This document shows positions 1 to 64,000 of a stretch of 64,000 nucleotides of DNA, piece by piece (position 1 is the stretch's first letter; each line of letters starts with the position of its first letter). The notes under the pieces are model-generated. The model searched no databases, was not told the origin of the DNA, and saw only the letters and a list, made by a program, of their open reading frames with translations. A program made the translations under genes and the position numbers. This DNA is from Epiperipatus broadwayi (taxonomy: Eukaryota; Animalia; Onychophora): positions 13,020,001-13,084,000 of the forward strand of contig JAQFVV010000005.1 of the NCBI GenBank assembly GCA_028023455.1, in the 5' to 3' direction.

Positions 1-1084
1 TTATATCATGAATTTAGTTGAAGGCTCATAAAAGTAGCAATAAACAGTGATTTTGGATTTAAAAAATAGTCAGATTTGAAGAATTGTTTTAAGTCAATAT
101 ATATATATATATATATATATGCATGCAGATTAAATTAAGTTTCACATTCTCTCTTATTAAACAACTTACCAGTTGAAAGTGGTGTAGAAGTCGTTGCATG
201 CGAAAATGACATATGAGTGCTTGAAGTCTCTGTAAAATCAGTTTTTTCTAAAATTAAAATAAATATATTTTAATTAATGTATATACTCTTTTTATGTAAT
301 TCAAGTTTAATAAGTAATTTACCAAACATGAAAATAGAGTGTGAGTAAAAAATTTGAAATATTTAGAAATTTATGTAGGAAAAAAAAACTGTATAATAAA
401 AAAAGAAGTTTGCATACACAGTACGGTTATTCATTTAAAGTGACTTTAACTATTTTTTATTCAATAAATTCTTCAGGTCATTGAACTCTTTTATCTGATA
501 TCCATCTTCAATCTGAACTGATAAAATATATACACTGCAACTAATCACTTGAGGTTTGATAACATCAATGTAGCAACACATTCACTAGATATTTAGCATA
601 TTGTAGTGTTTTGTAAAAATGGCAGACATGTTTGTGCACTCCAGAAAAACTAGAATTTATTCGAGAGGTTGTTTTAGATCATGTGCTGATAACTGTGGAA
701 TCTAATTAAGGCATTGACATAATGGCGATCAACAATTCCAAGAAATATTTGCTGATTACAAGTATTTCTAGATAAGAGACCGTACCTCATTGGACAATAT
801 AATTGATTGTTGCAGTTGTTAGAAAGCGATAAGAAGACTGGGTAACAACTACACCACCAGTAGAGAGCAGTATTTGAGTAAGCAGTGATTAGAGGACAAC
901 TCCAGTAGAGAGCAGTATTTGAGTGGGCAGTATTTAGGGTACAACGCCAGTAGACGTCTGTTCAATTCTAGTAGAGATATCTCGCATCAGTGCTTGTGGT
1001 AAATGACCAGTGCCCAGTGGAAATGTAGTCCACAGGTGTAGCTGAAAGAGCCCACAGAGATGGGGAGACCACAGAGGAGATATT

Positions 1085-1405
1085 GAGGACATTTGTTGCC
1101 AGAGAATACAGAGTGTATTCAGAGCATTTGCTGCAGGGCATTTGTTGCGAGAGAATACAGATTGTATTCAGAGCATTCGTTGCAGGGCATTTGTTGCCAC
1201 AGAATACAGAGGTATTCAGAGCATTCGTTGCAGGACATTTGTTGCCTGAGAATACAGAGTGTATTCAGAGCATTCGTTGCAGAGCATTTGTTGCAGAGCA
1301 TTCATTGCAGAGCATCCGTTGCAGAGCATTCATTGCAGGGCAATTGTTGCCAGATAATACAGAGTGTATTCAGAGCATTCATTGCAGAGCATCCATTGCA
1401 AGAGA
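1085..1405. repeat. Minisatellite inside the 5' LTR (~49-bp unit built from ~16-bp subunits)
   Basis: Repeated GAGAATACAGAGTGTATTCAGAGCATTC(A/G)TTGCAGGGCATTTGTTGCCA. Counterparts lie at ~2305-2675 and ~34870-35180. Confidence 0.9.
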
Positions 1406-1501
1406 ACAGCATGGGAATTGAACAATAGTGAATTGTAGAGATAAAGTCTTACTGTGTATATTTATTTTATGACGGCACAGACATTCATGCAGATATAACA
1501 T

Positions 1502-1512
1502 TGGCGCAGTCG
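1502..1512 (+). promoter_or_regulatory. Primer-binding site, tRNA-Ser type
   Basis: TGGCGCAGTCG lies 1 nt after the 5' LTR. It matches the start of the tRNA-Ser-complementary PBS (TGGCGCAGTCGG...) used by several insect Gypsy-group elements. Confidence 0.7.
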
Positions 1513-1810
1513 CATTTGGAACCTGTGAGTAGCGAATAAGTTTTGCATACAACAAGCTTAGCCATAGACGGAGAAATCGGGTGAAAATGGCCAGTTAGTA
1601 TAACATTATAACGGAAGTGAAAGTTTGGAAATAAAACACTTGCGCAGTCACCACCGGAAGCCGAGTCCCCCCATGCTTGTGCAGTCACCATTGAACGTAA
1701 CTGGCGATGAAGTGTGGCAGCAGTTTGGAATGGAATACTTCTGAGTGAAATAACAGAAAAGTAGGAATAGAAAAAAGAAAACATCAAGGAATTGCAACAA
1801 GGGTTTTTCT

Positions 1811-1824
1811 GGAGTGGAGGGAGG
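1811..1824 (+). promoter_or_regulatory. Polypurine tract
   Basis: GGAGTGGAGGGAGG directly abuts the TG of the 3' LTR at 1825. Confidence 0.8.
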
Positions 1825-4800
1825 TGTAGTGTTTTGTAAAAATGGCAGACATGTTTTTGCACTCCAGAAAAACTAGAATTTATTCGAGAGGTTGTTTTAG
1901 ATCGTGCTGATAACTATGGAATTTAATTAAGGCATTGATGTAATGACGATCAACAATTCCAAGAAATATTTGCTGATTGCAAGTATTTCTAGATAAGAGA
2001 CCGTACCTTATTGGACAATGTAATTGATTGTTGCAGTTGTTAAAAAGTGATAAGAAGACTGGGTAACAACTACACCACCAGTAGAGAGCAGTATTTGAGT
2101 AAGCAGTGATTAGAGGACAACTCCAGTAGAGAGTAGTATTTGAGTGGGCAGTATTTAGGGTACAACGCCAGTAGACGTCTGTTCAATTCTAGTAGAGATA
2201 TCTCGTGTCAGTGCTTGTGGTAAATGACCAGTGCCCAGTGGAAATGTAGTCCATGGGTGTAGCTGAAAGAGTCCACAGAGATGGGGAGACCGCAGCGGAG
2301 ATATTGAGGGCATTTGTTGCCAGAGAATACAGAGTATATTCAGAGCATTCATTGCAGGGCATTTGTTGCCAGAGAATACAGAGTGTATTCAGAACATTCG
2401 TTGCAGGGCATTTGTTGCCAGAGAATACAGAGTGTATTCAGAGCATTCATTGCAGGGCATTTGTTGCCAGAGAATACAGAGGGTATTCAGAGCATTCATT
2501 GCAGGCAATTTGTTGCCAGAGAACCCAGAGTGTATTCAGAACATTCATTGCAGAGCATTCGTTGCAGACCATTCGTTGCAGAGCATCCATTGTAGAGCAT
2601 TCGTTGCAGGGCATTTGTTGCCAGAGAATACAGAGTGTATTCAGAGCATTAATTGCAGAGCATCCATTGCAAGAGAACAGCGTGGGAATTGAACAATAGC
2701 GAACTGTAGAGATAAAGTCTTATTGTGTATATTTATTTTATGATCACACAGACATTCTTGCGGATATAACACATATTCCCATGAGAACTTACCTGATTTT
2801 GTTTAATTTAAAACCTCTTTGCATTAAATAATATTTTCAGAAATAAATAATTTTATTTAGATTTCAAAAAATTAAATATTTTTATTAGTTTTATGATATA
2901 AATATTACTGTTTATTTATTCACAATCAAACAGATACATTGAATAAATATATGTATTTTATAAACTTTATTTTAGAAATAACACCTTCAGTAATTTATTG
3001 TATTTGAGATATATAATGAATTTATATTCCGTTTTTCTAGAAAACACATAACGGTTTTACAATTGAAGTTTTAAATTGAATTCCAAAATAGAAAACCTAG
3101 AAACTATATATGAGATGGATGAATTAGAATAAGACAATTTACTGGTGTAATGTGGGGAAAAGAGGCTTTGGATTACAGAAACTTAAATAAACTTGAAGTA
3201 ACTTTTATCCTTCAGTGGAATGATAATGGCTGAAAATTATGATGAAGAGAAATTTTCCAGTTATTGATATGTGACAGAACTGAATATGCTGAAAGTTTGT
3301 GAAAGATTTTGAACTTCAGAATTATACAATGAAAAAAATATATTGTTAAAGATTTCACTTGTAGAATATCATAAAGTATGATTAAACATCCACTAAAGCA
3401 ATATGAATTAAAAATGTAGGCAATCAATTCTTCAAAAATTTGAGGATTTTTATACAAAAAGTGATGAAAATAACTACTCAAGAAAGCACACAAGTAAGGT
3501 AATAAGAAAGTCAAATAATATTGCTAGAAAAAGTTAAAAAAATATTTGTTTACAAATAATTAACTGAAATATAAGAACTTTTATTTTTATTTTTTTATAT
3601 TAAATTTTGTTTGATAATTATAAAAAATATTTGTGTAATACTATGATTAAAAAACAAAATCGATGACTTTATCAATAAAAAAATTAATAGAAGAACTGTA
3701 TTGTTCTGGACATTCATAAGAAATTCAAGTGTCAAAAGTGCCAGCACTGGAATCAAGCTGAAAAACTTACAATCCAGAATCTGACATTTTTCTATTGCAC
3801 TATTCCAAACAAGACATGTTGTCGATATTATATAATATATAAGCAAGGACACCCATCTGATTGCATCGTAGCAGTATACCAACTTTTTAAGCTAATCTTG
3901 ATTGGCTGCTAGGTGAGTAAGATCGCTGTTGCAGATATTTAACAAATATTAAAAATGGATCCTCATTTTTAAAAATAAAACAAACTTGCAAAATACAAAC
4001 TTATTAAATTAGGTCATGTGACATCTGACTTGATTTTATATATATATATATATATGCTATGAAAATTATAAAGAAAGGTTTTATATATATATGCTTAAGA
4101 TTTTTATTGTATGTGATTAAGATAGTGTTCAAAAAAGAGCCATTTGAAAAAATAGTTGCTTTTTTTCAGTCTAGAATCAAACTATGCAAACATCAATAAA
4201 ATAAGTTAGTAGTAAACAATACAAACAAATTTTAATTATTGATTTTACTATATTTTGTGTTCTTTCATTATTTAATACTCATCAATTAATTTTAGAATGA
4301 TGACTTGATGATATTTAAATGAGGTATTTTTATGCTTATTATTATAATATCTTTGTGCTAATTTAGACTGTTGTGACAAAAATGCGAATAACTAATTTGT
4401 GGTGACACAAATATTGTTTATAGACTAAAAATGTAATTCTCATTTCTCTCAAAAATTTTAAAAAAGATATCATGTCTATAAGTATAAAGACAAAGTTAAG
4501 TTCATAATATAAATCAATAAATCTTGATTATTAATTGAGATTTAAATATTGAGTGACCTAAGGCAAAAGCCATTAAATCAAGATGCAATTGTGGATAAAT
4601 ATACTTGGAAGCCATATGCCAGTATTCACCATGGCAAGACTGTACAGTAAAAAGTAAATCACATCATAAAAGTAGATGTAATCATTGAAAAATAATGATA
4701 CAGATAATAGATGAGGCAGAAGATCAATCAACATAGAACACAGATTCTTTCTCACTACACAGCAACTTCTAATGATCACAAACTATGGATAAGCATGGAA

Positions 4801-5062
4801 GGCAAGAACAGTAGTTATATGTGATAATCATGAACCATGTCTTCAGAAATGATGGCCTCTTAATCACAGAGATAAGTAAGCTGTCATCTAAGTGGTATCT
4901 GAATTTTTTTATTAGATATCTTTATACAAGAATCATCATTTGAAAAATTTTACAATTAGTGAGAAAATTTTGCTGAGAACTAAATTTAGATGAAACTTGA
5001 TTAATTTATGATTGTAATTGAAATATTTTATAAAATGTTATACAATAATAAAACAACTTTAC

Positions 5063-5140
5063 CTGTTCTAAATTCAGTTTGAAAATGTACTGCTGCTGCT
5101 ATCATTATTGCTACTATTATCACTACCAGTGCTACTATTA
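5063..5140 (-). CDS. Candidate transmembrane exon of the EGF/mucin gene: (V)IVALVVIIVAIMIAAAVHFQTEFRT
   Basis: 78 nt, phase 1/1, in frame with the upstream exon, with a good donor CAG|gtaaag. The acceptor (tcatag) is weak and the region is triplet low-complexity. Confidence 0.35.
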
Positions 5141-5848
5141 CTATGATGATAATCATTATATTTTACATTTAAATGGTTTATTTATTATTTTATATTTCAG
5201 AAATTCCATACATCACTCATGTTTTAAAAGCTAATTCTGGAAACATTCTAAAACTAAGAGCACCAAAATATACAGCCATTTGTTTAAAATCTATATGACT
5301 TCAGTTCACATTTGATATTTTCAACTTTAGTGTTTTATCTTGACAATAAAAAAAGTAAAAGATAGCTACAGGATGATAAGTGTGTTAGTCCCAAAAATCC
5401 AGATGCATTAGGTCCACTTCTCACTATAACAATATATTAAAAATTACTTTGGTGACATGGATAAAATGAAACTGGATATGGATATAGCATTACTAATTTA
5501 TATCTTTTAATTTCTCAAATATACAATAGATGGTTCTGCAATCAAGTAAGAAAAATTGCTCCTTATGGCAAAAGATAATTTTTTTATTATTTTCAATAAC
5601 ATTTCCTTTTTTAAGTTAAAGTCTGATGGTCTATAAATTGCCATATTAGTATTAGAAATTATGAATTTTTATAACATAACTAAGTATGATATTACCCATA
5701 CATACAGTTACATCGGAGACTTTTGCTTTAAGCAGTGGACAGATTTCAAATAGACACTATGAAGAATTTTTTTTAAGTAAAAGAAAATATGCTTGTGTAT
5801 AAAACAAATATATATAAAACATTAAATAAGGTTAGTAAAATAACATAC

Positions 5849-5926
5849 CTGTTGAAGATGATGTAGAAGGCATTCCATGCGAGGTTGATCTGAGACTATT
5901 CAAAGTCTTTGCAAAATATTCAGTTC
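5849..5926 (-). CDS. Ser/Thr-rich spacer exon (G)TEYFAKTLNSLRSTSHGMPSTSSST
   Basis: 78 nt; ttttcaaag|...ACAG|gtatgt; phase 1/1; paralogous to the exon at 15668-15748. Confidence 0.8.
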
Positions 5927-6948
5927 CTTTGAAAATATGAAAAATAAAAAATATTTTATACTTAAACTAGATATTGTTTTATAAAAAATGATAAAAAGTA
6001 ATACCAATAAAATAATTAAGTAGTAAAAGATTTTTGGTAGATTTTAAAAATTATTTGCAAAAACATAAACAATAATATATAAAAAAAGGTTTGTATATAG
6101 TTATTTTTTCAGAAGAATTTTTTTCAATAATATTATTATATTTAATTTAATAAACTCTTATGGATGCAGATTCTTCTAAACAATATTCAATTTCACATCT
6201 GCTAAGTATTAAATAAATTTTCAAGAGAAATATATAAAACTTCTTGGTATTAAGTATTTATACAAATAAAAACTTTTTATTTAAATAAATTCTTATTTAA
6301 ATAAAGTTATACACACAGACAGATAAATATTCATAAATGTGTAAAGGAGATTAACTGTACTTAAACTTTAACCCACAGATATAGTTTATTTAATTCATTT
6401 TAGGCATGATATAGTTTACCTGAGATATAATGAATTAATTAAGTTCAATGTTAAAATAAATAGAAGTTTTTTTTTATCTACTCTTCTGTTATTGCAAAAT
6501 GATAGAACTGACAGTGCTGAAATGAATGAAAGGTTTTGGTACCAAAAGAGTTGGTTGTTTATAAATTTAGTTAATATTCGATTTTCTTTATTACTTTATT
6601 TCTTTTTAATATTATTTTTTATCTCTTCACATAATTTTAATATACATACATTTCATAGATAATCAATTCTTTAAGCATCTGAAATCTTTATATAAGAAAA
6701 TTATAAAGACAAGATGGACTAATAAATCTTTAAAAACATCTTAAGTATACTTTTTACATTAATTTTTATTTTTAAATTATAAATATATATTGGTAAACAC
6801 TATGGCTTAGAAAGAAAGTCAGTGACTTTACTGATAAAATGGGCAAAACTCTCTCCATACAGTAGTGCCACTCAAAGCAAGACAGAGTAATCAATGAATG
6901 CCAGAAGGCTTGTGCCAAAATCCCTATCTAGTGCCTACTCATCCAATA

Positions 6949-6990
6949 TCCCCAAACTAGTTTCTGACTTATGGCCTTTGTCAGTGAGGA
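6949..6990 (-). ncRNA. Decayed type I hammerhead ribozyme (family B)
   Basis: Reverse complement reads tcctca CTGACAA aggc cataa gtca GAAA CTAG TT tgggga. The core has CUGACGA changed to CUGACAA. Confidence 0.55.
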
Positions 6991-7307
6991 GCTTTGGATC
7001 TGAGAGCACTGCACCTAGATCTTGGGATCTAATACAACCCTCCAGCAGCCACCTTTTATCTCTACATAACTACAAAACCATGAGAATAAAATTGAAAACA
7101 CACAAATATATTCAGACACAAAAAGGTATGGGTGCTGAACTGAGGTCAGACCCATATGACTATATAAGCTACTGAGCTTAGATTGGAGATATTTGTGTGT
7201 TTTCAATTTTATTCTCATGGTTTTGTAGTTATGTAGAGATAAAAGGTGACTTCTGGAGGGTTGTATTACATCCTAAGATCTAGGTGCAGTGTTCTCAGAT
7301 CCAAAGC

Positions 7308-7349
7308 TCCTCACTGACGAAGACTATAAGCCAGAAACTAGTTTGAGGA
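7308..7349 (+). ncRNA. Decayed type I hammerhead ribozyme (family B)
   Basis: tcctca CTGACGA agac tataa gcca GAAA CTAG TT tgagga. The core and stem I are intact; stem II is mismatched. Confidence 0.6.
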
Positions 7350-10300
7350 TATTGGATGCATAGGCACTAGATAGGGATTTTATGCATCCATTGATTGTCT
7401 TGCTTTGAGTGGTGCTACTATATAGAGAGTTTTGCCTATTTTAATAACAGTTATGAGCAAGCATGGGAAATAGTGATCACGTGACTTTACTGATACCATA
7501 TGAGCACATATACAACTATAGCTGATCACAATATTAATTTTGTAAGAGGATGTAATTGGTAAAAAGCAAAGTTCTATTGAAAATTTTAGATAGATATTTC
7601 ACACTTTTAAATAGAAAAAAACACTAAAGTGTATTTTGTTGTATTTCATCAAAGATAAAAATGATATGAGTTAGAATAATGCTATCATGAATATCAAGAG
7701 ATTTTCATTATTTATTAAATCATATTTCATTATAATGGTGAAGAATCAAAAAATAAAAATGTTGAGACAACTGAAACAATTTATTCTTTTGAATAAAATG
7801 GAAGGCATTCTTTTTTGTTTAATTTAAGTCTTGGCACTAGGAATACTCTGCTGATATGAAATTGTGTACAATGTATTGATAAACTTACGGGTTAGAAATA
7901 TATATTTTGTAAAATACCAAACAAAGTATGACATTTCATAAAACTAATTGAGGATATATACATATATATTAATAAAAGAAAAACACACAATTTACTTCTC
8001 TATAAAGCTGCTTTAATATTTCAACCAGAAGTTTGGTTTTCATCAGAAAGCATAGCAAAATGGCTACTTCCAGAATTTAAACATTAAATATATATATATA
8101 TATTGTAATCTTATACTTAGCCTATAAAGGGTTAAATATAATAATAGTAGTTATTTTATTTTTTACTGAAATAAATATAACCCTTTAATAAATAAACTTT
8201 ACTCTTTCTAAGCTATGTAAAATCATAACAATACATTCTAAAGTATTAATAAAATGTCTTTGTTAAATATATTTGAATCACAATTACTAAAGAATATCAA
8301 TTAATTGATTTGATAGTTGTTAGTCAGAATTTGATAAGTTAAATGTAGATAAGTTAGTTTAAAATGTGCTGTTTGAGCTAATTGTAGTGGATAAAGTTTT
8401 GGTTTTGCTATCTGTCAAGATATTATTTATTAATCTGTGTTAAAATGCATCAGTTAATTCATGTAATAATTATTTGAAATTAAAGCTTAGGTAAAACTAG
8501 TTTGAAATAGGTTTTATTTTAAATGAATTTCAGCAAGTAAATTTAGTTTTGCTGTCTTTTAAAATATTATTTTTTAACTTGCAGTAAATGCCATAGTTCC
8601 TTTAATCATTTTCTAGTATACATATATGAATGTCTCTGCATGTATGCTAAAAGAGAGAAGTTTAAAATGAGTTATTTAAAAGGGTTAATAATCTTAAAAA
8701 ATAGTATAGTTTATAAATGGTATTTTAATATTAAATGATATAACTAGAATCTCTTAAGAACTTTTAAATAGGTAAAAAGTATTTGTTTTAAATACAAGAT
8801 ATTTGATTTAAATTAAGTAGATAATTTTAATTGAATAATTAAGATAAAGTTAATTATTTTAGTTACCGTCTAAAGGTCATGAGTTTAAATCTATTCTTAG
8901 ACATTTTAATTAATAAAAGATCATAGTCAAATTTATTTTATATAACTGATTTAAAAAAAGTTAAAATTGTTAATCAATTTTAAAAACTCCAGCTCAGTAT
9001 TCACCCTTGATTGCTTTAATAATACCATATGACAAACTACAGTTTTCCTGGTAAGCCATACACATTTTAAAAGAAAAAAACGGGAAAAATCAAATTACTT
9101 TTTAATTAATTATTCTTTTTTTCTGTTCAACTTACTGAATTATTTTTCAGTTATTTGTTCAGGTTATTTTAACTACTTATTATTTTATCAGTGAAATAAT
9201 GTTAGACTAGAAACCTCCAAAGTCATTTAGACAAGTCTACATTGGCCTGTACATGTTCCCTTACCTGTAAATGATATCTCATTGGAGAATATAAAAAACT
9301 GTATTGTTATAAAATTAGTGTTATAAATATGAAAATCTACTGGAAATTGCTAAGCTGGAAAGTTATAGTTATGTTTAATTTACCATATCTATAGACTTTC
9401 AGCTAATTCTGAACTTTTATTATAAAACCATTTTATTACCCACTTTATTATTTAAAGCTTTAATTAGTTGTATAAGCTAATTACAAATAGTAATGGTATT
9501 ATCTTTTATATGCTATTAAATGCTTTATTTTAGAAGAAAAGTAATTTATATGTGTACAATTTAATAACTAAAATACAGTTATCATTATATCAAGAACTAT
9601 TTTGAAAATTATTATAACTTTAATTAACAAAATAGATACAATAATGAGTCATTTTAAAACTATTGCAAATTTAAAGGATAAAATAAAATGCAGACACTTT
9701 AAATTTCTTTATCTAATTATGATTTATCTAAATTGATTTTCTTAGTATTTTGGAAAAGACATTATATATCTGTATTACCTCCAATACAAATAAGATATCT
9801 CAGCATTATAATAATTTATTTATTCATAATTTATTTATTGAAAGTATATTTTATTGTTCTGCAAAAAGAAATAATTTGAATTTGCTTTGTGGCTTAATAA
9901 TATTGCCAAATAATGTCTCAACTTTTATTATCAAACTGTTTGTTACCTGTTTATTCTTAATTTTCTCTCTACTTAAAAATTTAAATTACAGACCACATTT
10001 TTCAAGAAATTGTTAATTCCTTTCTTTTATACATAATAAAAGAAAAACTGTGCTCTATTTTGTTATATGGAACAACAGGACTCATAAGTTAAGAGGGTTA
10101 TTTTCATTTTAAATAATGAAAGAACTTTCAATCCTCAAACTTATTTAATATGGGTAAAACAAATGAAATGTATTTTATGGTTTTCTGAAATTGATATATG
10201 TTTATTATTATTGAATTATCATAGTTATATTATTTATGCATTTCTAATTATTATAAACAGTGTAAGGTATATTTATAACAATATCTATGTTATTATGGGC

Positions 10301-11344
10301 TTTGGTAAGGATAAATTTCCAGATAAAATGTTTTTTAATTATAAACTATTAAGAGTTCTCGAAATTTATATCCTGATATAATAGAAACTTTATTACTGTG
10401 CAAAGATAAAACAGCTTTTATATATTTGATATATGGATGAATGGACTGTTTTGGAAGTTGGTGTGTGAATTGAAATAGCTTTTAAATTTTTTAATATTTG
10501 ATATTGCTTTGCAGTTAGTGTGTCAGTTTGCATATATCTTTAGGCCAAGTATATGTGTTATTGTGCATATAAGTATGAGTACGAGTTACCTTTCCATTTA
10601 TTGTTAACAAATTCATCCCTTGTTCATTTATCAATTAATATGCTACTGGGGACAAGTATCAATTTTGGCATTTAGTTAGATGGTTGCCTTTACTAGTGTA
10701 TTTCACCATTAATATCATTATTATTATATTCAATGATTTATTTATTATTTTGCATTTGATTATTCTACACATAACTTGTGATTTGTAAAAAGTAATCCTA
10801 CAAACATTGTAATTGTTATAAAGCTAATACTAAAATATACAATTACTGGCCTGGTATCAGATTTATATAATACAATAAAAATGTTTTTGATTTTAACTAT
10901 TTGTTTGATGTAAAAAGAGAAATGATGGGAACTGGATGAAAGGTATATTAAATTTAAGCAGTCCAGATATAGCATCATCCATGAGCCTCTAAGCTACAAA
11001 TTAGACTGAGAACATAAGTTGCATAACATTGGACATGGATATTATAATAATACTTCTGTCGACTAATTATTAATCACTCAAGCTTACAAAAGATGGCTCT
11101 TGAGTATGAAATAAAACTGCTTCCTAGAGCTAAGGCGAATTCTAACATTAAACATATGTTAATTTAACACATTCAACTATATATCTCACTTTACCTTAAA
11201 TGTTGCCATTATATCAATATAAAAAACTGTTCAAGTATGATAAAAAGGACACAAACAAATAGCATTTCCCATTGACTCTAGGTTTAATAAGTAGTTTAAA
11301 AATATTACAGAATGTGGATGCTATCCAGTAATACAGTAACTTAC

Positions 11345-11401
11345 CTAAAGATGTTGTAGAAGGTATTTCAGGAGAAATCAACCCAAGAGTTGTTGAGGTC
11401 T
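11345..11401 (-). CDS. Ser/Thr-rich spacer exon (E)TSTTLGLISPEIPSTTSL
   Basis: 57 nt; ttttttacag|...TTTAG|gtaagt; phase 1/1. Confidence 0.8.
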
Positions 11402-12895
11402 CTGTAAAAAATTCATACTCTCTTTTTATAAAATTTATATATGAGAAATTTATCTAATAAGTAAATATGATGTAATTTAAAAAAAATTAAAACCCATAGA
11501 ATTTTATAAAAAATACATAGTCAAAAATACGTTTTTACATATTGCTATTTATTCAGGGTAATTTTTTAACACTATTATATTTATTTTATGGACTCTTCTA
11601 AATAATATTTATGATGTTCTTCTATAGATCAATTCATATGCTTAATGGGCTTCAGCATGTAAGGAAACTTCATATCATTCTATGATCAATAAGATTTGGA
11701 TGGAAATAGTTGTACCCTTCTGATTCATGATGTGTTAACAAAATTCTTACTGGCATTACCATATGGTCTTTCTCCTTACTATTGCTGATTATAAGCAGGT
11801 AATATATAAGAAGTTAGGTGGGTTTAGTAATCATTACTCTTCAGTGTTTATATTCCCCTCCATCCCATGTAATGTAAATTAATCAAACTTATATAACCAC
11901 CATAAAGATGACTTTTAATAATTTATATAAACAGGCAAAACTCACTATATGTATTGCCACACACATAACATTTATAAGCAAGCATAAAAAATGGTGATCA
12001 TGTGATGTTTATTGGCTTAATAATATATATACATATACACCTTTGAATAGATATGGTTAAAGACAAATTGTAATTAGCTTGATAAATGTAACTTCATTAT
12101 TCTATTTAATTATATATTATTGGCAATGAGGCGAAATTTCAGGAAAGGGAGTAGAACCCTAAATGGATAAATTGTTTAAATAAAAAGTCAAAATGTTGAA
12201 AAATTGAGTTATTGGAGATATTTGCATAATCAAATTCATGTTAATGATTCTTGTACTTGGATAATCTAAAATTTTATTTTAATGCATCATTAATTATGAG
12301 GAATTAAATCTAGCATACTAGCTAGCAAATGTGATCTGGCTACAAATAAAGTATGGCCCCTGAAGCAAATTTCAGAACTGTCTTATAAAAATCCATAGAA
12401 TTATTAACTGGATAATTTTGTCCAAAGTCATTTGTAATAATTCTCTATTATAGTTTCAACCTAAAAATAAAACAAAAACCGAAAAGACCTGAGATTTTTC
12501 CCACAGATAAACATCATTGGCAATAATAATAGAAGTCAAACTGTGTAATTAGCAGATAATAATATAGGAATTAATACCACTAGAGTGGATTTGAGGGACA
12601 ATATTAAAAATAAAGTACTTAATGAAGCAAAGAGAAAAGACTTAGAAAATTTGGCAAAAGAAATATGCTATTACCATATTGAAGATCATCACCAAATGTT
12701 ATGCAAATTATAAAATATGAATCTTAAGCTTTATTACCCACAGGGTTAGAAAATAAAATAAAATGGAAATAGGTGAGGGGATGGATCAAAGATTTTTAAA
12801 AAAAAATTGTGGATCATTAAGATCCTGAGAAAGAGTTAATGACATTGCAATTAAAATAAAATAAAAAACACAAAGCTTTTGTTTCATTCATCTTA

Positions 12896-13324
12896 AAGTT
12901 ATAAATATTAATTCTTATTAAGCGCAATGTCAGCATGTAATACTTATATAAAGCTAAAGCTTTAATACATGCACCTTGAGTGCTTAATTTTTTAGCAAGA
13001 GACCTCTACAAATCACAACACAAGATTTGACTTTATAAAGATAAGAGGGACCCTCTTATCTCTAACCTATTTTTTTTAATTATATAGGCAAATCTAAAGC
13101 ATTTTGATTTGGGAGCATGAAGCTAACAAATTCTTCACTGATTAAGTCCACTATTTCTATTAAACATTCGTGAAATCTTTCGATTTACAATGAGTCAATA
13201 TTCAGATATTAAATTTAGAAATATTTTGAATCAATTTAAAGTTATAAATATTAATTCTTATTAAGTGCAATGTCAGCACGTAATACTTATATAAAGCTAA
13301 AGCTTTAGTACATGCGCCTTGAGT
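12896..13324. repeat. ~87-bp direct repeats at a 341-bp period flanking a unique segment
   Basis: AAAGTTATAAATATTAATTCTTATTAAG(C/T)GCAATGTCAGCA...CCTTGAGT occurs at ~12896-12981 and ~13237-13324. Confidence 0.85.
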
Positions 13325-15667
13325 AAGTAAATCTGAGCATAACTATGTACAAATTAATAAAGAAGCATTGAAATTAGTGGAAGGCATTAAAAGTATTTGA
13401 AAAGAAATTTAAAATGGTTAAAGAATACAAATCACTACTGGACATACCTGCAATTAAAAAAGACTTACTGCCATAGATTCAATTAAAAATGATTTATTCT
13501 ATTGACAGCATATATACTTGATCTAAAATATATGCATGGTAAAATATTTATCATGCAAATGCATTACATTAACTTCTATTAAAAAATGAAGAAAACTCAT
13601 AAAAGGAAGAAAAAAATCAAAATGACTGAAATAACTAGTAGTAAAATGCTAAATAGTGTCCAAATAAAAAAAAATCAAATTCATATTAAGAATATAAATA
13701 GTTAATAAACTATACAAAGATGGATTGGCCAAGAAAACAACCATCAAACTTTCATAGATTCTTTTGTTTCATCGTTATGAGTTACTCATATTAATTGTTT
13801 ATAAAATATAGCCATTGAAAATAATACTTCTGGTAGAAGAGTTTGGACAAATGTTGAATCTTCTCCATTGGGGACGGCCAGTTTTGCTGAAAAAAATGTT
13901 AGCTCATTTATACTTGTGGTGTTGACAAGAACTGCAGTTGCATCACAGCTGAAATCAAAGAGCATATAAACTAGAATACATATAGACTATACAGGACCTT
14001 AGAAAAAGTTTTGTAAATACATTTTCTACATGGGTTGAAATTACAGAAGTAAACTCTTTTGCTAAAGTTTTTAAAAAAGGTTCTACAATCCATGAATATT
14101 TCTGACCATTGTATACATTATAATTTAGTATAAACATTTTGACCAAATAATAATACTGAACAAATAGAGATAGTTTTGCTTCATTCACAATGCAAGGATT
14201 AAGCTTGATATTTGGTGAAGAAAGTAAAAAAAGATATTGGAAAGAGAAATGGGAGTTGGGATATCAGAATGACCCACATATTATTATCATCTCATTCTAT
14301 ATTCACAATTACGCAGAAAAATCCTGTGCATAATTATTAATGAATAAAAAATGTAAGAACATAATTGAATTCATTGTTTGTACCAATAAAAAATATAGTA
14401 AAGTAGCTTAGTGTTCTGAAAAATTTTCAATGGATAGTGGGGAATTATGTTTTGAACTCTTCATATTACACTCAACGTAGATATCACAAAAGTCAGTGGG
14501 AATGTGATTGGTTTTGTTTTTTTTTACTTTCTAGATTCAAAGAAAGTTTTGTAAACAGAGACATAACAGTACCAATGTCAGAACGATAGTAGTATCAGAA
14601 ACCAGAGCCAAAAATAGTCTAACCACCAGTACCAAAATCAATGATAAGAGTTTCTATAAAAACAATGAGCATAACCACTAAAGTCCTAGTGACAATAATA
14701 GCAACTAGCCATAAGCTATAACAGCAGCAGACTGATTGTGAGCTATATCATAACAAGACAAGATCAGATTAACCAATATTAACCAAGAGGATTGGCAAGA
14801 AAACATCATCATCTAGAGAATTTACTCAATTGAATGTTGAATCATTTGATACAAAAGCTTAACCAAATTTCAAACTTATGCTTTAATCTCTTTCAATTTA
14901 TATGGAAGTTAGATACCAATTTATTTCTAAACTAAGGATGATGCTAACTTGACTAAGTTCTACGTGCAATGGTGTTATATCTATTACACAGATCTTAGAT
15001 AAACATTCAAGCTTATTAGAAATGAATTAAAATCTCAAAAACTATTCATTCCATGGGGAAATTCTTTAATTAACCATTTGAAAGACTATATGTAAACTAC
15101 AATTTCTGATCATAAAAATTAAACCTACAAAATTAAGAATAATGAAAACTCACCACTAGTATCATGTACAAGTTTATTCTATGGTAGAATGGCAAGCTAT
15201 AGAGTTTAAGGTCAATACATAATGGCTCAGCTCTGTCTTTCCTTGTGTTTGAACTTCTTATAAACTCAAGAGAAGTAAACAATGATTATTTTTAACTCAC
15301 TACTAGTTATTATTTTTCTAATAGATCTGTGTAAAAATTGTATAATTTTACTAAATTTTATCTCAAATTATTAGAAATAGTTAAACTAATTTAATTTTAT
15401 ATTTTTTATGTATATGTATTTAGCCAATTTCTTTACATATTCTTATGCTATCTAGTATTGCAATTAACCCATAATATTACAATCCTTATTGTTTATAACT
15501 GACAAGCTTAACAGATAGGGTCATGTGATCTATGACTCGATAATATTACATGTTTTTAAATGTAAATGGTTTTATTGCATGGAAGTTCATAAAAAAATTG
15601 GAGTGACAGAACAGGAATTAATCTGAAGAGCTTATGCTCCAGAACATTACTGCACTAAATCACACAC

Positions 15668-15748
15668 CTGTAGAAGATGATGTAGAAAGCATCATATGTG
15701 GAGTCAACTTGAGGATGATGGATGCTTCTGAAGTGGTTTCTGTTTCAT
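15668..15748 (-). CDS. Ser/Thr-rich spacer exon (D)ETETTSEASIILKLTPHMMLSTSSST
   Basis: 81 nt; atattttag|...ACAG|gtgtgt; phase 1/1. Confidence 0.8.
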
Positions 15749-17852
15749 CTAAAATATTAAAAAATTGCTTTTAATAATTTTTTTTCCTATTAGTGAATAA
15801 TTTAACAAACAAAAGTTTTTGATAAGACTTATAAAATTTATTTATAATTTATATTCTCACAGCAGTAAGATCTAATTTATTTAAAACATGACATTATAAT
15901 AAATTAATCTAAGAATAATTTAAGAAAAATAAAAATATATGATGTTGAATAAAATTCTCAGGGCAACATAATCGTGAAAATATATTTTATAATATGATAC
16001 AACTATCTTATGTAATGACAAAAAATGCCAAAGAACTTTTTTTTTTACATTTAGTCCTCATAACATATTTGAGTAAGACAGTAGTAATCTCCTTTCTTTA
16101 TTCTAGAGCCAACAGGATTACCATCAATGAAATCAGGGTGACTGTATACCAAAACCTTTATTGCTGATTGTACAACAATTTAGAATTCATTAATGACTAA
16201 GAATTCTATAATAATAGAAGACAAATTGAATGGGGATTATATTACTTATTAGATAAGTAATCAAGGGATTAGTTGTGCAGAGATCATTTTGATGCTGAGC
16301 ATCAGGTTGATCATTAATCTAGAAGGGTATAATTTCTATGCCTATTATTCAAATTGAATCATATATAAATAAGGTCTTTGATAGTTGTGAGTGAGAATTA
16401 AAATCCAGAAAATGGAATAAAAATGTTTTTCTAAAAATTTAACTAATTGACCTGCATAAATACAAGAATTGTCTGTAAAAGAAAAAAATTATTTCTGTTC
16501 TACTCTTCACTACCTGGTATATAGAATCTTTCCTACAATAAAAGATAAAGTTGTCATTTTGGCAATATAGACATTCTCCTGTAATATTTTCTTAGAAGTG
16601 TCATTATCAATGGTAGAATACATTTTAGAGATCACTGCATACTGATCTACATATAGTATGGTTGTATTTTATAATAAACCATAAGCCATGTACATTAAGA
16701 TATAAAAATGGTAGGATATTTTTGAATAGTTGCAACACAAAAGCACCAACAATCATTATAATAAGCACCTGCAGAGAAAATTGTCAGCTAAGATAAATAT
16801 AAATACTCATTGACAGGAAATAGTGCAGTTATGCAACACTGACCATGATATAAGGAAGAATATTGGAAAAGTCAATATTACCTTCTAGCTATATTTAGCT
16901 CCTAACTATTTAATAGTAGCAAATTAAAGATAAAACTTGGAAGCATAATTATTACAATTTATTGTGAAGCTACCCACAACTATAATACAATCCCTCCCAA
17001 AATGCCTTAATGATTATCACTAATCATTTTTAATCTAGAAATTATCATATCATTTTTGACCAAATATACATGTGTCAAACATGTCAGATTCAGCAATTTT
17101 ACAATTTTATTTAAATCTTCATGATTGTCATGTATATAATAGTGGTCAATAGCGACAGGAACTAATTTGTCTGTAATTCAAGTAATTTTGTATTCTTTTT
17201 AAGCATCTTAACATCACAATATTCATTTATGTCAATAGTTCATTTCTGGTGCATAGTACAGATACATGACACCATAATTTTGCTTTACCTGCATTTTTTT
17301 GTTTAACCGTAGTAATTTTTGGACAAACAGGAAAAATAGATGATATTTTATCTTAACAGGTAGATAATTGTGGATTAAATATTAAACTAAACCTTAAATA
17401 ATAACCAGGCAATTATAACTATTCTAATCTCATTTTGGAAATATAATGCTAGTGTCACTGACTCCATTTCTATCATCATCATCAATCATTATTACATTTT
17501 GTAATTATTTTTAAATATTTTCCAAGTTTTACTTATACTTCTTCCAATTTGTAAAAATGACTAAACATGCCATTTAAATTTCTCGTAACATTTTCAACTA
17601 CAAAGCTTGCTTTGTGTTAGTGTGTGTTATTGGGCTGATTTCATACAATAATATTACAGTGTTAATAATGTCATAATGGCAAAGTAGACTAATTCAAATA
17701 AGAGGCCATGAGAAAGAGACTTACATAAATAGCATTACCCACTAACATTGGTTTCAGTAGCAATATAGTATATACTGTCTGCGTATTTTAATGCAAAAGA
17801 TATATTCTAAAAATATATAAAATCAAGTTATTTATTAATAAGAACAGCTCAC

Positions 17853-17933
17853 CCATAGAAACTGTGGTAAAAGGTTTTACAGGAGGAATTGGCTGGAGAA
17901 TCACAGAAGTTTCTCTAATGAACTGAGTTTGGT
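17853..17933 (-). CDS. Pro/Thr-rich spacer exon (D)QTQFIRETSVILQPIPPVKPFTTVSM
   Basis: 81 nt; ttttttaatttag|...ATGG|gtgagc; phase 1/1. Confidence 0.8.
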
Positions 17934-18050
17934 CTAAATTAAAAAATATAAACAATTCATAAAAATAAACTACATATAGTACAATTATCAAATTTGTGCA
18001 TCTTATGAGACTCACAAAGATATTTTTTTAAATATTATATTTCATTGGAA

Positions 18051-18610
18051 TGTGATGTGATGTATTGTGGCTTCTCCTTAAACAAAGTCAAGAATATCTC
18101 AGCAATTATGCCCAGATAAACCTGTTAGCCACTTTCTTTTACATTCCCCACTCTAAATTTTCCCATATTCTGCTCCATCCCATTTCCACAACATAATCTT
18201 TGTCAATTCTATAACCTGTATATCTAAATCCCCTTTATCTTTTCTCAAACCCAGCATAAAAACCAATAATTGACTTTCCGTATAATCACTTTTTCCATAT
18301 TTATTCTTCCATAACTTCATTATATGTACCCTTTCTATTTTCAAGCATTTACATTCAATTAACAAATGCCTAATATTTTCTCTTTCCTCCTTACATAATT
18401 TACAAAATAAATCACCCATTTTTTTCCATTTACATGTATATTCTCTTGTAGCTAAAGATCCCATTTGAGCCTTAAATAATAAACTACTTTCCTTACTATT
18501 ATCATATATTAACTCACATCTAATATTCTGTTTATTTCTATATATATTTAAACTCTTTTTACTCTCCATACTATTTCTCCATCTCTCTGACTCCCTATTC
18601 TTTATTAATA
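18051..18610 (-). mobile_element. 5'-truncated second copy (560 bp) of the LINE 3' end with its own (CATCA)n tail
   Basis: Homologous to 18611-19180 with scattered substitutions. It encodes the same CKLCK...H...C end (ORF 18153-18569). Confidence 0.9.
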
Positions 18611-18728
18611 TGTGATGTGATGTGATGTGATGTATTATGGCTTCTCCTTAAACGAAGTCAAGAATATCTCAGCAATTATGCTCAGATAAACCTGTTAGCC
18701 ACTTTCTTTTACATTCCCCACTCTAAAT

Positions 18729-21700
18729 TTACCCATAATCTGCTCTATCCCATTTCCACAACATAATTTTTGTCAACTCTATAACCTTTATATCTAAATC
18801 CCCCTTATCTTTTCCCAAACCCAGCATAAAAACCAATAATTCACTTTCTGTATAATCACTCTTTTCATATTTATTTTTCCACAACTTCATTATATGTACC
18901 CTTTCTGTTTTCAAACATTTACATTCAATTAACAAATGCCTAATATTTTCAATTCCTTCCTTACATAATTTACAAAATAAATCACCCATATTTTTCCATT
19001 TACATGTATATTCTTTTGTAGCTAAAGATCCCGTTCGAGCCTTAAACAATAAACTACTTTCCTTACTATTATCATATATTAACTCACACCTAATATTCTG
19101 TTTATTTCTATATATATTTAAACTCTTTTTACTCTCCATACTATTTCTCCATCTCTCTAATTCCCTAGTCTTTATTAATAAATTTATTCTTTTATCCCAT
19201 TCCTTACTACTATAACACTCAATAATCCTCTTAACACAATCATCCCATCTTTTGTACAAATATACTGATATAAATTCTTTATCCAAATCTTTTGCATAGC
19301 GCATTACCTTTCTCACCCATCTTGTTACCTGCCCTTTACTCATAACCCAATTAAATACTATTTTAGCTATTCTTTTATTATCCATAAACTGCAATCTACC
19401 AAACATTTTCATTTTACTTTTTGCATCTCTCATATGAAAACTTGACCATCCCATTTCTCCTTGAATTGCCTCCCTTGCTGTCCATACTTCTGCATCCAAT
19501 GCATGTCTTCCTACTTCCCTTTGAGCTTTTTCTAAATAATCTAATATCTTTTTACTAACATATAATGCATCATTACCATATGTTAACCCTGCTACTGCAA
19601 CTCCTTTCCATATAATTCTAGCTACATCATATTTATTATATGAAAATACTGTTAATTTCTTTATCAATCCCTTTCTTTTCTTTGCTTCATTTATCAATTT
19701 TTTCTCCCATTCATCCAAATAATTTTTCTGATTACTTAAAATAATTCCCAAATAACTATATCTATTCACCACACTTAACTTAATATCTCCCAATAAAAAT
19801 TCTACATCTTCTCTTTCCTCAGTATTAACCATCATTATATTTGATTTTTCTTCACTAAATTTAATCCCCATCTCTTTACCCACCCTTGCACATGTCCTCA
19901 ACATAACTTCCATATCTTCTCTTTTTTCTGCACACAAAAATATATCATCTGCAAAAAAAAAGACCTGACAAAATATATACTCCCTTACTACCTATTAACG
20001 GTATCTCTATCCCTCTTCCTAATCTTTCTATTGCTCTTTCCATTTCACTCAAATACAACACAAACAAAATAGGTGACATAGGGCATCCTTGCCTTAGTCC
20101 CACACCATTTTTAACTTTAATTGATTCTATATTCTCTAATTGATATATATAATAATTATTTTCATATAATTTCTTAATAATATCTATTAAAGCTTCATCC
20201 ATTCCCAAATTTGCTAAACTTATCCATAATCTATTTCTATTTACTCTATCATATGCCTTCTCTATATCTATAAAACTCATATATAACTGTTTATCTGCAT
20301 TCCTACTCATATCCATAAGTTGTGTAACTACAAATAAACTATCTCCTATACGCCTATCTAATCTAAAACCTCCTTGCATTTCACCCACTACATTATTCCT
20401 TTCCATCCATTTTACAACTTTACTAGCCACCATATACAAGAAAACTTTATATAAAACTGATGTTACCGCTATCGGTCTATAATTATTCAACTTTCTATGA
20501 TTCTTACCCTTTCCTTTAAATAATAACCTTATTCTTGTATTACTCCAACTACTTGGGAAAACTCTATTCTGTGCCATTTTATTAAAACAGGATAATAACT
20601 TTACTTTTGCCTTATATCCTAAATTCATTACCATCTCTGCTGCCCATCCATCTAAACCTCTTGCCTTCCCACTTTTCAATTTCTTCTCTACCTCATTTAG
20701 TTCATTTTCTGAAAAACTAATATTCCCATTACTATATTCTTTCATATTTTCTAATATTCTATCATTCACATCTAACATCTTTTCTATATTCATTACATAA
20801 CTATTTAAGATTCTCTCTAAATCTTCTCTAGAACTACACTCAGTTCCCTCATCATCTAGTAATACTAACTCTCTCTCCCCTACATTTCTCCTTTTAATAT
20901 AATTCCAAAATTTTTTACTTCCATCTCTTCCACTTTTATTAATATCCTCCAACAATTTCCTATTCAATTTCATTCTCTCTCTATAAATATCTATTTTAGC
21001 CAACTTCTTCTTTTCTAAGTACTTTTCCCATTTAGCATTAATATCTTTTTCACTTTCCTTATTCTTAATAGCACACTTGTATTCTCTACATGCTTCTTTC
21101 CTTTCTTTTACACTTTTACTAATTTTAATTTTTTTATTACTTTTATTCTTTTCAATATTCTCACCTAAAACCCTATTTGCAACTTTTTCTACTTCCTTAC
21201 ACCAATCCTTATACTCATCCCCAACCCACTCTTCCATTATTTCTTCAACTTGTATTTTATACTCTTCCAACTTATTCTTATCATTTACTCTCCATCCACA
21301 TCTTTCACTATTATTTCTACTTTTATTTCTATTCTCCATCACATTACTAACCATTTCAATTACAATGAAATTATGATCACTAGTGCATACTTTTTCTTCA
21401 TTATCAAATAACTTAATTTTCCGTATTTTATTTATTCCCTCTTTCTCTACCAATACATAATCTATTGTGTGAAATATATTATTTCTGGACCATGTGTATT
21501 GTCCCTCATAAATATTTAATAAATTTCCAATACTCAAATTCACTTTCTGACAAAAATTCTTCAAAAGCTGTCCATTTTTATTATCTACATCATCAATTTC
21601 TTCAATATGTCCATTCATATCCCCTATAACCATTATTCTCTTCCCCCTTTCTTTAAAACTTTGTATATCCTTAACTAAACATTCATATATATTACTATTC

Positions 21701-22148
21701 CACTCCAATATAATTTGACTATCTCCAGTAGCTATATAAAGTATAGCCACCATCCATTCTTGTCTGCCCAACCTTATTTCAAACCACAAGTGTTCTTGAC
21801 ATTTAACAATATTTAAATATTTTTTGATATAACACCTATACCACCACCCCTTTTTTCTTTTTCTTTTCTATTTATACCCTGCCATACCGACTGTTCCAAA
21901 ATAGGTTCTTCTTCTTCTCTTAAATGTGTTTCCACTACTGCTAATACCTCAAGCTCTTCATTTTCAATTGTTTTATTTAATTCCATCCACTTTTCTGGTT
22001 TCCTACCACCTTGCATATTCAAAAACCCAATTTTAACAATTTCTTCTTTCCTAACTACTCTTTTATAAATTCTTTTAATTCTTTCTTCTCCATTACATTT
22101 ATAAATTACTTTCTTACCATTAATTTTACAAACCCATTCCTTCTCCAT
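18729..22148 (-). pseudogene. LINE ORF2: APE endonuclease, reverse transcriptase and C-terminal CCHC zinc finger, with two frameshifts
   Basis: Motifs GFLNMQG, ETH, GGGIG, IGDMNGH, DYVL, SDH, YRPIAV, QGGFR, FIDIEKAYD, GLRQGCPMSP, FADD (restored by removing one base from the A9 run at 19953-19961), YLGI and CKLC..H..C. The other frameshift is at ~21820-21830. Confidence 0.92.
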
Positions 22149-22243
22149 ATCTATATTTATATCAAAATCAAATTCCTTTTGCTTACTTCTTATATTGCAT
22201 CCATTCTTTTTAATAATATTACAATTTAAAAACCCACCCCCCT

Positions 22244-23173
22244 TTATAAGTTTCCGGAAAAAAATTCTTTATAAATCAAACTCCCTAAAACTTCACTTCC
22301 TTGTTTTCCTAAATGCAACCCATCTTTACTATATAACTCTCTCTTTCCAATAAAACAATCCCACACATCCACAAACATAACATTATTTCTCTCACACAAT
22401 TTTTTCAATCTCTCATTTATAGAACATGCCCTATCTAACAAATAACCCTTGTCAAATCTTGGTAATAATCCAACTATTCCTACTCTTCCTTTAATCATAA
22501 TCAAATTCCTAATCAAATCTACATACTCATCCATTATTCTCTCTGATGATTCTAATAAATTATTAGTCCCCACCATAATATATACATCTCTACTACCTTG
22601 TTTTTTAACTTTATCTGCTACATCCCTAATTCTAGCTCCAGGCAAACATACTCTTACATACCTACTTCTATTTTCCCGTGCAATTATATCCCCACATTCT
22701 CTAATTAGTGAATCTCCTATCAATACTGTTTCATAATCTACTTTTTCTGCTCTATCCATAACATTTTCTAATACCTTCTGGTCCTCCTTATCTATTTCTT
22801 CCTTATCATTCCTACTCAATAATTCCTTTATCTCCTCACATTTTATCTCTAATGATTTTAATTTTACTTCTACATACTTCAATTCTTCCTCTATCTTATT
22901 TATTCTTTGACTAATCATCTCCATTACACTATTACTTTCTCCATCCACTATTCTTCGACTATCTACACTTTGAAAACACTTTCTCACCTCTTTTATCATA
23001 TTAATACACTGACTGCATAACCATAAACCTTTTACATCCTTCCTAGTCTTATTTAAACATTTCAAGTGATATACCCCATCACATATAGTACATTCTACAA
23101 CAGCACGCTTAATTTCCTTTTCCCGATTATATAAACATTTTATATAATATAACTTAAAATATGACTAGCTCAT
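22244..23173 (-). pseudogene. LINE ORF1: PHD finger, coiled coil and SGNH/GDSL esterase
   Basis: (Y)IKC...CTICDGVYHLKC...WLCSQC, followed by LIGDS, PGAR, VGTNN and DGLHL. ATG at 23173 has an in-frame TAG at codon 3. Confidence 0.85.
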
Positions 23174-25392
23174 TTAAATCGTTATGCTCGGCTAAAATAT
23201 GTATAACTATCATTAATTATTTAGTACTGCCACCTTGTGTAAACTTGATTAACCAATAGATGCCTTGATGCTATAACTTAATAAATCCATATTCAGTGCT
23301 ATATTCCCAAATAAATTTCTAACTTATAGTTTTCAAAAATCTACAAAACCTGAATTTTTCTATCTAATATACATTTCCTCCAGCATCCATCTAGCATTTA
23401 TTGACTACTCAAGCTTATGCAAGGTGGGGAGTTGAAATAAAAGCCATTTTCTATTAAAAAGTAATGTAATTCCAAGAGATTTAAACTTTTCTCAAAAAGA
23501 ATATAATTCAACAGAAATAATACATATAAGCTTTTCTTAGTAAATATTCTATATGTATTATTTATATTGAATTAAAAAATAATGTATAGGCAGAGATCAT
23601 GTGATATTTTAATGGGTTACATTTTAATCAGTGAACTCTGTTCTAAGTGATTCCATTTCAAATCAGATTTCATATCAAGATACAACTCTAGCTATGATTC
23701 AAGTTTCTGATTGTTCCATGTTTCAACCTATAATGCAAGCACAATCCTCTTATAGTGATTTGCTGGAAAATAATCATATTGATACAATCATTCAATAGTC
23801 AATCAATCCTCAAAATGCTTTAAAAATGACATGATCAATCAAAAACAAAGTTGATGAATCCAATTTTATGACAACCTCAAGTTACTTATAAATAGGAAGT
23901 ACAAACTTCAGTGTCCAGACTGGGTTTGAATTAATGCAAATAAAATGGTAGACTTCCAAACTAAATTCTTATATGTTTGCATTTCATATGATGAGAATAT
24001 TTATTTTTTACATAAATAATCTTAGTACAGAACTAAGAAATTATTAGGCATACTACATTTTTTATTAGACATATTAGATGTTTGTTGACCTCTATTCCTG
24101 TCAAATATTATAGTAATTTATTATAACAGTTTATCATTACATTATATGTTACACTTGATAGGTAATTATATAACCATTTTTTTCTCAACTAAAATCTAAA
24201 TAATAATAATAATAATTTAAAATTTTATTAGATAATTAAAATATATATATATACTAAATTTCATTCTTATCCTGCCAAGACCTTATTTCACTTATATAAA
24301 TATAAAATTTTACTCAAAAAATTAAGTAAAATGTGAGGATCACAAATGACAGTGTTGACCCATTCTATCACTATACTAATCCACACATTCCAAAATAAAA
24401 TTAATAATAAATCATATACTTTATATAGCTAGAAAGACATTCATCAAGCATTAATATTCAACATAATTTATTATCTTAAATAATACTAAAAAAGTTTCAT
24501 GTGAACCGTTCTCCACACTAGTGCCATCTATCATACATTTGTAATCAGAGGTTATAGATGCATTTAAATCCCAAGAACATTTTCTAGTTTTTGCCTTTAA
24601 AAATAAGGCTTGGATTCCAAGATTGAAAGTAATGCAGTTATGCATTTGGCAAACACTTTTAACTCTATTTTACCTGCCACGATAAAAGCTTGAAATTCAA
24701 ATCAGCATAAGATTTTGAATTTAAGACTACTTGCTTGAATGGTTATATATATCTCACTTCATTCCAATATCTATATACTTTAGCTTATCTCAATTCTTCA
24801 TTAACAGTAGGCACCTTTTTCTTTAACTAGGAATGTTAATAACAACAATAAATGACTGAACTTTTCAGTTTACTATAATATAAGAACAGTTCTTCACTCT
24901 CCAGATTGACTTGGGTTCGAAACCTTAAACATTCAAATTTAATGTTTCCAGCATGGTATTAATGAATGGTCCAAAGATGCAAAAAGTCAATCATTTTGAT
25001 GATTTTATTAACAGTTTTAATCAGCTGCTCAATATAAATCTTATCTTTTTAATACTTAACTGTATGATGATCTTTTAACACTGTTTTAATTTCCTTGAAC
25101 AGAGTATTGAAGACATCTCTAAAGCCCAAGTTGTCTCTCAGAGATATAGTTTTTACTTAATAACCAAAATTGTTTTTCCTCTACAAAACCTTTTGCTTTG
25201 TAAAAGACCAAATTTTTTCTGCAAATGATTGTATACTTATGATAGAGAATTGGGAATTCTCTTCACTAATTAGATTCATTCATAATTTAATTTCAGAGCT
25301 AATCAATGATTTAACTTTTACTATCTTCTACCTTTACCAACATTATATTTCTGATTTTGAACTTTAGATAATTCTCCTAAAAGTGATCTTCT

Positions 25393-25620
25393 GTCTCATC
25401 ATAGTAATGCTCAGCATCTCTATATTCTTCAATTCATCACACTTTATACTGCTCAATCTAATTTTCTTATTCATCATCATCATTCTCAGCATCTCTATGC
25501 ACTTAAACTCAATATATTTCATATTGCTCAATTTTATTATATTTTGTCTCATCTTAATTATTCTCGGTATCTCTCAACTCAGCATATTTCAAAATGCTCA
25601 ATTTTATTATGTTATTTTCG
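25393..25620. repeat. Degenerate ~75-bp minisatellite, 3 units
   Basis: TCATC...TCTC(A/G)GCATCTCT...TGCTCAAT(C/T)T recurs three times. Confidence 0.6.
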
Positions 25621-26206
25621 TGCAAGATTTAATTTTTAATTTTTTTTATTTATTATCATGTTAAATTATTAAAATTAGTTAATAGTGATGTTGTAAATAA
25701 GTAATTATTTTTTTACATCTTATTTTTTTGTGTATTAATATAAATTCAAAATCTTCAAAAGACTAATCCATCTGCAATTGAATTCAATGATTTTATTATT
25801 TTTTATTTATTTACAATTTTATCTAGTCTTCAACAACATTAAAAATATAATTTTTATTAGTTTAAAATTTATAATAATTATATATTAATATTATTTTAAG
25901 TTCAAGTACTATACAAAATAAAATCTACAATAATAAAATTTTAATATCTATATTAAAATTATATTTTAACTCTGATAATGACAGTAAATCAGTTGAAACT
26001 ATAAGCAAATAAAAATAATAAAATCATTGAATAAATACACATAAGAACTAAATTTTATTAAAATTTTGGATACATTAAATAAAATATTTTATGGCTATTG
26101 CCATTTTTTGAAAAATAGATTTTTCTTTTGAAAGATGTTGGCAATGTATAGTGCTGAAAATTAATAAGTTAAATAAATAAATAAGATAAAAAATAAATGT
26201 AGTTAC

Positions 26207-26329
26207 CACATGAATCATTATCATTCTGCAAGGCAATCCCAATGAGGCAACACTGTGCAATATTGTTTATAATTTTACATGTTGATTTCTCAGGACATTT
26301 TCTGAGATGGCATAAATCAATGACATTTG
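26207..26329 (-). CDS. EGF-like exon, type A: (T)NVIDLCHLRKCPEKSTCKIINNIAQCCLIGIALQNDNDSC
   Basis: 123 nt; ttatttag|...TGTG|gtaact; phase 1/1; 6 Cys, with C4-C5 adjacent through a one-codon loss relative to its paralogs. Confidence 0.85.
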
Positions 26330-27747
26330 CTAAATAACAATATAAAAAAACAGACTGCAATATATATATATATATATAATTACTAAATGATATTGAAAAG
26401 ACATCTAATATCTAAATACACAAATTGATTTCAAATATAACAGATCAGGATAAAGAATATATTAAAATCACAAAAATTAATAATATAATTGAATTGTTAG
26501 TTGCTTAGAAGATCAACATCAAAAGTGAAATTAAGTTTTACTCCAGATATTTATTGTAATAAACTATATGGGACAACAATCATATGATTAGTTGTTCAGG
26601 AGATCATGTGATATTTTGTTACTGAAAGTAATACATTGAGTTTTGCAAAAATCTTTACAAATTTCAGTTCATCACTTATCATTTTAGTAAAGCACATAGG
26701 GTAAAAAAATAAATGGCTCTCACTTTAGAGGGCATATGACATTCAAACACCCGAAGTGACAGGTTGGCTTTTGATCTGGGATCTTTTGGTTTTTTAATCT
26801 GCCATTCTGCTATTCCATTAGCCTCACATGAATTAACAAATAAAAAAAGTATATTATTATGCCATCATAACATTTTGGCCCTATTTTTTTTTGTTATGGA
26901 CCAATTTATCTTACTATGCCAAGATTACTTTTCTATTCTATTCTTTTTAGATTGGAACAATACATCATGCCATACCACAATAACTTTTCTATTCTTTTCC
27001 CTTACCAGTATGTGTTAATCATTTTAAGTACTAACTAGATATATATACATTGTAACCATATATTTAACCCTTTGGTTTAGATATACGTTTTAAAGTATTA
27101 AAAAAAATTTTTTTTTCATTATATAATATTATAATAAGTAAATTTCTTTACCTTTGTTATCATAATAAAAGTCTTAAATTATATGTTTCAATAGTATAAG
27201 TTAAAATAACTCAAATAGCCTAATTGGTTAGCAATATGCTATTAACTAAAAGGAGACCCATTGATTCCTCTTGGAGGCCTTAAAGAAATGAGCAGGGAAA
27301 ATTCCTAATGTCCATTTCATATGTTCTTGTCATTGCAGTTGTTATTACTATTTGATTATTCATATAGTCTATGAACCTGGATGGGCTACTCACCAACACA
27401 TATTATCCAGCATTGGGAGTTTATTGGCTTTTTACCTCTCAGTTTAAGATCTAGAAACACCACGGTCTTTCTTCTCAGTTGCCTGATAAGGCAGAATAAA
27501 TGTTTGTGTAATGATAAATATTTTTCCAATAGATATATACAATTATGACAGACAAAAATAAATCACAGCCCTTATTCTCAGGAGGCTGTAAAGTCACCAA
27601 CCCAGGCAGGGGTTGGTGGCTGAAGGCGGAGGATACTAGAATCCCCTGATTGCGGACCCAGGCTGCCATTTGATGATGACTTTTTATTTAGGTACTTAAA
27701 ACTGCAGATCACTTTCAAGTGAAAAAAGATTGCAAGAATTAGAAGAA

Positions 27748-27997
27748 GGAGGGTTGCATTAGATCCTAAGATCTAGGTGCAGTGCTCTCAGATCCAAAGC
27801 TCCTCACTGACGATGGCCACAAGCCAGAAACTAGTCTGGGGATATTGGATGAGTAGGCATTAGATAGGGATTTTATGCATAAGCCTTCTGGCATTCATTG
27901 ATTACTCTGGTTGGCACAGGGTGGCAATACTGTATGGAGAGTTTTGCTTTGTTTATAAACAAATTTGTGCTAATATTAAGAGATAGTGATCATGTGA
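27748..27997 (+). mobile_element. Single-arm copy of the family-B hammerhead element
   Basis: Colinear with 7255-7490. Confidence 0.85.
27801..27842 (+). ncRNA. Minimal type I hammerhead ribozyme (family B, best preserved)
   Basis: tcctca CTGACGA TGGC cacaa GCCA GAAA CTAG TC tgggga. It has a full core, 6-bp stem I, 4-bp stem II, palindromic ACUAGU stem III and a GUC site after 27836. Confidence 0.85.
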
Positions 27998-28002
27998 TTT
28001 TA

Positions 28003-28400
28003 TATTAAATGGGACATAATTGGACTTTGTGAAATTAGAAAAGGTGAATAGACAATTGATTTAAAAAGTAAACATGTACTCTATTATAAAGGCACAAATA
28101 TTGGAAATACAAGTGGAGTAGGATTCATTATAAATAAAAAGTGGGAGAACAACATTGTGGAGATTGATGTTGTATCAGACAGAGTGGCAAGATTAGTTAT
28201 ACAACTTAATAGCAGATATCAAATGCAGATAATTCAGGTTTATGTCCCAACAAGTTCTCATAGTGATGAAGTAGTAGAAGATTTTTATATGGATGTACAA
28301 AAGGCTTTTGATCAGAGTAAACAACATTTTAAAATTGTTATGAGAGACTTTAATGCTAGAATTGGTAAATAAATGAAAGATGATAGTCCTGTAAGCAACA
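28003..28400 (+). pseudogene. RTE-clade LINE APE endonuclease fragment
   Basis: KWDIIGLCEIR...SGVGFIINKKW...SDRVARL...IIQVYVPTS...EDFY...DFNARIGK, with stops and a frameshift. Confidence 0.88.
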
Positions 28401-30064
28401 CTCATCTGAGATTCATTTCTAGGACTTACTTTACCTTTAGGTAATAACTTCTATATGCCTATTTACTGGACAACATTGAATAGTCTTCTGATTTTGCAAA
28501 AAAATTTCTAGCAACTTGAGAAAGTGTCTAAATTAATTTCTTATCCTTCAGACACAAGTCACAAATATACACCAATAGGTACCTGTAGTGTATTCGTGGT
28601 GACATCACAGTTACTGCAGAATGTATATTATCGCAACTGTGAGACTTGCGAGGGAAGCCATGTTAGTCAGACATAGACTACGAAATGGAATACGGATGGT
28701 GATTATTCTTCTCTAGTAATTATAAGCATTATGTATAGTAATAGTAATAAATGATCAAACTAGTAAAGTGTGTTTATATGTATTCGTGATACACAACAGT
28801 ACCCATTATCATTAAAGCTCTTAGTTACTCTATAACTTTTACTTTGAACAAAAGCTTTTTTAAAAGAACAACTCATTAAAGAGTAAATAAACAAAACAAT
28901 TACTTTACATAGTATAAATATAAAAGTTATCAATTAAAATTAAAAAAACAATAAATTGTAGCCATAAATAAACATTTAAAATGTAATACCAACAATATTA
29001 TATAATTTCTAATGTGCTTACTTATATACTTTCATCAACAGTTATCTTCAATCCACTTTGGAGCCATATACTGTAAGCCTGATTATTTAATAAACATTGG
29101 ATAGTATACTACTATAAATGCCTTCATTTCTCATTTAAGCCTTCATAATTTAAAGATTAAGTGTCAAAACAAGAACTAACGTTTTTATGTTTTTAAGAGC
29201 CAATTATTATTCCTTTGGACTATTCAAACTAATAATAAGAAATTTTAAAAAAAATCTAAGTGTCAATTAACTTTACAGCTATATATAAATCAAATGTCTG
29301 GTTAGTTTATACATATTTGAGATTTGTTCTACACCATAGATTTCCTCTCTTAGCTAGATAATACTTTCAACAATATCATATGTCCTCTCACATATGAAAA
29401 TTGATTTTGTGATAGATCTATATAATTATCTTGATTTTAGAAACATTATACTTTTTTTTAATTTGAGATTATTAGTTTGAATATTATAAAGAAGTAAAAG
29501 TAGATTTCTAAATGCATAAATTTATTAGTTCCAATTTTGAAATACTAACTTTTTAATAAAGGCAAAATCCAGAAACTGGTTGATCTGGAGATGAAGATTT
29601 TATAGTATTATTCCCACCTGATATGTCTGATTACTCTAATTTAGAGTATGTTGTTTTAGAATAGAATAAAAATAAATGCTTTTGGAAACATACAAGAGAT
29701 TATTTGATATTGTTTATGATAGTAAGATATCTAATGAAAGGCTATTTATAATTATTGCAAGAAACTGGCCTGGTCTTTAATGTTATGCAAATAATCTTGC
29801 ATGGGTTGATATCTTAAAGTTTTTTAAATTTCAGGTTATTAACTTGGATAGTATAAAGGAACAGAGATGGCTGCTAAATGCTTAAGTGAACTAGAGATTA
29901 GAATTTTATAGCATTCTACCATCAATTGTTTATTGATTATTCAAATTTACAGTTGATAGCTCCAGAATTGGATGAAGATAATTTAAAAAGTAAATGACAA
30001 AATAAATGTTGAATATGTTTAAGTATAATGTTAATACTGTATTAAATTTGATCTATTTATTTAC

Positions 30065-30184
30065 TGCAGTTTTCTTCAGGATCTCCTATGGTTCCTTCTG
30101 GACAACGACATTCACCTCCACTACCTCTAATAATGCAAATGGCATTCTCACCACACTTCTTTAAGCTGCATGCATCAGGTTCAG
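30065..30184 (-). CDS. EGF-like exon, type B: (A)EPDACSLKKCGENAICIIRGSGGECRCPEGTIGDPEENC
   Basis: 120 nt; tatttttcag|...TGCA|gtaaat; phase 1/1; 6 Cys with the GDPxxxC motif. Confidence 0.92.
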
Positions 30185-31028
30185 CTGAAAAATAAGACAC
30201 AGCTGAGAAAAATAAATTAAAGCAAGATAAATAATGAGTAAAACTTTTTCCTTTTAAAATGCTTAGCTATGAAATTCTTTGCAGTTAATCGGTTTAATAA
30301 TCATTTCTTACTAAAAAGAATCTCAAAATATATGGTAGCACATCTATTTTCCATGTATTTTAATCAAAAATTTGAGAATTTTTTTTAGATTTCAAGCAAG
30401 TTTACATGGTTAATATATAGACAACTTCAATGAACTTCTAATAAAATAAATGAACGGTTAATTGCTTGGGAGATCATAAGAAGTTCAAGGTGGAAATGAC
30501 AATGGTAGACTGTGACCAATGGACCTAGAGCTCTAGAATATGCCATTTTACCACATCAGTAAATGAAGTACCTAAACATTTTTATCTTGAGGATAGAATA
30601 AAAAAGAATAACCATAAATTCTCACCAATCAATGTGGGAGGGTGGGTATTATCATCCTCTTAATTTTTGCTTTGTTGAGAAATACTAGAAATATCTTTAT
30701 CCTATTATAAATTAAAACATAAGAAAGCATTACAAAACTCTCAGCTTACACAATGCTTTATAGAAGCAGACTTTATGTGTTTTATTCCCTTCAATTTTAC
30801 AATATAAGATGGCAATGGAATACTGAATGTAAATAAAAGCATGCATAAATAATGCATTCTCATTTGATTAAAAGACAGGGGCCAATATTTTTTAAAACAT
30901 GTTTGAAGTGTATTATTTAAAACAATTCTGTCCTATTAATACATTTACCCATGATTATGTTGAAAAGCAGACAACATAACGCTACATAAAATATCACATG
31001 ACATGTCACACACTATGATGCACTATAG

Positions 31029-32240
31029 CAGTGGTCTTCAACCACCGAGCTGTGGACTGACACTGGGCCACAGAAGTTTTCTGCCGAGCCGCACTAGACT
31101 GGCAAGAAAGTTAGTAAAAACAAAATAATAAGATTTTAAACTTTTAATTAATATAAACAGTTTTTATTTATTTTTTTCATCGCATTTTTACCTGGTTAAA
31201 AAAAAAGAAACAGAACAAAAACGAAATCTAATCAATAATACATAAATTAATTTGTTTTTCTATTTATCACAGATGTTTATGGAGGCGTAGAATTAAATTT
31301 TTTATAATTTTCTAAAAAAATTCAAAATTTAAAAAAAAAGAGTTTTTTATTATACAAACTCCAGTTGTCTTTTGATAGCCAATCACGGCATTGTTTATGT
31401 GTTAAAACAAGATCAAAACTTTTGACTTTTTCAAGTTTCGTTTTTTTTTTTTTGTTTAAAAATACGCCCACTTTTTTTTTGGTCTATAAGGCGATATTTT
31501 TTGGTTTTATTTGTATACTGCTAATATACTAAAACTTTAAAAATAAAAACAAACAAAAAATAACTTTGCGATTTTTTTTTTTTTTTTGGCTTTATTTCTA
31601 TTATGCGATATCTATTTTACCATTTTTAAAAAAAAACTTTTCCTATTAATTACATTTTTTGATTTTTTCAACACACCAGCACACAAAAAAAAATACAATA
31701 ACATCAAAACTTCAGACTTTTACAAGTTTCATTTTATTTTTTCAGATTTAAAATACGGCAAATTTTTTTTTGACTGGACGGTGATTAATTACGCGATTTC
31801 TATTTTGCCCTTACTACTATCAAAAGACTACCTCCATATATATATATAACCATCTTGTATATTTAACATTAAATACAGATATTACATTTATCATAATCAT
31901 TGCCATGTAATTACACTAGCTATGATATTTCCCAACATTCAGGTGAATAACATTTTATTCTTGCATGTTTTAACGATGAAATAATAAATGTAGAAATGCA
32001 AGCACATTAATGAGAATGATTGTTATTGTACTGTTTTCTGTGTTCAGCATGTGAAGGTAAGCAACACCATTACAATACACAATAACTAGTGTGCTGTTTT
32101 GGTCAGTTATAACAATTATGCTTATCTAAAGCTAAGCAGGTTACATCTTTAAGAAAATTTATCTGTAAACTTTTGCCGGTCTGTGAAATCTTATCCTTAT
32201 TTTTGCCGGGCCGCAGGTGTGAAAAGGTTGAAGACCACTG
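31029..32240. mobile_element. Non-autonomous hAT (Charlie-like) DNA transposon
   Basis: Perfect 15-bp TIRs CAGTGGTCTTCAACC / GGTTGAAGACCACTG. 8-bp TSD CACTATAG / CACTATAA (7 of 8 match). Confidence 0.9.
31350..31840. mobile_element. Probable MITE nested in the hAT element
   Basis: Inverted 12-mer GTCTTTTGATAG (~31367) / CTATCAAAAGAC (~31817) brackets a segment richer in CpG than its flanks. Ends are imprecise. Confidence 0.4.
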
Positions 32241-32939
32241 CACTATAAAATATCAATACCTAATGCATTAAAATTCTGTTTTAAAATAATAGTGTATTAA
32301 TCAACATCACCAGATTGCAATGCAAAACAGATTATTATTATTAATACAGTGTATACAAAAATGATTAGGAAAGTTAATCATGATATTTTGCTTATCATTA
32401 ACAAACTTTTGATAAGAGTTAAATGAATTAATAATCTGCCTCAGTTTATTTGTTTTCATACCATCATTCTACTGCTGATAATTGTCTTTTTTATGAAATA
32501 CTTCCATATCCATAAATCCCGTATTTGCAGTTTCAGTTATACATGATTTAAAAAAGTAATAAATAAACTGTAAATTAATAAAAACAATAATAAATATACA
32601 TTAGTAAAAAAGATATATTTTAATTTTTTAGTTTTCAGAAGATATGCAATGTGTATACACACCTACATATATATATTTTACACTTTAGTAAGTACATACA
32701 TTTATATATTTGTATTAAAACACATTATATGCAATTCACTACCATCCATGCCATAGTTGTGATCAAATGCCATGAAACAGAGACTATGAATCTGCTGCGA
32801 CACTTTTCATTTTTATAAACCTACTATATTACAACTAATATATTGGTCTTTTAATGAAATGCTTTAAACAATTAATGTGAATATAAATGTAAATTAAAAT
32901 ATATATGTAAAAACAAATTAAATTTGAGAAAAAAAAAAC

Positions 32940-33478
32940 TATATTTAAGATTAGATAAATTCTAATTTAGATAAGATCAAAAAAACAAATGCAGTATGAA
33001 GTAAAATTAATTAAAATAGTAATAAGTGATTTCAGAGAACAATAGCAACAGATAATATAAAACTCCTTGAAAATCTAATTCAAATTAGTCTATCTGGAAA
33101 TTCAATTACTGGAGCAGTTGGACCAAAGTTTGAAAAGTGAAGAAAGAAGACAATGGAAGACCTTTAGCAAAAATGACTATTATTCCAGTGCAGCTCACCA
33201 TTGAAAGGTTTTATAAGTTGTACTAACTTTATTATTTTTGATAGCCTTAGGGTGCTGAGAATAAGTAATCAAAGAAGTAAAGATATTCGTATATTTATGG
33301 TTGTAATTCTATTATATTGTTTATATATATTATAAATTAATACTAACCTGAAAATATTTTTGCATATAAATTATTAATAAATTCAGATAATAAATTGCTA
33401 ATAATCACTATTTGGTAGGCTTATTTATTTAATTAATTGTAATTATTACTTGTCCTGATGTTGAACTATCATGGTTAC
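32940..33478. repeat. Intronic duplicated block, paralog at ~35630-36180
   Basis: About 500 bp colinear, e.g. AAATCTAATTCAAATTAGTCT and TATTATAAATTAATACTAAC occur in both copies. Confidence 0.85.
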
Positions 33479-34056
33479 TGTCATATCTGAAAATGGACTA
33501 TTCCAGATTCCTTGCCTGATTGGCTAGCACCCAGTTGTTATCTAAAGGGATTAAAACCTTCACTGGCATTCGTGCACTGAATCCACATGTTTCCAGTAGG
33601 TAGGGGATCTGTCTTTAAATAGTCAGCCTTTTGGAGGCAAGGCAGAGAGCAATTACTTCTGTTAACCTGAACAACAGAACATGCTCTCCATTAAACCTTC
33701 TGCCACCAGCAAAGGTACTTATCTAGTCATTATCGTGACATCCACACAGTAAGAGAAGTCCAATATGGACTGGAAACTGCTATGTCCAAATTAGAGCCAA
33801 CTCGAGGCAAGCTAACTACATAGCTGGAAGAGTCTTACCAGAACTCATGAAGCAGGCTAATCATTAGCTGGAAGTGAGTTCCATACTCTGCACGTTTATT
33901 TCAGCATTGAAGTCTATCAACTGTATTTGTTCATTTGTTTAACTAACGTGTGTATATAATTTGTACTAATAAATTGTACGTATTAATTGCTGAATAGTTG
34001 TTCTTTTTGTATCTGTTGGTTTGGAAATGAACCTGCAAGCCTAACCAAACACAACA
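33479..34056 (+). mobile_element. Solo LTR (578 bp)
   Basis: TG...CA ends; TSD GTTAC/GTTAT; TTTAAATA and AATAAA inside. The empty site (single GTTAT) is present in the paralogous block at ~36173. Confidence 0.78.
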
Positions 34057-34595
34057 GTTATTCTCATACATCTGATGTAAACATATCAATTCGCTGAAAA
34101 AGTTATTGTACTGGTACAAACAAATAGTAAAATTATCCAGCTGCCACTCTGTGCAAAATGAACCCTATAATGTAAAAAGATTGGTTGAAGTCTATGGGCA
34201 TTAAAATAGTGATTGCAAATAAAATTATGAAAGGTAAAAAATCAGGCTAATGACAAGCCAGTACACAAAAAGATTTAGCAATTACAAAAATTAATTACTA
34301 ACCAATAGCAGACTTTGAGACAACTCTATGAAACACTTCTTATAAAAATGCAATAATAGTACATTATTCCCAAAGCTTCATCAAACTGGAAAATAAAGTC
34401 AAACAACAATTGTCATTATGTCTGCTACAAAATTTTATAAAAACTATGGCAGATGAATGCAAAGAATTGACAATGGATCAAAATGTTTGAGTCAGAGATT
34501 CCTTAAAATAAAAGTTGTTAGCAGGTGTGATAATTAAATTACTATTATGTAAACTTGCATTGATATAATCAGAAAGAGAAATACAATTTTGTCAT

Positions 34596-35269
34596 TGTAG
34601 TGTTTGGTAAAAATGGCAGACATGTTTGTGCACACCAGAAAAAACTAAAATTTATTTGAGAAGTTGTTTTTAGATCGCGCACTGATAACTGTGGAATTTA
34701 ATTAAGGCATTGACGTAATGGCGATCGACTATTCCAAGAGATATTTGCTGATTGCAAATATTTCTGGATAAGAGACAATATCTTATTGGACGGTGTATTA
34801 ATTGCTACAGTTATCAGCAAGCGATAAGAAGACTGGGTAACAACTACGCAGTGTGATATAGAGAGTAGTAGAGAGCAGTCACGCATTAGCAAGTTGCAGA
34901 CCATTTGTTTGGAGAGCATCCGCTTGCAGACCATTCATTGGAGAGCAGTCAGTGCAGACCATTCGTTGGAGAGCATTCGTGGCAGAGCATTCATTGCAGA
35001 CCATTCATTTGGAGAGCATCCATTGCAGAGAATACAGGGTATATTCAGGGCATTCATTGCAGACCGTTCGGTGGAGAGCATATGCACCACGGCATTAATT
35101 GCAGAGCAGAGCATTCATTGCAGAGTAGAGCATTAGTTGCAGAGTAGAGCATACGCAGCAGAGCATTAGTTGCAAGAGAACATCATGGGAATTGAACATA
35201 GTTATTTGCTGACCACACAGTCTTACTTGCGGATATAACATTTGCACAGTCAGACTGACGGATAAAACA
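34596..35269 (+). mobile_element. Family-A LTR plus PBS remnant plus terminal ~11 bp of a second LTR (deletion derivative)
   Basis: LTR 34596-35240 homologous to 602-1500, then TTTGCACAGTCA, then CGGATAAAACA. TSD GTCAT at 34591-34595 and 35270-35274. Confidence 0.85.
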
Positions 35270-36262
35270 GTCATCATACTAATCATGTTAAATAGTGTTT
35301 ACTGAACAGTGATTTATTGTTCTACGTAGAATCAAGTTAGAAATTTAGTGAAGGAAAGAATAGTAATCAAGCAATTGAAATATAAAAAAATAATTAAATA
35401 CAAAGATAGTGAAAATAAAATAGAAGCAATGGTTCATGAGGAAGTTAACCCTAAAACAGAGAAGTATACACATCAAAAATTAAAGAGAACATTGTTGAGG
35501 AAAAAACTGTAGTTCTCTAAAGTAAGAAGAGGAGTGATGTGTACATACATATAAGTTAAAATGTATAAGTAAAAATCAGTTAAATTTAAAATTCCTGAAA
35601 GAAAAAATAACTAATTATATATAAAATTTGATAAATTCTAATAAAATAAGATTTAAAAATCAGAGAATGTGAAGTGCAAACACAAATTACAAAATTGATT
35701 AAATAAGTAATTAGTGCCTTCAGAGAACAATAATATAGATAACATAACACCCCTTAAAAATCTAATTCAAATTAGTCTGAGAAAATTCAAGCACATCTAG
35801 CAGCTGGACAGAAAATAGAAGAGTGAAGAAGGAAGGCAACAGAAGAAATAGATATTATTTTAGTGCAGCACACCACTGAAGGTCCAAAGGGAGATTAGAT
35901 CTTATACAGAGAGTACTAACCTTATTTTTTTTGATACACTTTAGAGAGTGACGAGTAAGTAATCATAGAAGTATCGATATTTGTATACTTATGCTTGTAA
36001 TTCTACTATGTTGCTTGTATATATTATAAATTAATACTAACATGAAATTATTATTGTATATAAATCATTAACACATTAATTCAGATAATAAATGGTTAAT
36101 AGTTACTATTTTGCAGGATTATTTAATTAATTAATTATAGTTATTGTGTGTCTTTCTGTAATACCCTCATGTTATTCTCACATAGCAGATCTAAACATTA
36201 TCAACAATAAAAATATTTTATCTATTGCATATTTAGGCAATGCAAAAAATTACTATAGTTAC

Positions 36263-36388
36263 CACAAGAATCGTTGTCATTTTTCAGAATAGTTCCATCA
36301 GGGCACAAACACTGGGCAACTTGATTTAGGACTAGACATGTTGACTTTATAGGACATTTTGTGAGATGGCACAAATCATAAATAACTG
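36263..36388 (-). CDS. EGF-like exon, type A: (T)VIYDLCHLTKCPIKSTCLVLNQVAQCLCPDGTILKNDNDSC
   Basis: 126 nt; ctttatttag|...TGTG|gtaact; phase 1/1; 6 Cys. Confidence 0.9.
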
Positions 36389-37921
36389 CTAAATAAAGAC
36401 ATAAAAAATTAATTAAGATTTCCTATTTTTTATTATGCATAAGAAATATCTATATTCATCTACATTAATATTAACAAATCATTAGATTTTTTAGCTTATA
36501 CAATATATAACAAAACCAGCAGAGCTCTCTATTCTAATGCCACCTATAGTAAACTTAAGGAATCATTGATTATCAAAGGGTAATGGATTTAAATCTCCAA
36601 TTGATTTCTGGTTTTACCTTTTTCAATTCAAAGATGAATTCAAGCTTTGAATTTCAAGTCTCATTGATACAATCTAAAACTAAAAAAACAATCTGGGGGT
36701 GTAGATTTAAATGCAATATCATCTGACAAGTCTTGATAACACACTTATAATAGGCGAAAAAAAGTAGGGAAACATTTGCAATGTAATATGCCTATCTAGA
36801 TGTTTTCACTTGTTGAATCAGATTAGATACAATTAACATTGTTTTCTATCAGAATTTTCTGTGTTCTAATGGCTCTTTAGACTTTCCAACAATACAATTA
36901 GTCTGTGGTGAAAGGATCTATTCTCTTATTTGCTGGCTAGTATCTTCATTTTTTATTTTCAACATTCTTTTTTTTTTCTTAATTTTTGTTAATAATATTT
37001 AATTAAATTAAGAATTAGTAATGCTTATCATGCAATGAAGGGCCTCATGGTTATTAATTTAGCCTGATCGTTCTTAAAAGACAGCTGTTTAAAAATCTGA
37101 TTGGCTGTCTGAGAAACAACTGTAGTGCATGTGAAAGATTAGCAACCTTTCAATTATTGGCAATGATAGCAAATCCATCTACTGTGATTATCACTCAAGT
37201 TTAAATTCAGACTGAGCAAATTTTAAACATTTTTAATAGGTTTGAAATTTTTATTTCAGGCATCAAACTATATAAACCAGCTAACCATCCAGTATTAATC
37301 GTCAATAAGTATTTATCTATTTTTACCAAAAGTAAAACAAAAATGGGAAATCACTCAAATCCTTCCCACCTGTAAAACAGCAATAATCAGTACTGCTTTC
37401 ATTGTCACAGATTTTCTCTGAACGCTAGTTATGTTTATTGATCAATATAATTTGCCATAAAAGCATGTGAATTTCCTAAATCATTAATATATTCTCTATA
37501 TCTGTAAAAACTAGACTTTACTAGGGTAGATAATATATAAATATTCTAAAGACTGGTTTCCCACATATAAGTCTATATCTAATATGTCTACTACATGCAC
37601 ATAACTAATTATATCTAATAAGAAACTTTTGATAGTTATAAAGGCACATTATTACATAATACCTTCTTATTGATTTAAGCACAATAGTAAGCTAATTATG
37701 AAAACTAGAAAATAGAGTGTCACATTATTGTAATTGTGAGAGATTTTTCTAAAACAATGTATTTAAAAAAAACTAAAAATAAATACAACTTTAATATGGG
37801 AATATCAAATAATTTTTTAATTAATCATTAAGCTGAATTAAACACATAAATTGTAAAAATAGCAAAATAATATTCAATTAAAATGAGATTGCTCAATTTA
37901 AGCTTCATTATGTATACTTAC

Positions 37922-38041
37922 TACATTTTTTATCTGGATCTCCTATAGTTCCTTCTGGGCAATGACATTCATCTCTACCATCTCGAACAATACAAATGGC
38001 ATTCTCTCCACAATTCTTTAATTCACAAGTATTCTGTTGTT
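37922..38041 (-). CDS. EGF-like exon, type B: (E)QQNTCELKNCGENAICIVRDGRDECHCPEGTIGDPDKKC
   Basis: 120 nt; tttttttag|...TGTA|gtaagt; phase 1/1. Confidence 0.93.
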
Positions 38042-38429
38042 CTAAAAAAAATAAAAGAGTGAGAAAATAATCAAAGAATGATAAATAATATACCGGATGA
38101 AAAAAATAACTACATTCCAAATTATCACGCAATTGTGTTTTAGATAACTCTACAAAATTTATACTAAGATATTAACAATGATCATTTGATATTTTTATAA
38201 ACCATCTATCTACATTGAAATATTAAATTATCAATGTTAATAAGATTCTTACATATTTAAAAAAGACCTTATTTAAGTAAGTTATTTTATCTAAATAATA
38301 ATTAAACATATGATGAAGAACCCAAAATATTAATTCTAAATAAAATAACAGTTATTTTTCTTGATCTAGTTCTTAAGATTATGACATCTAGATTCTACAA
38401 ATTCTCTTTAATTTGGGCAATAATTCAAA

Positions 38430-39850
38430 AATACCACTTTCTCGTGTGAGACCTTTAATGCAATCCACTACATTCTTTATTCACTATTTTCTCAAACATT
38501 GACCTGTCTATTAAACCCTCTTTATAAATATGTTTAATTAATGTATATATTTTTATATTTTTTAAGTCACTGTCATTCTTAACTTTTCAAATACCTTATC
38601 ACTTAACATAACCTTCATTTTTTTCTAAATAATCTTTTTTATCTAATATCACTAATTTATTTCCTTTATCTGACTTTAGGAAAAGTACTTCTTCATACTT
38701 AGATTTAATCCTTCTGACTTCTTTCTTCCCTATTAATTCTTTGATTTCCTTTACATTCCCTTACTTCTACTTTTAAAATTATTATTTTCTATTTTATATA
38801 GAAAATTCTTTCTTTCATTTTTAAATTTATCAAACCATAATTTGTTTTCATTATTTATCAATTTTGTAATATCTTTATCATCATAATAATGAACTCCATA
38901 TTTTTCTTTTACAAAATCTTGTGCTATTTTTCCATTGTTTCTATCTCTATCACATCTTTCTTAATGTCATTTCCAATTGACACATATTTAATTCCTTTAT
39001 TCAATATATATTTTTCTTCTTCTGTAAAATTAATCTTTGAAAGATTCTGTATATTATTCATTTTGTCATTTGTTATAATGAATTATTTTATTTTTTGTTC
39101 TTCTACCAATATTTAAAATTTTTTAACATGTCTTTCATTTGCTTTCTCATTTATCACATTTCTTTTTATCTCACATAATTCTCTAAATTTATCTTCTTCA
39201 TACTTTGTTATTTTATCCCTCAATATAAATTCTATATTATTTATTTTTTTATGAAAATGTTTTTTTCTTTTTATAACAACTTCTAATGTACTTTTTTAAG
39301 ACGTTCTTTTCTATATTCTTTATAAATATTTCATTATTAGTTAATGTATTTCTTAATTTCTCCATCTTAATGAATTTAGATATTATATTATTATCACCAC
39401 ATTTTTTTAAGTATTTTTAATTATTATTTTTATATAATTTTATTATATTATTCCATCATTCATTAAATTTACTTCTTGTATATATATTTTTGTTTTTAAA
39501 TAATCTAACAAATTCTTAATACTTCCTAGTTGTTCCATTGTCATCCCTGAATTTAAATGTATAATTCCAAACACATATAGTTACCCTATTTTGCTCCAAT
39601 TCTTTCTTTTGTGTTATCCAAATTCTTCAGAAATATTACCAAAATCATCTTTTCCTTTATTTTTGCTGTAATATCTTACATAAATCCAATTTATCCAAAT
39701 CATTTCAAACACTTTTTAGCAAAAACCTTTTATTGCATACTTCTGCTATGTCTTGATCTTAAATTTCTCTTGATTAAGACTAGCAATATGATTTCTAAAT
39801 TATTACTTTTCTCAGTAAAGTAAATAACCCCACTGTGGATCAATTTTAAC
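38430..39850 (-). mobile_element. Decayed Penelope-like element, N-terminal ORF part
   Basis: The minus strand reads LFLKSDKGNKLVILDKKDYLEK-MKVMLSD, the conserved (A/S)DKGN..V..DK.DY..KM..LL.D motif preceding PLE RT. Multiple frameshifts; boundaries approximate. Confidence 0.65.
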
Positions 39851-39879
39851 TAATTTTAATAATAGAACAGTAATATTCT

Positions 39880-39883
<4 letters not shown>

Positions 39884-39917
<34 letters not shown>
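39884..39917. repeat. (AT)n microsatellite
   Basis: Uninterrupted AT run. Confidence 0.95.
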
Positions 39918-39920
<3 letters not shown>

Positions 39921-40911
39921 ATTATACACTATACATAGATTACATTATGACTACATATAAATTCAATTCCACTCTCCACACTTCCTTAGACTTTTTCCGG
40001 GAAGTATAGGTCTCTTGATTAATCATACACTTAATAATTAATTAAAGTCACTATTTATCTAATATTCTGGCAAATGTCTTTATTTCTGTGGGCCCTTGAG
40101 GTGCGTATAAATTGTAATAAGATCGGGGTGATCTGTTTGATCCCTTGTTAGCTTGAGTACATTCAACAGCCAAAATCCTGGGTCTGGAAACAAATCCCTG
40201 CTGGTTTCTTTTGCTGCTTCACATTGGTGCACAACCTAGTTGCATGAACACATGAGAGAGGGAGAAAAAAGATATTGCTTTTTTTTCCCCTGCTTAAATA
40301 GTTTTCTTTATCTTTTGTTTTCTGGAGCAATCTATTTCTTCTTTATCTGGGTGGAAGATTTTTTTATTGTCTATTAAAGTTTTTTAAAACTTTAGATCCT
40401 TCTAGAATTAAATTGTTTTTTAGTTATTGCCCATAGAATTCCTACATAATCAGGTTTTACTTTTTAATTCATTCTCATTATTCAATTAATATTTAATTTA
40501 TTTCCACTTTATTATATAGCTAGTTTTAAACAATAATTTTAGTAACCGTAAATTTTAGTATCAATTTAAAACATAATTACTGGTAATTAATAGATATTCC
40601 AATTTCAGACTGATTTCTCATTTTTTATGTAGTGTAGCAGCTGAAATTGGGAATGTATTGTGTTCAATAATTGGAGCGGACATTTCATTTAATCTAGTTC
40701 AGGATGCAGTAGCCCATTTGTTAATGAAGTTTTATTTTTTAAATTTAGTATCAATATGCTGCATAAATGATTTTTTATATAAATATTAATCCTTTAATTA
40801 GATGTAACAAAAATGTATACTATTAGAAATTAATTAGCTATTCACTTAGATTATACCAAACAAGAAATCACGTTTCTTCCTTCTTATATTTATATAAATA
40901 AATTTAATTAC

Positions 40912-41037
40912 CACATGAGTCATTGTCATTCTGCAGAACAACTCCATTATCACACCAGCAATGAGCAACTTCATCTATAACTCTACAAGTTGACTTTATA
41001 GGACATTTTCTGAGATGACACATGCCATCAATGAGAT
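40912..41037 (-). CDS. EGF-like exon, type A: (N)LIDGMCHLRKCPIKSTCRVIDEVAHCWCDNGVVLQNDNDSC
   Basis: 126 nt; atttttttag|...TGTG|gtaatt; phase 1/1; 6 Cys. Confidence 0.9.
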
Positions 41038-41975
41038 CTAAAAAAATATAAATTAATTAAGATTGAATGACAAGTTAGCTGGTTAACGAACACCACATAG
41101 CAATACAGTCAATATTTCCATAAAAAAGCAGTGTACAATTGCATTAGTGGAGAAAGCAACAAACCTGGGAGGTTAGAAAGGTTTTATAATATACAAGGTT
41201 AACAGATGCAAAAAATCATAAGAGGTAGAACAAATGGACAGATAAATTGTTTGCAGGAAAAAAATAGAATTATTAAAAATTCATATAAAAAAATTAGTCT
41301 AGAACTACAGAATAAAAATATATACAAAATATGAAAAGATATATGACAACACCAGAAGGATATTATTATTATTTGGTGTAAGAATAGAAGCTTTGATTTC
41401 TAAAAAAATAAATATAAAAATAGAAAAGGAATTTAGAATATAGATATGGTTTGTGTAGATATGATGTTCAACGTACTGAATATATCCAATGAGGATAAGA
41501 AAAATTATCAGGAATGTATGAAAAAACATAAAGATGGAAAGAAAGAATAGAAATTTTTTAGTTTTGCTTTAAGGTTTTATGAAAATAAACAGACAAAAGT
41601 ATTGGATTTTGGTAATAGATAATTATTCTTCTGTTTACGTTAAATTATTAGTTTAATTCATTTTAGTTTTTCACAATACATGTGGTTAATTAAACTTAAT
41701 GGAAACAAACAGTTTTTTCCCATAATTTTTATTGTAAATGAAATCTTTTTTGAAACAATTTACAAAACAAAAGTGACCTCAAAAATAAATAATAAAATTG
41801 CTCATCATAATGAATGTCTTTCATCAAATGATAATATCAGCCAATATTTATCTTCTTTGATGTTAAAAAATTTAAATAGACCAAAAAAAAAAAAAAAAGA
41901 ATTTACAAAATGCTATAAACTTGTCAAGTAATTGTAAAACTAAAATTGAATTAAAGTTAGAATTTATATACTTAC

Positions 41976-42095
41976 TGCATTTTTTTTCAGGATCTCCTGT
42001 ACTTCCTTCTGGACAGTGACATTCCCTTTGATTATCTCTAACTATGCAAACAGCATTCTCTCCACATTTCTTTAACTCACAAGCATCAGAGTATT
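41976..42095 (-). CDS. EGF-like exon, type B: (E)YSDACELKKCGENAVCIVRDNQRECHCPEGSTGDPEKKC
   Basis: 120 nt; tacattttag|...TGCA|gtaagt; phase 1/1. Confidence 0.93.
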
Positions 42096-45000
42096 CTAAA
42101 ATGTAATAAAATTGATTCACCGAATCAAATATACTGATGTAACATTGATCAGATAGATATAAAATAATTAGATTTTTTTATATTTCAGAATGTTTTTCAT
42201 CCAGATTTCATTAATGGATGCCAACGACACCTATAGTCAAACAGCAGAAACTGCAATATAAACAATGCATAAAATTAAGATACTTGGTGGTAATTTATCT
42301 ATACATCATTGACAAGTTTTGTACATTTTGCATTCAGTAGTCTTCTTTTAATGCTTATATTACAGTTCAAGACAACGGATCGAACATTTAAACCCCTTAA
42401 TATTTTACACCCATAATGATCATACTATATGCCAATAATTATGGTAGCCACATCGAAGAATTATTTTTGATTATCTAATTCATGGTAGTGACTTTTTTGT
42501 GAGAATATCAAATGATTAATATTCCAAATGACTTCAATACTTATAGAAAAAGGGTTCCTCAAAAATCATTGTCTTGCTAGAATTATTTGTGCCAATTGAG
42601 TGAAAAACAATTTTAGACAAAGAAACGTGAGAATTTTCCTAGTCTTTTTTATACTATACAATAATGACATCTATTAATTGGAGTATTCTAAAAAAATTTA
42701 TCCATATATTATTGTGCAAAAATATTATCTGAACAAAGAAAAAATCTACATGACATTTTGTGACTATCCACAATTCTTACAGCATAAAACTAATGTTTCT
42801 GGAGTTAAGTAACTGAAGTTATTAAAATATAATAGTAGCACCCAACAATGGAGAAATGTATTTCATTCCTTACCATTAAATCAGATTCATTGATAAATAA
42901 TTTATGCCTTTTTCAAATTCATAAATGTATATAGAAGCAAACTAATATGTTATTACAATAATAAAAGAGTGGAACAAAGCTATTTTATCATAATATTGCT
43001 TTATTCATGCAATTATATTTATTAATTATTCATATTTTATAAAATATTTTATTAATATAATTAATTAAAATGTTCATAAACAAAATTAATGAAAAACTAA
43101 CATTAATATTATAAAAAGTAGCCATAGATAGAAATAGAAGTTGTTCATTCCATAACTTTTCATGTGATCTATTTTATACAATATAAATATAAATCTTTGA
43201 TGCTGTGATTCATTAAAATTAGTTTTTAAATTTAAAAAAACAACAACATTACAGTGGAGTCACAATGTCTGCTATATCTTTTCTTAAGTCCCTTCACTTT
43301 CATTATACATGGTGTATTGTTTACTGAACTGTAAGTATATAGTACTTTTCAACATGCATGTATATAATACAGATGCTTTCTTATATGTGTAATATGCATA
43401 TATAAATTAAGATTATAGTATAAACAAAATTAAAAAATAATAATGTAATTATTAATAATAAATTGAGGGGACACATTTATATATTTATGTTCAGTGTAGA
43501 CATGTTTATTTATTCATATTCATTCAAAAAATTAAAATAAAAAAACTTACTGAACTATATCTTTCATTTTTTTTAAGCAAAATGAATAATAAAATTCCAA
43601 CTTTCATCACAATAAATACACTCTGGGTGATATTCTTTTCTTTAATAATTTGTTTTTTTTTAGGAGAGTATGCCCTCAGTAGTTATTTTGACATATTTAA
43701 CCCCATAACAATTTTATGAATGTTCTTAAATTTGTTAAAACTTTTAACATTAAGCTTAGAAAACATTTTATTATAAGTAATATTATATATCAAATTTGGA
43801 AAAATAAATAAATTGAAAAATAAAAATGTATGTATTTTCAACAAAAGCTGAAGAAAAATTAGTAATAAACATATCATGTATGACACTCTGAGAAGGAAAA
43901 ATGGATACTGCCATATAATAAATTTTAATGTTTTTTTTTAAAATCCCATATGATACCATGAAACAAGAAATGGTTGCTATCATAACTTAAAACTTATAAA
44001 ATTTTAATGCTTTTTTCTTTACATACATTTTTTTTGTTCACTTATAATTTTTTGGATATTGTATAATTGAAGTAACATATATTGATACAGTTTATACCAT
44101 GATTTCACTGTATTTAAAACATCATATAGCATTTAAAATAATGGATGTTTTGTAATTATCAATTTTATAAGTAATAAAGTTAATCACTTTTTTAATTTAT
44201 TTTTTTTAAAAAAAGAAAACTAACTTTCTTTTCTTATAATTTATTATGCAAAAAAAAAAGTCAAATTAATTTGCTATTAACTAAAATTAAGTAAAGAAAA
44301 ATTTTGCTAATAAAATGTCCCTTTCTTGACATAATATTAAACTGAATGATTATGAAGTTTTAACTCTTTTACAGTTTCTTCATTACTCCACTGTACAAAT
44401 AAATAAAGCTATAGCTAGCTTAGAGCATGATTACCATTTCTATAGCTTAGAGCATGATTACCATTTTGAGTAAGTTATCCAGAGTTTTTATTTATTTATT
44501 TATTGATATATTAAAGTAGTAAAATTAATTTCAGTATTTTGCTATATATACATATATATCTATTTAAACTTTACAATTTTCCAATAGTTAATTGGTTTCT
44601 AAATATTTACAGCACATAGACAAAGCTTAATGAACCAATAAAATGCACACAATCTGTTATCAAGGAAATTTATATAGATACAATATGGATAGAGATTGCC
44701 TTAACAACAGATTGTGGATATTGTCTTAGTTTATTAAATTTTGGCTGTTATGTTATATATATGTATAAATTGCAATACGATATTTTTATGGATTTTTGGA
44801 TGGAAATATTTAATATATGAAGTTATCCATTTATAATTACTTAATTAGAAAGACATTAATTTGAACAGTAGCTAATGAAAGACAACATCCCCAGCCAAGA
44901 GATAAAGTAAAACTGTTAGGCTGATTATAAATTAGATATTCTTTATGTAGGCCCTGTAGCAGTTGACTTACATTAGCTACTGTTCTAGGTAAAGTGCTTT

Positions 45001-45189
45001 TTAATTAAATAGTTATAAATAGATAACTCCATCCATTAAATATTTCCTTATATATTTATTATATTTATTTTATCCAATTTTACATATATATATGTCCACA
45101 GATGGCGTTCTACCAAAAACACCGATCAAGCGTATGTTTTGTTTACATAAACGTCAGAGTAGCATTCACTATCTCTAACTATAATTCCA

Positions 45190-45233
45190 CTTTCAGATCA
45201 TGATTTCAAGCTATTTGCTATCATCAGTGAAAG
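45190..45233 (-). ncRNA. Type I hammerhead ribozyme (family C, L1)
   Basis: Reverse complement reads ctttca CTGATGA TAGC aaata GCTT GAAA TCATGA TC tgaaag. Confidence 0.8.
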
Positions 45234-45594
45234 ACAGGAATAAAGAAACTAGATCTAAATACAAACTCTGAGCGTTTATGAAACAATTTCTATTCAGCTT
45301 GCAAGGTGAATTTTTTAGACACGTAATGTCTTCAAACTCAGCATAGCAAACCAGATAGCTATATGGGTCTGATCTCAGTTCAGCATCACTACATAGTAGA
45401 AGCCTCTGCAATCTATATCATTGCAAGAAAGACCTCAAAGGTACATTTATGATAAACAAAAATGCAAGTTAAAAAAACTTGCTAATGCTTGTATTTATGT
45501 CCACAGATGGCGTTCTACCAAAAACACTGATCAAGCATATGTTTTGTTTACATAAACGTCAGAGTAGCATTCACTATCTCTAACTATAATTCCA

Positions 45595-45638
45595 CTTTCA
45601 GATCATGATTTCAAGCTATTTGCTATCATCAGTGAAAG
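45595..45638 (-). ncRNA. Type I hammerhead ribozyme (family C, L2)
   Basis: Identical to L1. Confidence 0.8.
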
Positions 45639-46000
45639 ACAGGAATAAAGAAACTAGATCTAAATACAAACTCTGAGCGTTTATGAAACAATTTCTATTC
45701 AGCTTGCAAGGTGAATTTTTTAGACACGTAATGTCTTCAAACTCAGCATAGCAAACCAGATAGCTATATGGGTCTGATCTCAGTTCAGCATCACCACATA
45801 GTAGAAGCCTCTGCAATCTATATCATTGCAAGAAAGACCTCAAAGGTACATTTATGATAAACAAAAATGCAAGTTAAAAAAAACTTGCTAACGCTTGTAT
45901 TTATGTCCACAGATGGCGTTCTACCAAAAACACCGATCAAGCGTATGTTTTGTTTACATAAACGTCAGAGTAGCATTCACTATCTCTAACTATAATTCCA

Positions 46001-46044
46001 CTTTCAGATCATGATTTCAAGCTATTTGCTATCATCAGTGAAAG
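46001..46044 (-). ncRNA. Type I hammerhead ribozyme (family C, L3)
   Basis: Identical to L1. Confidence 0.8.
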
Positions 46045-46727
46045 ACAGGAATAAAGAAACTAGATCTAAATACAAACTCTGAGCGTTTATGAAACAATTT
46101 CTATTCAGCTTGCAAGGTGAATTTTTTAGACACGTAATGTCTTCAAACTCAGCATAGCAAACCAGATAGCTATATGGGTCTGATCTCAGTTCAGCATCAC
46201 CACATAGTAGAAGCCTCTGCAATCTATATCATTGCAAGAAAGACCTCAAAGGTACATTTATGATAAACAAAAATGCAAGTTAAAAAACTTGCTAACGCTT
46301 GTATTTATGTCCACAGATGGTGTTCTACCAAAAACACCGATCAAGCGTATGTTTTGGAATTAGGTTTTGGAATTATAGTTAGAGATAGTGAATGCTACTC
46401 TGACGTTTATGTAAACAAAACATACGCTTGATCGGTGTTTTTGGTAGAATGCCATCTGTAGACATAAATACAAGCGTTAGCAAGTTTTTTAACTTGCATT
46501 TTTGTTTATCATAAATGTACCTTTGAGGTCTTTCTTGCAATGATATAGATTGCAGAGGCTTCTACTATGTAGTGATGCTGAACTGAGATCAGACCCATAT
46601 AGCTATCTGGTTTGCTATGCTGAGTTTGAAGACATTACGTGTCTAAAAAATTCACCTTGAAAGCTGAATAGAAATTGTTTCATAAACGCTCAGAGTTTGT
46701 ATTTAGATCTAGTTTCTTTATTCCTGT

Positions 46728-46771
46728 CTTTCACTGATGATAGCAAATAGCTTGAAATCATGATCTGAAAG
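46728..46771 (+). ncRNA. Type I hammerhead ribozyme (family C, R1)
   Basis: Stem I CTTTCA/TGAAAG; core CTGATGA 46734-46740; GAAA 46754-46757; palindromic ATCATGAT stem III; predicted AUC cleavage after 46765. Confidence 0.8.
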
Positions 46772-47131
46772 TGGAATTATAGTTAGAGATAGTGAATGCT
46801 ACTCTGACGTTTATGTAAACAAAACATACGCTTGATCGGTGTTTTTGGTAGAACGCCATCTGTGGACATAAATACAAGCGTTAGCAAGTTTTTTAACTTG
46901 CATTTTTGTTTATCATAAATGTACCTTTGAGGTCTTTCTTGCAATGATATAGATTGCAGAGGCTTCTACTATGTGGTGATGCTGAACTGAGATCAGACCC
47001 ATATAGCTATCTGGTTTGCTATGCTGAGTTTGAAGACATTACGTGTCTAAAAAATTCACCTTGCAAGCTGAATAGAAATTGTTTCATAAACGCTCAGAGT
47101 TTGTATTTAGATCTAGTTTCTTTATTCCTGT

Positions 47132-47175
47132 CTTTCACTGATGATAGCAAATAGCTTGAAATCATGATCTGAAAG
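47132..47175 (+). ncRNA. Type I hammerhead ribozyme (family C, R2)
   Basis: Identical to R1; predicted cleavage after 47169. Confidence 0.8.
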
Positions 47176-47535
47176 TGGAATTATAGTTAGAGATAGTGAA
47201 TGCTACTCTGATGTTTATGTAAACAAAACATACGCTTGATCGGTGTTTTTGGTAGAACGCCATCTGTGGACATAAATACAAGCGTTAGCAAGTTTTTTAA
47301 CTTGCATTTTTGTTTATCATAAATGTACCTTTGAGGTCTTTCTTGCAATGATATAGATTGCAGAGGCTTCTACTATGTGGTGATGCTGAACTGAGATCAG
47401 ACCCATATAGCTATCTGGTTTGCTATGCTGAGTTTGAAGACATTACGTGTCTAAAAAATTCACCTTGCAAGCTGAATAGAAATTGTTTCATAAACGCTCA
47501 GAGTTTGTATTTAGATCTAGTTTCTTTATTCCTGT

Positions 47536-47579
47536 CTTTCACTGATGATAGCAAATAGCTTGAAATCATGATCTGAAAG
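47536..47579 (+). ncRNA. Type I hammerhead ribozyme (family C, R3)
   Basis: Identical to R1; predicted cleavage after 47573. Confidence 0.8.
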
Positions 47580-48625
47580 TGGAATTATAGTTAGAGATAG
47601 TGAATGCTACTCTGACGTTTATGTAAACAAAACATACGCTTGATCGGTGTTTTTGGTAGAACGCCATCTGTGGACATAAATACAAGCGTTAGCAAGTTTT
47701 TTAACTTGCATTTTTGTTTATATATATATATATCATTTTAAGGTTTGCTATTATTGAGATATAGATCTTTAAACAAAGGGCATTACTGGATATTTGTAAT
47801 TGTATGATGGTTTGTATATATATATTGTGTTTAATATAAATATAATTCTTGTGATTAAAACTGATGCAACTGATATAATGAAAATTAAATATTTTCTAGC
47901 CTCAGCATAAGACAATAATTTTTATGAAAGCTGTCCTAAAACAAAGTAGTCCTTTTTCTCTCAATGTTTCATTTATTTATATAGAGGATTGTCTGAAATA
48001 CTTAGATCAGAAATGATGAATATTTTAAAATTGATTGATACCACTAGTTGATATGTCTGAGATTTTTCACCAGTTCAAATGAATGAAAATATATAATATA
48101 AAAAAATTCCAGTACTAAATATATACAATATACTACAAGATTAAAACTAATGAAGTTGTTACAATAGATAATTGAAATATTGTCTAGCCACAGCATAAGA
48201 AAATATTTTTAATGAGAAAAGAGCTTTTGTTAAATGTCTGAAATCCGGGTGCGGCCGCTTGATCGCGTTGTTTCTGTACAAAAATAATGAAATGTAACGT
48301 TACCAGGACGATATTTTTTTTATTGAAAAATTTACGAAACAAAATTAATTTTTATTAAAATAATATTTTAAAAGAAGATCTTTTGAGTTGTTGGGCTTCC
48401 TCTAGTAGTAAGCACATTTCTATTCATTGTTTGATCACAGTATCCTAGCAAGAATATCTTTGGATTTAAAAATTAACATAAAAATATTATTTTGTAAATT
48501 TTAAAAGCAAATATCTATTTTTCATTTTCTTTTTTTTTTCTAATATGATCACTGACTAATTTTTATATTTGTATTATTCTATTTTTTTTTTATATTTTTG
48601 ATGGAAACATCTTTAAATATTATAC

Positions 48626-48748
48626 CTTGACAACCTTGTTCATAAGGATCACCAGTAGTTCCAGGTGGGCAACTGCAACTGATATTAGTATGACTTTCCT
48701 CCTTACAAATTGCTCTCACAGCACAAGATGTGTTACTGCACTTGAGTT
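48626..48748 (-). CDS. EGF-like exon (Q)LKCSNTSCAVRAICKEESHTNISCSCPPGTTGDPYEQGCQ
   Basis: 123 nt; ttatttttaag|...CAAG|gtataa; phase 1/1; 6 Cys with a GDP motif. Confidence 0.9.
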
Positions 48749-49995
48749 CTTAAAAATAAATTTCAATACATATATAATTAGATTAAAATATATACTATAT
48801 CTCTAATTTATATATATATCATATATAAAAGCTTAAAGAACAGGTGGTCTATCTATTCTATTCCTAATCATTTTCTGATGTACAGGTGTTATTTACACAT
48901 ATGAGATTTTTACTACTTCTATCTAAATTTTCATCAGTGTGTTTGACATTTATATTTACAAACTGATATCTTATTAATGCTATGAGTTTGTTACAGATTT
49001 TATCTTTACCCTATCTATGTTTAATCATAACTTCAGAATAATTTATGCTATATTTAAATCAGGCTAATATCTAATTTCTATTCTTCATATCCATCATCAA
49101 AAGCTTAAAGAAGAGATAGACCATCCTATCCTTTATTGTTTATTTATATACAAATGTTATTTATACTTAGCTTATGAAGATGTTAATACTTCTATTTAAA
49201 TTTCATATACATTAAACTATGCATATTTAATATTTAAATTTCATATTCAATAACTATACTAAATATATATAAACACTGTATGACAATTTCCAAATACTAT
49301 TAATAAATAAATTAAAAATATTTAAACCATAATAAAATATAAAATAATATTTCACACCAGTGGATGAACAATTAATAATTAATATGGTAATATATTTTAA
49401 AAAATTGCTAAGCCAAGTTCTTGCTGCAGAGTATCTTTATCTAGTTTTGCTAAAAGTTCTTTGATTAGAAAGCCTGACATAGACATTTTTTTAACTTTAT
49501 CACTATATTATTTATTTATTAAACTACATAAAATTGAGCACTCTCTATACTTAATGATTGACTTCGGTGGAGCCTATTACTACAAAACTACAAAAATGAT
49601 AAACCAATGGCTCACAGAATAACTTGGGTTTTGGTAGATTTGCCATCAAATCATCATTTGAATGTATTAAAAAAAATGAAAAATATAACAATTGGTAATC
49701 AGTATTGTCTCACATCATTGGGCCTTTAGAACTATATAATTCTATTTCCTGAAAATTATCCATCCAAATAATTAAAGATGTGCTAGTTAAATCTGAGTAG
49801 AATGCTCAAAAAACTGAAATTATTATTGCATTCCTGATTTCATTGACAAAGATATTATAGCCATATCTAATGGTGGATATTACAAAATGGAAAAGGAATG
49901 GCCTATGAGTCTTCCTATGAATCACATAACATCTAGTATCATATTAAATAAATTTGAAGAGGTTACTCCTAAAAAATCAAATCAAACCCCATCCC

Positions 49996-52900
49996 TGTTA
50001 TACATGTTCTATGTACAGCCACCATGAATGCTACACAGTCATGGTAAAGGTGATCAGAGAAACAGACACAAAATTAATTCAAAAAATTTTTATAATTAAA
50101 ATTTTATTTTATTGGCACAACTTAACAATAGTAAAAGTTCCTCATTCCTTAAGTAAAATCCTCAAATTTAGTGTATGGGAAACTGGTTCCCTTGTTGTAT
50201 ACTACTGTTTTAGGAAAATCAAGAAAAGCAAAAATTTCTTTAAGTTTTCTTATTGTTTCTTCAGTGCTTATATTTTTTACAATTCTAAGTCCACTTTGAG
50301 TATAAGTCAATCACCACTAAAAAAAATGTAGCCATGGAATACTCTGTCATGATCAATGTGAATATGGTTCCAAGCTTTTTTGACTATAGGCAAGTAATAT
50401 AATTTTTCTTTAAATGCTCACAGGTTTTTATGAATTGTTCTATCTCAGAATTAATTCTGAGCCTGCACAGTACCATGATGACCTTGATGAATAAGGTGAA
50501 GAACCTGATGACAAGCACTATTAGGTATTAACACTTTATCACTCATTAACATGCATCCCTTATTGATAGACCGTTTTTCTCTCACCTCCCATATAGCTTT
50601 ATGACATATCTCAGGCCAACTTCTGGGCCAATCTTAGCTGATCCACTTGATTAGCAGTTTATAACTGTGCTCAGATTTTGTCCACCTCACTATCTTTTTA
50701 CTGTTTATTACTACATTATTCCAATTGTCTATGTTAGTTAATGATTAGAACAAGTTCCCATGAAGCTGATTTAATTGCATTCTCAACAGTGCATCTGCAA
50801 GTTTAATAAGGTTCCTTTTTAAAAAATTAGCTCAAAATCATAGCCTGCTAATAAATTTAACCAACATAACATTCTAGAGCTAACATGTGATGTGATTTTA
50901 TTTTTATCCAGTATATTCCTAACAGTGGCTTATGATTAGTAAAGATCTCGAATAGTCAACCATATAAATATTGGTAAAATTTCTTCATTGCAAATATAAC
51001 AGCCAACTAACTGACTAGTTTTGATCTGCTTTGATTAGTATTCTAGAAGTGAAGACTATTGGTCACTCACATTCAGCTACAGCTATGACTTAAAACTGCT
51101 CTGACCCTGAAAATCTGAAGCACCAGTTGTTAATATCAGTTTGAGGCTACTGTCATGGTATATAATAATAAACCATCTGACATCAGCAATTCCTTCATAG
51201 CCCTAAAAGCTTTTTCTTGATTTTGGCCTTTTCTTAACAAATTATATAATGGTCATGCCATACATGCCTTTTCCCTTTAGAGAAGTTTTAAAATAATAAA
51301 GCAGTTTCAGAAAAGCCCGTAGTTCTCATACATTTGTAGGTCTTGGGGCTTCTTTTACAGCTATAATCTTCTGAGGGTGGGGCTTTCTTTCACTTTCTTG
51401 ATATAATATGCCTGAAGAACTTTATTTCAGTCATCATCTAGATACATTTTTCTGTGTTTATTCTAGTTCCAAAAGTAGATAACTTATTGCAAACTTTTAA
51501 AAGTGGCTCAAGTAATTTCTCTTTGAATTAGCAAGTATTAAACTATCATTGAAATAAGGTGTTATACCATCCATTTGTTGCAACAACATGTCCATTTTAG
51601 TTTGAAAGATATTTGGTGCCATGGTAATTCTATAAGGCAGTCTACTGTAGTTAAAAAATCCCTTACGAGTAGTGATTGTTAATAGTTTAGTGGTGTGTTT
51701 AGAAACTGGAATCTGATGAAACACATCCTTCAAATAAATTTTAGCAAAATGACTTGCCTTTTCCATATTAGCTAATATTTCTCTGATGTTAGGCACAGAT
51801 AGTGACTCTTTGTAAGGTTCTTTTTTACTATAATATGGTAATCCCCACAAATGTGAATTTGTCCATTTGGGTTAGATATCACTACAATTGGAGTTATCCA
51901 TTTGGCCTTCTTGACCAGTGTCAATATACCCTTCCTAATTAAATCATTTAAGTCTTGTTCCACTTTAGATATTGTGCAAAAGGAATTTTACTAGGCCTAC
52001 AAAACAAGGGGGTTGCTCTTTCTTGCAACACTATATCTACTGGCATAGTAATGATTTGGCTCTCCACATTCTTAAATAAACATGTATTTATTTCTTAGTC
52101 CTTCCACTATAGTAACCATACATATTCTATTCCCAGAGCATCAAAACATTCCCTACTTATAATAGGTTGAGACAATCTTGCATTATATATAATGGTATCC
52201 TACAGAAAAGAATTTCTACACATCTACCTTCCATAATATCCTCATAATATTACCACTAGCATCTTTCACTCTCAAACTAGTTCTCATTAATAGGCAGGGA
52301 GGGTCATACATTTTTTTATTTTATTCCTGTTTTTGACTGTCATCACTGACACATCCAATCCTCTGTCAATTTTTATTTTCAATTTTGTATTTAATAATTT
52401 CACTGACATCATGAAATTGATTGCAATGAGCAATCTGGGCATTATAAAACTTGCATTTTTGCTTATTTCCCTTTGGAAAAGTTGGAAAGACACTTTGATC
52501 TTTATTCCCATTAGCCATACAGACTTTCTCTAAATGATCTGCTCTTTGTTAAATCTACACTTGTGTGCCATGTGACCTTTCTTTCACAACAGTAGCATAA
52601 CAATTTCCTTCATCTTACTCTTAGCAGGTTGATATTTATTTTCAGTTTTTCATATAAATCACACTATTTCATTATTATTAGTAAAATTTTGAAACACCTT
52701 TGATTGGTCAGCACTATCTCATTCCCTCTCTATATGTCAATCTCTTGATGGCCAGTAACTGCTGCCTAAGTCTATCATCAGACATCCACCAAAGTAATTG
52801 TTCAAGTAGTCTCCTCTAATGGATCACCATAAATACAACTCTTAGCAAGTTTCCTCAATGTTTGATCATAGTCATGTATGCATTCCCCTTTATTTTGCCA

Positions 52901-53480
52901 TCTATTCCTAAAATGTAGCCATACTACATGCTTAGAGAGTTGGGGATAAAATATTTATAAATAGTTTTTCAACTACTACTTTGTATGGCAATTTGTCTGG
53001 TTCTTTGTGATCACATAGCTGATTTGTGATTTCTATCACTTGTTGCCTGGCATAATGTAACAATGTGACAACTTTAATGGGATCACAGTCTCACTAATAA
53101 AAAAAAAAATTTCAATCCTCTTGAGATAAATTGGCCAATCAATAGGATTATTAACATTAAACTCATTTATTGTCACTTGTGACACAGCCATTACTTTAAT
53201 ACTTAATCCAAATTAAATTAATAAGTAAAAATAATTTTCTTTTCTTTTCTTACACAATTACATGACTTACTCCCCAATCTTTCCTTATTATGCCTACAAA
53301 ATTCTACTAAGATGCAAAGTTACAAGTTGAATTCAATTCTGTTGATAACTGTGCCAATTTTATTATATACAGCCACCATGAATGCTACAGTTATGGTTTA
53401 GGAGGTCAGACAAGCAAAACAAAATTAATTTAAAATTTGATTTTATTGCCACAAGTTAATAATAGTAATAATTGAACCAA
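49996..53480 (-). mobile_element. Decayed Gypsy (Mag/K02A2.6-like) LTR retrotransposon
   Basis: The minus strand shows, in order: zinc knuckle CYCCERKGHMAHKC (~52570); protease-like IDRGLDVSV; RT (WITPIVV..ICGDY, LPYRITMAPNIFQ, YFND); RNase H (AVIFAMKKFYQYLYG..IFTNHKPL); and integrase core (WNHIHID..VIDLYSKW). LTR-like direct repeats lie at ~50013-50140 and ~53366-53470. Confidence 0.88.
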
Positions 53481-53663
53481 CAATGCTTAATATACATTAC
53501 AATTTATATCATTACATTTCAATCTTAAAATTACTACTTATGAATTCACAACCATAAACATGTAAATTAAAACATAATAAAGCCGATGTGGCCTGTATAG
53601 TCCCTAGGTTCATTTTGCACCATCAGTGGTGAAGATCACTGGGATTCCTGCAGTCCTTCTTAC

Positions 53664-54001
53664 ACTTGATCATTTGGTAACTTACTGTTAACATGACCAG
53701 CTCCAATGATACAAGTGTATACATTAATAGACTCCAATTCTCCTTGTCTGTGAGCTTTTTTATCTTTCCTGGTGATAGTGAAATGTTCTAGAACATAATT
53801 AATTATTATTATTCCTTACCTTTTTAACTAATACTTGATTATTTGGTAACTTACTGTTAACATGACCAGCTCCAATGATACAAGTGTATATATTAATAGA
53901 CTCCAATTCTCCTTGTCTGTGAGCTTTTATATCTTTCCTGGTGATAGTGAAATGTTCTAGAACATAATTAATTATTATTATTCCTTATCTTTTTAACTAA
54001 T
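53664..54001. repeat. 169-bp perfect-like tandem duplication
   Basis: Units start at 53664 and 53833. The minus strand weakly resembles a PLE GIY-YIG C-terminus (VLEH...GELESINIY). Confidence 0.85.
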
Positions 54002-54149
54002 CATTTTCTAATCCAGAATTGCTTATCAACATTTTAATCTTTAACGGTCTTAACTTCATAATACTTTATTTCTTTTAACTTCAGCACACATTTTATTTCT
54101 AATTACATTATCTCTTTACATTCTAAATATATATGTAGCACTAAATATT

Positions 54150-55010
54150 TATATATAGCAACATGTGATACATTGATGATGTCCTTATTTGAGCCTCAGA
54201 GATGCAAATTAAGGAAATACAGCATGATGTTATACATAAGCCTTCATTGAAATGGACTATAAAAAACGAAGATAATCTCAAAAGCATAAAGTTTTTAGAC
54301 TTATATATTCAGCATGATATTAGTTGAACCCATTCAAGTGTAAAGCATTATATGCAAAATCATTAGCACCTAATGCTTATGAGTTTGCAGGCCTCAAAGC
54401 ATTTTTACATAGAAATAATAATCTTTGTAAATTTGAATCCAATTGAAAAAGTAATATTGAAACATACATGAATGATTTATGTAGCATCAGACATAAAGAT
54501 TTAGCTCTTATTCATATTGTCAAAACATTTTATGCTAAAATTAAAAAGACTTACTCAATCTGATGAAAAACTCTAGATATTACTTCCATACATACCTGGT
54601 GCTACTCACAGTATAAACAAAATCTGCATTAAAACATACCATTAGTCCTACCCTGAACACCTATTTAACAATACAAAAGATAAGCTGCACCCAAAACAGG
54701 TTTCCCACTATAAAATTATACACAACAACACAAACTGCAACACAATTTATTTTGGAGAATTTCTTGCTAAGCTCTCTACAAGAATCATGTAGCACAAATA
54801 TCAATATAATCAAGCTATGACTAATACAGATATTAAATCTATTTTTCTTGAAGAAGAATCTAAACATGGTCACAGCTTTGAACCCACAACTACCACTATT
54901 GTCTTCTCTGAAAGAAATGATACTAAATGCAAGGTTAAAGAGGCCTAATCTATTGCTAACAATATATATGCAATCAAAAAAAAGGAATCTTGTATCCTCC
55001 TATCAAAAAA
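54150..55010 (+). mobile_element. Decayed Penelope-like element, 3' part (RT catalytic end, thumb, GIY-YIG endonuclease)
   Basis: *YIDDVLI, LKWTIKNE..IKFLDLYI, LLPYIPG, TKDK..HYKI..NCNTIYFGE..LSTR..H, KHGHSFE..TIVFSE..KVKEA. Several stops. Confidence 0.85.
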
Positions 55011-55925
55011 GGAACTCATTTGAATAAATTCATTTACATCTTATAATCAATTTTTATGTAAATCACCACTTTTGTGATTCTTCTATGAATCTTGGAATCC
55101 TCTTGGATAACTATAGATATTAGTATGTCTGCCAGTTAGTTGAAAGTATGCTCTGCATAGTATGTTGATTTAACATTATTATTTTAAAATATTAAACAAG
55201 CTTTTCTTAGTATACATGTTGTATATACTTATTTTTGAATTATGAATAAACAATTAAAATTTTCTCTAGCTGCCATATCCAATAATTCTTGATAGTAAGA
55301 AAGTACCATTTCTTACCAAACTCCAAAATGTTACTGATGTGTAAAACCATCTTAAATTTCAACAGCCAAAAGAGCAAACATTAAAACCAGCCAATACATA
55401 TAAATACAAATTGATCTGAGATAATGATGTCTAAATTTACAAAGCAAAACAATTTCTACTCATTTTAAACTTGTAAATAAATGATAAATATCAAAATATG
55501 GCTCGGGAATTCGTAAGAAGTTCAAAAACCGGATTCGCTATCAACTATGCCAAATCATGCAGGATAAAATGTAAATGACAAATAATTACAGTATGAAATA
55601 TATGTAAGAGTCATGTGATATTTCCAAATGCTGTTAATCAATAATTGAAACTGTAAAAGCCATCTTCACAACTTTTTACTGTAAGAAAGAAGCCATTTTT
55701 AACTGTATTCCATGATTTTTATGTGTATAAAATCATATTTGAAGTGCAGATATTTCAAATTGGCACTTTTAAATAACATGGATTTCTCTCTGCAGTTCAT
55801 ATGACAATTGGACAATACTACTGCAGGATTTTTATATTATCTAGATATTGTGATTTGAAATACTTTCAGTCTAAATATGTTTACATAATATTTCATACTG
55901 CATGCATTAAATGGATTATGTCCTG

Positions 55926-56345
55926 TACATGAGGGGTCAGATTGACTTAAGGTCAACATGAGTGTGACAAGAATCTCAGCCTCAGGATGGCCTTTGAGCG
56001 TTCCATCATCAGATTTTTAATTGGATGGACAATTGAAGAGTTGGAGTGGAGTGAAGCCTGTCCATTAAAGTATGAAAATTGGCTATCTTAATGTATATAT
56101 ATCTGAGCACTTATTGCATTTATATGTAGAGATGATAATCTGAACCAACTGATGATTGCTGGTTTAGCATGAAATACATATATTGGTGATTATTTATCTT
56201 TTTGATATATATGTGTCCAAGTGTATCAGTGTTATGAGATAGAGTGGAGAGTGGTGGGTCATGTGAAAGTCTGTGTTCATATACCCTATATATTAATACA
56301 GGTATATAATAAGCCTGTATTTCAGTTATTACAAAAGTTTCTGAC
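55926..56345 (+). mobile_element. Family-E hammerhead element (~420 bp)
   Basis: Homologous to 62868-63350 and, inverted, to ~62670-62845. Confidence 0.8.
56144..56187 (+). ncRNA. Type I hammerhead ribozyme (family E)
   Basis: accaa CTGATGA T TGCTGG t TTAGCA T GAAA TACATA TA ttggt. Confidence 0.7.
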
Positions 56346-56999
56346 ATTTTGTATATATATATTTCTGAAAAATGGAAACTTATTTCATATTCTATACAGC
56401 TTTAAAAAAAAGATAAACTTAAAACAATTTTTGAGTTACTTTTTTACAATCCTTAATTATTTTTATAACTACCAATAGAGTTTGAATTTATTGATAATCT
56501 ATGTTTGAAAATAATACAGAGTTAAAATAATTATAGTTATTAATCTTATTAACAAACTGCAGCATTAAAATACTAAAGAAAATGTGTGTTATGATACATA
56601 TTTATTTGGAAACAGAGGTTGAAATATAGCTCAGTTTTAATTTTAACAATGATTTTAGTTGAAGGTATAACTAAGTTTGGCTGATGATTGGTTACCATTT
56701 TGTAATTCATTAATTATGATGTTTATACTAAGTTATCTGCAATACAAATTACTGTGTAGCAATAGAATTGAAAGAACTTGTATTATGTTTACTAAATAAA
56801 ATAACATATATAGATTACATAAACACTTTTCAATGCAATTTTATATAATGAAATTTTATTCCTCCTTGCTTACAGTTTCAACTGTCCAGCATGTCATCAT
56901 CAGAGCTAGAATATTCAAATTTATATAAGCATACAATTAATAATTTATATATGCATACATACATATAAACAATATCCTATGTTATGAACTTTAAAATAA

Positions 57000-57520
57000 T
57001 ATCATTTTTCAATGATCCCTATATCATTTTTAATTAATATTACTTTTTAACCTATTTTTAATCTTAATTAATTTCCTTTTTTCATAATTTGTTCTAATTT
57101 TAATACATACTATTCTACATTTGAATTACTTCTGAATAAATTATTTCTATCATTTTAATAATAATAATTACACAATATTTTTTTTATATAATTCTATTTT
57201 TTCAATTTATAATTTTTCTTAAATAACTTGACCTCTTTTAAATTCTTATCAATTTCTAAACAAATTTTAACTGAAACAATTTTAAATTTTCTTCCATTAT
57301 TATCCTACCTCTCTCTATAAGCATTTTTTTAAAACTACATCTATTTTTTTTACTAACCTATACATTCTTATTTATTTAATTAATAAAGAGTATTTTTATA
57401 AAATTAATGTCTTTAAACCCATATCGTTATTTACAGATGACCTAATATTTTTAATTAATATAGTTTCTTTTATTTCTCTATCTCTTTTTTTTTTGTTAAT
57501 ATAATTAATCATCTTTATAT
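57000..57520 (-). mobile_element. Possible PLE remnant (GIY-YIG C-terminal motif)
   Basis: Minus-strand REIKETILIKNIRSSVNNDMG in a strand-biased segment. Highly decayed. Confidence 0.35.
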
Positions 57521-58730
57521 TATTTTTTCAAATTTGTGTTCTGTCTCCAATGAATGTAAATAAATAGATGATCTTTTATCATATTTGTGTCAGCTTAATC
57601 TTGTATAAATTGAATTCTTTGTTTTACCTATATAATTATATATATTTGAATATTGTAATGCTGATTCTGACCGAGGAGAAATAAATTCTATTATATAAAA
57701 TTGCATTGAAAAGAATTTATGCAAGGTGTAATTGGTATTTCATTTATATATATAAATCAATGCGATATAGGATAACAAGTGAAAATAAATTACTATACTT
57801 CCAGAAGAAATTACATTTACTATAAGTAGCTTAATTTAAAACTTGGTAGGGATGGTTATTCTGAAAGGAATCAAGTTTAGGTTGCATGATAGTTAATATG
57901 CAAAACAACTATAGCAGCTTTGATTATCATAATATAATTTCATAAGCAATTTTCTTTGAAGATGATTACCCATCTTGAAAAAATTACGTATAAAAGCAGG
58001 TGTTATCCACATAGGTATTTATTATTTTGAGTGAGCTTATTGTTCTCCTTGAAATATAGAGAAAAATCAACAGCAACAATATTCTACTATGATTGATTGA
58101 TTACTGCTTTTGCTGAGACTTCTAGCTTATCATGTGATTAATTAAAAGAATGATTAGTAATACTATCAGTTTTTTAATTCAAGTTCTACATTCACTTTAA
58201 AATATTTTATTTAATGCTAGATTGGTTTTTTCTCTGTCAAAGAAAAAAATTCAAATGTGATTTAATTTTCAACAAAATATTGCCTAGGTTTGACTTGGAG
58301 CATTTTTGTCATGTTATTTTTTACTGTTGATAACTTGACTGGGTTTTTTATCTAGTGATAATTGGAGAGTTATATTTGTGATAATTTGCAAGTGATCATG
58401 TAAAAGTCTTACAATTTATTATCAATATATACATACATTATATGGATTGAGATTCTACTCTAAAAGTTAAGTCATTTTGTTCATGTTTATATTTTCTTTC
58501 TAAAGTAGAAAGAGAGATAACAACCCTGTCCAATTAAATATAAGTGTAGAGATTACCCAATGTGTAATGTTTATTAATATTTTGTGATTAAATTAAATAG
58601 TATTATCAGTAATGAATATATCTTGTATGATTATCATAACAAACTCCATATATAAAAGTATCTGCATTTTCAATAAATACCAAAGATAAACATTTAATAA
58701 AAATAATATGATAACTTATAATGTACTAAC

Positions 58731-58859
58731 GACATTTTGTATTTGGAGGTTCTCCAGCCATTCCAGGTGGACACTTGCAAACAGCTTCATGGCAATGAAT
58801 TTCACAAATGGCATTTTTATCTCCACAATCAAACTCTGGTTCACAGATAATATTTATAC
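58731..58859 (-). CDS. EGF-like exon (x)INIICEPEFDCGDKNAICEIHCHEAVCKCPPGMAGEPPNTKC
   Basis: 129 nt; attgtttttag|...TGTC|gttagt; phase 1/1; 7 Cys. Confidence 0.9.
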
Positions 58860-61800
58860 CTAAAAACAATCATGTACTAAATTAAATATCGATTTTATAA
58901 ATAAAACATATTTGAAATGACAAGAGGAAAAAGAAAAACAGAAAGAAATCAATATAAATAGTTATTAACTATTATAAAAACAATATAAATAATGAAAACA
59001 AAAGCAGCAATAGAAACATTATGAAAAATATCAAAAATAACTATACAACTAATAACAGTAATGATAATTGTGGAAATAATAATAAAAGCAGATACAACAT
59101 TAACAAATAGTACAAAAAACTGAATGAATAAAAGATATTGAAAAAGAATTAATAAAAATAATATTCAACTCAATAACTTCCCAAGAATTTACTATAAAGG
59201 CTTTATATGAATGAAAATATTGTCTAATAGCAATAGAAAATAATAAAGCATATACTGAAGTTAAATGAAATTGACAATGAATTATTGCAAAGATTAAAAA
59301 TAGAAATGGCAAAAATCTAAATTTTAATTTCTTTTGTCATGTAATATAAACAGTGTACTAATTCGTGTATTAATAGAAATGTTTTGATGTGAAATAAAAA
59401 TTTCAAAATATTTATTAATAAAATCTGTGTTTTCGATCTTAAAAGAACATGTAATCATGTTTTTGACTTCAAGAATGTAATAATAGCTTGCAGTGAACAA
59501 AATGATAGAAAACAAAAGATAAGAAAGGCCAGGTTTATTAGCAGCACAGACTTAGTGATAAACTGAATAGGGTATAATTAAGTGCAGTTTGAAGCACGTA
59601 CAAGTAAATTTAAATATTTTCCTGCAATACATTTAACAATATAATATTATAATATTTTGTTTTTTGTAAAGATGAACTACACTGAAAATAGATTCAAGGA
59701 TTTAATTAATAAGTATTTTGAAATCTTTGCTCCAAGCAAGAAGCAATTTATTAATGTCCAATGTTTTAATTTTATTATTCAAAGTTTGTGTTTGAATGAA
59801 AAGAAAAAAGGATATAAAAAAAGAAATCATGATAAATGAAAATAAATTATACAAATACTAAAATTTGAAAGGAAAATATTTAAAAGGTTAGCTATTATGA
59901 ATAAAACAGTCTTTGGCTTAACAAGCCAGTTTATAAAAAGATAATAATTTTAAAATTTTGGACAACCAACAGATGATTTTATACAACCTATAATTATCTC
60001 TATTCTTTTAGAGCTATACTTTATTTTATTTACTTTACTCTAAAGCCATCTTGATAAGTTTGAGTAATCAGAACTCATTTCATGATAGCATTATATTTAT
60101 ATCCCAGGTAAATTTTTAGTTTTTATCTTAGTCATGAGAAAATGTGGAGTTACACATGGCATACAGCAAACACTTTTTAACTTTTTTATTTATCAAGATC
60201 ATAAATAGCTTTAGGATTTTTTTGAATCTAAGATTATTAACTTGTATAAAATAAAAGATTATAAATGGTGGGTGCAAATCCTGCTTCTCATTCAAGGAGG
60301 CCAATAGTCAGAAACTAATCTGGGGATGATGGTATAGTATTGCAATCTTGAGTCCCTGATTACTCAAACCTATAATATATACTTCTGGAAGTGAATAAAT
60401 GGAGTAAGTACTATTCCTAAAAGCAAAAAACATAATTCTAACAGTAACAAAAATGATAACAACAAAAGAAATAAAATACAATGAAAATGACAATTGATGG
60501 TTGATAGTTGAGATTGAAGAAAATTTCCAATGAAGTAACAAAAATTAGCAAAAAGTAGTAAACAAAAATAATGTTTTTGTGATTGTATTAACTATAATGG
60601 TTTGAAAAGAATAAGTTAAAATATTTCAAATATCTGACAAAATCTGCTAATCAATTGAAATTGTCATATATAAAATAAAATATTATAACAAGTGCATTAT
60701 AAAACAAGAAGGATTTTTTATAAACTTTATTTACAGTTACATTTAACAGGTTTTAAAAAAGGGAATTAATTTTTGTATTTTCAAGCACTTTTTGTATGGT
60801 CATGAAAATGTTCTAAAATTGATTTCACACAAAGCTTTGCAAAATTTTCATAGTTTATTCTTAACATATGCTTACAATATGTTATCAATTATCCCAACCC
60901 AGTTTCTGAATTTTGACTTCATCACTAAGGATTTAGGACTCAAGATTTAGGACTCAAATCTGGAACTAATGTCACTTAAAGATATCTAGCAACCAACTTG
61001 GACTATATATGCATTTGTGGTATATATGTAAATGTAAATAAAGTTTATTATTTAATCATGTAAATATATGAAGACAGTAAATGAATATTTTCTTATTATT
61101 ATGCTACTCTATAAAATCTACATATGCAGATCATACATTTAACAATCAGTATGCTAATTAAAAATTAAATATGCAAAAATAGATTATTATAGAAAAAAGC
61201 TGTTAAGACCTATTTGTCTGTGCATGTAATGAAGTATAGTAATTGTGAGTATGATTCACATATTACATTATCAATGGATTGTGTGCATACTGTTAATCGT
61301 AATTGCTGAAGTTTAGGTTTATAACTCATATATATATAATATTGATTTTTCTTTTCATTTGTATTTGTAATTCAAATTTGTAAATGTTTATTTGTTTGTG
61401 AAACAAAATGGTTCCTTTAATAAAACCTGATCCTAATTGCACTTTCACCACAACCAGCACAGTTATGCCAGAATTAGTGTGTGAAAAATATTGTTCATTT
61501 AAAATGTAAGGCTAATGAATGATATTTATTTACTGTGCATGTATACAAATTAACACACACATGCAGAAGTTTATTTATACTCTTTATTCTTTTTCTATTT
61601 GTTATTGGCATTTAATATAACTATTTTGTTACCTCAAATTTGTACTTAAATTATTTGAGGTTACCTCTGCTCTCCCATATAGTATTGAAATAATAATACT
61701 CTTGGGACATAGCACAACTTTGTCTTCTTTATTCTTTCAAGTGTCTTAGTTTCAGATTTGAATACTAAATTTTTAATGAAGAAAGCAAAATCCAGAATCA

Positions 61801-62296
61801 ATTTGAAGGTATAGATATAATAACACTGTCATATAATAGTGAAAATAATATCATTTGATTAAATGATTTTTAGTATTATAAAAAATAATTTCAGTAATTA
61901 TTAAGCTAGAATATTATATGATTTTTATATAAAATTAAAAATAAGCATTTATAAATAAGCCCACATGTGTAAATAATCTTATGTCAAAAAAAGAATTTGA
62001 AAAGTCATTGGAAATAGCATTAATATTATATAGAGAGTAGTAATAGAAACAAAATGATCAAAAATATAGAAGATGTTATAAAAGATATAATAAAAAAAGC
62101 TTATGAAAAAAAAGAAAGTGTTTGATTATTTTTTGAATGAAGGAAGGTGGGGGGGACATACAATGACATGAAATGGATAACAAATTATTTAAAAAAATAG
62201 ATGAAGCAATAATACAAAACAATCAGTAAATAACAATAATAAATTAACAAAGCATACTATTTAATAACAAAAGAATTATTTATAAATTGTATTTAC

Positions 62297-62428
62297 AACA
62301 TTGTTCTTCTGGTTTGATTTCCTTGTTATCTGAACATATACATCCAATTGTTCCATTTAGGTGTTGAACACATCTAGTAAATGGAGGACAGGGATTTCTG
62401 ATTGAAGAACATGAATCCACTTCTTCAT
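62297..62428 (-). CDS. EGF-like exon (x)EEVDSCSSIRNPCPPFTRCVQHLNGTIGCICSDNKEIKPEEQC
   Basis: 132 nt; cttatggcttag|...TGTT|gtaaat; phase 1/1; 6 Cys. This is the most 5' exon seen. Confidence 0.88.
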
Positions 62429-62669
62429 CTAAGCCATAAGATAGATAGAACATTAAAATAATTCACCCAAATTTATTATCAAATATTTATCATTACAAAC
62501 TAATATATATGGTACAAAATTGCCCTGTATGGTTTAATGTAGTGCAAGAATAGATGAATCTGGAGCTTAAAGTTTGTGGATCAACCCAGACTTCTAACTA
62601 TGAATGCTATACCTTATTCAATTAATAAGAAAAATACAAATATGAAATCATAATATTTGAAATGCAGGC

Positions 62670-63350
62670 ATTCTTCATATACCTGGAACGTAATTGTAAA
62701 TGTAGGGAATTTGAACACCGACTTTCAATCACCCTTCATCTATCCACACTATCTCACACCACTGATACACATGACCACATACATGTAGAAAAGATAAATA
62801 ATCACCAATTCACATATTTCGTGCTGAATCAGCACTCTTCTATGTATTTAAATGGATAAGGACTTATACATGAGGGGTCAGAGTGACTTGAGGTCAACAT
62901 GGGCATAACAATAATATTGACATCAGCATGGGATTGGGGCTTTCCATCATTGGATTTTCAATGGTATGGATGGCTGAAGAATTGGAGGTTGGAGTAGATT
63001 GAAGCCTGTCCATTAATTAAAGTATGAAGATTTGCTATCTTAATATAAATGGAGCACTGATTATATATATGGGTGGCAGATCATAATTTGGACCAACTAA
63101 TGAGTGCTGATTCAGCATAAACAATGTATATTGGTAATTATTTATCTTTTCTACATGTGTGTGGTCATATATATATTGCTTATAACACTTCTTTCATATA
63201 CACTTGAATGCAACAAATTTTCTTAAAAACTTATTTATTTTCCTTACAGTTTCAACTGTCCAGCAGTGGTCATGTGTATCAGTGGTATGAACTAGTGTGG
63301 ATAGATGAAAGGTGTTTAAAAGTCTGTGTTCAAGTCCCCTATATTTACAA
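62670..63350. mobile_element. Family-E element as a head-to-head inverted pair
   Basis: Minus arm ~62670-62845 has a hammerhead remnant at 62804-62842 (GA GTGCTGA T TCAGCAC GAAA). Plus arm 62868-63350 has a decayed hammerhead at 63092-63135. Confidence 0.78.
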
Positions 63351-63594
63351 ACATAAAATCAAAAAGATTTTAGATATAACAACATTTACGATAGAATTAA
63401 AATATGGTTGTGAAGATGGATATAAGGTCATGCACATATTTTATGAACACTCATATACATATAATTCTCATAATACTAGTGCTTTGTTTATCATCAAATT
63501 CAAGTTTTTATTAAAATTTATTATAAATATCTCAATACTTTTGAATTTTATCATATTAGAAATATTTTGGCAGTGTTATTATCATCTCCATACT

Positions 63595-63902
63595 TTGTTT
63601 GGTAGTAGTTTTGAGACCGTACTGCCGCCGGTAGAGGGCACAGTCACAACCGGCCTGAAAATGGCAAGTTTGTTTGTAGTTTTGAGACCGTACTGCTGCC
63701 GGTAGAGGGCGCAGTCACACCATCAACAACCGGCCTGAAAATGGCAAGTTTGTTTGTAGTTTTGAGACCGTACTGCCGCCGGTAGAGGGCACGGTCACCC
63801 ATCAACAACCGGCCTGAAAATGGCAAGTTTGTTTGTAGTTTTGAGACCGTACTGCCACCGGTAGAGGGCGCGGTCACACCATCAACAATGGCCTGAAAAT
63901 GG
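63595..63902. repeat. GC/CpG-rich minisatellite, 4 units of 71-80 bp
   Basis: GTAGTTTTGAGACC starts at 63605, 63676, 63756 and 63835. Confidence 0.95.
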
Positions 63903-64000
63903 TACTCTTTGTTTTCCATAAAATTTTCAAATAGAATAATTTAAAGATAATTATTAAACAAATCAGAAAAGTTTCAGTAAAAAGCTTATATTTTGATAAA

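Follow-up and report, generated by a model that had tools for sequence, protein, structure and literature searches.

The repeats newt satellite 2, Schistosoma Sm-alpha and cave-cricket pDo500 are tandem arrays with units of a few hundred bp that carry dimer-acting type I hammerhead ribozymes, and are transcribed and self-processed. They occur in other hosts and have different sequences from the onychophoran element described here, and the likeness is drawn from general descriptions, among them the summaries in PMC7229834. To our knowledge, the classical descriptions of these three repeats omit insertion anatomy.

In axolotl, Cervera and de la Pena (2020, PMC7229834) described the retrozyme Rtz_353, whose hammerhead HHR_Amex2 has a 2-bp helix III with a tetraloop and a helix II with U.U at its base. 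HHR_Amex2 cleaves in vitro, poorly when alone and best as a dimer (PMC7229834). The present element has the same helix III and the same U.U. Its head-to-head arms, fixed 3' termini and (TA)n targets have no mention in the published description of Rtz_353. Each of the two elements is a tandem array of non-coding repeats a few hundred bp long, every repeat with a type I hammerhead, and each has reached tens of thousands of copies in a genome that also holds Penelope-like elements (PLEs). They differ in unit length (~350 bp in axolotl, 404 bp here), in that circles have been shown in axolotl and are predicted here, and in the host genome, which is here 5.6 Gb and AT-rich. We know of no sequence relation between the two.

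According to Craig et al. 2021 (PMC8557442), PLE insertions show partial tandem copies, an inverted copy truncated at its 5' end and a tail at one of the two ends, and some clades target (TA)n. For the anole Poseidon PAc protein, both DNA strands are cut and extended with a preference for AT-rich targets, and two internal start sites bound the 'tail' (Frangieh et al. 2024, PMC11167929). The element shares with these systems a hammerhead followed some 90–150 nt on by two reverse transcription start sites, a tail at one end only, the use of both DNA strands, an AT-rich or (TA)n target, 5' truncation, partial tandems and an inverted upstream copy. The tail is 30–40 bp in PLEs and 47 nt in the element, which unlike PLEs has no ORF, measures 404 nt per unit in all and carries a full type I hammerhead with a helix III rather than the minimal PLE form. 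In 25 of 26 two-ended insertions, each arm uses a different one of the two start sites, a coordination unreported in vitro.

Typical animal non-LTR retrozymes have units of about 150–1000 bp, repeated in tandem without coding capacity and each with a type I hammerhead; they are scattered in many copies and expressed as linear and circular monomeric RNA. Animal retrozymes are related to PLE pLTRs (10.64898/2026.07.22.740005). The non-autonomous LTR retrozymes of plants are likewise bounded by hammerheads and form circular RNA (PMC4918200, PMC7761336); these have type III hammerheads in LTRs, a primer binding site, a polypurine tract, 4-bp target duplications and mobilization by Gypsy machinery, none of which is found in the element. 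Non-LTR retrozymes and their link to PLEs have already been described, which makes the existence of the family unsurprising. With an anatomy that matches insertion by PLE machinery, the element plainly belongs to a kind already known.

Architecture of the locus

The window analysed is a 64,000-nt stretch of the Epiperipatus broadwayi genome (assembly GCA_028023455.1, contig JAQFVV010000005.1, positions 13,020,001 to 13,084,000), and all coordinates refer to it. The locus is a head-to-head pair of inverted arms, ~2.6 kb in length, built of 404-bp non-coding repeats and consisting of the following parts:

45083–45093, no strand: left flanking (TA)n, target microsatellite, merging with the AUA of start site A
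45087–46356, minus strand: left arm, 3.1 tandem units of 405–406 bp (Tandem Repeats Finder period 406, 98% matches)
46357–46367, no strand: inner head-to-head junction, 11-nt filler
46368–47721, plus strand: right arm, 3.4 tandem units of 404 bp (Tandem Repeats Finder period 404, 99% matches)
47679–47721, plus strand: tail, unit positions 106–148, at the right outer end only
47720–47733, no strand: right flanking (TA)n, target microsatellite

The outer (3') end of the left arm lies at ~45091, corresponding to start site A (...CUGUGGACAUA), and its inner end is 5'-truncated at unit position 55. The right arm begins at unit position 7 and its outer (3') end, 47721, is unit position 148, at start site B. 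Between the two CAUAAAU start-site motifs, the tail carries the hairpin GCAAGUU-UUUU-AACUUGC (47692–47709). The arms are of unequal length, are mutually complementary at 99–100% across stretches of 390–479 nt, and are bordered by two distinct unique sequences. The junction filler together with its flanks forms a 13-nt tandem duplication (GTTTTGGAATTAG x 1.9). A match to the Rfam family mir-2831 at this junction was rejected, being sub-threshold and caused by the palindrome alone.

An earlier note, made from these letters alone, had described near-identical, CpG-retaining units of ~405 bp in inverted arms and no credible ORF. The repeat periods of 406 and 404 agree with this, as do the observed/expected CpG ratio (0.55 in the element against 0.24 in the window) and the longest ORF, of 66 aa with a TTG start. 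The differences among the units at the locus are singletons only, most of them at CpG.

Logan contigs from sequencing runs, of uncertain run type, were compared across 46330–46800, and the inner junction at 46330–46361 had zero depth in any run. Such contigs show neither RNA ends nor circles; the joint expected of a circle is also present in any tandem array. The family was observed in DNA contigs and in contigs labelled as two other organisms.

The hammerhead motif and its predicted fold

Six copies of a 44-nt hammerhead motif are present at the locus, three in each arm:

45190–45233, minus strand: hammerhead, left-arm copy 1, predicted cut 45196/45195
45595–45638, minus strand: hammerhead, left-arm copy 2, predicted cut 45601/45600
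46001–46044, minus strand: hammerhead, left-arm copy 3, predicted cut 46007/46006
46728–46771, plus strand: hammerhead, right-arm copy 1, predicted cut after 46765
47132–47175, plus strand: hammerhead, right-arm copy 2, predicted cut after 47169
47536–47579, plus strand: hammerhead, right-arm copy 3, predicted cut after 47573

All six are free of mismatches, and no copy would be expected in shuffled sequence; the stems and the three plus-strand cuts had been given in the earlier note and are the same here. A hammerhead core consists of C3 U4 G5 A6 N7 G8 A9, G12 A13 A14, an A15.1-U16.1 pair and H17, which is not G. The core CUGAUGA ... GAAA-U...A-U-C was read in 6/6 motifs and agrees with type I, with C17 at the cut site. 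Helix I is open, while helices II and III are closed by loops. Helix I consists of 6 bp (CUUUCA/UGAAAG) and a 5-bp extension, AUUCC-UGU-CUUUCA / UGAAAG-U-GGAAU. Helix II, U-AGC-AAAUA-GCU-U, has an AGC/GCU stem, an AAAUA loop and a U.U at its base in place of the G10.1-C11.1 pair, which is usual at this position but not invariant. Helix III, AUCAUGAU, has only the 2 bp of AU/AU closed by a CAUG loop, and between two copies it extends to 8 bp (-7.2 kcal/mol).

By nearest-neighbour energies, the active fold of the monomer lies at +0.8 kcal/mol against -9.2 kcal/mol for a competitor that pairs GAUGAU with AUCAUG, which suggests that the hammerhead would act as a dimer or with help. The whole unit RNA folds with z = -6.0, and changes falling within predicted pairs kept the pair in 100 cells against 27 otherwise.

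The Rfam hammerhead models gave no match to the whole window at the gathering score, nor, at E <= 10, to stretches of 2.8 kb or 91 nt. As a control, the window's other hammerhead-like motif (27801–27842) was blank as well, and the blank for the element therefore says little; the models appear insensitive to forms with a short helix III. Apart from mir-2831, these searches gave only chance C/D-box snoRNA scores.

Family size, array homogeneity and selection on the ribozyme

A search for the 32-nt hammerhead core with up to 2 mismatches returned 33,973 copies in the 5.6-Gb genome and 0 for the reversed control. The copies are dispersed across the genome at 89–100% identity. At the DNA level, the earlier proposal of a young element of the non-LTR retrozyme type holds. 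Identity between the two arms of one locus (0.975) was close to that inside single arms (0.969), and both exceeded the 0.943 between loci. The arrays are star-like, with 414 singleton columns against 61 shared, and most genomic arrays show 2–8% divergence among their own units. As judged from the identities and the star-like form, each locus is one insertion event and the arrays were born homogeneous, which fits repeated copying of one monomer and, with it, the rolling-circle reverse transcription that had been suggested for the arms. At one locus, L025, the units alternate in an ABAB pattern at 24 sites. Its origin from a dimeric circle was rejected because of dead cores in both unit types, and DNA-level duplication fits better.

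Exact 44-mers were counted genome-wide as 13,854 with C7G8, 6,381 with U7G8 and 510 with C7A8. Neutral decay of the C7G8 CpG would give equal numbers of U7 and A8, so the 12.5:1 excess of U7 shows selection. N7 (C or U) is also the only common variant of the core genome-wide, and among the 64 sites at which array consensuses differ, the single one within the 44-nt motif is again N7 (p = 0.007). A pair in helix I covaries, being U-A in 13,854 copies and C-G in 838, with the mismatched C.A and U.G in 45 and 42. These genomic counts show the hammerhead to have been under purifying selection in the propagating lineages, and the retention of G8 and the covariation in helix I fit a ribozyme that would have to work.

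Among the first 100 places, dead A8 cores were found in both arms in 7 loci and in neighbouring units in 6 loci. This distribution implies that cleavage-dead templates are inserted now and then, in agreement with the in vitro insertion by hammerhead mutants (PMC11167929).

Insertion ends and target

In the fetched loci, nearly every insertion has its minus arm first and its plus arm second; the inner ends vary and the outer ends are fixed. The head-to-head form is thus the rule across the family, which contradicts the earlier view of the inversion as special to this locus or a possible artefact. The outer ends of the family read ...GTGGACATA(TA)n or ...GTTTATCATA(TA)n, at 4,103 and 16,258 places genome-wide, respectively, and (TA)n is present at both outer ends in nearly all complete insertions. 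The fixed 3' termini lie at unit positions ~105 (A) and ~152 (B), each within an invariant CAUAAAU. Measured from the cut site, these start sites lie ~100 and ~150 nt downstream, and the interval between them is the 47-nt tail found at one end only.

One A end was paired with one B end in 25 of 26 two-ended insertions (7 from fetched loci and 18 by pairing of listed end-pattern places); the remaining insertion was B/B and none was A/A. In raw counts, B ends are about fourfold commoner than A ends, and many insertions are therefore not simple A/B pairs.

The inner ends across the family fall anywhere in the unit and show no clustering at the cut site. After correction for arms continuing into the previous unit, 5/34 lay within 14 nt of the cut against ~2.4 expected, and the candidate explanation of inner ends as the 5' ends of hammerhead-cleaved RNA was rejected. 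At the present locus, the right arm had been noted to start 6 nt past a predicted cut. Its start at unit position 7 is correct, whereas the significance attached to it does not stand given the unclustered inner ends of the family, and the proximity is most likely a coincidence.

The insertions are truncated at the 5' end and partly tandem, and next to that end stands an inverted copy that is itself 5'-truncated; all of these are traits of the PLE type. The insertion anatomy points to Penelope-like machinery.

Penelope-like elements in the genome

A first look with a GIY-YIG profile search returned 10,239 candidates, and all 150 that were scored exceed the Pfam cut-off. These candidates have open frames of up to 901 aa, including a translated frame with YVDD and GIY...YIG. 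By these profile matches, PLEs and the hammerhead element coexist in the same genome. Pfam hmmscan on three long PLE frames returned no family, probably due to their extreme K/N/I-rich composition. One sampled PLE family ends 97 nt past a hammerhead-like motif of its own. Comparison of the unit by blastn with 18 sampled PLE loci, from >10,000 candidates, gave no similarity and no autonomous partner, and a search of the same 18 loci for CATA(TA)n ends gave no clear partner.

Proposed model of integration and alternative explanations

The locus is likely to result from one fairly recent insertion, and the inserted element to be non-autonomous, non-coding and of the non-LTR retrozyme type, in essence a PLE reduced to its hammerhead-bearing terminal region and moved by Penelope-like machinery. 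A PLE reverse transcriptase/GIY-YIG endonuclease would cut both strands of a (TA)n target, and the resulting 3' ends would serve as primers at internal positions of the RNA, with reverse transcription starting at site A from one end and at site B from its partner. Each cDNA would then circle a monomer-sized template several times. The simplest such template would be a circular RNA, formed from a multimeric transcript by hammerhead cleavage and subsequent ligation. Joining of the two same-sense cDNAs head to head, via microhomology or filler, would yield two inverted arms of more than 3 units with the 47-nt tail at one end.

A possible, still tentative account of the A/B rule is a dimeric PLE particle on a single, probably circular, RNA, in which two reverse transcriptases start simultaneously from two registers 47 nt apart, each primed by one cut (TA)n strand. 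If this holds, the thousands of insertions would document, in nature, a coordinated integration on two strands that has been seen only in part in vitro and, with the 12.5:1 retention of G8, hammerhead catalysis would matter for propagation in vivo though it is dispensable for insertion in vitro.

The template need not be circular, and the same non-autonomous PLE-type element could have been copied from an unprocessed linear multimeric transcript, with the hammerhead kept for protein binding, for example, or for another processing step. Insertion by PLE machinery proceeds in vitro without hammerhead catalysis and with unprocessed RNA as the main substrate (PMC11167929), the arms cross the cut site several times with inner ends that do not cluster there, and both arms carry dead A8 cores at some loci. 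Against this, the arrays were born homogeneous although most genomic arrays, the possible sources, differ by 2–8% among their units, G8 has been kept 12.5:1 over the mirror CpG change together with the covarying helix I pair, and retrozyme circles are documented in other animals (PMC7229834). On balance, a linear template seems rather unlikely.

Ordinary satellite DNA, amplified by unequal exchange or slippage with the hammerhead as a relic and the inversion as a local rearrangement, would accord with the DNA-level duplication seen in the ABAB array of L025. It is very improbable given that thousands of dispersed short arrays have the two exact ends in common, together with (TA)n flanks, truncated 5' ends and arms set head to head, that identity between inverted arms equals that within an arm, and that the hammerhead is selected. 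The inversion could also be a fold-back artefact of long-read sequencing or assembly, as 46330–46361 is covered by no contig of any run, tandem and inverted insertions of the PLE type trouble assemblies (PMC8557442) and the related locus L008 contains adapter-like letters. However, the outer flanks are unique and differ from one another, the unequal arms end at the differing unit positions A and B, and dozens of independent loci show the head-to-head form, each with its own junction, which makes an artefact very unlikely.

Under the preferred reading of a retrozyme-type insertion, this very large and young family records its own integration, with both strands primed, two fixed starts of which each arm uses one, and a (TA)n target, and would tie animal retrozymes to PLE machinery by mechanism, beyond co-occurrence or related sequences. 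In vivo evidence that the ribozyme is needed for long-term propagation, read from genomic copies, comes from the CpG mirror test and from the compensated pair in helix I; the published in vitro work could not show this need. Repeat annotators tend to label such arrays as satellite DNA or fold-back artefacts, and neither label applies here.

A block common to a second hammerhead family

Each unit also contains one copy of a 24-nt block:

46981–47004, plus strand: 24-nt block GCTGAACTGAGATCAGACCCATAT, one per unit
46577 and 47385, plus strand: further copies of GCTGAACTGAGATCAGACCCATAT
45361, 45766 and 46172, minus strand: further copies of GCTGAACTGAGATCAGACCCATAT

The same block is common to the element and another hammerhead family, located at position 7134 of the window.

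Organization of the palindromic locus

The locus consists of two tandem arrays in opposite orientation, with 99-100% complementarity between the arms, flanked on both sides by (TA)n; G+C content of the window is 27.9%. Six mismatch-free copies of a 44-nt motif are present, three in each arm, where none is expected by chance, and the palindrome of tandem units with six identical hammerhead motifs described in the earlier note was thereby borne out. The arrays and the elements of the motif are listed below.

Features of the locus, with the motif read against the hammerhead consensus
45087-46356, left tandem array, opposite in orientation to the right, period 406, 3.1 copies
46368-47721, right tandem array, opposite in orientation to the left, period 404, 3.4 copies
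Helix I, CUUUCA/UGAAAG
Core at this locus, CUGAUGA
Helix II, AGC/GCU with U.U at its base
GAAA and C17 elements, both present
Helix III, A-U and U-A closed by CAUG, within the palindrome AUCAUGAU

Cleavage on the plus strand is predicted after 46765, 47169 and 47573. The longest open reading frame is at most 66 aa, so the element is non-coding, and CpG observed/expected is 0.55 compared with 0.24 in the surroundings; both the lack of a credible ORF and the retention of CpG had been read correctly from the sequence. The outer end of the left arm lies at site A (45091) and that of the right arm at site B (47721), where it falls four bases before the position usual for B, with 11 nt of filler at the inner junction forming a 13-nt duplication. 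Sub-threshold matches to Rfam mir-2831 on both strands of 46327-46445 (36.7 and 35 bits, gathering score 90) arise from this inverted junction and were rejected as a microRNA.

Folding of the unit RNA gave -121.8 kcal/mol (z = -6.0 relative to shuffles), with helix I predicted to be extended by GGAAU/AUUCC past a small internal loop and a long helix predicted between ~20-60 and ~310-370. Among departures from the commonest pair in 22 units, a standard pair was kept in 100 cells and broken in 27, which is only suggestive of the predicted structure given that it was derived from the same, related sequences.

A dispersed family with two fixed outer ends

The genome-wide copy survey proposed in the earlier note revealed a very large dispersed family, with 33,973 occurrences of a 32-nt core at up to two mismatches in the 5.6-Gb assembly containing the window, and none of the reversed control. 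A minus arm followed by a plus arm recurs in 24 fetched loci, in which arms range from less than one unit to seven units (longer runs exist among the places listed) and inner ends occur throughout the unit. Only two kinds of outer end were found in these loci, both continuing into (TA)n.

Outer ends, in unit positions counted from the predicted hammerhead cut
Site A, ...CCATCTGTGGACATA, position ~105
Site B, ...TTTTGTTTATCATA, position ~152

Both sites lie within a heptamer, CAUAAAU, invariant in 22/22 aligned units of all subfamilies, and the two heptamers flank a hairpin, GCAAGUU-UUUU-AACUUGC. All seven complete two-armed insertions among the fetched loci carry one A and one B end. When the exact places listed for both end patterns were paired, contigs C1 to C6 added 18 A/B insertions, in both orders, together with one B/B and no A/A, such that in 25 of these 26 insertions the 47 nt between the sites are present at one end only. 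Genome-wide, the A pattern was counted 4,103 times and the B pattern 16,258 times, an excess probably due in part to lower sensitivity of the A pattern and to short single arms, and perhaps also to a B end common to other families. Inner junctions show overlaps of 0-6 nt or filler of 1-35 nt. At one locus (L008:1900-1940; G000:C12445, about 608.6 kb) the right arm stops a few bases past the hammerhead cut and is followed by Illumina-adapter-like letters, GGAATCGGAAGAGCGTCGTG, which probably entered the assembly through adapter contamination or a chimeric read.

Correspondence with Penelope-like elements

Insertions of Penelope-like elements (PLEs) are 5'-truncated partial tandems, often accompanied on their 5' side by an inverted 5'-truncated copy and bearing a tail of 30-40 bp at one end, with (TA)n preferred in some clades (Craig et al., PMC8557442). 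Purified anole PLE protein cuts and extends both DNA strands, prefers AT-rich DNA and uses two neighbouring internal start sites for reverse transcription, located ~90 nt downstream of the hammerhead cut and separated by the tail (Frangieh et al., PMC11167929). Every one of these insertion marks is also present in the 404-bp family. On this insertion anatomy, the earlier retrozyme-like reading is right in kind, the element being a retrozyme mobilised by PLE machinery, an already known kind; the RNA steps of that reading stand as a proposal only.

The genome itself is full of PLEs. A first search for GIY-YIG gave 10,239 candidates, all 150 scored exceeding the cut-off, with open frames of up to 901 aa and both YVDD and GIY...YIG in one translated frame. 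In one of the PLE families sampled, the element ends 97 nt past its own deviant hammerhead-like motif, and none of the PLEs among 18 loci sampled had sequence similarity to the unit. One locus (L041; G000:C12394:20940001-20950000) holds 3.1-kb PLEs in tandem, an inverted copy upstream of them, and 855-901-aa open frames; the frame is extremely K-, N- and I-rich and contains YVDD and GIY...YIG motifs, and Pfam hmmscan reported no family for it.

One template per insertion

Unit identity is 0.975 between the arms of a locus, 0.969 within an arm and 0.943 between loci. At the studied locus units differ by singletons only, 6-7 of about 10 at CpG, and across arrays 414 variable columns are singleton and 61 shared, 24 of the latter from one locus. 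Because identity between arms equals that within arms and variation is mostly singleton, arrays were homogeneous at birth and have since decayed independently with no detectable homogenisation, the same template sequence having been copied into both arms. This also bears on whether the inversion is a fold-back artefact of assembly. Although the inner junction had no coverage in the single available read test, the unique flanks differ on the two sides, the arms differ in length and end type, and each locus records one event with one template for both arms; an artefact is therefore ruled out for practical purposes.

Growth at the DNA level is seen in one array (L025:190-1902; G000:C52, about 909-910.6 kb), where four units alternate strictly as ABAB at 24 sites with only two singletons and the hammerhead cores of both unit types are dead (G8A plus A15.1G; G5C). 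The array represents an old dimer that was recently duplicated at the DNA level, and satellite-like growth thus also occurs in the family. Elsewhere, a helix I mismatch variant, C.A, repeats at two-unit spacing of 801-818 bp (G000:C6507:366637-375477 and G000:C12918:202407-203268), which could reflect DNA-level dimer duplication or copying from templates of dimer size whose alternate ribozymes fail.

Selection on the hammerhead

Three population-level tests point to constraint on the hammerhead. The majority core, CUGACGA, contains a CpG at C7-G8, where deamination on one strand gives U7, the only free core position, and on the other gives A8, with loss of the catalytic G8. Exact 44-mers genome-wide numbered 13,854 for C7G8, 6,381 for U7G8 and 510 for C7A8, a U7:A8 ratio of 12.5 to 1, although the two should be equally common under mutation alone. 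Most U7 copies belong to arrays composed throughout of U7 units and are found on two unrelated subfamily backgrounds; A8 copies are mostly single. Among the first 100 places listed, A8 was present in both arms at seven loci and in neighbouring units at six; insertion thus occasionally draws on dead-core templates, by a rough count ~35 times more rarely than on U7 templates. At the helix I pair of motif positions 2 and 43, U-A (13,854) is accompanied by dispersed C-G (838) and by few C.A (45) or U.G (42), C-G being one compensated change that later founded an active subfamily. Across 17 array consensuses only one of 64 differing sites lies within the motif, at N7 (0.023 differences per nt, compared with 0.175 elsewhere; Fisher p = 0.007), whereas post-insertion singletons are only mildly rarer there (0.91 and 1.46 per nt). 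DNA-run contigs are concordant, with N7, G8A and the two paired helix I positions as the common in-motif variants. The sequencing runs containing the family were examined as contigs, and two of them, labelled 'RNA?', may represent low-coverage DNA.

In a sequencing run labelled as a different organism, B (X6), contig depth at the hammerhead and the initial ~45 nt of the unit exceeded that of the remainder of 46330-46800 by a factor of 10-100, marking the ribozyme and extended helix I region as the parts conserved between species.

Rfam models did not report the hammerhead of the 404-bp unit, and also missed the window's other hammerhead-like motif used as a control, so the blank says little. 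Axolotl HHR_Amex2 shares with this hammerhead U.U at 10.1/11.1 and a 2-bp helix III; its cleavage is weak as a single motif and efficient in dimeric form (PMC7229834). The monomeric active fold is predicted at +0.8 kcal/mol and a competitor at -9.2, the latter being further stabilised in the prediction by U7, the variant present at the studied locus; this subfamily may therefore cut less efficiently than the C7 majority.

Proposed route of insertion

The anatomy of the insertions, the use of a single template in each event, array homogeneity at birth, ribozyme selection and an abundance of PLE genes are observed. By analogy with published PLE biochemistry, a PLE protein would cut both (TA)n strands and each target 3' end would prime inside the RNA at CAUAAAU, whose AUA could base-pair with the end of the TA repeat; such pairing would account for the ambiguity of the exact junction position. 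From the homogeneity and retrozyme precedent, the template would be a monomer-sized circle, produced by hammerhead cleavage and host ligation and copied round and round, and the junctions suggest that the two same-sense cDNAs would be joined by overlap or filler. The main alternative would be that a very young array supplied the template as a multimeric transcript without processing, in place of the circle; such copying is allowed by in vitro PLE data and hinted at by the occasional loci with A8 in both arms.

Other elements in the window

Further hammerheads and a LINE-type retrotransposon are present in the window.

Additional features
About 6950-6990, minus, second-family hammerhead
About 7305-7345, plus, second-family hammerhead
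27801-27842, plus, hammerhead-like motif, TCCTCA-CTGACGA-...-GAAA-CTAGT-C-TGGGGA, 1-bp helix III, palindromic loop
56144-56187, plus, hammerhead-like motif, ACCAA-CTGATGA-TTGCT...AGCAT-GAAA..., U.U at helix II base
18729-23065, minus, LINE with three consecutive ORFs: GDSL-lipase-like ORF1; AP endonuclease plus reverse transcriptase; zf-RVT

The LINE is distinct from the PLEs. A near copy of the 56144-56187 motif adjoins a GIY-YIG match at another locus of the genome (L037). The second hammerhead family, which looks unrelated, forms a small head-to-head insertion at 6900-7400. It has in common with the 404-bp unit a 24-nt block (GCTGAACTGAGATCAGACCCATAT in the unit; GCTGAACTGAGGTCAGACCCATAT at 7134) that lies about equally far upstream of the hammerhead in both, and this block may serve both families for recognition or as a promoter element.
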